The translations under genes were made by a program, and so were the position numbers. From Somniosus microcephalus (Eukaryota): a DNA stretch of 64,000 bases. The notes beneath the pieces were generated by a model, which saw nothing but the letters and a program-made list of their open reading frames with translations, was not told where the DNA came from and searched no databases. The first letter of the stretch is position 1; each line of letters starts with the position of its first letter. This document shows, piece after piece, positions 1 through 64,000 of this stretch. Where the stretch lies: the NCBI GenBank assembly GCA_052327205.1, contig CM126214.1, forward strand, positions 10,044,001 through 10,108,000. Direction: 5' to 3'.

Positions 1-1110
1 ATTTCACAATCAGCACTTTCTGGAAGGGTATTGAAACAAATATAAATGTAATATTTTTGTTAGTTAAGGCCCTTTGCATCTTATACAGTTTTTGTGTGAT
101 CTTGCAGTTTTCTCATTTCCTGAAGGCACTGACTCTCATTGGTTACAGTTCAATGGGTATCTCGCTGAAGAGATCATTTTCGTGTGCAACTCCAGACAGC
201 AAGTGTTGCCAGGCTATTTATCCAGGGTGCATCACAGGTGAGTGTGTCCCACTAAACATGAATGACTCAACAGAAGTTCAGATAGCGATCAGGAGTGGGA
301 CCGTAGCTGCCTCTTTTCCCATCGCTAGACCAGACACACAGAGGCAAATTGCAGCACCCCAACTGAGATCACTTAACAGCACAGACTGGAGACTGAATCC
401 GGCATCGTCTGGCTTGGATGACTTAGTACCTCTACCCATTAGGCAAGCTTACATGTTTTCAGTAATCAAGGTCCTTTTTAGCTTTCCATTGTAAAAAAAA
501 CATTTTTCTTCACCTCCTACTCTGAAGGCACTTACTCTTTCTGTGGTACAGTAGCACAGACTAAGAATACCTTCCAGGACTACATGGCTCAGTACCACAT
601 CAAGTGATACATTTATTGTCATTTAGTATTCTTGAGATTTGGGCAACCCTGGCAAGATAAGGCTGCACTGAGGATTGGGCGTCCTCAATTGCCCCGAGAA
701 GTTGGTGGGCCATTCTTTTAATGATTTTTTGAAATCTGAGTGACTTGCTAAATCAGTTCAGAGAACATTAAGAGCTAACCAGGCACAGTCGACTAGACAC
801 ACGTAGGACGTGAGAAGCAGTTGAGGTTTTTATAACAACAGCAGCTTTCACGGTTATTTTTCCTCTGCTGCCAGCCCACAAATTACCTAATTTATTGAAA
901 CCAATTTCCCAACTTGGCACAGGGTTTGAACTCAAATCTATGGCTACTACACTACCATACCCATGTGTTCTATTAAGGGGCATAGCACTCTATGTATTAG
1001 TAGATGTAGGCACAGTACTAGGGATAGGCATTATCTTTAGAATCCAAGTCCATTTAAAGGTGGCAAGATGTCAGCAGGTCCTCCTCGTGAATGCCAGTGG
1101 GTGACATATA

Positions 1111-1989
1111 GGGGGAAAAATTCAGTATCGCCCTGTTTGGGGCGCCATTATCGGCCGTTCGCAAAGTTTAGCGCATGCCGCTAATTATCGCCTCCGACGG
1201 CAAACTTGGCTTTTATCGCCCCTGGAGGTGATTGGAGCGCTAAATCAGGCGCTTCACACCTGTCTTAAGGCGCAAAGGCCAAGGAGCTACCTCAGAGCGC
1301 TGGCGAAGTTCACGTGATGTCAGTCAGCAATGGAACACAGACACAATGGCGCTGGCCAGTTCTTAAAGGGGAGGGTCGATCTTGCTCTCCATCCACATCC
1401 TGCTCATTGCAGCCTTGAATCTCGGCCTGGAGAGACCTGTACATTAAATCTGCTGGAAAGAACAATGGAGACACCCAGGGAAAGAGCTCAGAGTGCAGCC
1501 CCCACAGTCTCTTCTAAATCGATACAAGGGCAAATCAAAATGAACCTGCAAAGTGCTGCTTAGTACCCAAAGCTCCTTCACACAGCGTTGAATCTCTCCA
1601 GAAGTCTCTCTCTCTCTCAGAATGCGTGATGCAAAAATGTCACCAACAAAAAAAGGCAAGAAGCGGTCGCCTTTAAATAGCATTCCCCCAGTCCCTTCCT
1701 GATTGCAAAACGCTCCCCTCAACCTGTCGTTGCTAGCGGCAGGCGGTAAGGCAGGGGGCGCCACTCAATATCCAGTCTGGGGCGCTACCGGGGCGTTGCA
1801 CACTCGACTAACGTCACGATCTGCCGGCGCAGGAGATCGTGGCGGTAGTGTTTAGCGCCGCCGCAAAATGCCTAGTTAATTTCGCGAGCGGCGCAAATAT
1901 CGCCGCGCCTGGGCGCTAGTTGCTTTGCGCCCCATTAGCACCCTCTTAAGGCGCTACCGGGAAGCGCAAACCAACTGAAGTTTTCCCCC
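1111..1989. mobile_element. PIF/Harbinger-like non-autonomous element (MITE)
   Basis: 16-bp TIRs GGGGGAAAAATTCAGT / GGGGGAAAACTTCAGT (1 mismatch) and a 3-bp TSD ATA (1108-1110, 1990-1992). CpG-rich, with a METPRERAQ remnant resembling the start of a Harbinger Myb ORF. Confidence 0.8.
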
Positions 1990-2789
1990 ATAGTATGAAC
2001 AATTATGTATAGCCGGTGAAGTACACTTCACTTTTATTTTCCTGCAGTTAGCTTATTACATATTAGTAATTACGTGAATTGCTTATTTAACTGGACGCTG
2101 AACTGTTCAAAGGAGGGTAAAAAGTTCTTGTCACGTCTCACTAATGTAATGCAATCTGCAGGACACTCTAGAGACTCTGGCAGTCAGGATAATGATGTTA
2201 GTACAGCGCAGCCAAGTTACATCTCAGGAAGTTTAGCATCCCATTCTCATCCAATAGAGTCACTGGGAACTGACAAGTACAAAGGCCCCATGGGGAATAA
2301 TGACGACATCTTACTGGTAAGCCTGTGTAGTAATGAATTATTGACTGTTTGGAATACACTGGACACGTAGCATACATTGGCCTCAGCTTTACACAGGCTT
2401 ATGTAAAAGAATAACAAAAAAATCTTTGTCTACTTTCCTTCAAGTGTGTTATTTCATCCCCGTTTAACCCTAACACTGCAAGCTTACATACTTTCAGGAT
2501 TTAAAGTTCCTTTTCAGCTTTTCATTGTTTAAACCTATTTTTTGCCCTTCTCCCCTAGAGGTACTAAGTCTTACTGTGCTCTCATTCCATGGATGGCAAC
2601 CCTGTACCTTGCCCAAGTGACTATTCTTCACGTAGAAGCCAAGACTAAGTAGATATTCATCCATGAAACAAATTACAGCCAAACTCAATTCTGTCCTAGC
2701 CTAATATATACACACAAACACACAGCTAGCAGGAGTAAGGATCAGGAGCAAGAATTCTTGCTGATATTTTACTTTCCCTAACCCATCAC

Positions 2790-3250
2790 CTAAAAACAAA
2801 TTATCTGGTCGTTATCACATTGCTGTTTGTGGGAGCTTGCTGTGTACACATTGGCTTTTTAAAAATTTGTTTATGGGATGTGGGCGTCGCTGGCAATGCC
2901 AGCATTTATTGCCCATCCCTAGTTGCCCTCGAGGTGGTGATGGTGAGCCGCCTTCTTGAATCACTGCAGTCCGTGTGGTGACGGTACTCCCAGTGCTGTT
3001 AGGTAGGGAGTTACAGGATTTTGACCCAGCGACGATGAAGGATTAGCGATATATTTCTAAGTCAGGATGGTGTGTGGAGGGGAACTTGGAGGTGGTGGTG
3101 TTCCCATGCGCCTGCTGCCCTTGTCCTTCTGCTGCGTTTCCTACATTACAACAGTGACTACACTACAAAAAAAATACTGCATTGGCTGTAAAGCGCTTTG
3201 GGATGTCTGGTGGTTGTGAAAGGTGCTATATAAATGCAAATCTTTCTTTT
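2790..3250 (+). mobile_element. 3' part of a Deu-domain SINE (SacSINE1-like) interrupted by an antisense LINE 3' fragment (~2858-3130)
   Basis: Tail AAGCGCTTTGGGATGTC...GAAAGGTGCTATATAAATGCAAATCTTTC. The insert is the reverse complement of the sequence at 20750-20980. Confidence 0.7.
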
Positions 3251-3580
3251 TACTGCCAGACTTGCTGAGTAGCTAACACCACAATCTGAGGATCAAGTAT
3301 AAGACCTTCCAGAATTGCAAATGCCATTTGTTGCAGAATGCCTTAGGTCCAGAGTGTCGGGAGTCACACATGAAGAATTAGTTATTTGCAGGCAGTGCTA
3401 GAAAGCAGGTGGCACTTACAAAATTGGATCCCAGCATGAATCGCCACCTTTGGAAGAGGGTCGAATGTTAGGAAAAAATCCTGATAAAACGGTTCCTTGT
3501 GTAGGGGTAAGTGTATATAGTGCGAGTACCTGTCTGGGGCAGAGGGGAGGTGGAATGAGACAATGGTAAGTTTCCCTAAC

Positions 3581-3710
3581 CAATGTTACCCCCCAAATTT
3601 TTTTTGGGTGCGTGGCCCCTTTAAGTGGCTGCGCGGCCCATTCAGTTTCCCGCACACGCAAAATTTAACACTGCAAAAGCCGGTCCCGGGCTGCGCGTGT
3701 TCCCTCTAAT
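3581..3710. mobile_element. Degenerate hAT-type MITE, related to 16893-17039
   Basis: Starts CAATGTT..CC.AAATT and contains TGTTCCCTCTAA. Confidence 0.45.
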
Positions 3711-4121
3711 GTACAGAACACCTGTTCCATTTCCATGCTGAGAACTACTAAGCCAAGCATATTCGTAGGAATTGGAACTCGCAATCTTCTGGCTCAGTTT
3801 CAATTCCTGAACTGCTGAAGTTCCCAGGAACAGAGCGTGCGTGGGGGAGGCAACGAGACGTATAGGAAATAAATAATTTCTATATAAAATTGAACACAAT
3901 TTTGGGGCTTTTCATGTTGTGATAAAGTAAGAGTGTGAAGCTTGAACAATTCACAGTATTTAAAGCCCAATAGCGTAATGCATCCCACGCACCAGAAGGG
4001 ACTGTGGAACTGTACCCTAGCAAGAGCCAATGTTTTCAACAGAGGAAATAAAGTGGGCCAAATAAACAATGCATCTTGCCATTTACTAAATTTTTTACAC
4101 TGATCATAAAAATAGGTATTA

Positions 4122-4290
4122 GCCATGGCCCAATGGTAGCACTCTTGCCTCAGAGTCAGAAGGTCATGGGCTCAAGCACCACTCCAGACTTGAGCACATA
4201 ATGTAGGTCAACACTCCAGTACAGTACTGAGGGAGTGCTGCACTGTTGGAGGTGCTGTCTTTCAGATGAGACATTAAACCGAGGTCCAGT
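4122..4290 (+). mobile_element. 5' part of a tRNA-head Deu-domain SINE (SacSINE1-like)
   Basis: tRNA-like A/B boxes (TGGCCCAATGG, GGGCTCAAGC) followed by GGTGCTGTCTTTCAGATGAGACATTAAACCGAGG. Confidence 0.75.
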
Positions 4291-6899
4291 CAATGGAAAA
4301 GAAAATAGGGTGCAAATTTAAAGCGGGCTGCTGATTTGCTATCGCCCGTTTCGTACTTTTGCCGAAGATCAATTTCAGCCTCATGACCGCCAGTTTGTGC
4401 CTCTCCTTAGTGGCATATCTGAAACTGGAATTCCACCACACTATAGCACTGCCATTCTTTAACCAGGTGCCTCCTTCTCCCCTGACCAACTTTTATGACT
4501 TGCAGAGGCAAGCAGGAGTGGTGGAGAATGTATATTGTAACAGTCCACAACACAGTTCACTGGCACAATAACCCACTGTGCCACAATCCCCATGGCACTT
4601 TATTGTAAAGAACAAACTTGAAGACAGGATTGAAAATGTGAATATTTTATTGTGTTATCAATCCATTTTGTAACATTTCCACAAAAAAATTAACACTGTA
4701 ATGAACTAGGCTATGGCACATTGGAAAAAATGAAGATTAAAGCTAAATTAACAGAGAAAGAATGCTACATACACACTTCTATTTACCACAGTAAGAAATT
4801 CAGACAGGTTTGGCAACAAGGTCAGAATTTGGCAAACAATTTTGCTACAAAAACATTCTTAAATGATCTTAAGTATTTTCTTTAAATGCACTTTGCGAAT
4901 CTGGTTAACAGGTTAAGTGCTAAAGCTCTAGATTATCTGCATAAGGTTATCAGACAACCGAGGTGAGAACATGTACATTCCTGTATAAAATAAAATGAGT
5001 TGTAGTTTTCCCCCCCATTAATATAACCCCACAGTCTGGCAACTATCTGTCATTCATACAGCATGTGACCTTAGAGCCAAGCAAATTTTGACATCAACTT
5101 TTAAACCTTAACTTTTAGTTTTGATTGGACAAAAAAAAGTTGGGATGCTACAGTAGAGACGAGTACTTCCTAGCAATGGGGAGGGGGATGAAACGGGTTG
5201 GTTTCAGACTCCTGATCTGTATCCACTGACTGCGGAGTGTGTGTGTGTGTGCACGTGTTCGAACCACTTACTTGCAATCATTATCTAAGCTCACACATGA
5301 AGAATGGCCTTTGATGGAGATAATGTACCAGTGAAACTATGTCTGAGCAGGAGTCTCTGCTGTTTGAGGAGGAGCAAACTGACCAAAATATTTTTCAAAA
5401 ACTGGCCAGCCACTTGTGGCAAGGAGTCGATTTTCTGCCTGTTGACTATGAATAGGTAGAATCTATCCCAAGTATCAGACTTGAAAACATAGGCATAACT
5501 GAAGAAAGTGGGGCAAGGTGTTGAAAATTAAAACCCATAGGGTTAACTAGATGTGAACAAAGCATGGGGGGTAGTCAGAGGAACAGGGTACTGTTTGTAC
5601 ATTTCTAAAAATGTTGACAACTAAATATATCTAATTTCAGAGTCACCAAAGATTTAATTTCTTCCTGTTCCCCCACGGAAGCTAAAAACCACAAAATAAA
5701 TCAATACAGAACAGCCACAGGGAATATGACATCAACTTTCTGTCAAATAGGGACAGGATGACAGGTTTATCTCATTTCTCAGGAAGGTTTGAATAGCTTG
5801 CCCGAGGAAGATGGTCCCAAAGAGGTTACGCAGTTTGCTGAGTAGTGGGATAAGAAAACTGTTTACAGCTAATGATCGCACAATCTGATTAACTCACGCC
5901 TCTGCCAGAACAACTTAGGAACATCTCCTGAGCCTGTATGGAATGGGATTATTACTGGACTCGTCAAAACCTCTCCTGAAAGAAATATAGTGTATCCCTG
6001 TCAGGGCACATCAAATTTTCTGTAATACATATACTGATGACTACATAAATGTGCTACCATTTATATTGCAACGCTGCCTGTGGAGGCACAGAATGCTATC
6101 TCACAGTGTCTTCACTCACACTCTATTGGAAACACATGTCTATTGTTATTGGGTAAACTTCGGATCAGGTCTGTTGCCAGGTCCCCTCCAATTGTGAAAT
6201 AGTTTGCTCCCACTTATAATGGTCACTTGGACGAGGTCCAAAAAGTGCCTTTAGCCTGTGTAACTCTTCAGGAGTAAAAGGTGAAGGGAGAAATTTGACA
6301 ATGGAACAGCCACCACCTCCCCCCAGCAAAACAAAATGTTGCTTTGTTTATATTGTGCATGCGCAAAATCTCCCATTGAAGAGCCAGTAAGCGGCCTGCT
6401 TGGGGCCTCTAGACAATTGGGCGGCCACGCAGCTTAGCAGGAACTTGCTCTACACTACATAATTTGGTGAAAACTAAAGCAGTAGCTTCTGATTTCTCAT
6501 CAGTAATGATTCCTCCCCTTCATCACCAGCCCAATAACCAGTCAGCTTAAAATACTTCTCAAAATCAGATGCCTACAGATTGGGTGTCTCGGTTTCCTTG
6601 CTTTTTCCTGCCTACCAGAGCAGCAAGGAGTCTAAATACTGGTTAGACAGCAATCTTTCGCCGGTGTAGAGGCAGTTAGGTCAGGAAGGTCCAGAATTGT
6701 TCCCCAAGCTGTGCTGCGGTCGCGGATCCTCAGCTGTGACAGCAATAGGGTACTACAACTGACCTCAAGGTGCCTAGGCTAGGGAGAGTATAATTCAGGC
6801 AGGGTTCCTGCTATTGATTCCTAACCAAGACTCCTGCAAAAGTGCACACACATTGACATTAGGTAAAGACTGGATTAGACTTGGCACTAATCCCTTTGC

Positions 6900-8110
6900 A
6901 GATTAAAAAGGAAAACTGTTAAATATGAAGACGTTGAGGATGCACTAGTCACGTGGTTTACAGAAAAATTCACCCAAAATCCCAACATCACAATGGATCG
7001 TGACACGTTTATTGAGAAGGCGCAGTTAGGCGTGGAAAATCTCATCGCCAGAAATGGGTGGTTTAGTGACTTCAAGGCTCGGCATGGTATGGTATTGCCT
7101 ACAAGAAAATTTGTGGCGAGGGAAAAAGTGCCAACTTGTCTCACCTTAACGAGTGATAGACTTGTCTCCACGAAATTCAGGATTATAATTCGGGCCATAT
7201 TTATAATGCAGATGAGACAACCTTGTTCTTTATGAGCATCCTGGACAAAATCTACTGTATCAAGGAGGTAAACAACATAAAGGCAGTGTTTCAATTCTCA
7301 TCACCATAAACATTACTGTAACAGATAAGCTACAGCTTCACGTAATAGGGAAGTCAAAAAAAGCACGATATTTTAAAAAGGTGAAACATCTACCAATTGA
7401 TTACGAGGCCAACACCAAAGTCTGGATGACGAGATATTTTCACAAGATGGATCCAAAAATTCAATCAAAAGATGACTGTTTGATTCGAAAATAGCATTAA
7501 TAATCGATAACTGTTCTGTCCACCCTCATGTCAATAGTATTTGAGCCATTAAGTTAGTTTTTCTTGCTTCAAATACCATGTCCTTAATCTAGATAATGGA
7601 TCCCTAACTGAAAGCTTTTAGCTAATACAAAGTCGACAGCCATGGACACCAAGGAACAGCTTATGGAAAACCTACTTGGAGGCTGTGCAACATTTTAAAA
7701 AAACCTAGTGATTGGTAAAACAAGAGACAATGCAGAATTGTTTTATGCGTGTTTTTTTCTACAACCCACGATGATGACTTCCGTGGATTCAAAGCCAATA
7801 AGTGCTGAAGTGCTGAAAAAGATGCTGATCAGGTTCTGTATAAATTCCTTGACTTGCAAAAATGAGGGGTTCGTAACTCTTGCTTTTAATAAGGATACAA
7901 ATGAGCAGTGCATTGTGACACTGGCAGATGAAGGTAACAGTGCCTCAGCAAACAAGGGTCAAGACGACAGCTAGGAAGCCGAGGAACCTGAAAGGAACAG
8001 TCCAACATCGCCAATATTTGGCACATGATGTGCAAAGAAGGGTTGCAGACATTAATTTCTCAATAGGAGCCATTGAAAGAAAGGGAAGCAGCAGCTAAGT
8101 ATTTGGATAA
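6900..8110 (+). pseudogene. Decayed Tigger/pogo transposase (CENP-B HTH plus DDE_1 domain)
   Basis: Fragments KYEDVEDALVTWF, NGWFSDFKARHG, IYNADET, IGKSKKARYF, YEANTKVWMT and IIDNCSVHP, with frameshifts and stops. Confidence 0.85.
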
Positions 8111-8880
8111 ACTACAAATGCCAATCTGAAAAGAACGTGTCATGTTTGAGTTAGTATAGTCTTAAATGATGTTTTGTAAAAATAAGTTAAGGAAAATTTA
8201 TGTAAATAAATGCACAGGAATTTTAAATTCAGAAACTCAGTGTCAGTGATCATATATTTATATAATTATGTCCTCTTATTTTGACAAAACACTTGTGAAC
8301 AGAATTACAATAGCACCCAACATGTCGACACAAGTGGGTAGGAACACATACACGTACTATATTTATGATAAGCTTCATTAAGTTTTAAAGTAGGAAGCAT
8401 GTGGAAGATGTACAAATTGTGGAATTTTTCTTAACAGAGATTCAGTTATTGCCAAGGATGGACATGTCACATGAGCGAACTGCTAGTGAAAGCAGGCTTA
8501 CGAAATAGTTAAAAAGTATTATTGCTCCAGAGCTTCAGGATTTTCCTCCAACAAAATTAGATTTGCTCACTCCAGTGTAAATAGAGAGCCCTGCAGCCAG
8601 AGCAGCAATCTGGGTCAGGTGAGTGATCTGTTCACTATTATCACAACAATGTGCTGCCACAGAGCAGTGAGTGGGGTGGAACTGTGATGCGGGTGAAAGT
8701 GGCTTTCCTGGCTGGTGCCGGCTGTGTGGAAACAAACAATTTAGTGATGGAAAAAATGTAGTGTGAAAAACGGAGTCCTAAATTGCAAACCATGCACAAT
8801 GCTGTGTTGAGAGACAACAAATGGAATGTATCCTCAGTGTTGAAATCAGGCCTCAGAGCACTGCCTCCTCCCCATCTCAT

Positions 8881-9255
8881 TCATAGAATCATAGAATAGT
8901 ACAGCACAGAAGGAGGCCATTCGGCCCATCGAGTGTGTCAGTTCTTTCAAAGAGCAATGCAGTTAGTCCCACTCCCCTGCTCTTCCCCCATATCCCTGCA
9001 ATTTTTTTCTCCTTCAAGTATTTATCAAATTTCCTTTTTGAAGGCTACCAGTGAATCTGTATCCACCGCCCTATCATGCAGTGCATTCCAAATCCTAAAC
9101 ACTCGTTACGTAAAAAGGATTTTCCTCATGTCTCCTCTGGTTCTTTTCCCAATCACCTTCAATGTGTTCCCTCTGGTTATTGACCCTTCAGCCACTGGAA
9201 AAGGTTCCTCTTTATTTACTCTATCAAAATCCTTCATGGTTATAAACACCTCTTT
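8881..9255 (-). mobile_element. CR1/HER1-type LINE 3' fragment
   Basis: CATAGAAT tail repeats, AGAAGGAGGCCATTCGGCCC and antisense RT C-terminal sequence. Confidence 0.8.
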
Positions 9256-10529
9256 GCCAGAACCTGAATGCCATGGAGTCCCCTAAATCCTACCCTTTCT
9301 GATAATCTAAAGGTGAACAGCCAAGCTTACCTCATCTTCCTTCCTACTCTGTTCAATCTTGGGGTGCCCTGCACTATGACCTCAGTTTCTCAGTAAAAAA
9401 AAAATGGAATGATGTTTCATTTACTCTGCAAAAAAAATACAAATTTTGAACAGGATAGGCATTGCTGCAGATCATGTACCTGTACTCATCTCAAATTGTA
9501 CATGATGGGGATGGAGTGTACTTTTTTCTCCTACCAAAGCCAATCAATAATTTGAGTTTAAAAAAAGTAATTGACAACAGACTTTTCTAATTATCTGCAT
9601 TTCATGAGTAACACACTGATTTCTGAAGAGTTACCTGCATGTACTTTATTTCCCTCAATTAGTTTCATGGAGTATGTTGTATTAAACAGAATAAATAAAG
9701 TGTTTTTGAATACCAACATTTTAAGGAAGCCTAAAGCAATTCTTAAATCTCAGACAATTTAGCTACATCTTATGCTTTGAGCAGTTGGCAAGAGTCTGCA
9801 CCATCAAAACATCTCTCAGGTTGGAAGGTCTGATAATGGGAGACACTCCTTACTGTTGAGGGAAACCACACTCAATGAGCACAGAGTTAATTAGGGTGAA
9901 GTGTGCTTTTGGTCACCCACTAAACTGTATTATAAACATTGCTGTTAGGAACAACCAACAACTGATTTCTATTAATTATAAAATGTGCTAATCACAAAAC
10001 AACTTCAAAACCTTTCCTTTACAGAAAGACAATATTAAAGATTTATAGATACTGGTACTTTGGTAAAGTGGAATTATCTATCGATCAGACACTTGTTTAA
10101 AATGAAGAAGTTAACTGAATTAATGAAAAAGCCCCTTTTACTGATGCCAATAACGTTCAATGAGATCAAACAAAACTGGGAAGCCCAGGAGGAAACGAAT
10201 TACAATACAGCCTTCGACTGAAATTCCCCATCCGATAACTTACTGACTCTTGGCTGTGGCACTAAAGGATGGAGATGGACATGAAGTCTGCAGATTGGCA
10301 CCTGCTCAGATGGAAAGAACCAGGGGATGACTCCAGCTGGCCTACTCATGCACATTCTAGTTTAAAAGTGACATTTGCAGAGGCTTGAGAGCAAGTCACC
10401 CTCTTGCTCTTTTACTCAAGAATAGGGCATAGCAGGGGCATCGAAGCAACTTAATACCCTTCCTACATTACTCTTTTTGAGCTAGAAAATCTCCAAATTT
10501 GGCCAAAATCTGAAGCCAAAGGCCTAGTA

Positions 10530-11224
10530 CAGGTAGACTATCCTTTATCCGAACTTCCGAAAACCTCTAAAAACCGAAAGTTTTTTCGTTCAGCGTAAGT
10601 CGTGCGCACGACATGACCAGAGTGGCGCACGACTTACGCTGAGCAGGGCAGAGGGTCACAGAGTTCCCTCCTGGGTAGGAGATTGCAGGCCGAGCCAGGC
10701 AGTGTGAAGGAGGTACCGGGAGAGTGAACCCAACAATACAGCAGCCCGTCCGATATTCTTTTCTCCCCCGACCCGACCCGCGGCCCGTCCGATATTCTTT
10801 TCTCCCCCCACACCCGACCTGACCCCCGACCCGTCCGATATTCTTTTCTCCCGACCCGACCCGAACCGCGGCCCGTCCGATATTCTTTTCTCCCCCCTGA
10901 CCCGGACCCCCCCCACCCCGACCCCCCCCCCCCACACCCCGACCTGAACCGCAGCTCATCCAATATTCTTTTCTCCCCCCCCCCCCCCCCCCACCCGACC
11001 GGATTTGCCGGCCAGCTTAGTAGGAGTCAGCCAATATCCGGCTTTCCAGAGAAGCAGGAAAGGGAATGAGACACGGAACAGTCGCAAGAGGTAGCCTGAA
11101 CTTTTAAAATTTATATTAAATACAAATTTCCCAGTTTTATAATAATACCTTCTGAAATCCAAAAAATTCCAAAAATCGAAACTCAGCTGGTCCCAAGGCT
11201 TTCGGATAAGGGATAGTGTACCTG
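10530..11224. mobile_element. Tc1/mariner-superfamily MITE with internal hairpin and minisatellite
   Basis: 24-bp TIRs CAGGTAGACTATCCTTTATCCGAA / CAGGTACACTATCCCTTATCCGAA (2 mismatches), flanked by TA on both sides. Confidence 0.88.
10744..11000. repeat. Minisatellite, 5 units with core CCCGTCCGATATTCTTTTCTCCC followed by GACCC tracts
   Basis: Directly visible tandem units. Confidence 0.9.
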
Positions 11225-12027
11225 TATAGCAACCTTGTAGCATTCCAGAGTCCTCGCTTTTTGAAAAAATTAACTCCTGGGTCAGATCTGTTTTGCCTAC
11301 AGTAAAACTGCCCGAGTTTCTGAACTTGATTTTTCACCCCATTAATTATAGAGATTGAGGTCACCATGTCATTATACAACACATTATGGTGGCAACTGGC
11401 ACATTTTGCCTTAAGAGCCACGTAATAAATGTTGGCATTAATGTTTGAATTGCAGATTTTTTTTATTTGGATACAAAAATGAATTTCCCATTTGAGGAAA
11501 TTACCACAAACACTTAGGTCAGAAATTTCACCCAGAGTTGGATCTTTTGAGAATTTGTCACTCACTTTAAATCAAGATCTTGGTGACATAGCTAAATTAA
11601 CTTTAAAAAAAATTATAAACATTCTTTGATCAAATAAAGATTGACCAATTATTCAGCTATTTATAATGCAGAATACATTTTAATATAAAGATTTCATGCT
11701 CTGAATACATAGGTGGTATCTTTGTAAACTGCAGAGTCTGTCTTCCATTGTCCTTTCATTTTGAAATATACACATAAGCCAGTAACATTTTTAAACTTAT
11801 CCAGTTAAAATAATAACCGTGTTAAAATAATCTGCCAAGTCGTCTATAGTTGTAAAACTCAACAAAAGTTTGAGCTGCCAAATCGGAGGGGAAGAATGAG
11901 AACTTTTCCTTCTCAAATTAGAAATTTAAACAAAAACATTCAGGTCACTTAGTCTCCGATTGATGCCATCTTCAATTCGAATGGGACCACAGGACTCCGG
12001 GTTGCTCCAATGTTTGTCCTTTTAGAA

Positions 12028-12332
12028 CAAGGGTGTCCAAATGAGCTTATAGATGTGGTCTCCAAGCCCTGCCATTCTGGCCCACAAAGCCCAACAAAAT
12101 CTAGTCACATTTAGATTTTTATTTAAAGTTGTTACATTTCTCCCGTTTTAATTTTGTGGGACCGTAGGTTTGGAAAGGGCTGTCTTAATACTGTTTTTTC
12201 ATTAGTGGATAGATCCTAAATCAGAAAACCAAGAACTAATAATCTTGAAATACATACAATTTAATGGGAACATGGATTTAAAATTTATATGTGGCCCAAG
12301 GCTCATACAGACAAAAAGTTTGGATAAGCCTG
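12028..12332. mobile_element. Old hAT-Charlie-like MITE
   Basis: Degenerate TIRs CAAGGGTGTCCAAA / TTTGGATAAGCCTG and internal TGGCCC motifs. Confidence 0.45.
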
Positions 12333-12529
12333 TTTTACAGAAAGTTTTAATTCAAGCAACTGTCTTATTTTAGATGCTGAATATCAAAAAAATCTGTACT
12401 TCAATTTTTCTGACATTTTTGGCACCTTTTTGTGTTCCCCCACCCCACCCCTCAATTTTCTCCACTTCTCTGAAAGGCACTGACTCAACAACAACTTTTA
12501 GTTATTTGGCGCTACTCATGTGCAAGATG

Positions 12530-12770
12530 ATGTCTCTGAATGCTTTACAATAGGAAGGGGATATGGTGGACCCAGAGCATGGGGAAAGGGAAGTGGAATG
12601 GATGGGATGAAGAAATTGAAAGAACAATTGAAGGAGGATTTTGAGAAGATTTTTGAAAACAGTGAGTGGATAGCAAGGCTGAGGGAGCTGGGTAGAGAAT
12701 TCCAGTGGGAAGGGTGGCACTGGTTGAACAAACAGCTGCTCATGGTGAAATGGAGGAAGTGTCTGGGTTA
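12530..12770 (-). mobile_element. L2-like LINE RT C-terminal fragment
   Basis: Minus-strand peptide ...HWNSLPSSLSLA..SL resembles the LWNSLP motif at the end of L2/CR1 ORF2. Confidence 0.5.
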
Positions 12771-14488
12771 AGGCTTCACAGGCAGTAGTTGCCCTTAGGT
12801 ACCTCATCTAATAGCCAATGTGCCTCACAATATCAGCAGGCAATTTGACTGTAATGGGCATCTCAGCCAAGCCCAATCATTTCCTCAGCTAAGGTTCACA
12901 AAATTCACTTCTAGCAGGGGTTCTTGGATTTCAATCAGAAGTGGGAACCCTGATGATTTTCCCCATTTAAACTTGGGGCAATGAGGCCAATCATAGTGCC
13001 ACTTCCAACGCCGTGACTGAGGACAACTAATTCAGCACAGATTTTGGGTGGAACCCAAGAGCTTCCTGGTCCAGTTACTCACTGGATAAACTCACTGAAC
13101 AACTTGGGGGGGAGGGGAGGGAGAGAAATTTAACACCTTTAAAAAAAAAAAAAAAAAAAAAAATTAATGCAGAAATTTTTTCAGGCCATCATTTGCACTT
13201 AGTAGTTTTGAAAGGCGTAGTATCAAATGCTCAATGTTCTGAATGGTAAAAGAATGCTTATTGATTAGGAACATTCCAAACCCAGGAAGAATGGTTGTTA
13301 GTGAACTGAAAGCACTGCTGTGTCCTGCTTGTTATTCTTTTCAGGATATAAATATGTGTGTGTGTGTGTTGGGACACACAGTTCTGTTATTTCTACTGTT
13401 ACTAATTAATCGTATAAAATTGCATTTAATATGGTTTATATTGTATTCATTAGAATTCATTTGATTAAGGGATCAACTTTTTTATGTCTTAACTCAGTGT
13501 TTTTTTAAATTTCATACTCCAGTAACATTTTTGGTAAGATTTTGGTTTTAGCAAATAAATATTCAGGGTTTTATTAGCAACCTGAAATAAAATGCAGTTC
13601 TTTACAGTTCAGAAATAAATTGTAGCACAACGTACTTTTGCTAACACACAATATAATCATCGGCAAGTAACTGTCCTTGAAGTTGTAAACATTATTTACA
13701 GGGGAGAAAAACTTGACTAACTGTGTCCTGATCACATTTTAATTTGAACATTGTGCATTCTAAATTTCTCTTCTGCAAGCAAATATCAAGGACTTGAAAC
13801 AAATTGCTCCTTTAAAAAAAATTCTCTTCTCGCCTGATGTGCTGACTTACAGTAGCACACCCAAATAGCCAAGTTTCATAATGGGCAGTCTGCTTAACTG
13901 AGCCACGAGTTGAGTTCTACAACTGAAGGTTAACAACATGTTTAGAGAGCAAGGGCTATCTGTTTGATTGACATCATTATGTAGTGGTGTATATCTAACC
14001 TGGAGACCTCCAAGGACCCAGTTGAGATAATCACAGTCCAAGCTCACTCATGAACAATGGCCACTTAAGCATTAAGCTGGAAAAAAAAATCAATGAAAAA
14101 CAGGAAGAAAATAATTAAAATGACCAGCTTGGGACACAGACCAAATAGAAGTCAGTGGCTGAACTGGGGACAATATTAACTATTGTTTGGCAACTACATT
14201 TCCAGAGAATAGTTCTGGGATACCACCAGTATTAAGCATACGTGTACCTGAATGCTGAAAATGAGAAGATATCCCATGATATCAAAATGATGGGAAGTGC
14301 TAGACTGACCCTACTGCAGAACACTTGTAAAGTGGCATTTAGTTATTAGTAATCAATACTTATTAAAATTGAATATATTTTAGTGTGATATTAATAAAAA
14401 AACATGCTAGACTGGGCACAATGATTCAATTTATGAATTAATTATATCATTTTGAATGTTGAACCTACCTCTATACCTTTAATAATTA

Positions 14489-14675
14489 GAATCGTAGGAA
14501 TTTACGGTACAGAAGGAGGCCATTCAACCGTGCCAGCCGAAAAAGAGCTCTCCAGCCTAATCCCACTTTCCAGCTCTTGGTCCGTAGCCTTGTAGGTTAC
14601 GGCACTTCAAGTTCATATCCAAGTACTTTTCAAATGTGATGAGGTTTCTGCCTCTACCACCCTTTCAGGCAGTTA
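14489..14675 (-). mobile_element. CR1 3' fragment
   Basis: Reverse complement of the tail at ~53995-54190. Confidence 0.75.
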
Positions 14676-16892
14676 GTTTAAATTATTACAAATAAAAATA
14701 TTTCAAGAAAAAAATATTGAAAAAGTTCCTTGGTAGCATGCCAATGGAGTATGCATTACAGGTAGTTCCAGAAATGTATGTTCAACCTACCCACCATCAA
14801 TTATGAGATAATATCTCGATCAAACTCCTCTTTTTTACAATTTCAGATGAATGTATTACCTATGAATTGATTCAAATGAATACACCAACATGCCAAACAT
14901 TTGGACGTAGGATTCCTAATTAAACCCTTTTGTACGGGGAATGCTACAAGTGGCCTCAGTATCTCCAGGCTAGGGAGGAAAACGATCAGTCAGAATTTCT
15001 ACTCCCAAGTGCTGCCCAGTGCACATGTGTGGACATTCAGTAAGTACAGAGTTAGACTGGCTGCCTATGATTGAATAGTAGTCCTGATAATCTAAGTTTA
15101 CACATGGAAAATGGTCACTTGGGAAAGGTACTGGAGGGTTGCTGGCAATCATATCCCAGCTTAAGCCATCACAGGGAGCAGCAAAAGGGAAAAAACAGAA
15201 TCAATATTGGCAGATAAAATCAACTCATGCAAAGTAGATTATTTGTGTGTTTAACCATGTAAGCATTTAATGGGAGAATCTACACCAACTTGAGTCAATG
15301 GCAGCCTGAAAAACTGATCATTGGTCAGCTAAAATTAAGTCTAGGTAACTAAAAAATGCAGCCACACCCAATCCAAGTCAAATTATTTTTGCATATACAA
15401 TGACTACTAGTAATTAGAGTTTGAAGGCCACTATCAGAAAAGGGGTTATATTTTATGTTGTGTAACGACTGTGCTGTGTGAATGATTGTAAGTACGGTGC
15501 ACAAAAGTACTGCCAATATTTATAGATTTTTTGTGCATAGATATTGAAACATGTTCTTGTAGTTCCAGGTCCAAGGTTAGACTGTGGCAGAAGGACAGAC
15601 CACAGTAAGGTTCTTTCACAATATGCCTTTCTAACTCTCCTCCCCCCCCCCCCCCCTCAGTAATTTCTTTGATAACATTTTGGACTATTTCTACAAGTAC
15701 AGTAAAATTCATCTATGAAGTGTTTTAATTTTTCATTTGGGGAATTTATTTTTCCCATTTGTCCAATGACTGGGGCAGAATGGCAACTTGTTTGGATATT
15801 TTACTCCCATTGAAAATAACAGGGACTTGAGTACACAATGCATATTTTTATGCCCCTTGGGCTCCAGCTGCAGCTGACTGGAACATGTCCTACAACATTT
15901 TGCATTGCAAAAATAGAGTTTTTAAAATTGATGGAATGTTTCCTGATCTAGCAAAATTTTGTGGATTAAGTGTCCAATTTGCATCATAAATAGATTCCAA
16001 ATTACATCACACTTTTTAACCTTTGGCTCAAAACACTGGTTCAAAGGGTTGGGCTGGTGTCATAATGCAGTCCACTGGCACGCCAATATGCAAGTTCACA
16101 CCTGCAATGTGCCACATTTTGAAGTTTCAATCTTGGTCACTGTGGTTAAGTTAGAATTGTTTGGATCATTTACATAAAAATCAGATTGTGTTTTTGATCA
16201 AGATATTGAATTGATCAGTTTTCTTAATTTAATTAGAAGCTTTGTTCCTTTGATTCACTGTAGTTTATTCCATTGTGAAGATTTGTATAATCAATGGAGC
16301 TGTGCAAGTGTTCATATATTTCAGGATATTCAATATTCTGCTGATATGTATGAAATAATGTTGTGTTTGTCTGGAAACCTCTGCAAAGAGTTAACAGAGG
16401 TGTTGGTTTCGACAGCAAAGGAAGGGATTTGAAACAGAAGAGGGACTTATTTTGAAAGCAGTTGTTTGAAGCGAACAAGAGGTCTCAGAAACAAGGCCTG
16501 CAAAAAGGTGAACAATGAGAGTGAACAAGAGGCGTAATGAAATTACTACTCGTTATTAGAAATGATTGAACTCAAGAAGCTGTTCTTAGTGCAAGTCTAT
16601 GTAATAACTTTAGGTAATATGCTCTATTAGGGACTTCTGCTACATAGATAGTATTTATCTCATATTCCTTTGCCGGACAGATTTTCATCTTTCATCACCT
16701 GGGCAGTAAGCATTGTCAGGGAGGAGAGCAGAGAGGAAAATTGGGTGGGGAGGGCTGCAGGCTTGTTATTGAAAACACACAATTTTCCTACCATTAATTT
16801 AAATGGAAGGAAACTCGGGCGAGTTCTGTTACCAGTGTATAATCTTCCATGCCCGATTTTTTTCTTGGTGTTCTGCCCAGGATGCTTAACAC

Positions 16893-17039
16893 CAATTTTC
16901 CCCCTAAGGTGCGTGGGTGCACAGCCACACATCAATCAGTAGGTCCAGCACAGGCCTCTCGCAAGCCGTTGCCACTGGAAGATAATGCGCAGCAAATCTA
17001 AAGGGACAGCGCACAAAAACAAAATTAGAGGGAACATTG
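16893..17039. mobile_element. hAT-type MITE
   Basis: 15-bp TIRs CAATTTTCCCCCTAA / CAATGTTCCCTCTAA and a perfect 8-bp TSD CTTAACAC (16885-16892, 17040-17047). A sister copy lies at 59923-60061. Confidence 0.88.
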
Positions 17040-17899
17040 CTTAACACCCAGGCAGTAAAGATGAAAATGTACTCTGTTGTTTGTAAATAAAGAAATTAAT
17101 TGTTGTTTCTAAAACCGCTTGTCTGTGTGGCAGTATCTGGCATTGTAAAGAGAATTTGGCAATGTGTAGATGACTACTTCCAGTAAACAGATCACTGGAA
17201 GTAGAGTCAATGTTAGCCCCTCTGGTTCACACCTTTGCAAGAGCATAGAAAAGGTACAGCACTGGTATCAAAAAGGTACAACAGTGACTGCACTTCAAAA
17301 GGGATTCACATTGGTTGTAAAGCATTTTATAACATCCCATGGAATTTTTAAGGCGCTATATAAATCCAAATTCTTTCTTTCCAGATTGCGGGGAAGAAGG
17401 GTTTGCTTACTGGTGTTAAGACAGCAGAGAGGGGTGATGGCACTAAAAACCTTAAACAGCCACGGTGGTTGGGGATGGCAGAGTTGAAGCCATGTGCTTC
17501 CCACAGGCAGGAAAGGACACAGCAATGAAGCGGTCACAAATTCCCTCAGACTGTCAGCACAAGTAGCAGTGCCCTGCCGCCTAGTACGAAAGCAACTTCA
17601 AAAATCATCCAGATATGTACACTATGTATCTTGCAAAATAGAAGTAGTGCCGAGTGAATTAAAAAAATACAATAATTTCAGCTTAGGGTTTCTGAATAAT
17701 ATTCACCATCTGAACATCTTGATGGAATTATTACCTCCAACACTTTCAGTACTGAAAGAGTTGAGAAAGTTTGAGTTTGCTGTGAATATAATATGGATAG
17801 TTATTTACGAGGTTAATGGATCCGTGTGCGTAATGCAGACTGGAGGGTTAGAAGACATTGCAAACTTTAAACTCAGGCAAGTTGTTTTGTCACCTACAC

Positions 17900-19920
17900 C
17901 CTGAAACTGAATGAATGCTTATAAATTCATGTACACATAGATTTTGGTTATCATTTATAATATATACACACAAGACAGTGAATTTCCATTTCAATTTTCC
18001 CTTACTACTGCAGTCCATTTCTTTGATGTGGAAGCCTTCCAATGTTGGTAGGGCAAAGGCTATTCTCAGTTGTATGAGGTAGGACCTGAAGGTATATTAA
18101 GATCATGCAGCATTACCAGGTAGTTATTTTTATCCCACAGGAAAATTCACTATCTGGGTAGATATCATTCACATTTGGCAGTTGTGATTAGAAGGAAAAC
18201 CTCTCCACAAGATACAAAAAAACTAACTTACAAATGCATGTAACTACGACCGCTGTATAAACGCTACACTTTCAAATTAGGAATTTAAAAAAAAATTTAA
18301 AGACTGTTAACAGGGAAAGTACAAAGTAAAATCCCAGTTGGCACTAGTACTTTCCCATTTCATCTGGTGTTGCGTGAAGAATCAAGCTGCTCTTACACTA
18401 GTTTGTTGGCTTTAAATCAGCAGCACGCATTCTCTATCTCAACACATGTATTGGGATTCTATCCCTATAGTTTTGTGTGAACTCACAACAACCAGGAAGC
18501 AAGCACTGTTGTGTTGGCCAAGTAATCTGCACTGAAAATAGGGATACCAGAACTTCCCTGTTTTTTAATAATTCTATTTTGAAATACAATCTGTAGCACT
18601 TGCTGATTTCATTTGAAGATTGGGGTTTTCCCAAAATTTAATAGCTTCACAGTCCATAAAAAAACGATGGATTTAATAACTTCCCCAAATCAATAATTCA
18701 GTCAAATCTTAGCCAATTAGAAAGCAGATCTATGTCCAAAGAGAGACGAGAGTTAGCAAGGCTACTTAAAGTTTTAAATGTATGATTTTTACTATTTCAG
18801 CATTTACTACTCTCAACAGTGTTTTGAGGGTCACCAGAGGAAAGTAGTAAATAAGTTAGGTGCAAAATACATTGCTCTCCCAGCCAGTCTTGGCCATTAG
18901 TGATCTCTCCACCTCTGCAAAATGCCAAACAGCCAAATGCGCTTTAGCATCATGTGAATATATTTTTTAAACCAATACTGATGCCAATATATGCAGTGTT
19001 CAATATAAATTAGCAGTTGCCAGTGTAAATTAAGACACACTGCAACAGATTCTATTCTTTACCACACAACCTAAACCCAAAATGTTAATACAAAGGGTTA
19101 AACTGCTTCTGATCTACCACACACACAAAGTTACACTCTGGGAACCCTTGCTGCACACACAGTACTAATTTAACAATGTTCAATTTTCTAAAACACATTT
19201 TCTGACATATCCTTGATTGAAACGGATGTAGATGCTTGGGGCGATAATATTATTTCACTAAAAGCTCTCACCATTGAGCAGAATTAATTAAACTTTCTAA
19301 CAAAACTAAAGCACCCAGTATTAGTCAAATTGAATAAATTGAATAAGCAGAGTAACTTAAAAGTGCCCTTATTTACAAACCCCCGTTAAGTACTTAGTAA
19401 TGGGTATAAACTATTTCCTCTTCATTTTACGTTTAGAAATACTTAAGACATTTAATTTAGGATCTCTATTTTGTGTTAAGTATTCCAAAATTTATTAATA
19501 CCAAAAGGTGCTCATACTGTACAATTCCATTCAATTGGGTTTTCTGGTAGTGAGAGAGCTTAACAGATCCTTTTCTTCCCTCTCGCCGCACCCCCCCCCC
19601 CCCACCCCCAACTAAAAAAAGGGACAACAAATTTATCAACTGATAATTCAGTCAAACCGTAGACAAATTAGAAAGCAGAACGATGACAAAACATACCCCT
19701 TTAAAAGCCCTCCCTTGCTTGGTCTGGTGAAATTAATTCTCACCGGCTGAAATTTCTAAACCCCCGTTGCTAGATTTGCAATCGTTGTTCAACTGTAGTT
19801 CTGAAAAAACAAGTACAATCCCTATTTAGACACCTGTATTCATTGTTTTGAGTATTTCTTGCTGTTGGCAATCATGAATCAGATTCTAATGCGCTGTGCT
19901 TCGTCTGTCTGTGGGCAAGG
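17900..19920 (-). other. GNG7: Probable GNG7 3' UTR; first AATAAA on the minus strand at 19491-19496
   Basis: AT-rich, apparently repeat-free stretch directly after the stop codon. The true end cannot be determined from sequence alone. Confidence 0.5.
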
Positions 19921-20046
19921 CTATAGGATAATGCAGGGTTTTTTCTCCTTGAAAGGATTCTCAGACGTCGGGACTCCAAGAATCAGCGGGTCGCTCCGGG
20001 CATGCTGCTCGCAGTAATTCATAAGGTCTACAGCAGCTTTGGATAC
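19921..20046 (-). CDS. GNG7: G protein subunit gamma 7, last coding exon ([41 protein letters not shown])
   Basis: Acceptor ttttcttgtaacag|GTA in phase 0. Contains the G-gamma DPLL/NPF motifs and a C-terminal CaaX (CIIL). The spliced product is 68 aa. [11 protein letters not shown] and KPCIIL favour GNG7 over its paralogue GNG12. Confidence 0.96.
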
Positions 20047-20139
20047 CTGTTACAAGAAAACAATTTAAAGAAATCATTCAATAAAATTATCCTGGGTATA
20101 CAATGTGGTAACATTAATATTCCTTGCCCCCTTCCAATT

Positions 20140-20600
20140 TCCTGCCTTCCTTACCTGAAGGAGTCAACTCTTGCTGGGGAACCATTTCACAGACAACAGC
20201 AGCCCTCTGGTGCCTTGCTCACGTGTGAGCTTAGACAGTCAGCAAGCTATGTTGTTCCATGGGCGTCCGTCACCTTCTGGTACCTCACCCAAGTGGGCAC
20301 ACTTTATGTGAACCTAGACAACAAATGCCAGGAGGCTATTCATCCTTGGTGACATCATAGATGAGCACAATTCTGACGTTGCTCAACATCAAGATACAGA
20401 TCACTTCTAGCAGGATTAGTAATAAAGAGAGGGACCTCCAGATGATTTTCCCCTCCTTAACCCAGGAATGCTGGAATCAAATGTGGCACCCGTGTCACAG
20501 TAGCAATCAGCTAACTCAGTACTGACTAAGTATTGATTAGTAATTTTCCTGCTCTGCATATGTTAACTATTTCACTCTTTTAACTAGCTGAGCCATTGGT
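20140..20600 (-). mobile_element. Representative copy of an old, highly diverged SINE-like family
   Basis: Shared motifs (GAGTTAGCTGAT, CACATGAAGAATGGCCACTTGGG, GCCTTCAGGAGAGG) recur at ~120-430, 5160-5380, 6660-6880, 12780-13100, 14960-15200, 21900-22170, 22830-23040, 28830-29200, 43000-43170, 46700-46900, 50160-50550, 54890-55260, 56600-56940, 60620-60900 and 62720-62900. I cannot name the family. Confidence 0.65.
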
Positions 20601-20749
20601 AAAACCTTACATCATTTTTAAATTTCACATACACCGCAGAGGAATTGACCTGGATTAACCCAGATCATATTTGCATATTGACAATTTACCCACAACGAGA
20701 AAAGGAAAGCTGTCGGCAATCAAAGTGGTGAGTCACACCCTTCTTTTTC

Positions 20750-20980
20750 ACCACCTCCAAGTTCCACACCATCCTGACTTAGAAGTATATTGCCGATCCT
20801 TCGTCACTGGGTCAAAATCCTGGAACTCCCAACCTAGCAGCACTGTGGGAGCACCTTCACTACACGGACCGCAGCGGTTCAAGGCGGCGGCTCACCAACA
20901 CCTTCTCAAGGGTAATTAGGGATGGGCAATAAATGCTGGCATTGCCAGCGATGCCCACATCCCATAAACAAATAAAAATA
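20750..20980 (+). mobile_element. CR1-clade LINE 3' end
   Basis: SKSWNS-type RT end, then TAGGGATGGGCAATAAATGCTGG...CCCACATCCC. The same tail occurs at 2858-3130 (-) and 60100-60250 (+). Confidence 0.7.
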
Positions 20981-21094
20981 TATATATATTTGTACGCCAT
21001 GCACACGTCAATGTGTTGTTGACAAACCAGGAGGCAAAAATGGTCATCTGTGCACTCTCAGATGCATTTGCAATGTCTTAACATTTACAGAGCA

Positions 21095-21794
21095 AAGCTT
21101 AGAAATTCGGTGGGCTGCGCCACCAGTTAGCACCCAAAGAAGGCACTTAGTGGGTTTAGCGCCACTGGCCACGCCTCCCGCGAAATTTAGAGGGGCACTA
21201 ATGGCGGCGTTAGCCGGTAGCGCTGCGCTGCCACCGATGAAGTCATCGATGTGCGCAGCGCCCCGCTACCGCCCCGATATTTGGTAGCGCCCCCCCCCGC
21301 TGTAACGCCGGTCGTAATTTGCGACCGGTTCAGGGGGGCCTACCTGCGGCAGTAGAGGCGCAAATTAAAGGAGGTGCGGGGCGGCCATCTTTGTTGTTGG
21401 CCGCCTGCCAGCACCTCTCTGCGCTTCTGTCCCCGGCCTCCTAACCCCACCCCCGCGTTGTGCCGGCTGTGTCCCAAGAGCCTGGCACTTCTCGGTGCCG
21501 GGCTCTTTTGCCGGCACTCGTGATCTCCGATCGCGCTGCAGCAGGCCCCTCCCCTTTAAGAAGGGGAGGAAGGCCTGCAGTACTGCAGCGCGCCGTGCCG
21601 CAGCGTGGCGCTGCGGCACGTTGCGCTGCGATTTTCAGTTGCAGCGCCCCAAGACGGATGCGGGGCGCCGCGCTTCCGTTTGGGACGCTCAAACTGAATA
21701 TCTGGCTGGCGCTCACGGCTCCTTCCGGGGCGGTACTTCCGGCGCCCAGGCGAGACTGGCGCCCCAAACAGGGCACCACCGAATTTCTAGGCCC
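21095..21794. mobile_element. PIF/Harbinger-like MITE, CpG-rich
   Basis: TIR core TAGAAATTCGGTGG (21100-21113) and CCACCGAATTTCTAGGCCC (21776-21794). Shares motifs such as TTAAAGGGGAGG-like and GCGCCCC with 1111-1989. Confidence 0.75.
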
Positions 21795-23060
21795 AAATAT
21801 TTTATTGTGCAAGAACACTATCTATATACGGACAATACTGATTTTGCCATGGAAGGACCGAAATATAGGAAGTTTAAAAAGGGCTCTCCCATAGTTGTGT
21901 GGGTTTAGCCAGTGAGTACCTGAGCCATAAAAAACAGGAAGCTCCCAGGTATGAGTTAGCTGATCAGAGTTGCAGTGGCAGTAGTGGTGCTACAATTAGC
22001 CTCAATGACATGACTTGTCCGTGATGCCCTCGTGGTTGACAGTCTGCTGAAACTCACCGTCAATGGTCATACATGAATAATGGCCACTTGAGTGAGGTAG
22101 TGGAGGGTGATTGGCATCCATGGAACCATACCCTAGGAAGGACTGAATGCCTTCAGGAGAGGAGGGAGGAATTGATAAAAAAAATTTTTTTTAAAAACAG
22201 TGTTTGCAGAACAGCTTTGCATTAAAGTACCATTCATTAGTATGAATGATGATAATAGATTTTGTATGTGGCTGTAAATATTTATCAATAGTACATCTGA
22301 TTATTGAAAATGAGCTCAGTGTAACTGAGAAGTTTTTTTGAAAACAAAGCATAGCTAAACAGCACAAGCCCTACCATACAGAAATATGTCTTCAGTTAGC
22401 CCATCATGGCAGCTCTGATAGTCTATAAATAATCCTCATCCGAGACGTCCAGAGCTAAGAGAGGAAGCATGGTGGCAGGAGGAAGCATGGTGGCAGGAGG
22501 AAGCAGCGGGGAACTGTAGAAGCTTCTTACAAAAGGAAACCATACAAATCTAGACATGGAATTTCCCTGTGTTCCTGGTGCAGATTCAGTACTGTAATAC
22601 AGTACAGTTAAAGTTTTATAAAATCAACTCAAGAACTCTATAAATAAAGTTGATCTAAACAGGAAATTGGTCTTGTACCAACATTGAAACTGGTTAGTCT
22701 GGCGCTTGTCCAGTGAGCAGAAAATAATTTTAACATATAACTGCTGTGCAATATTGAATAACTACTAAGGTGATCTTAGACAGGACAGTAGTAGGAGTGA
22801 TAAAATTGTTCTCAATGCCCCTTTTGGGGGTGTGGAGAAAAGGGAAAGCAACCAGGGTTTCTCTTGCTGACCACAATCCAATGCCCCATGCTCGAAGGTC
22901 AAGTGTGGGACTCAGGTGAGGACAGGCTTTGCGGTAATGCCCCCTGTTGTTGAAGAGTAGACCATTACTAAGCATCAAGGCTTCCATGCAAATAGTCTCC
23001 ACACGGTAAGGTACTAGAGTGCACCAGATGCATGTGGAACTGTAAGGAGAGGGAGAAGTT

Positions 23061-23500
23061 TCAGCCTTGGCTGAGTGGTAGCACTCGCACCTCTGAGTCA
23101 GAAGGTAGTGGGTTCCAACCCCACTCTAGAGAGTTGAGCACATCATTTTGGCTGACATTTCAGTGGAGTACTGAGGATGGGCTGCATGGTCAGAGGTACT
23201 GTCTTTCAGATGAGATGTTAAACCGAGTTCTCGTCCACCCTCTCAGGTGGACATAGGCCCCATGCTACCATTCACAGAGTGGGGGAGCTCTCCTGGTGTT
23301 TGGGCCAATGTTATTGGTGCAACCAACATCAATGAAAAAACATTCTGGTAATTTCTCTCATGGCTGTTTGTGGGACCTTGTGCATAAATTGGCTCCTACA
23401 TTTTACTGCATTATAACAATGACTACACTACAAAAGTACTCCATTGGCTGTGAAGTGCTTTGGGATGCCCTGAGGATGTGAAAGACTCGATAAATCTCTC
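23061..23500 (+). mobile_element. Near full-length Deu-domain SINE (SacSINE1-like)
   Basis: tRNA-like head, TCTTTCAGATGAGATGTTAAACCGAG core and L2-like tail. Confidence 0.8.
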
Positions 23501-24324
23501 TTATATTCACATTGCATGTTGCTGTTTTTGCCTTTATAAATCTGCAGAGTAGAATAGTTTCTTGTGTATCCTGCCTTCACATGTTTTAACAGTATTTTCA
23601 GGCACAAGACTGAACACATCACCAAAAGTGGTTCTGAATTGTTCTTTATCAACCAGGCCAAAAAAATCTCAGTAGTAAACATGTCTGCCAGACTCAACAT
23701 TTCCCAGTCTCCCTGGCAATGATGATTCACTTGTTTATTGAATTTGGCGATATGATGGTCCAAGTAATTTTTGCTTGATGTAGGAATGCATGAATGTATG
23801 GAATGCACTGCAGTGGGTGACCCTAGTGTCTGTAACAAGTTGCAAATTAAAAGGAAATATTGATCTGGCTACCAACCAGACTGACTCAGTGATAAGTTTC
23901 CAGTCTGGGAAACCCCCCCAAGAAGAATACTGCATCTTCCTCAAATCAGGTATGGATTTAAAAAAAAGGTAAAGAGAGAGTTAAATATAGCAGTCTTTTT
24001 TGTGGGAAATATTTATTGCTATCTAATGGTCCCTGTCCAGTGCTAGCACTGTGGTGTAATATTTGAAGTAATGAATAACGGCAGCAAGATCAAGTTAAAT
24101 TATACTATACTCAGGTAAACAACTGCTTTGAAATAAGAACAGCACTGTACAACATGCAGTCCACCCCAGTCTTAATATGGCAGCTAAAAAAATGTGCTCC
24201 TTCTACTTTTTGCCCATCTCTGAAAGATACTGATTATGCCGGAGGAAGAAAAGAGAAAAGGAGAAAAAAGGAAAGAAAGAAAAAGGAAATAAAGAAAGAA
24301 AAGAAAAAGAATAGAAAGAACAGA

Positions 24325-24735
24325 AAGACTTGCATTTATGTAGAGCCTTTCATGACCTCAGGACGCCCCAAAGTGCTTTAAGTACTTTTGAAGTGCAGTC
24401 ACTGTTGTAATGTAGGAAACGCGGCAGCCAATTTTGCACACAGCAAGCTCCCACAAACGGCAACGTGATAATGACCAGATAATCTGTTAGAGTGATGCTG
24501 ATTGAGATAAATATTGACCAGGACACTGGGGATAACTCCCCTGCTCTTCTTTGAAATAGTGCCATGGGATCTTTTATGTCCACCTGAGAGTGCAAACAGC
24601 ACCTCTGACAGTGCAGCGCTCCTTCAGTACTGCACTGCAATATCAGCCTATATTTTTGTGCTCAGTCTCTGGAGTGGGATTTGAACCAATAACCTTCTGA
24701 ATTAGAGGCAAGAATGCTACCAACTGAGCCACAGC
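24325..24735 (-). mobile_element. Deu-domain SINE (SacSINE1-like)
   Basis: Reverse complement of 23061-23500, with a (GAAA)n-like tail at 24245-24328. Confidence 0.8.
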
Positions 24736-24925
24736 TAATGCCAAAAGCCTAGGCAGGTTAGTTAATTGTGGATGGCCTTGCAGCCAAACATGACCCCATT
24801 CTCACACGACATTCATACGTGCATTTTTCCACAGGATCCATTAAGAGATATCAGGATCTCCTCCCTAGCCCAGGATCATTCCCAATGAATACATTTAAAC
24901 GTCTGCAGTAGATTTCAGTTATAAC

Positions 24926-27900
24926 GGCAGAGATTTTCTTTACCGCGGCGGGCAACGTTGGTGGCGGCTTCCTACCCCGCTGCTGGCTCCATCCCGCTCT
25001 GGAAAATGATTTTACATTGATGGGGCTTGTTAAGCCCGCCCAGTGCTTTTGCTGGTCCAATTAGAGGAAGCGGGTCTGGTGACGTCATTCATGACTCATC
25101 ATCGGCCGGTTTCCTTAAAAGGACCATGGCCAACTTTCTTTTAACATTTGTGCTGTCAGTGTTCCACAGCATTGAAGTGCTGCAAACACTGACAATGACG
25201 GCATAGAGGTGCAGGACTGCACCCAGGTTCTCCCATGACTCCCTCCATATGACCTCCTCTTCCCATCCGATGGGCTGAAGACACCTCCCCAGGAGACCAA
25301 CACAGCCTGGTTGCACATTGCACAGGAAGGCACAAGCAGGGATGTCGTCAGAAGGACCTGGGTGCAGTGGCGCAAACCTTTCAATGATCTCAGTGGATCA
25401 TGAAACATTAGTACAAAGCCACACTCACCTTCATCTTGCTGTGCCTCTCATCACATCCCCATCACGCTGCCTTCCCTACCCTACCCCTGCACATCCTTAC
25501 CCACACCAACTTACCTTGCACCTCCACCTATCCTTCTCTCTCTATCTATATTATCACATCCCCATCTCACTAGCCACCCCCCATACTAGTGCAATCATAC
25601 CAACTAACAACACACAAGGGTAGCCACTTTGGCTTTTTATCCAATGTTCATGTAAAGTTTCTGTCAATGCGCTGTCAAACATTGAAACCTTTATTTTCAA
25701 CACTTTGCATTCTTGGGACAGATTTGTGCGCACCTTTGGAAGTGGCTTAGTGAGTTGCAGTGAATGAATGGTGAGACATAACAGTACCTCCCGCAATGGT
25801 GATGAGTGTGAAAGGAATGGCTTGGACATTGTAGGGATGCTTTATGGTGTTGGTGTAGGGTGCTGCCAACCTGGCGCATCTTGTGGCAGCCAAGGTGTAC
25901 AGCATCAAGAGAAGTAAATCTGGCCATGGTGAGGCCATCCCTGGCCTCCCGGGCAGCAATGTGCTCAGGTGCTGATGCCCTGTGTCCTGTGCAGCATCAG
26001 GTGATTGCGGAGAAGGTTGGTGTTGTTGTTGGTGCTGCTGATGTTGGGGCTGATCGTGCTCGGATTCTGAGCACCAAGGTGAGACAGTATAAAGGGTACC
26101 CATGTTGATGGAATAGATGGCAGGTGAAGTAGAGATAACAGAAGCATTGTCAATGGTGAGAGAGTTCCTCCAATGAGGTAAGAGTGAATGGAGAGTGCAA
26201 AGTGGAAAACCTGCTGGAAATCGACTTGAGAAACAGCTTTGTGGCTGAGGAAAGTGATGTCAGCTGGGAGCTTTTACTGTACGTTTGAAGCTGTCAAGTA
26301 ATCAGCTGCAGCAATGGCCACTGAACTCCCGCCTCAGGTTGACAGCCATGGTCCCCGAACAGCATGGTTCCCGTGGTCAAAGTTAAAAGTGAAAAGGTAA
26401 GTTTAAAAAGCCTGTGAATGATCTGTCAACTAGATGGTAAAGATGTTAATTGGGTCCCCCAATGCTGCCTGTCGGGTCTGCTCAGCACCGACAGACCCGA
26501 CATAGGGAAAGGTGTGTTGCGGCGGAAATTAGGGATAGCATAAGATCCGAGAGGACATATAAATTGGCCAGAAAATGCAGCAAACCAGAGGATTGGGAGT
26601 AGTTTAGGATTCAGCAAAGGAGGACAAAGGGATTAATTAAGAGGGGGAAAATAGAGTATGAGAGTAAGCTTTCAGGGAACATAAAAACTGACTGTAAAAG
26701 CTTCTATAGATATGTGAAGAGAAAAAGATTGGTGAAGTCAAGTGTAGATCCCTTGCAGCTAGAATCAGGGGAATTTATAAAAGGGGAACAAAGAAATGGC
26801 TGACCAATTAAATAGATACTTTGGTTCTGTCTTCACAAAGGAGGACACAAATAACCTCCCAGAGATGTCGGGGAACATAGGGTCTAATGAGAGGGAGGAA
26901 CTGAATGAAATCAGTATTTGTAGGGAAATGGTGTTAGGGAAATTGACGGGATTGAAGGCCGATAAATCCCCAGGGCCTGATAATCTACATGCTAGGGTAC
27001 TTAAGGAAGTGGCCCTAGAAATAGTAGATGCATTGCTGGTCATCTTCCAAAATTCTAGAGACTCTGGAACAGTTCCCATGGATTGGAGGGTAGCTAATGT
27101 AACCCCACTATTTAAAAAAGGTGGTAGAGAGAAAACGGGGACTTATAGACCGGTAAGCCTGACATCGGTAGTGGGGAAAATGTTAGAGTCCATTATAAAA
27201 GATGTAACAGCAGAGCACTTGGAAAACAGTGACAGGATCGGACAAAGTCAACATGGATTTACAAAAGGTAAATCGTGCTTGACTAATCTACTGGAATTTT
27301 TTCAGGATGTAACTGGTAGAATAGATAAGGGAGAACCAGTAGATGTGGTGTATTTGGACTTTCAGAAGGCTTTCGATAAGGTCCCGCATAAGAGATTAGC
27401 GTGCAAAGTTAAAGCACATGGGATTGGGGGTAAGGTACCGACTTGGACAGAGAACTGGTTGGCAGACAGGAAGCAAAGAGTTGGAATAAACGGGTCTTTT
27501 TCCGAGTGGCAGGCAGTGACTAGTGGGGTATCGCAGGTATCGGTGCTAGGACCCCAGCTATTCACAATATATATTAATGATCTAGACGAGGGAACTAGAT
27601 GTAATATCTCCAAGTTTGCAGATAACACAAAGCTGGGTGGTCATGTGTGCTGTGAGGAGGATGCAGAGAAACCCCAGTATGATTTGGACAGGTTGGGTGA
27701 TTGGGCAGATGCAGTATAATGTGGATAAATGCGAGGTTATCCACTTTGGTGGTAAAAACAGGAAGGCAGATTATCTGAACGGCAATAGATTGGGAAAAGG
27801 GGAAGTGCAACGAGACCTGGGTGTCCTTGTGCACCAGTCGCTGAAGGTAAGCATGCAGGTGCAGCAGGTGGTTAAGAAGGCAAATGGTATGTTGGCCTTC

Positions 27901-28582
27901 ATAGCAAGAGGATTCGTGTACAGGAGCAAGGATGTCTTGCTGCAGTTTTACAGGGCCTTGGTGAGATCACACCTTGAGTATTGTGTGCAGTTTTGGTCCC
28001 CTTATCTGAGGAAGGATATTCTTGCCATGGAGGGAGTGCAGCGAAGATTCACCAGACTGATACCTGGGATGGCAGGAATGACGTATGGAGAGAGATTGGG
28101 TCGATTAGGCTTATATTTGCTAGTGTTCAGAAGAATGAGAGGGGATCTCATTGAAACTTATAAAATTCTAACAGGACTAGACAGACTAGATGCAGGAAGG
28201 ATGTTCTCGATGGCGGGGGAGTCCAGAACCAGGGGGTCACAGTCTAAGGATAAGGGGTAAGCCATGTAGGACTGAGATGAGCAGAAATGTCATCACCCAG
28301 AGAGTGGTGAACCTGTGGAATTCTTTACCACAGAAGGCAGTTGAGGCCATTCATTAAATATATTCAAGAAGGCGTTAGATATATTTCTTAAGGCTAAAAG
28401 GATCAAGGGATATGGGGAGAAAGCAGGGACAGGGTACTGAATTTGGATGATCAGCCATGATCTCATTAAATGGCGGAGCAGGCTCGAGGGGCCGAATGGC
28501 CTACTCCTGCTCCTATCTTCTATGTTTCTATGAAACTAATTTTCCACCCAACCCGCCACTGATCCCCCAGAAAATTCCAGCC
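24926..28582 (+). mobile_element. Decayed Harbinger derivative with a Myb/SANT remnant, hosting a CR1 insertion
   Basis: 25200-25395 encodes frameshifted Myb-like motifs (PRFS, PSDG, RRTWVQWRKPFNDL) homologous to 37143-37382. Right end is AAAATTCCAGCC; the left end is degenerate. Confidence 0.65.
26525..28533 (+). mobile_element. 5'-truncated CR1 LINE (ORF2 reverse transcriptase, frameshifted)
   Basis: ORFs 26796-27719 and 27616-28260 contain KSPGPD, YRPVSLTS, YLDFQKAFDKVPH and KFADNTKL. Ends in a CTATGTTTCTATG tail. Confidence 0.95.
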
Positions 28583-30456
28583 AAAGTGTCTGTCTAGTTA
28601 CAATGCATTTTTTTGGCTGAACCTCAAACACTATTCTAAGAAGGATCCACTGCATTATTTTCAGATGTTGAGCACAGTGCAAAGGAAAATCAGATTTGAG
28701 AAAGAAAAAGTTTGAGGGTCATCATCATAACATTTTAGGCAGATATTTAGAAATGCTGGGCTGCTGCCCAGTTCCTCCTGGGTAGCAAACTAGTTAAATG
28801 TACCACAAAGAGTAGTAATGAGCCCAGAAGATCAAAAAGGTACCATTATCTGGTCCCTGGACCCAGTTAGTAAATCAATTTCAGCAAAGGTAGCAGTGTG
28901 TGTTGGGGGCAGCATTAAGACCCACCCTAGTGTCTCCAAGATAGGGAGGTGGTGGGTGGGGGGGGGTAGTATCAGCCAGGATTTCTGCTCCTGATTACCA
29001 ACCAATACCTCCTGCTGGCAGTGTGCGCCACTATTTGAGGGATTAGGTTTGGGGATCAAATCGGATGGCTATTAAATGGAACAGCAAAAGTTGACACTAT
29101 CTGATCAATCTCCCAATTGGCTGAATTACCAGACAGCCATCACTACAACATGGAATCGAACTTCAGCACCAGTTGCTATCTTAGAAAAAGTGATAAAAAT
29201 CAGAGGACAAGTTAGAGGTTGAGGTTTCAGAAATCAAAGAGAAAAATTATGTACATTGGGCTTGAAATGGGATTCCATAATTGTCGGATTTAAAAACATG
29301 TTTTTTCCCTTATTTTATCTGGATTTGAACGACAAACACTGCTGTTGACTTTGTCTCCCTACCCTTGGCTGGCAAGGGATCCCTGTAAAAGTTACTGGTT
29401 TGCAGTTTTCAAAATGGAATCTCTAAAGCACCTGTTAATATTCTAGGATTTCTCGATCATAAACCAGTAATCCTAATTATAAATGGATGCAATTATAGAA
29501 TGTGATCCCCAAAATACCAGAAGAAAAATCATAGATTCCCATATCATTAAAAAATGGAATTTGATTTGTTAATCACTTTAAACCAGTGGCTGTAGTCTTT
29601 GTGCGTTAACTTTGCCATTTACATATTAACACATGCAGAGAATACAGGTGAAACAAGGAATAATTTTTTTTTTCTCAAGTCCTGATCTGAAATTTGATCT
29701 AGTTTCACCCCAGCACCAAATTTTCACTGTTTTTGAAAGTTCCAAAATACATCCTGAAAAATTCCTGGAAAACTTTTTCAAAAATAAAACCTGAAACCAC
29801 GCATAATACAAGACTGGATTCAGTGCATAACAGGAAGGCTTGTAAAATATCAGTGTAGTCCAAACAAGATCAGCTGTTCGTTGCAGATTATAAACGCACC
29901 CGCTAGTACACCCATTTAATCCTCTGGCCCACTTAAAACAAGTTTCGACAATAAATCAGTAACATCCTGTATGTGTCAGTGATGTTTTGTGCTGCCGCTA
30001 TTTTCACCCCGTAAATCATATTTAATATTGTCCTGAAGTGAAAATGTTAGCTCATTGCGACCTCTAATAGTTGAGAACTACTTCACAGTAAACACAGCAC
30101 CAAGTCCCACCCACTCCAAACTCAGAGTTTGAAAACACACAGTTGACAATCACTTCAAGCCACTTTGATATTGATGATGGGGTGCCAGGAGAGTGGCATT
30201 AAGTGGAGTCCCACAACATTCAAGCATCAAACTCCACTTGTTATTATAGCAGCATGCAGCTGGCCCAGTCAGTGGTCCAAGAGTATGAGTTGCATGCTTT
30301 CCACTGCCTCCAACAGCCAGTCTTGAAATACAGGAAAAAAAGCATGTAGTATAGGAGGCATGTAGTTTGTCTATTTTATTATTGACTAGCTGAAGTGCCC
30401 AGCGGGGCCGAGGGATTTTTGAGGGCATGTTGTTGTTGGAAGCGAGAGAGCGGGCG

Positions 30457-33418
30457 GAAGAGAGAGAGCGACTGGGGGGGGAAGAGAGAGAGCGACTGGG
30501 GGGGGGAAGAGAGAGAGCGACTGGGGGGGGGGGAAGAGAGAGAGCGACTGGGGGGGAAGAGAGAGAGCGACTGGGGGGGGGAAGAGAGAGAGCGACTGGG
30601 GGGGAAGAGAGAGAGCGACTGGGGGGGGGAAGAGAGAGAGCGACTGGGGGGAAAGAGAGAGAGCGACTGGGGGGGGAAGAGAGAGAGCGGCTGGGGGGGG
30701 AAGAGAGAGAGCGGCTGGGGGGGAAGAGAGAGAGCGACTGGGGGGGAAGAGAGAGAGCGACTGGGGGGGAAGAGAGAGAGCGACTGGGGGGAAGAGAGAG
30801 AGCGACTGGGGGGGAAGAGAGAGAGCGACTGGGGGGAAGAGAGAGAGCGACTGGGGGGAAGAGAGAGAGCGACTGGGGGGAAGAGAGAGAGCGACTGGGG
30901 GGAAGAGAGAGAGCGACTGGGGGGAAGAGAGAGAGCGACTGGGGGGAAGAGAGAGAGCGACTGGGGGGAAGAGAGAGAGCGACTGGGGGGAAGAGAGAGA
31001 GCGACTGGGGGGAAGAGAGAGAGCGACTGGGGGGAAGAGAGAGAGCGACTGGGGGGAAGAGAGAGAGCGACTGGGGGGAAGAGAGAGAGCGACTGGGGGG
31101 AAGAGAGAGAGCGACTGGGGGGAAGAGAGAGAGCGACTGGGGGGAAGAGAGAGAGCGACTGGGGGAAGAGAGAGAGCGACTGGGGGGAAGAGAGAGAGCG
31201 ACTGGGGGGAAGAGAGAGAGCGACTGGGGGGAAGAGAGAGAGCGACTGGGGGGAAGAGAGAGAGCGACTGGGGGGAAGAGAGAGAGCGACTGGGGGGGAA
31301 GAGAGAGAGCGACTGGGGGGAAGAGAGAGAGCGACTGGGGGGAAGAGAGAGAGCGACTGGGGGGAAGAGAGAGAGCGACTGGGGGGAAGAGAGAGAGCGA
31401 CTGGGGGGAAGAGAGAGAGCGACTGGGGGGAAGAGAGAGAGCGACTGGGGGGAAGAGAGAGAGCGACTGGGGGGAAGAGAGAGAGCGACTGGGGGGAAGA
31501 GAGAGAGCGACTGGGGGGAAGAGAGAGAGCGACTGGGGGGAAGAGAGAGAGCGACTGGGGGGAAGAGAGAGAGCGACTGGGGGGAAGAGAGAGAGCGACT
31601 GGGGGGAAGAGAGAGAGCGACTGGGGGGAAGAGAGAGAGCGACTGGGGGGAAGAGAGAGAGCGACTGGGGGGAAGAGAGAGAGCGACTGGGGGAAGAGAG
31701 AGAGCGACTGGGGGGAAGAGAGAGAGCGACTGGGGGGAAGAGAGAGAGCGACTGGGGGGAAGAGAGAGAGCGACTGGGGGGAAGAGAGAGAGCGACTGGG
31801 GGGAAGAGAGAGAGCGACTGGGGGGAAGAGAGAGAGCGACTGGGGGGAAGAGAGAGAGCGACTGGGGGGAAGAGAGAGAGCGACTGGGGGGAAGAGAGAG
31901 AGCGACTGGGGGGAAGAGAGAGAGCGACTGGGGGGAAGAGAGAGAGCGACTGGGGGGAAGAGAGAGAGCGACTGGGGGGAAGAGAGAGAGCGACTGGGGG
32001 GAAGAGAGAGAGCGACTGGGGGGAAGAGAGAGAGCGACTGGGGGGAAGAGAGAGAGCGACTGGGGGAAGAGAGAGAGCGACTGGGGGGAAGAGAGAGAGC
32101 GACTGGGGGGAAGAGAGAGAGCGACTGGGGGGAAGAGAGAGAGCGACTGGGGGGAAGAGAGAGAGCGACTGGGGGGAAGAGAGAGAGCGACTGGGGGGAA
32201 GAGAGAGAGCGACTGGGGGGAAGAGAGAGAGCGACTGGGGGGAAGAGAGAGAGCGACTGGGGGGAAGAGAGAGAGCGACTGGGGGGAAGAGAGAGAGCGA
32301 CTGGGGGGAAGAGAGAGAGCGACTGGGGGGAAGAGAGAGAGCGACTGGGGGGAAGAGAGAGAGCGACTGGGGGGAAGAGAGAGAGCGACTGGGGGAAGAG
32401 AGAGAGCGACTGGGGGGAAGAGAGAGAGCGACTGGGGGGAAGAGAGAGAGCGACTGGGGGGAAGAGAGAGAGCGACTGGGGGGAAGAGAGAGAGCGACTG
32501 GGGGGAAGAGAGAGAGCGACTGGGGGGAAGAGAGAGAGCGACTGGGGGGAAGAGAGAGAGCGACTGGGGGGAAGAGAGAGAGCGACTGGGGGGAAGAGAG
32601 AGAGCGACTGGGGGGAAGAGAGAGAGCGACTGGGGGGAAGAGAGAGAGCGATGGAGAGAGAGCGACTGGGGGAAGAGAGAGAGCGACTGGGGGGAAGAGA
32701 GAGAGCGACTGGGGGGAAGAGAGAGAGCGACTGGGGGGAAGAGAGAGAGCGACTGGGGGGAAGAGAGAGAGCGACTGGGGGGAAGAGAGAGAGCGACTGG
32801 GGGGAAGAGAGAGAGCGACTGGGGGGAAGAGAGAGAGCGACTGGGGGGAAGAGAGAGAGCGACTGGGGGGAAGAGAGAGAGCGACTGGGGGAAGAGAGAG
32901 AGCGACTGGGGGGAAGAGAGAGAGCGACTGGGGGGAAGAGAGAGAGCGACTGGGGGGAAGAGAGAGAGCGACTGGGGGGAAGAGAGAGAGCGACTGGGGG
33001 GAAGAGAGAGAGCGACTGGGGGGAAGAGAGAGCGACTGGGGGGAAGAGAGAGAGCGACTGGGGGGAAGAGAGAGAGCGACTGGGGGGAAGAGAGAGAGCG
33101 ACTGGGGGGAAGAGAGAGAGCGACTGGGGGGAAGAGAGAGAGCGACTGGGGGGAAGAGAGAGAGCGACTGGGGGGAAGAGAGAGAGCGACTGGGGGGAAG
33201 AGAGAGAGCGACTGGGGGGAAGAGAGAGAGCGACTGGGGGGAAGAGAGAGAGCGACTGGGGGGAAGAGAGAGAGCGACTGGGGGGAAGAGAGAGAGCGAC
33301 TGGGGGGAAGAGAGAGAGCGACTGGGGGGAAGAGAGAGAGCGACTGGGGGAAGAGAGAGAGCGACTGGGGGGAAGAGAGAGAGCGACTGGGGGGAAGAGA
33401 GAGAGCGACTGGGGGGAA
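30457..33418. repeat. 22-bp minisatellite (GAAGAGAGAGAGCGACTGGGGG)n, roughly 130-135 copies
   Basis: Directly visible. Units vary mostly in G-run length; longer G runs cluster at the left end. Confidence 0.98.
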
Positions 33419-33440
33419 AGGGGAGGGGAGGGGGGAAAGG

Positions 33441-33614
33441 NNNNNNNNNNNNNNNNNNNNNNNNNNNNNNNNNNNNNNNNNNNNNNNNNNNNNNNNNNNN
33501 NNNNNNNNNNNNNNNNNNNNNNNNNNNNNNNNNNNNNNNNNNNNNNNNNNNNNNNNNNNNNNNNNNNNNNNNNNNNNNNNNNNNNNNNNNNNNNNNNNNN
33601 NNNNNNNNNNNNNN
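33441..33614. other. Assembly gap (174 N)
   Basis: Run of n characters. Confidence 1.
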
Positions 33615-33689
33615 GAGGGGGGGAGAGGGAGAGGAGGGGAGGGGGAAGGAGGGGGGGAGAAAGGGAGGGGGGAGCCAGCAGTCCCTCTC

Positions 33690-34620
33690 CCCTCTGCCGG
33701 TGAAGGCTCCGCTGAGCTCCGTGCCGCCCCACGCACTGACATGCCGAGCGCAGCGCCCCAGTCAGCCCGAGCCCCGCCCTCTCGAGGCTGGGCCTGAGGC
33801 GGCTTGAGACGGCCGATTGCGGCTGGCCGGGCCCGGTTGCCTTAGTAACCCTCCTCCCCTCTCCGCCTCCCGATCTCCGGGACTGGGCCTGAGCGGCTTG
33901 CGACGGCCGATTGCGACTGGCGAGCCCGGTTGCCAGGGTAACCCTCTCTGCTCCCCCTCCCGAGCCCCGCCCCCCCTAACCTGCTCGCTTCCCTCTGGCC
34001 ACGCTCTGTGTGGAGGTGCGCGTGCGCTGTGCAGCGCGAGCGCGAATGAAGCGCGAGGAGCTTGCAGTGAGCCCAGCCAGCCTTTACCAAGATGGCTGGC
34101 CGCTGGTTCGGAATCGGGCCCAGCCGGTGGGGGGGTGGGAGGAGCTTGCCACAAAACAATTGCCTAGGGTCCAGCATGGCTGGCAACAGACGCCCAGGCT
34201 TCGGGGCCTACCTGCAAAAACGGGCAAAGGTAGGAAAGTTAATGAGATTAGAGAAAAAGATTTAGAAAGTAATTAACTTAAGAAAACAATGTGTGTTTTA
34301 AAAGCAACTTTTTTTTTTGAAGACGCAGAAAGCGGGAAAAAGAAATGAAATGAAAAGTTTGGAATCAAGATGGCGGCGACTCACCTCGGTTCAGAACGAT
34401 AAGGCCCGCCCACACACGCACCGATTGGTCGACCGCCAGGTCACCGAAGCGTAGGATTGGTCAATCGTCCCGTCACTCGACTCTAGGAGGGCCCGCCCGC
34501 ACGCGCCAGGAACCCGCCCCCGCCACGCAGCGATTGGTCGACCGTCGGGTTGCTCGACCGTACGATTGGTTGACCTCGACGTCACTCAATGCTAATGAGC
34601 AGATAATGAGCGGAATTTTG
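33690..34620. promoter_or_regulatory. CpG island inside the Helitron-like element
   Basis: Dense CpG. Contains RFX X-box matches (33836-33849, 33929-33942), an NRF1-like TGCGCGTGCGC (34017-34027), YY1 motifs (34088-34096, 34366-34377) and GC boxes. Confidence 0.75.
34405..34590 (-). promoter_or_regulatory. TATA-less Pol II promoter-like module: 4 CCAAT boxes, GC boxes, CRE-like site
   Basis: ATTGG at 34424, 34456, 34533 and 34565; CCCGCCC boxes; GACGTCA at 34578-34584. Lies just upstream of a minus-strand donor GAG|GTGAGT (34384). Confidence 0.7.
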
Positions 34621-35146
34621 AACGTTTTTTGGATACCGCGGGCACAATTTTTGTCTCACCGAAATGTAAATATGCTTACGACCGTTCTGGAATCGTAAGC
34701 TTTCTTTTGATGTAACACACGTGTAGGTACGCTCTATAACTTTTGATTGTATAGCCGGACAGAGAGACAGAAAGACAGACAGAGCGACATACCGTTTTAT
34801 ATATATATAATACAATATAATAATAATGTGCTGCTGCTGGGGTGGGTGAAGGGAATCTCTTTCAACGTAATAATTTTATACATCTCTACTTGGCAGTAGC
34901 CAGCCCAATTTTGTACACGCAAGAACAGTCAAATGTAATATTTGCCAAGTCCATCTCTAACTGGCTGCCTTTCATTTCACGAGATATCATAATTCCAGTT
35001 CTCGGTTAACTGTGAATACACATGTCTACTCACATGCACTTCCAGCAGGGGACACTAGATAACAATCAGGAGCAGTAACTCCATCGTCCCCTCCCTAATC
35101 TAGGAGTGCTGAAGCCAATTGGACCATCCCTACTGCTTCCCCAGTT

Positions 35147-36850
35147 GAACATAAGAAATAGGAGCAGGAGTCGGCCATTTGGCCCCTTGAGCCTGCTCCG
35201 CCATTCAATAAGATCATGGCTGATCTTCTACCTCAACTCCACTTTCCTGCACTATCCCCATATCCCTTAATATCCAAAAATCTATCAATCTCTGTCTTGA
35301 ATATGCTCAACGACTGAGCCTCCACAGCCCTCTGGGGCAGAGAATTCCAAAGATTCACCACCCTCAGTGAAGAAATTCCTCCTCATCTCAGTCCCAAATG
35401 GCCGACACCTTATCGTGTGACTGTGATCCCTGGTTCTAGACTCTCCAGCCAGGGGAAACATCCTCCCTGCATCTACCCAGTCAAGCCCTGTAAGAATTTT
35501 GTATGTTTCAATGAGATCACCTCTCATTCTTCTAAACTCTAGAGAATATAGGCCCAGTCTACTCAATCTCTCCTCATAGGACAATTCCCCCATCCCAGGA
35601 ACCAGTCTGGTGAACCTTCGTTGCACTCCCTCTATGGCAGGTATATCCTTCCTTAGGTAAGGAGACCAAAACTGTACACAATACTCGAGGTGTGGTCTCA
35701 ACAGGGCCCTGTATAATTGCAGTAAGGCGTCTTTACTCTAATACTCAAATCCTCTTGTAATAAAGGCCAACATACCATTTGCTTTCCTAGTCGCTTGCTG
35801 TACCTGCATGTTAACTTTATGATTCGTGTACAAGGACACCCAAGTCCCTCTGAACACCAACATTTCCCAATCGCTCACCAGTTAAAAAAAACTCTGCTTT
35901 TCTATTTTTCCTACCGAAGTGGATAACTTCACATTTCTCCACATTATATTCCATTTGCCATGTTCTTGCCCACTCACTTAGCCTGTCTATATCCCCTTGA
36001 AGCCTCCTTGCATCCTCCTCACAACTTACATTCCCACCCAGCTTTGTATCATCAGCAAACTTGGATATATTACATTTGGTCCCCTCATCCAAATCATTGA
36101 TACAGACTATGAATAGCTGAGGCCCAAGCACTGATCCTTGCGGAATCCTACTAATTACAACCTGTCAACCAGAAAATGACCTGTTTATTCCTACTCTCTG
36201 TTTTCTGTCCGTTAACCAATCCTCAATCCATGCTAGTATTTAACCCCCAATCCCATGAGCCCCAATTTTGTTTAATAACCTCTTGTGTGGCACCTTATCG
36301 AATGTCTTCTGAAAATCCAAATACACCACATCCACTGGTTCCCCCATATCTATTCTGCTAGTTACAACCTCAAAAAACTCTTACAGATTCGTCAAACACG
36401 ATTTCCCTTTCATAAATCCGTGTTGACTCTGCCCAATCCTATTATTATTTTCTAATGCCCTGTTACCACGTCTTTAATAATAGATTCTCGCATTTTCCCT
36501 ATTACTGATGTCAGGCTAACTGGTCTGTAATTACCCGTTTTCTCTCTCCCTCCTTTCTTAAATAGTGGGGTTACATTTTCTACCTTCCAATCCACGGGAA
36601 CCATTCTAGAATCTATGGAATTTTGGAAAATTACAACCAATGCATCCACTATCTCTATAGTCACCTCTTTCAAAACCTTAGGATGTAGGCCATCAAGTCC
36701 AGGGGATTTATCGGCTTTCAGTCCCATTAATTTCTCCAGTACTATTTTTTTACTAATACTAATTTCTTTCAGTTCTTCATTCTCGCTAGACCTTTGGTTC
36801 TCCACTATTTCCGGGAAGTTTTTTGCATCTTCTTCCGTGAAGACAGACAC
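35147..36850 (-). mobile_element. CR1 LINE, 3' portion
   Basis: RT ORF fragments 35285-35701, 35817-36131 (KFADDTKL) and 36452-36850. Tail AACATAAGAAATAGGAGCAGG. Confidence 0.95.
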
Positions 36851-47460: not shown

Positions 47461-48689
47461 GACACGAACAGCCTTGCTCTCATCAGTATTGCAGCCTGTG
47501 TAGGGTTAAGACCAGAAAGTTCTCATGTCAAAAGCAGGCTGAAAGTTGTAAAATTTAGGTCTGGCAAGTGCAGTAATCACTGCGATAAAAGCCTATGAAG
47601 TGCGCCTTTCTTTATAGATCATTTAAAGCTATGACAAACCTAATATAATTTCCAAGCGCTGTATTGAAAACTAAAATGGTTGATTATAAATGGCTTTTGC
47701 ATCCAAGGTCAACAATGTTTTAATCAAGAAGAAGTTAAATTAGAGGCCATCTTTGAAGGGGAAGGAGTATTTTAAATGCTAATTCAGTGATCAGCACCCC
47801 AGATAAGAAGTGCTGTTTGCAATTGGTATGCCAATAACGCAAGTAGGGATGGTAATCCAGCATCCGAAATTGGCTGCTTAAAGCATAATCATTTGTTTAC
47901 GTCTGTCTTGAGGAAATGAAGCCATTGCAAATAGTGGTTTGGATTGGCATTGCTGTCATGGAACACTATTGTTACGCAGATGGCTATACCCCCTGTAATA
48001 ATAAAACATGATTCGCAATACCATCTTCAAAGAAATTGCATGAATTTCGAAAGGGAAAATATGCTTTTTAAGCGCTCTTTAGTCTTATGTTGACCAATCC
48101 ACTACAGATAGCTGGATCAAGTTCCATTAGCAGCACTTAAGTACCCATAAGCTGTCACTTTTCAAGAGTTTGCTGGGAAAAGTTGGAAGAACTAAAAACT
48201 CAACAGTCAGTAGAGTTATATATAGGATATCTTCCTACACGTGAAGAGCACTGCGTAAATGCTAGCTGTTGTAATTTGCAGACTTGTGCCCGATGGCATC
48301 TGGGCTTTTTTTTGCTTCTATAAATCATTTTATTTGTAAATATATCTGGACAGTAGTTTAGTTTCTACAAAGTGGGCTAACAGTGTGATATTCTCTATCA
48401 ATCCATTTAAGAGGAGGCATAGTGGGCATTCTGTGTGTTCTTCATAAGCAACTTACCACAATTGGGGTTGATTCTTAGTCCCGGGTCATGCAGCAGAGAA
48501 TAAGAGACGCGGTTGGCTTATGGAAACTGTTGCAATGCCGTTAACGAGAAAATGGTTTTGGTAAAAGCCTGAACTGTACCATATCTCAACATTTGTCTCA
48601 AGTCAAGTGCTGTACATATTTTATGTACTTTTATATGTGAAAATATGTCGTTTCCCCCTCAATTTTTCTCACTACTTTTCCTGAAAACA

Positions 48690-49090
48690 GGTGGGGAGCA
48701 AAATTTCAACAGGAGGGCAGGATCAGTGCGTGGGAGGCCCAAAGTGAGCAGCACATCGGAAGTTCAGAAGCAAGTAACTCCTGGCTGATTTTAATACTCC
48801 TGCTCCCCATAGAATCTTACCAAAGAAGAAAAAAAATACTTACCTTACCTGCATCCCACTAGGTTTCTCTGGCAGGTTTGACACTGGGTGGGCCTCCCCC
48901 CGCCGATTCATCGTAAAAATCACATCACAGCGGTGATATCACCTGGACGCCACTTTTAGATTTAAATTATTCCCCTGCTTGCCTGCAGCGCGAGCTTCCA
49001 GCTGACTTCAAAGTCGGCAACGATAAGATGTTGCCGGGCAGAAACTGTGAGATCTCCGGCCAGTAAGTGGATGATCCTAACCTCTCCCAC
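48690..49090. mobile_element. Harbinger-like MITE remnant
   Basis: GGGGAGCAAAATTTC start and motifs shared with the other GC-rich MITEs; no clear second TIR. Confidence 0.4.
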
Positions 49091-49099
49091 ACACCGTTC

Positions 49100-49345
49100 C
49101 TGCTCTTCTACCCCATTCAGTTTCTTACTTTCTAAGATGTAGGTAAAGTTTCTATTTTTCCGACCAACGTGCATCACCTCACATTTATTTATGTTAAAGT
49201 TAATTTGCCACTTAAGTGTCCAGTCTGCAAGATTTCTGATGTCTTGCATTATGTTGCATTCTTCCTCAGGGTTAGTTATACCCCCTAGTTTCATATCATC
49301 TGTCAACTTTAATATTGAGTTACTTGTTCCCAAGCCAGAATCACC
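49100..49345 (-). mobile_element. Old CR1 RT fragment
   Basis: Peptide KLTDDMKLGG…WQINFNINKCEVMHVGRKN. Confidence 0.8.
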
Positions 49346-49685
49346 CAAGGTTGTTGGAGACGCAATTTAAAAATATAAAAGTTATATACAGTAATGGAGT
49401 TCTGAACATGGCAACAGTACTGGTGAGCCTGCACAATATTTAACATATTTTACAAACTTGGATAAAAACTTTATATTGGAGAAGTTAATTGGAGCCCACC
49501 CATGTGTCTGGCACACCTAGTTAAGAACACAGATGCGGCCGGACCTGCTGTGATTTCCAGCAAAAAAAAAGTTTTTTTTGTCTGTTTTTTGTTTTTCATA
49601 CAGACCCCAGCATCTGCAACATTTGACCCCTTGTGACCCCACCTCATTGTTCTTTGATGTAATGTTTTCCTGACTGACCTGTTTG

Positions 49686-49941
49686 GACACCATTCACACC
49701 ATTGATCGCTGTGATTATCTCTCTGCCGAGGTGTGATAAATGGCAGTTAGAAAGATTACCTGTAATCATCTGGCATTATTCTCTGACTATATAAGCTGTG
49801 TCTTTATGCATCTCTCCGCTTCACCTGATGAAGGAGCAGCGCTCCGAAAGCTTGTGATTTCAAATAAAACTGTTGGACTATAACCTGGTGTTGTGTGACT
49901 TCTTACATTTGTCCACCCCAGTCCAACTCCGGTATCTCCAC
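49686..49941 (+). mobile_element. Penelope-like element terminal-repeat fragment
   Basis: TATATAAG, then a hammerhead core, then AATAAA and GTTGGACTATAACCTGGTGTTGT, the layout typical of PLE pseudo-LTRs. Confidence 0.7.
49821..49857 (+). ncRNA. Minimal type I hammerhead ribozyme motif
   Basis: UCAC-CUGAUGA-A-GGAGC(AGC)GCUCC-GAAA-GC-UU-GUGA: intact core, 5-bp stem II, 4-bp stem I and palindromic AAGCUU in place of stem III. Confidence 0.75.
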
Positions 49942-52563
49942 ACCAAGAAAATGCATGCATGCCAGTGGTTGAGTGTCATTACATCTTATCATTTAGTCAC
50001 TTAACAGGTTTTGTTTTTAAATTTAAATGCAATTTCATTGAATGCAAAGGATGCATTTACAAAATATGCGCTATTTTTGTACAGCTTGCAGATGCATTGC
50101 TGTACTCTACAAATTTTTTCTATGCAGATCAACTACTCTACAAAATAGATTGCAGTTAGCTGCCCCGATGGCACACTTGATAAGTCCACTACCCAGTGTG
50201 GACTGAGCCATCAATACCAGAAGATCTCAGTTTCCACCCCTAGTCTGTGCTGGACTATCTAATCTCCGCTAGGAAATGCCTTGGCTGGGAAGGATATTTT
50301 CTAAAGCAGCTATGGTGCTTACTCCTTATTACCATCCAATGACTCTTGCTCGAAAGTGTGGAAAATGGGTACGGACAGAAATCAAGGCTCAGCTGTGATG
50401 CCCTCTATGGCGGAATACCCCATGATCATTCACTGCCTAGTCTCACCTGTAAAGAAAGCCACTTGGGCAAGCTACTGGAAGGTAACCAGCACAATCAAAA
50501 TTGTAATCTATGATAAGACAACTCCTTCAGAAGACAATAGAGGAGAAAATTGAGGGCTTTAAAACAAAAAATCACAAATAGGTTTTAGCAGTGGACCAGT
50601 GAATTTTGAAGCAAAATATAATAAAACAAGACATTGAAAAGTGGTTCTCTTCCTCATAACAATTAATGATGGAAAATTGCCCTTAACAGGCAGTATACAC
50701 CCACCATGCTGAAATGTGTTTTTCTTGTTTTTCCCTGGGATTTTACAACAAGTTAAAACGAGTGCAGGTATTTTTTCTTAGAAGAGGAGTTAAGGTGTGT
50801 AAATTCAGTGTTTTAGCAATCAACCACAGCCCAGATATGACACAGCAGAGCACCCTGGTCTGGTAGCTACAGACATTGCTTGGAGTAGCGCTTTAGTGGT
50901 GTACTCTTCAAGGAAATGGGGGGGGGGGGGGGGAAACAACGTTCAGGAAAGATCCCTGAAACTTGCAGGGGAAAAAAAGTTAAGAGGCAGAGTTGAGGGG
51001 ATTTTACTTTGCATTTAGTCCTAGCTATAACTGATCGAGGAGTTCTTGATCCTGGGGAGTGGGACTAATTGGAAAACTCTTTCAAAGAGCCGGCGCAGGC
51101 GCAATGGGCCGAATGCCTCCTTCTGTGCTGCAAGATTCTATTCTATGTTCCATTCCCAGCATTGACATCTTCCACCTCGCTGAGCACACACTCCGCCACT
51201 GGCTAACCACCCAAACAAAGTGACAACATTCAAATTACAAGAATGAAAACCCTAGACTTTCTAAACTATTGTATTTATATCTGCAGCAAACCTGCAGCAA
51301 TAAAGCAAGTAGAGCAAAACAATAAACAGGACAAAAAGGAAAACAAGATTAAAAGTAATGATAAACTGGTCTAAATGGTACTGTTGTGAGTAAATAAGCC
51401 AGGTCAGGTTCTATAGCGAGTTGTCACGAATGATACTGTGGTTTCGAGCTATGAAACAGATGGAAATAGGGAGGGTAACTTGTCTGGGCCAGCAAAAACA
51501 AAGACAAGAACTGGGTGGGAAAGAGCAGAACGGCTAAAATTATCTTCCAAGTAAAGCGGGAAGGTGGGTGTAGAAACCATGAATAGCGAGAGCCAGTTCC
51601 CTATATACATTAACTAGCTTTGTATTTAGAATAACTATTAACACTGGCTCCAAAAACACTTCACCTGAACAATATACATAAACAATGCAAGTGTTTTGCT
51701 TTCTCCACCCCTCCCCTCAAAAGTCAATGCACTAATGTGAAGTGCTAACATTGTATTCTTCACTTGACTGGGTTTCAGCCTTGAAAATGATGGTGCAAGA
51801 TAGCAAATGGGAGCTTGCAGGGCTTTTGGCATTGCGAGGGTTAACTGCTGGGAACCAAACCACAAGCTCCATCTCCAAAAGACTAGTAGTTAGTGGTTAC
51901 AGATGCAGACAGCAGGCTGCATGCACACAGCAGTGAATAGACAGCTGCTGCAGGATTTCTGCAGTCCGTCTACCTTTTGTGATTACATTTTATAAATATA
52001 CTAGAAAATTAGTTGGGGGAAAGGAGTGCAGGGAGACTAGAGTGAAAAAGTACAATATTATGTTGACTGGGTTTTCCAATACTACTCCCGCAAGTGCAAA
52101 GAGGAATATTCACAGTACACTAGGATAGTCATAATTGCAGCTTTGAACCTATTTGCACCTCACAAGTTCCAAGAAACTCCTAGGGGGCAAGAGTATAGTT
52201 TAAAGGGATACTGTCTTTCAAGAAAAAATGCTCATCAAACCATTTTGTTTGGGTAATTAGAAGTCATTACAAATGCTTGTGTGCGTGAGTAGGGTGATAA
52301 TAGATTTCAACATGATTTACAGTCTCCTGATAATTTGAAGGTGAAATTTAGTGCCAACAAAATTGAATTAGGTAATTTGAATGAAGTAACTTCAAATTAA
52401 CAATAAACTGTACTTCATTGTTTATGTTTGAAAATGAATGGAAAAGATTTTGCCAAACACTTTTTCCAGAAACACTGCACCCCTTGAAGACTTTCTTATC
52501 TTTGCCAATTTTCCCTCCTTTCCTGTGAGAAAGTGTTTAGCATCCAGTGTTGTCTGGTGACAT

Positions 52564-52933
52564 GGGGGCCAATTTTCACTTCTGGGCGGCTGACTGGCGG
52601 AGCGCGTCAGCCACCTGCTCGTCAAGTGAGCAAGGAGGCCCAAGGCATTTTGAGCTCGGGCCTCATTTAAATCTCACCAACGTGCTGTACGCTCTGAATG
52701 GGCATCCTACTGCAGCTTGCTGGCTCTGGACTAGTGCAATATCGGGCAGCTCAACACCGCGCCAGTCCCCGCAGGTAGATCTGGGCGAAGTGGAGGTGCC
52801 AAACCAGTGAGCCACAGCATTTTGTGGGACTAGGAGAAGCACTGCGGTTCTTCCAGGCTCCATAAATATATAACCCAGAAACATTTGTGTGCATGGTGCA
52901 CATTCCGCCCATATGTCCCTGAAAATTGCAATC
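52564..52933. mobile_element. Harbinger-like MITE remnant
   Basis: Ends GGGGGCCAATTTTCA and TGAAAATTGCAATC form a degenerate TIR pair. Confidence 0.5.
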
Positions 52934-52964
52934 AGAGTCTTAACTGTTGTAGGAACCTAATTTG

Positions 52965-54190
52965 CATAAGGAGGGTAGATGAGGGTAGTGTGTTTGATGT
53001 AGTGTATATGGACTTTAGCAAGGCTTTTGATAAAGTTCCACGTGGCAGATTGGTCACGAAGTTAAAAGCCCATGGGATCCAGGGCAAAGTGTCAAGTTGG
53101 ATTCAAAACTGTCTCGGAGGCAGGAAGCAGAGGATAATGGTTGATGGGTTTTTTTGTGACTGGAAGGCTATTTCCAGTGGGGTTCCGCAGGGCTCAGTAC
53201 TAGGTCCCTTGCTTTTTTTGGTATATATTAATGATCTAGACTTAAATATAGGGGGTATGATTAAGAAGTTTGCAGATGATACTAAAATCAGCTGTGTGGT
53301 TGATACTGAAGGAGGAAGCTGTAGACTGCAGGAAGATATCAATAAATTGGTCAGGTGGGCAGAACAGTGGCAAATGGAATTCAATCCGGAGAAGTGTGAG
53401 GTAATGCATTTGGGGAGGGCTAACAAGGAAAGGGAATACACATTAAATGGTAGGACACTGAGTAGTGTAGAGGAACAAAGGGACCTTGGAGTGCATGTCC
53501 ACAGATCCCTGAAGGTAGCAGGCCCAGTCGATAAGGTGATTAAGAAGGCATACGGAATGCTTGCCTTTATTAGTCGTGGCATAGAATACAAGAGCAGGGG
53601 GGGGGGTTATGCTTCAACTGTATAAAACACTAGTTAGGCCTCAGCTAGAGCACTGCGTGCAGTTCTGGTCACCACATTACAGGAAAGATGTGATTGCACT
53701 GGAGAGGGTGCAGAGGAGATTTACAAGGATGTTGCTGGGAGTAGAGAATCTTAGTTACGAGGAAAGACTGGATAGGCTGGGTTTGTTTTCCTTGGAACTG
53801 AGGAGGCTGAAGGGAGACCTTAGAGGTGTATAAAATTATGAGGGGCCTAGATAAAGTGGATAGAAAGGACCTATTTCCCTTAGCAGAGGGGTCAAAAACT
53901 AGGGGGCATAGATTTAAAGTAATTGGTGGAAGGTTTAGAGGGAATTTGAAGGGAAATTTCTTCACCCAGAAGGTTGTGGGGGTCTGGAACTCACTGCCTG
54001 AAAGGGTGGTAGAGGCAGGAACCCTAACCACATTTAAAAAGTACTTGAATGTGCACTTGGGATGCTGTAACCTGCAGGGCTACGGACCAAGAGCTGGGAA
54101 GTGGGATTAGGCTGGATAGCTCTTGTTGGCCGGCGCGGACACGATGGGCCGAAATGCCCTCCTTCCGTGCTGTAACTTTCTATGATTCTA
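52965..54190 (+). mobile_element. 5'-truncated CR1 LINE
   Basis: YMDFSKAFDKVP, GVPQGSVLGP and KFADDTK motifs, frameshifts, and a TTCTATGATTCTAT tail. Confidence 0.95.
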
Positions 54191-57100
54191 TAAACAAGAG
54201 ACTTACCACCTGAAACAGGTGGGCGCTCTGGTTGCCCCAGGGAATTTCCCATCCCTAATCCAACTACACTGAAGCTAACTGTAGCACCAGATTGTACTAG
54301 AAATCTTTTGATTTGTATGGCTCAACCACACACCAACTGAGGGCGTGGCTAAAACCTGGATTGGCCACATACAGTTCTTGAAAGTAAAAACCTATGTGCT
54401 AGCACTACATAGGGGCACCGACAAATTGCACAATTGCGTCTGCCACTATATTAAAACATAAGAAGGTGGGAACAAGAGTAGGCCATTCAACCCCTCTCAT
54501 TTACACTGTTGTTTAGGTCGATGTACAGGATCAACACAGACCACTTTATTTCCCTCCTGCCTTGCCTAAAAATGTACAATGAGAGATACCAAGAAACTTG
54601 TAAAGTATGAAATGTATTCCAAACTAAAAAACACTGCCTTAAAAATGAGTTATTGTGTGTCTACAAAGCATTATTGCTATAAATTATATTGGCTCAGAGA
54701 AAGGATCCTTCTGAAAGTCTAAATTGTCTAGATCTGGGCATTTTTTCCAGTCACATTGCAATAGGTCTGCACTATTATGCAAGAGGTCATATGCCCAAAT
54801 TCGTTCAAAGTTATTTACATACATCTGATTTTGATGTACAAAAATGTTAGAGACCACACACGATTTAAAAAAAAAACTCTCTTTTCTTCACTGCTCTCCT
54901 AAAGGAGTTGATTCTTTGCTAAGGTACGATTTGATACCAGTCAACCTCCAGTACTTCACCAATTGGCCATTAATAATCTATGATAGTTAACAGTATTGAC
55001 AGGTTGTTTGATCACCGGGAATACAACTGAGCTCAATCCCATCCTCGTCCAGCATTAACACACAGGTACTTCCAGCAGAGGTAGTATTTGAAGAACAGAA
55101 ACCCTAGTCACTATTCCCCTCCCTAAGACAGCAGTGCTAGGACACCCCTACTGTTGTCCAGGCTAAGATCCATTAACTGAAACGCAGATCAAAAATTGAG
55201 CCTAGGACCTTCTGGTGTGCATGGCTCAATTACACACTTCTTTTCCAAATGAACCATCGGGGTGCCTGAGGCCAGAAATCTGAAGAGAATACCCTTTACA
55301 ACGATTTGGCAAAATGTTTTAAAGTTGTCATAGGAGGTAGCTCTAGTGACTAAGCAGAGTGATCCTAGTCTGCACATCTCAGTAATTTATCAAAAAACTG
55401 TTCAATGGTCTATACTTCAACAAATGGTATGAAGTGCTACACAAACAGCATTGACAACTTAGGTTTCTGTACTGCCCTTCTTACACAAACATCTTCGAAT
55501 GCTTTCCAAGGCAGAGGGAAAAAAAAAGTGAACACCAAGCTGAAGGGAGACAGGAGACAGAATGAGTTTTTGGGGGGGGGGGGGGGGGGGGGGCGGGGGG
55601 CAGCAGTGGGGGAGGGTGAAAGCAGTGAGAAATATGGGAAAGTGGAAGTGAGGGAGTTCCAGAGGATAGATGGAGTATAAAACTGAAAGAGCAGCCGCCA
55701 ATGAGAGAGTGGAGAGTAAGTCGGTGTCAGAGAATTGGAGGGTGTGTATGTGAGTGTACAAATGGAGAAAACCTTTTAGATAAGTTGGTACAAGTTCATG
55801 TAGCGATTTGAAGGTAAAGAGGGTGATTCTGGAATCAATTCTCTAGGGCACAATGACAGGGATGATTGAAGTGCAGGCTTTGCCTGAAAATGTCTCCATA
55901 TCCTGAACCGGGTCAGCGAAGCAATAAGTACTTGTGGTATTTTACAGGGTAGCAATGGCATTACAAATCAAGCTGCATTTCGACTGGTACTCTGAAGACA
56001 AGTACCTGACAGTCCCCTCAACATCAGGGATGTCAAGCCCAAATTATCAGTCTACTAACCTGCATTTTAACATTGAAATTAAAGTCAAATGATCTCAATG
56101 GCAGCACATCTATAGCACCAGTCAGTCTGGACTGCGTGCACTGCCTCTAGGCTTTACAAGGGAACATGGGAATTAAGTACAATAAAGTCACCTGAAAATG
56201 AATATTACCAGCTAGAAACAATCTGATATCCATCTCTGCAACAGTAATATGATTAAGAAGAACAGACATCCCCAATGGCTCAATGAGCTTACCTAGTGAC
56301 TCACTGAAGCTGCATTTGTATTGTTGCCTGGAGATAGTAAGCTAATTATATTGCTCTTCCATATTTAGCTTTGCAACGTGCAGTTAGTCCTCAATGCATT
56401 GCAAAGGGCTGCCATTCTGTACCTGCATAGACTACTTGTGACATAAAGGCCAGTTAGCAAACACGAATAGAAACTCATGACATTGTATCATGATATTACT
56501 GCCATATGCTGTGCATTAACTGGCCCAAGGAACACTTGGTCTTTTTAAAAAAAAAAGTCCACTAAGTATATTTTGATATGGCCGCTTACTGTGCAGATCA
56601 TGCTCTACAAGTTCTAGCAACTGAGCTCGAGTCATACAACTCACTAAGGTCCCAAGTTCAAACACCAATCTGTGCTAATTTAGCACTATAACTGCATTAG
56701 TGCATCTTAGTTAGGGAGAGGAAAACTGGTGGTGCTTCTACTCAATAGCTATCCAGTAATCCTTGTTAAAAGTGTGCGTGGGTGAACGTTGCAGGAAGAC
56801 AGAATTGGGCTCAGCTCGAACACCAACATTCACCATAAAGGCTCACATATGAATAATGGCCACTTGGGTGAGGTAGTAGAGGACAAATAATGCCTATAGA
56901 ACCATACTCCACCTAACAGACAATTACTTCAGAAAGGTAGGGGGGAAATCCCCATAAAAAGGTTAAGAGTTAGGAGAAAGTTATTACTGAAAAATTAAAG
57001 TAAATTTTCTACTTGCGCACTTCCAGTGCACAGCCGTGCCAGCCAGAACACACGTGGGGAAATTGCGTGCAAGGTACAACTGTTCATCCATTTCAACATT

Positions 57101-57639
57101 TCCCTACATTACATTTCATGTTGAGGGGACTGTGTCAGCAGGTACCTGTCTTCAGAGTACCAGTGACTGCACTTCAGAAGTACTTGATTGGTTGTGAAGT
57201 GGTTTAAAATGTACGGAGGTTGTGAAAAGTTTTTTCTACTGATAGGCGAATTCCCAATACAGCTTGAGGATGGAGTTCCACACCAGGAATGCACAAGCTG
57301 AAAATGTATCCCATATTGTCAGACAGACTGCACACACAGTGTTCACTCCAGACTTAATTGACTATAAACAATCTCATTGTACTGATTCTGGAGTAAATGC
57401 CAGTGGAGATTTTGTATGGTCAAACAGCTTGCTGACTCTGTCTAGGCTCAGGCATGAAGAATAGTTATTTAGGCAAGGGATTGGAGAGCACTGGTGCAAG
57501 AAGCAAGGAGTCAAAAGTCTTAAGTCTTGGCAGAAGAGGGGGGGGGGGGGGCCGGGGAAGAGGGAGAATATTTTCATGAATAAAGAGGAAGGGGAAAAAC
57601 CTGCAACAAAATTCTATCAATCTAACTTTATTACAAGGG

Positions 57640-57865
57640 AATGGTTGCACAGTGGTTATGTTACTGGACTGGTATTCCAGAGGCCTGAACCAAATCCCAC
57701 CATGGCCGCTGTAGAATTTAAATTCAGTTACTTAAATAATTCTGGACTACAAAGCTAGTATCAGTAATGGTGACCATGTAACTGCCAGATTGCCGTAAAA
57801 ACCCATCTGGTTCACTAATGTCCTTTAGGGAAGGAAATCTGCCATCCTTACCCAGGCTGGCCTAT
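57640..57865 (+). mobile_element. SINE 5' part, resuming at ~59890-59922 and 60062-60250
   Basis: tRNA-like head; the body is broken by nested inserts; its tail is shared with the LINE end at 20750-20980. Confidence 0.6.
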
Positions 57866-58202
57866 AATTAATAGGATTACATAGGATACACAGCACAGAA
57901 ACAGGTCATTCGGCTCAACCAGTCCATGCCGGCGTTTATGCTCCACTCGAGCCCCCTCGCGTCTTTCCTCATCTAAATCTATCAGCGTAACCCTCTATTC
58001 CCTTCTCCCTCATATGCTTATCTAACCGCCCCTTAAATGCACCTATACAATTCACCTCAACCACTCCCTGTGGTAGCGAGTTCCACATCCTCACCACTCT
58101 CTGGGTAAAGAAGTTTCTTCTGAATTACTTATTTGATTTCTTGGTGACTATCTTATATTGATGGCCTCTAGTTTTGCTCTTCCCCACAAGTGGAAACACT
58201 CA

Positions 58203-59283
58203 GGGCTGGATTTTGTCAATGGCGAGCTTTTGGAGGCGGGACTCCCACTTGTTGGGTTTTAGTCCCGCCTCCATCGACTTGTGGCCAACCCACGCTATTT
58301 TCCCTTGATTGACCTCGTTAAGCCTGCCCAGCGGGCTCAGCAGGCCAATTAAGGGAAAGCCAGTTACAGGTGACGTCAGCGAATGCGGTTTCATCTGTCA
58401 AGAGCTTTTGACAGATGAAATGTCATCTGTGAAGCTGTCAATCACTGACAATCTGTCTTCTAAGTTGTGTCTTTACTCAAGATTCAATTAGAAAGCCTTC
58501 CTGACCAGAAAGCAGAATGCTGCAGCTTTTGACAGTTCAGCGGCCATTCTGCTTTCTGTGCCAGTGAGCTGAGGGACTCCCGAGACCTGAAGGGAGGAAG
58601 CCTGTAAAGGTAAGTAAAACTGCTTTAAACACACCAAACGTACTTACCTCTGTACTCATGCACCCATCACTCACCTGAACACCGGACATCTCGACCCCTC
58701 CAAGCCCTTCAGCCCGCCTCGCTAACTTGGTGTGGTTTGGAGCCGTCAGGAATCCCACACTTCAAGAATGAAAATAGGGATTAGGCTAAAAACTGCCTGT
58801 TAACAGGCAGTTAATTGGCACTAATCCCTTCCCGCCTCGGGGAGGTGGGTCCCAGTGCGGGTCGGGTACCCGCCTCCTTTGAAACTGGCATGGAGGTGGG
58901 TTGGGGGCGGAAGAAGGTAAGTAAAAACTTATTAAAACACTTTACACACACCTCACACACTTACCTCTGCACACATGCACCCATTACTCACCTGCACACC
59001 AGACATCTCGGCCCCTCCGACCCCCGCAGACCGACGGCCCGCCTCGCTGACCCTGGCGAGGTTCGGAGCCGTCGGGAAGTCCACACTTCAGGGCTTAGCC
59101 AAAAAACTGCCTGTTAACTACCTGTCAACAGGCAGTTAATTGGCATTAATCCCCTTCCCGCTTCGAGGAGGCGGGACCTGGTGCGGGTCGGCTACCTGCC
59201 GCCTGGCAAGATGGCACCCACCCCCATTTTCCTGGCAGTCCCGTCTCCAAACCTGCCTTCCCAGGGCTGGCAAAATCCAGGCC
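58203..59283. mobile_element. Harbinger-like MITE with an internal duplication
   Basis: TIRs GGGCTGGATTTTGTCA / GGCCTGGATTTTGCCA; flanks TCA/TCT; ~58660-58850 is repeated at ~58978-59180. Confidence 0.8.
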
Positions 59284-59470
59284 TCTGTGTCTACAATATC
59301 AAAACCTTTCATAATTTTAAAGACCTCTATCAGGTCACCCCTCAGCCTTCTCTTTTCAAGCGAAAGGAGACCCAGCCTGTTCATCCTTTCCTGATAGGTG
59401 TACCCTCGCATTTCTGGTATCATCCTTGTAAATCTTCTCTGCACCCTCTTCAGTGCCTCTATATCCTTTT

Positions 59471-59754
59471 TAAAGGTAAGTACTGCAGGAAATACAGGGA
59501 CAGAGTGATCTCCTGGACGAGTTTCGATCGCCTAGATGGGAGAGAGAGGAATTTCCCAGATTTTTTCTCCCAAATTGGCCATTGGGTTTTTATCTGGTTT
59601 TTCGCCTCTCCCGGGAGATCACATGGGTTCAGGTGGGATGGAGAGTGGAAGTAGATTTGAGGTTAGGATCAGATCAGCCATGATCTTATTGAATGGCGGA
59701 GCGGGCTCGAGGGGCCGATTGGCCTACTCCTGCTCCTATTTCTTATGTTCTTAT
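59471..59754 (+). mobile_element. Short CR1-tailed retroelement inserted into the antisense CR1
   Basis: Interrupts ATATCCTTTT…AATATGGCGACC. A sister copy lies at 40159-40359. Confidence 0.8.
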
Positions 59755-59922
59755 AATATGGCGACCAGGATTGTGCACAGTACTCTAAGTGTGGTCTAAC
59801 CAAGGTTCGAAACAAGTTTAGCATAACTTTCTTCTTTTCAATTCTATCCCTCTAGAAATAAACCCTAGTGCTTGGTTTGCTCTTTTTTATGTGACTTCAG
59901 ACTAATGTGGTCGACTCTTAAC

Positions 59923-60061
59923 CAACGTTCCCCCTAAGGTGCGTGGGCGCGCAATCAGGAAGCCCTGCACCGGCCGCTCACCAACTGTTCCGCTGGAAAG
60001 AATACCGTGCAGTAAATTTAAAAGGACTGCACACACAAAAAAATAATTAGAGGGAACATTG
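59923..60061. mobile_element. hAT-type MITE (family of 16893-17039)
   Basis: CAACGTTCCCCCTAA … TTAGAGGGAACATTG. Confidence 0.8.
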
Positions 60062-62319
60062 GCCAGTAAGCCACTCAGTTGTACCAAACCGCTACGGCAA
60101 AGTAACTCCCTCCCTAACAGCACTGTGGGAGTACCTTCACCACACTGACTGCAGCAGTTCAAGAAGCTGGCTCACCACCACCTTCAAGGAAAATTAGGGA
60201 TGGGCAATAAATGCTGGTGACACCCACAACCTGTGAATGAACTAAAAATAGTGCATGCTGGAAATCTATAGGTGGTCAGTCAGCATCTTAAGAGGGAAAG
60301 GTAAATGTTTTGGGTGGCACGCATCAGGTTCTGAAATGTTAACTTTTCTCTTTCGGACTCTGATCAACATGCTTCTAGAATTTTCTATTTTTATTTCAGA
60401 TTTCCAGCTTTTACCGTAACCGGTTAGTTATGTTGTTTTTGGGGGAAGCTTTGTAGTTTCCCATTGACACAGCATCAGCATTATTAGAGATCATCGTACT
60501 GCTAAAGGGGACTATGTTATAAAGGGCCAAACACAGTGGGCAGAAGTTTGAATTTTCTTGGCCCAGATGCAAGTAAAGCAACGGTATTTGATCTGGAACT
60601 ATAGAAACTTTCTCCCCGCCTTCTCTCGAAGGCAGCAACTCTTGCTGGGATATGGCTCCACAGCTCTCCAGTATCCCTCTGCCAACAGTCACGGTCTAGG
60701 CTCGTGCGATTAGATTATCTGACTGTAGAGGACATCATCGAGTCCGATTGCATCCACAAGTGCATTTTCCAGCAGGAGTTGCTAGATACCGATCAGAGCA
60801 GAAACCCTGGGCAATATTTGTTCCCTCACCCGGAGGGCATCGAGACCAACTGTAATATCCCTGCTAACTGAAATGAGCAAGCTCTGTACAGATTGGCAGG
60901 GTATACAAACATTACTTTGCCATTGACATGGAGCATTGTAGCATAGTATATCTGTGGCTAGGGGTGGAAAATGCTTCGCTCCCCCTTCTCCATCAGTACT
61001 TTGCTGCTTTAATCTTACAGGTTGTCATCTATTTCATATTAGACAATGTTTCTGGGTTTAAAAAGGTTAAACAAAGCAAAAATAAAATGCTATTGGTGCA
61101 ATCATGCAGTGTGGTGTTCTCCGAACTCGAGGGCAGTGTGACAGGTTAGCATGCCGTCCCAGGGAGTTATCGTTTGGCCTTGAGACCATGATCCTCTACA
61201 GGGCGAGTTCCTCGCCTTGGCCACGCGGTTGGTATAGGGGACAGCAGAGGAGTGCAGGTTAGATGATTATTCAATGGAGGGAAGTGAAAAAATAATGCCT
61301 ATGGACAAACAATCTTGCAATGTTCTTACTCAACTATTTGTGGTTAAAGACAGGGTGCTAAATTCTCAAACTCAGCTATGTTACTTTAAGACAATAAGTG
61401 CAAGTCCCACACGGGCAGAGGGAAATTAGAGAGTTGCCTCTCACATCCACTATTGCACACCGTAAACCATTTTACACGAACTATTTAAGGTTGGATTCTG
61501 CGAGACTGGTCTGTGCGTGTCAGCATTTACACTACTAAATCTGGCCCTTTTATCCTTATTTGTAGGTCAAAGAAAAACTGGTTCTACAATTCTGCTACTG
61601 GAGGATGGGGATTGGATCTAGAAGTGTAAATGCTGGGATTTGGCTCACTGACTCTGATCTCTTGGATCCAACCTAAGCAACAGCAAGTATAAAATCAGCG
61701 TTGCAGTGGCCAGTTTACAGTGCCATTGGAATAGACCTAGATCAAGTCATTCATTTGCCTTCCTGTCAGCAATTTACATATAGACTGGGGAGAACAGTGT
61801 AATATTACCCTTAAATAAAAACAGATGACTCTCGAAGCTTAATGCCATAGCAACATTGTGTTTAGATTCAACTTAAGCAAACTCGGCCTCAATCTGATCT
61901 CTAAACTGCATTATATTCAGGTTCATTTGTGCACTTTGAAGTTGTGCTGGTGTAAAGCAGACCTGCTGCAGGATTGCTTTCCACACTAGCACTGATCTGA
62001 TGCATGTCAGTGCAACTTGGCAGTAAAATCAATGATGAAGTGCCATTACCATGTGTTGAATTCTCCACCCCATCTTTTCCTGATTTGTCCCATGTACATT
62101 CAATATATTAAATGTTGATTACTGCAAAGTCTCTATTTAACTGTAACATATGATCTAAATTTATTGTTTTGATTACTTTTCCAAGTCAGTTTGCTTCCTT
62201 TCTGTATCCAAAAGTAGTGCCTCTTATTAGGGTACCATTTCGCAGATACCAGTTACCCTCTGGAACCTCATATATGGCCACTCTTCAAATGTAAACATCA
62301 GCAGGCTATATGTCTGCTG

Positions 62320-62713
62320 AGGCTAAGGGGAGATTTAATTGAGGTGTTTAAAATTATGAGGGGCCTAGATAGAATGGATAGGAAGGACCTATTTCCCCTA
62401 GCAGAGGTGTCAATAACCAGGGGGCATAGGTTTAAAGTAATTGGTAGTAGGATTAGACGGGAGTGGAGGAGAAATCTTTTCACCCAGAGGGTGGTGGGGG
62501 TCTGGAACTCTCTGCCTGAAAGGGTGGTAGAGGCAGAAACCCTCATCGCATTTAAAAAGTACTTGGATATGCCCTTGAAGCGCTGTAACCTATAATGCTA
62601 TGGACCAAGAGCTGGAAAGTGGGATTAGGCTGGGGAGCTCTTTTTTTGGCCAGCACAAACACAATGGGCTGAATGGCCTCCTTCTGTGCCGTAAACTTGT
62701 ATGATTCTATGAT
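62320..62713 (+). mobile_element. CR1 3' fragment, same subfamily as 53800-54190
   Basis: FKIMRGLDR.DRKDLFPLAE…VWNSLPERVVEA, ending in a TATGATTCTATGA tail. Confidence 0.9.
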
Positions 62714-64000
62714 TGACCATAGGGTATCCCACTTTCCAGCAGGGGTCTGAGGATAGTAATCAGGGACAGGGACCCTGGAGGGTTTCCCCCCTGCCTGATC
62801 CAGTCCAACTGCTGAGGTCAGCTAACGCAATACAGAATCTGGGACCTTAGTGTCTGTATGGATTAATACTACCCAGGTGGTGCCTTTACCCACTAGGAAA
62901 TACAGCTGTCAGCAGAAAGCATATTGAACGCAAATGCAAAACTACTGTACTTTTACCTTGATAGGGGCAACATTATTGTACAGAATAAGCACAGCTTCAC
63001 TGTAACACATCCAAAATGTCAAAGCATTTAGGTTTCATGTTGTACTGTTTTTGTCCTTGTTAAAAAGAAATGGATATTAATTTTACCTGGGATTTTGTTG
63101 GGACTTATTCCACTTTCTACAAATCCAATAAATGGGCATGTAATTAAAACAGTCAAAGTACCTGGAGGGCAGAAAAGATGACTATGGAATGAAAACAAAC
63201 CTCGTCACTGCCTACTGAAAATATCTCTCAGGCACGCGATTGTCTTTCGGTTCACATTCCAGCTTTCACCTCAACAAGGTTTCTGCGACTATTAGTTACC
63301 AACTTTCATGAGTCACTTTCAGCCAGCTTTAAAGCTCGAGGGAGCATAGGATTATTTGCAGTAGGTGGAACACTGAACTCGATTACAATGTAAATGATTA
63401 ACTCTGAATTAAATTATATGACAGAAGTTATAATTTAGTTTTTCTTCTGAGTTTGTCTCTTCTTGAAAAAGGAGGTTGGGAGGGTGGGTAAGTGTGTGGT
63501 AGACATTTGTTAGTTTGTTTGTTTTTATTTCATCCTGAAGGCACAAACTGTGTGCTGGGATACCGGGGTAGATTTTCCTCTTGGAGGCCTTGGAACAGTG
63601 CTGGGAAACTGGAAAATCTTGCTAGAATACAAGATTTGGTCACTTGCAGCTGAGCATGATTTTCTTGCAGGTGTTTTAGACAAGCCTAGTGGTCACCAAA
63701 AAACAGCCAGACTTTATTTAATTCTAATGCATTTCAATTAAGCTTAACATGACTTTCCATTTACTTAGGGGAGGATTAAGATGGATACTCCCTTCGCCCA
63801 TCTGAGGCTTGCTGGTCTTTTTGTTTTGCAGCACATTTTTAATACAAGGCTTTATTAATTTTTGTTGGGATTTTGATGTGTTTTTTAGTTCTCTTGACAG
63901 TGCATAATGTTTGTTAAATCTAAAGTAGCTAACTATTGTCCACTTATTCACCAGAAATCCAGTTGCAATTAAAGTATTTACAAGATTTCAGCACAACAGG

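Follow-up and report, generated by a model that had tools for sequence, protein, structure and literature searches.

Locus and element

The window, i.e. the whole stretch of 64,000 nucleotides that was analysed, contains a G-protein gamma gene on its minus strand, and in the coding intron of this gene lies an element at 34810-30386 (-) in sense orientation, as the initial annotation had it. Going by its N-terminus the host gene may be GNG7; its PDB matches are gamma-2. The locus is an ordinary transposon insertion, with the following features on the minus strand:

43293..43373 (-), first coding exon of the host G-protein gamma gene
34792..34810 (-), 5' terminus TT-ATATATATAT-AAAA, target A at 34811; family 5' ends begin TC
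34754..34789 (-), (CTGT/CT) microsatellite of the 5' terminal region, also present in RepHel-coding elements
34600..34807 (-), conserved 5' core common to RepHel-coding Helitrons
34385..34599 (-), predicted transposase promoter and non-coding exon 1
34379..34392 (-), predicted splice donor GAG/GTGAGT, GT at 34384
34212..34384 (-), 173-nt T-rich stretch with acceptor-like end, predicted first part of a long leader intron
33690..34211 (-), GC-rich leader module ('exon 2'), with a second YY1-like site at 34096-34088
33419..33689 (-), C-rich tract containing a 174-N gap (33441-33614), C-rich on either side of the gap
30452..33418 (-), 22-nt pyrimidine minisatellite, about 134 units, unit end (Y)n-CAG
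30417..30434 (-), RepHel start remnant, ATG at 30428-30426, about 4-5 codons
30386..30416 (-), 3' terminus, weak GC hairpin and CTAG (30389-30386), target T at 30385
19921..20046 (-), last coding exon of the host gene

Judged by its termini and by the domain content of its coding partner, on which the class assignment rests, the element belongs to the non-autonomous members of the canonical Helitrons (HLE1) and is one copy of a very abundant family. A search with its 5' end gave 5,478 first-look candidates genome-wide, and the best 40 of the 5,478, which were scored, had 95-99% identity. Both termini occurred together in 28 of 80 sampled non-redundant copies, for each of which 3.2-3.5 kb were fetched after removal of 7 duplicate and 3 self loci. 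Head-to-tail tandem CTAG/TC junctions were seen at two family loci (L011 and L017).

Non-autonomous HLE1 elements, according to the portion of the HELIANO study considered here, have a 5' TC, a 3' hairpin followed by CTRR, insertion between A and T (A/T) and termini in common with coding partners (PMC11417382). The window element resembles them in its 3' hairpin with CTAG, its A/T site and its partner-shared termini, the 3' end being near-identical to those of RepHel elements; it differs from that description (PMC11417382) in starting with TT and in keeping about 1.1 kb of motif-rich transposase leader together with the RepHel start remnant. Close to its 5' end TATATATAAAACGG is found at 34805-34792 (-). 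The TT at 34810 is one base off TC, with which 43 of 50 family 5' ends begin, 39 of those after A. The 3' terminus is followed by T in 41 of 43 copies. Its hairpin, placed as in RepHel elements, has a stem of 4-6 bp and is no stronger than shuffled sequences (z -0.4 to -1.4).

Insertion had occurred at A/T in 16 of 19 fully delimited copies. Target-site duplications had length 0 in 13 of the 19, with the remainder at chance level, and the window copy itself lies at an A/T site with a duplication length of 0. The multiple copies sharing both termini at such sites, which had been anticipated for a mobile element, are therefore present. Likewise, the Helitron-type termini bracketing island and minisatellite were recovered with all landmarks in place, including CTAG/T at 30386/30385; only the details of a 5' start that is TT instead of TC and of a weak 3' hairpin need correction. 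A reading as HLE2 or Helentron (DINE-like) was rejected, because it needs T/T insertion and the targets here are A/T.

The sequences on either side of the window copy each occur once in the genome, and no paralogous empty site was found for them. One contig of 394 nt in each of X1 and X2, which carry two organism labels from one study, joins flank to 21 aligned letters of the element. This is only a hint at a shared insertion, as it is below the threshold of 31 letters and one of the contigs may be the source of the assembly.

The predicted leader

The predicted promoter contains a CRE-like site at 34584-34578 (-), four ACCAATC boxes (34564, 34532, 34455 and 34423, all on the minus strand) and three GC boxes (34519, 34498 and 34411, likewise minus). 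YY1, RFX X-box, CRE and NF-Y are here consensus labels for putative sites. Across the entire window CCAAT shows no enrichment (22 occurrences versus 18.7 expected), so that only clustering and conservation are worth attention. In 18 aligned leaders motif columns were conserved at 0.985 versus 0.886 in their neighbours, and 0 of 10,000 column shuffles reached this; these leaders had been picked for having the donor, and related sequences and columns were treated as independent. At the donor AGGTGAGT was invariant across the same 18 leaders, a result to be read with that selection in mind.

Just after the donor follows a YY1-like site at 34374-34366 (-). The 173-nt stretch ends at 34212 in the acceptor-like TTTTTGCAG and harbours a hotspot for MITE insertion, which is empty in the window copy (the tandem locus L017 was left out of the MITE count). 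The GC-rich module contains a duplicated unit of ~94 nt with X-box-like sites at 33942-33929 and 33849-33836, and Pfam gave no match for its two ORFs. Thus CCAAT boxes, GC boxes, donor, YY1-like site and T-rich stretch all lie where they were first placed, and the family copies bear out a mobile, multi-copy Helitron with promoter-like motifs and a splice donor.

The minisatellite comprises 0-14 units in other copies seen whole and would have expanded in place in the window copy. Long open frames across it were discarded as repeat artefacts.

RepHel-coding relatives in the same genome

At least 150 RepHel loci are present in the genome. Among 49 RepHel upstream regions, L148 having been left out of an initial 50, the 5' core was found in 35 (74-86% identity), the promoter in 26 and the donor in 23; no 3' end was detected between these leader parts and the RepHel gene. 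The core was absent from 14 of the 49 and the donor from 26, which may reflect membership of other subfamilies, truncated copies, stretches of N or the limit of 8 kb. Eight upstream regions also contain the minisatellite unit. In one RepHel element (L116) the core matched the window copy with 84%, the promoter with 92-95%, the 173-nt stretch with 75% and the start of 'exon 2' with 95% identity; the leader of another (L150) has X-box repeats and the same 22-nt minisatellite. Homologues of promoter, donor, 173-nt intron, 'exon 2' start, X-box repeats and minisatellite thus all occur in RepHel 5' leaders of this genome. An exact parent element was not found, the closest coding element covering only part of the GC-rich module.

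Three of ten fetched RepHel genes read through to the C-terminus without interruption and encode HUH, YxxKY and Walker A motifs. The whole query is covered by Helitron_like_N, PIF1 and Pif1_2B domains. Among the 120 protein matches listed, most of them nameless, there was no named shark protein and the best identity was about 60% (61% at best); animal RepHel proteins from rotifer, flatworm and metagenomic sources in this list have the same domains.

The 3' end was within range in 43 family copies, and in every one of them the RepHel start remnant stands directly before the terminal hairpin. An AG directly precedes the RepHel ATG in 34 of the 49 upstream regions, and this acceptor is lost in 43 of 43 copies.

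Because core, CCAAT and GC boxes and donor also lie upstream of RepHel genes, we regard the promoter-like island as the transposon's own. The element would be an internal-deletion derivative of a RepHel-coding Helitron, its predicted leader promoter and donor being native, not captured; from these sequence comparisons we give this reading a probability of roughly 0.85. In a RepHel-coding Helitron of this genome a deletion would have removed the transposase gene between about codon 5 and the terminal hairpin. The 5' terminus, the predicted promoter of the transposase with exon 1, the splice donor and the long leader intron would have been spared. In coding elements the motifs would drive RepHel transcription, and the donor would splice to the AG just ahead of the ATG. 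The derivative would have been copied by rolling-circle transposition with RepHel supplied in trans.

Transcription, methylation and exon trapping

An element of the same origin could still be an active exon trap that starts transcripts, its orphan donor splicing to the last host exon with a product that is non-coding or of 33 amino acids, or the CAG units could serve as decoy acceptors. We consider this improbable. It is consistent with the sense orientation, the intact donor and the loss of the native acceptor in every copy, and donors of HelibatN3 splice into downstream host exons in the portion of the bat study considered (PMC4778049). Moreover, reads of the family are present in two RNA runs (X19 and X20; 24-31% of each read; tissues unspecified), and in X20 the reads change polarity near 34500, a possible sign of divergent promoter activity; in X19 no such change was seen. 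A scan of sequencing runs listed no RNA run with the element, which carries no weight as to expression.

Yet only 26 of 1,689 reads in one run and 63 of 3,533 in the other were at least 99% alike, and RNA depth tracks that of DNA contigs and reaches upstream of the CCAAT boxes. Among the matches listed 0 of 15 joints skipped 34212-34384 and 0 of 24 loose ends lay at the donor (29 and 663 further rows). Chimeric junctions were likewise absent from these matches; the stretch compared was without minisatellite and host exons, so that a direct joint to a host exon could not appear. No effect on the host G-protein gamma gene was seen in the matches listed from the two runs.

CpG decay in the window copy, which speaks against a special activity, equals that of its siblings. 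In 35 islands transitions amounted to 6.4% at CpGs, against 1.0% for the remaining C/G sites, an approximately 6.5-fold faster decay, and the window copy has 11 of 201. From this fast decay we conclude that the island is young transposon DNA and probably methylated. Like its siblings, the window copy would be methylated in the germline, and within the host intron it most probably rides along as a passenger. That deletion of RepHel and acceptor made the Helitron's own germline-type promoter and donor a self-made exon trap at a few thousand sites, starting chimeric host transcripts including that of the G-protein gamma gene, with intact transposases perhaps still moving the family, seems to us unlikely.

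Origin of the promoter-like island

The initial annotation had read the island as the 5' end of a host gene captured as in bats, i.e. host promoter and first exon taken up by a non-autonomous Helitron like NUBPL by HelibatN3. The motif set indeed resembles a housekeeping promoter, and bat Helitrons took the promoters of 15 genes, according to the part of that study considered (PMC4224331). However, capture implies an internal segment foreign to the coding partner, while here RepHel-coding elements have promoter, donor and intron as their standard leader, and the window element terminates in RepHel start codons. Queries 33690-34190 and 34030-34135 yielded 89-100% identity for the best 40 of 1,978 and 1,330 candidates, respectively, and those that were fetched proved to be family copies; for the module of L145, 30 of 30 fetched loci had an adjoining Helitron core. 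The single-copy donor gene expected from capture was not among the scored matches, in searches swamped by family copies and weak insofar as the best 40 of 552-1,978 candidates were scored. With the module ORFs also unmatched in Pfam, capture by this element is very unlikely.

Leaders vary among subfamilies, and one of them (L119) took up SINE and MITE pieces, so leaders can accept foreign DNA; parts of the leader may hence have an old host origin. The L119 module itself, tried as a piece of a host gene, was traced to a dispersed MITE and a SINE piece, with no gene behind it. A capture that took place in an ancestral coding element and brought in no more than the GC-rich module (34211-33690) is a possibility that we hold to be unlikely, if worth keeping in mind.

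A misjoin of unrelated termini at the N gap, which is unspanned in the window just as no contig spans the compared stretch, can be dismissed: in 42 copies an N-free tract of 84-98% pyrimidine, with the same C-rich tract and minisatellite, runs from this island end to this 3' end, the gap is bordered by C-rich sequence on both sides, and both element flanks are unique, though the gap may join two copies of the same family.

Discussion

Among known systems, HelibatN3 of vesper bats is likewise a high-copy Helitron with promoter, exon and unpaired donor, and like it the window element could act as an exon trap in sense orientation; there, as far as these accounts were considered, the cassette comes from the host gene NUBPL and trapping is demonstrated (PMC4778049, PMC4224331), whereas the cassette of the window element is probably its own. 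Xenopus Heli1Xen1 is also a vertebrate Helitron with a presumed 5' promoter and 5' UTR, and non-autonomous Heli2Xen copies consist largely of minisatellites; the likeness is one of description, and these families belong to a different lineage and have a repeat unit of 166 bp versus 22 nt here (PMC12001565). Leader intron and ATG-hairpin fusion are features of the window family, with none described for the Xenopus families in the portion of that paper considered (PMC12001565).

In one shark assembly rolling circles make up 0.01-0.02%, according to the section considered (PMC13434710). Here Helitrons, intact RepHel genes included, seem to have expanded greatly in a fish lineage, presumably of sharks as in the initial annotation, for which we found no such description in the literature. 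Promoter-like islands of Helitrons should be compared with the coding parent before capture is called. If it is true that the orphan donor traps host exons, effects like those of HelibatN3 would arise without gene capture. The interest lies in the family: its well-conserved leader offers a candidate promoter, together with a non-coding exon and an intron, for the transposase of a vertebrate Helitron, and this candidate leader makes germline expression of RepHel a testable question.

Structure of the element and its host intron

The Helitron lies in an intron of a G-protein gamma gene and shares its strand.

Features of the element and the flanking exons, in minus-strand order
43373-43293 and 20046-19921, minus: coding exons of the G-protein gamma gene, flanking the element
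34810 end, minus: start of the element, (TA)n-AAAA
after the 5' start, minus: (CTGT)-like tract, then an AT-rich core of ~200 nt
downstream of the core, minus: GC-rich stretch with four CCAAT boxes, a CRE-like site and three GC boxes
34384, minus: splice donor GAG|GTGAGT, then a YY1-like site
from the donor/YY1-like site, minus: 173 T-rich bases ending in TTTTTGCAG
after the 173-nt stretch, minus: GC-rich module of 520 nt with a duplicated X-box unit
after the module, minus: C-rich tract containing 174 N
after the C-rich tract, minus: minisatellite, 134 copies of a 22-mer
30386 end, minus: short hairpin, then CTAG|T, the 3' terminus

The motif labels (CCAAT, CRE, GC box, YY1, X-box) are consensus names that we assume to apply to putative sites. 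PDB matches of the host gene were gamma-2; its label GNG7 is our presumption. Both flanks of the element are single-copy in the genome.

The same intron holds a Myb/SANT-like ORF (PF13873) with the next ORF at 37023-38602 (+), probably a fragment of a Harbinger-type element. Broken LINE reverse-transcriptase fragments, which we take to be CR1/L2-like, were seen at 26781-28257, 35147-37090, 39446-40663 and 52834-54122. A MITE family found nested in Helitron copies has a member at 21097-21786 (+) in this intron, with 76-78% identity to the nested MITEs, and at ~1104-1147; its presence explains the CpG-rich patch at 21000-22000.

A mobile family with shared termini

The 5' 271 nt of the element gave 5,478 first-look candidates in the same genome, with all 40 scored 95-100% identical (self included), and queries with the island, the CpG-rich part with promoter-like motifs and donor, gave 1,978 and 1,330; these numbers denote candidates as distinct from verified copies. 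Within the fetched spans of 80 non-redundant copies the 5' end was present in 58, the 3' end in 43 and both in 28. TC began 43 of the 50 5' ends having flank and was preceded by A in 39 of these 43, while T directly followed the 3' end in 41/43. The target was A|T in 16 of 19 fully delimited copies with target-site duplications at chance level, and two loci contained head-to-tail CTAG|TC junctions. The 80 and the 19 each count both L063 and L069, ~57 kb apart on C5, whose near-identical flanks indicate segmental duplication rather than two insertions. A mobile multi-copy Helitron, as initially proposed, is thus borne out. Helitron-type termini hold for CTAG|T and A|T insertion, but the window copy begins with TT and its 3' hairpin is no stronger than shuffles.

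The N gap between the termini had been a caveat. In 42 copies the island was joined to the 3' end by 61-1,444 nt of pyrimidine sequence that is free of N and includes 0-14 minisatellite units, so the gap falls in an expected tract. The 3-kb array of the window is an expansion, though short fetched loci favour short arrays.

In 12 of 53 copies (L008, L015, L016, L021, L025, L067, L072, L075, L082, L088, L157, L178) a TIR MITE of 650-840 nt occupied one site (AAAACAC-ATA-TTG) of the 173-nt stretch, which is empty in the window copy (~34290). Inserts aligning over their full length were 68-93% alike and lay in either orientation, a pattern that suggests several separate insertion events. The target AAACACCWGGTCTTT of Harbinger3_DR (PMC3016246) is similar to this site.

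The island as a transposase leader

The genome contains at least 150 Rep domains of RepHel, the Helitron transposase. Upstream DNA was fetched for 50, and 49 regions were analysed, one being excluded. With no 3' end detected before the gene, the core of the window element occurred in 35/49 regions, its promoter in 26/49 and its donor in 23/49; runs of exactly 500 N within leaders, the DNA between 5' terminus and RepHel ATG (L012, L019, L026, L090, L091, L122 and others), limit these counts. An ATG context was detected in 40 regions, and in 34 a T-tract with AG acceptor immediately preceded the ATG. The nearest coding leader, L116, matched the core at 84%, the promoter at 92-95%, the 173-nt stretch at 75% and the first 79 nt of the putative second exon at 95%; it also has X-box pieces and continues with a C-rich tract, acceptor and ATG. 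Leader L150 carries X-box repeats and the minisatellite unit of the window.

The final 50 nt of the element are a RepHel start (ATG at 30428, ~four codons), matching the beginning of the L091 gene, fused to the hairpin of coding elements. This remnant was present in 43/43 copies with a 3' end, and in the 25-nt contexts listed AAC stands where the AG acceptor would be. In a comparison of 18 leaders, selected because they contain the donor and treated without regard to relatedness, conservation was higher in the CCAAT, GC-box, donor and YY1 columns (0.985) than in the remaining non-CpG columns (0.886). From the shared parts, the remnant and the motif conservation we conclude on sequence grounds that the island is a transposase leader with a predicted promoter. 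The functional intron would run from 34384 to the ATG.

Capture of the island from a host gene, as by bat Helitrons, is very improbable; capture of its GC-rich module alone is unlikely but less so. Leaders do vary between subfamilies, and SINE and MITE pieces in the L119 leader mean that these Helitrons take up foreign DNA. The 40 candidates scored per search included no host-gene donor, either for the module of the window element or for that of L145, and the tested gene-capture feature was absent. The CCAAT/GC promoter motifs and donor of the initial annotation remain, but as parts shared with RepHel leaders and not as a host gene 5' end. Its 173-nt intron survives as a T-rich stretch, at most part of the longer intron.

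X-box-like (RFX), YY1-like and CCAAT motifs recur across unrelated leader modules (L116, L127, L133, L142, L150), possibly by selection for germline expression; some sets form tandem arrays (L103, L140, L147).

CpG decay and RNA

In 35 full islands transitions affected 6.4% of CpG positions vs 1.0% of the remaining C/G sites, a pattern that was even across the four segments. For the window copy the CpG count was 11 of 201 and the non-CpG divergence 1.9% (median 1.7%). This fits a young repeat methylated in the germline as opposed to a protected island.

Reads of two RNA runs of organism B, X19 and X20 (24% and 31% of the runs read), were placed on 33675-35140 at 88% likeness. They numbered 1,689 and 3,533, with 26 and 63 at least 99% alike. 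Depth was maximal at 34361-34458, matching the maximum of DNA contig depth, still high on the 5' side of the CCAAT boxes and 0-12 at 33969-34115. At a threshold of 5 reads in 100, none of the 15 joints listed (29 more were unlisted) skipped the 173-nt stretch and none of the 24 loose ends listed (663 more were unlisted) lay at the donor. Mate polarity flipped near 34500 in X20 (e.g. 126:48 at 34319, 329:593 at 34712), a switch absent in X19. Divergent transcription would give such a switch, which may count against an inactive copy.

Relation to known Helitrons and coding partners

The tested HLE1 features were found at the family level, and the element belongs to this already known kind. An unpaired donor is likewise carried by HelibatN3 (PMC4778049, PMC4224331), and minisatellite content and a 5' promoter, here predicted, are shared with Xenopus Helitrons (PMC12001565). 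Most vertebrates have Helitrons (PMC4350176), and rolling circles make up 0.01-0.02% in school shark (PMC13434710). Among the literature matches listed, no account of such a family in cartilaginous fish came up, and bioRxiv 2025.06.08.657570 gave no matching mention; the family may be catalogued already.

The element has the structure of a deletion derivative, with shared termini, A|T insertion and tandems. By analogy with Helitron biology (PMC4778049, PMC11417382) RepHel acting in trans would copy the element, and the intermediates would be of the rolling-circle type. Ten elements, picked mainly on account of long frames, were fetched in full. RepHel genes free of interruptions occur in three of them, with lengths of 1,488, 1,580 and 1,700 aa and with the HUH, YxxKY and Walker A motifs; in a fourth a stop falls shortly before the gene end. 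These three (L091/L092 on C5 at ~124.11 Mb, L095/L096 on C2, L101/L102 on C4) are 81-94% identical to one another, have intact catalytic motifs and are possibly still active Helitrons. The best 120 of 7,989 scored database relatives of one intact RepHel were 50-61% identical; those named came from rotifers, a flatworm, a nematode, insects, a pseudoscorpion and a frog.

Arrays of non-coding derivatives directly follow coding Helitrons at L103/L104, L093/L094 and L099/L100. These non-coding elements have different leaders and a common ATG-hairpin 3' end, which suggests that modules are swapped among Helitron subfamilies.

Follow-up and report, generated by a model that had tools for sequence, protein, structure and literature searches.

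The two exons from which a chimeric GNG7 isoform had been predicted in Somniosus microcephalus lie within an intronic element that, judged by its termini, its target site and its autonomous relatives, is a non-autonomous canonical Helitron, and both would be parts of its 5' region. We consider it quite probable that this sense-oriented element is a passive passenger over which GNG7 splices and that the predicted exons give rise to no meaningful GNG7 isoform. The copy is best read as a commonplace Helitron within an intron, whose potential to trap exons is of a kind already known from HelibatN3 of bats. As it stands, the result is a transposon annotation. It brings to light a Helitron family of fairly young age in one cartilaginous fish, where RepHel matches number at least 150 and non-autonomous copies with the promoter run into the hundreds.

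Host gene and anatomy of the intronic element

The window (the whole analyzed stretch of 64,000 nucleotides) contains both coding exons of the host gene on the minus strand. The last one (19921..20046) comprises 41 codons plus stop, with the 3' UTR running on to lower coordinates; it matches PF00631, and its best protein match is gamma-7 of a skate with 95%. The normal first coding exon (43293..43413) has its ATG at 43373, 27 codons and a phase-0 donor that agrees with the donor consensus at eight of nine positions. Spliced together they yield the usual 68 amino acids. From this G-gamma domain nearest to gamma-7 and the two coding exons with a phase-0 junction, the host gene is GNG7, as the earlier note had named it; a search of solved structures with G-gamma returned mostly gamma-2 and gave no help in naming the paralogue. 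A further G-gamma last-exon match with one internal TAG was seen at G000:C9:65227998-65228126 and is possibly a pseudogene. The predicted exons are situated within the 23-kb intron that separates the two coding exons. This intron also contains a broken Myb/SANT-like gene (37023-38965, plus strand; PF13873, E 6.6e-10), likely part of a Harbinger-type transposon. Two GC-rich segments with Harbinger-like terminal motifs (21100-21793, minus strand, and near 42446, plus strand) are likely miniature elements. The segments 26524-28526, 35147-36847 and 52834-54190 are presumably CR1-like LINE fragments, a label taken from their reading frames; the part 27143-27262 served as empty site for the Helitron copy L003.

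The Helitron itself occupies 30386..34810 of the minus strand (approximately 4.4 kb, of which 3 kb are a 22-bp minisatellite), is in sense with GNG7 and shares its boundaries, 34810 and 30386, with 19 sister loci. Its 5' terminus (34790..34810, minus strand) is preceded by A and starts with TT, whereas the family starts with TC, which was found in all 16 readable junctions among 20 copies. The base before this TC is A in 12 and C in two of the 16, and the other two sit head-to-tail after another copy. The 3' terminus (30386..30423, minus strand) consists of a GC-rich hairpin (folding energy near -4 kcal/mol for the window copy as for copy L004), followed by CTAG and by a T outside. In the 15 of 20 copies whose 3' end lies inside the locus, CTAG is found in 12 and the following T in all 15; the window copy has CTAG. 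Two of 13 flank pairs gave clean empty sites, both in paralogous repeats (97.5% and 87.6% over 120 nt), with insertion between A and T and no duplication; the remaining 11 pairs had no usable empty site. Such ends, hairpin and A/T insertion marks are those described for canonical Helitrons in the accessible text of PMC4778049. The designation "element-borne" in the earlier note is correct and can now be made precise.

Following the 5' terminus on the minus strand, a promoter-like stretch (34400..34590) is found whose homologue stands upstream of RepHel ORFs. Its motifs we take to be CCAAT boxes (34569, 34537, 34460 and 34428), GGGCGG boxes (34519, 34498 and 34411) and a CRE-like site (34584). 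This stretch cannot be ascribed to chance since four CCAAT in 235 bp exceed the count in all 10,000 of 10,000 base shuffles. Next come the predicted non-coding exon 1 (34385..34420, minus strand), with a tentative 5' end and a donor GAG/GTGAGT that recurs in two RepHel-bearing copies that were viewed, and a short intron-like stretch (34212..34384, minus strand) that ends in a polypyrimidine tract plus CAG, the latter followed by donor-like GTAGGC (seven of nine positions). Predicted exon 2 (34088..34211, minus strand; 124 nt) contains an ATG at 34177, a C-tract of variable length and the weak donor TTG/GTAAAG. All these exon borders and splice signals lie where the earlier note had placed them. 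Further on, a duplicated unit of approximately 90 bp (33760..33990, minus strand) carries two motifs, at 33942 and 33849, that we presume to be X-box-like, and the minisatellite (30452..33418, minus strand) counts 134 units, every one of which closes with a pyrimidine run plus CAG on the minus strand. Just behind the element end AATAAA (30375..30380, minus strand) is a candidate poly(A) signal.

The Helitron family and the origin of its promoter

In the genome of 6.4 Gb a query with 33700-34800 gave about 40 long matches with 88-94% identity (40 of 7,679 candidates scored). The exact 34-nt 5' end occurs in at least 146 copies genome-wide and the exact 28-nt context of the exon-2 ATG, which is common to several subfamilies, in at least 845 (reversed control 0). 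Many of the RepHel matches in this genome lie in open frames of more than 1,000 codons, and together these matches indicate that Helitrons have expanded here on a large scale and fairly recently.

The 5' part of the element was matched in seven of nine regions fetched around RepHel matches, with no match in the two regions C1 and C4; four of the matching regions were examined by eye. In C7 the order of terminus, four CCAAT and first donor is preserved with 84.8% identity over 441 nt, upstream of an ORF with Helitron_like_N and PIF1. After the donor a long pyrimidine-rich stretch follows there and then an acceptor immediately before the RepHel ATG, and the 3' terminus of this copy equals that of the element (92% over 66 nt). 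Pfam recognizes Helitron_like_N and PIF1 in the RepHel ORFs of both C7 and C10. The same first donor is present in C5b (74%), a different donor in C10, and in C11 the match is limited to the first 206 nt; C10, an autonomous copy, also has the second-donor motif in its 5' region. Hence RepHel-coding relatives with shared termini exist in this genome. Because autonomous copies have the same promoter and first donor ahead of their RepHel genes (85%), both likely belong to the transposon itself and serve its RepHel mRNA, which we infer to be spliced from the first donor to the acceptor at the RepHel ATG.

The family of the window copy is without a RepHel gene. Immediately ahead of its 3' hairpin this non-autonomous family has bases that look like the beginning of RepHel, a possible sign of an internal deletion. 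Judging by its termini and by copies lying head to tail (L016, L017), the element would likely have been moved in trans by RepHel through rolling-circle transposition. Head-to-tail Helitrons were observed at L016, L017, L026-L027 and L043-L044, and some non-autonomous copies stand directly behind RepHel-coding ones. A sister subfamily (L045, L046, L055, L060, L068 and L070) has kept acceptor and ATG, has no weak donor and runs on into a second CCAAT/GC stretch with another donor-like site.

Seven of 30 copies (L050, L053, L057, L058, L059, L063 and L064) carry an insertion at the same spot of the short intron of the element (equivalent to approximately 34290). Six of these have Harbinger-like GGCC/GGGC ends followed by ATA, likely a 3-bp duplication. 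The insertions differ internally and thus are likely the result of several events, with L057 and L063 being alike; the window copy differs at the equivalent site and has no insertion. The target of Harbinger3_DR, given as AAACACCWGGTCTTT in the accessible part of PMC3016246, is loosely like this insertion site.

The predicted isoform and the splicing of GNG7

The arithmetic of the predicted chimera is correct: from the ATG at 34177 exactly 90 nt (30 codons) lead to TTG/GTAAAG, the acceptor at 20046 is in phase 0 and the joined frame runs over 71 amino acids to the stop, whereas skipping of exon 2 leaves an ORF of 33 amino acids from an internal Met. For the phase we counted 50 copies: 20 were the top-scoring matches and 30 were the first to be met with the pattern along one chromosome. 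The second donor is present in 43 of them, the other seven belonging to subfamilies without such a donor. Between ATG and donor these 43 copies have 67-117 nt, and phases 0, 1 and 2 occur in 18, 16 and nine copies, respectively; the commonest distance is 100 nt (phase 1, 12 copies). The C-tract explains most of the length variation, and the donor occurs in all three phases because this tract slips; in the proposed mechanism it would set the phase of exon 2 copy by copy. The in-frame fit to GNG7 is therefore likely chance, a reservation that the earlier note had already made for the phase match.

Compared among paralogous copies within one genome, start codon and frame are not kept. In all four diverged sister elements (69-72% identity) the ATG of exon 2 is AGG. 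The first donor is retained in the three diverged sisters that cover it. All four diverged sisters still have a pyrimidine tract, its AG displaced 4 nt further on, so an acceptor near 34211 may be real. "Exon 2" is likely intron sequence of the element, with an ATG at this place in one subfamily. Measured by matches to the 9-nt donor consensus, the first donor is strong (eight of nine positions) but the second is not (five of nine). The 14,041 nt from the second donor to the GNG7 acceptor contain 133 sites with a pyrimidine run and AG, almost all of which belong to the minisatellite. They also contain five AATAAA, and one of these stands directly behind the element; the minisatellite sites may be poor acceptors, wanting a branch point. 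The exon-2 frame matched no Pfam family, and 40 of its residues compared with proteins of 71-2000 amino acids returned no candidate, which is weak evidence. Comparison of the last exon with proteins of 22-72 amino acids gave 23 matches, and the element peptide was absent from the seven examined.

Also the CpG decay of the window copy was compared with that of its sisters. By transition it has lost 11 of 97 CpG of the family majority, four of 43 in the promoter. In the 19 sisters, which were picked by their likeness to the window copy, CpG loss amounts to 12.7 +/- 3.4% overall and 13.0 +/- 5.3% in the promoter, with 1.3% change at other sites. In CpG loss the window copy falls slightly short of their mean, and at other sites it changes more than they do on average (2.2%), but it stays within the range and does not look like a protected island. 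This decay, a germline average over time that is silent on any one somatic tissue, suggests methylation at least in the germline.

Four runs were used as transcript data, with their RNA nature being a guess since none is recorded as RNA. In all four a contig at the GNG7 acceptor 20046 continues into the normal upstream exon (43293 > 20046), in agreement with a pre-mRNA that would be spliced across the element. At this acceptor the normal join alone and no chimeric join was found among the pieces listed, a comparison of little power that covers all pieces and all loose ends but one. The run X22 has zero differences from the window over 368 nt and is likely from the same species, with a depth of 3.7 at the GNG7 junction; the remaining runs deviate from it by about 3% and may lack the insertion. 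Thus the junction check that had been proposed yielded the normal join in four of four runs, of which a single shallow one apparently represents this species. Such contigs show presence and not absence, as rare variants are dropped by assembly and filters, and element and last exon were compared as separate stretches with the minisatellite between them.

On 34030-34490, at 88% likeness, X22 gave 68 contigs (19 of them at 99% or more, not assignable to one copy), X2 one, and X1 and X4 none. Members of the Helitron family may thus be transcribed, and this counts against a purely passive passenger, as does the fact that the window copy retains the four CCAAT, both donors, the acceptor between them and the ATG. 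Among the pieces listed for this stretch no joint was found in the four runs, and none of the seven loose ends listed falls at 34385, 34211 or 34088. The cover in X22 is mostly at 34206-34490; that none lies at 34126-34189 around the ATG is no finding, for filters drop contigs.

These contigs would fit with a low-level leak of the promoter that produces non-coding or short-ORF RNAs, either with exon 1 joined straight to the last exon of GNG7 (the 33-aa ORF) or ending at the AATAAA behind the element (30380). The first donor is near consensus and ancestral and would look for a downstream acceptor because its natural RepHel acceptor is missing. However, the loss of CpG hints at methylation, in the germline at any rate, and the X22 contigs cannot be assigned to the window copy, so that we regard such a leak as rather unlikely.

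Very unlikely is the isoform that had been predicted, in which the element promoter would drive exon 1, exon 2 and the last exon of GNG7 at a meaningful level and a prenylated protein of 71 amino acids without the N-terminal helix would result. In its favor, the copy has every signal required, in the right frame. Translation would stop within the last exon, and an RNA with this arrangement escapes nonsense-mediated decay. According to the accessible text of PMC4778049, HelibatN3 behaves likewise in cultured cells, and three bat transcripts have their start sites from it. On the other hand the phase differs among copies, diverged sisters are without the ATG, the weak donor is 14 kb away from its acceptor with 133 pyrimidine-run-AG sites and five AATAAA between, the CpG decay is as in sisters and only the normal join was seen. 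The chimeric isoform is not supported by these observations, nor is it refuted. The helix that pairs with G-beta lies in the N-terminal part of G-gamma, and loss of 27 of 68 residues removes it. Going by this established structure, the predicted product would likely not assemble with G-beta; an N-terminally replaced G-gamma would be unusual and, since it would likely not pair, a real signaling effect is doubtful. Assuming that approximately one third of the genome is intronic, half of the copies are in sense and about one third are phase-matched, one arrives at some tens of genes with an equivalent isoform on paper. That the family of at least 800 copies might trap exons throughout the genome in each of the three phases, by means of the promoter of its own transposase and a mini-exon that shuffles the frame, and at GNG7 yield a prenylated G-gamma without helix, has in our estimation a very low probability.

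Highly improbable is also the use of the CAG/GTAGG site from the GNG7 pre-mRNA, either as a traceless recursive splice point or as a poison cassette exon. A donor-like hexamer directly follows the acceptor and, joined to the GNG7 exon end, agrees at seven of nine positions, which is above the second donor; a cassette would have its stop at codon 16, 76 nt before the exon end. Yet the AG/GT overlap is absent from diverged sisters. Finally, a captured host-gene fragment like NUBPL in HelibatN3 is extremely improbable as origin of promoter and exons: promoter capture is common in bat Helitrons (PMC4224331, accessible part), but the stretch begins with the 5' terminus itself, autonomous copies have it ahead of RepHel, and the exon-2 frame matches no Pfam family. 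The layout with CCAAT/GC boxes, a short first exon and a donor followed by what we assume to be a YY1-like motif presumably resembles a housekeeping promoter, and an ancient host capture that was later adopted by the transposon is conceivable.

Comparison with known Helitrons and transposon-derived promoters

In the accessible literature on Helitrons of sharks and Chondrichthyes (including the accessible parts of PMC10468316 and PMC6817897) no description of the family was found, and in that on GNG7 and transposon promoters none of the isoform; subscription papers, supplements and repeat libraries were outside the scope of both searches. Literature searches on N-terminal deletions of G-gamma and on the native RepHel promoter returned nothing usable.

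Transposon-derived alternative promoters of fish (PMC9341505) are similar in that an intragenic transposon offers an alternative start; they rest on chromatin and RNA data, whereas the present case is predicted from sequence. Like Heli2Xen, Helitron-N2_XT and Helitron-N1_DR (PMC12001565) the element consists mostly of a tandem array that varies between copies. It differs from them in its 22-bp unit, pyrimidine-rich on one strand, and is likened to them by description and not by sequence.

With Helraiser/Helibat1 (canonical, Helitron1-type; PMC4778049) the family has in common the 5'-TC and CTAG-3' ends, the hairpin, which leaves about a dozen bases to the 3' end, and, in its autonomous relatives, HUH Rep plus PIF1 helicase. 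In contrast, the window copy is non-coding, starts with TT, has a hairpin altered by two changes and contains a minisatellite of 3 kb.

The closest parallel is HelibatN3 of vesper bats (PMC4778049, PMC4224331), likewise non-autonomous, with about a thousand copies and with promoter, short exon, few codons and splice donor. Helitrons give bat transcripts promoters, splice sites and start codons (PMC4224331), and HelibatN3 traps host exons in cultured cells and is where three bat transcripts start (PMC4778049). By its sequence signals the window element has promoter and splice donor in sense and upstream of a host acceptor too, and from this intronic position it could in principle splice into the next host exon; such trapping is demonstrated for HelibatN3 and predicted here. 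Unlike HelibatN3, where the promoter was captured from a host gene (NUBPL), the window element has a promoter and a first donor whose counterparts are found in the 5' region of copies that code for RepHel. If this promoter were active at host loci, the family would represent a second vertebrate case of Helitron exon trapping, with its own promoter instead of a captured one.
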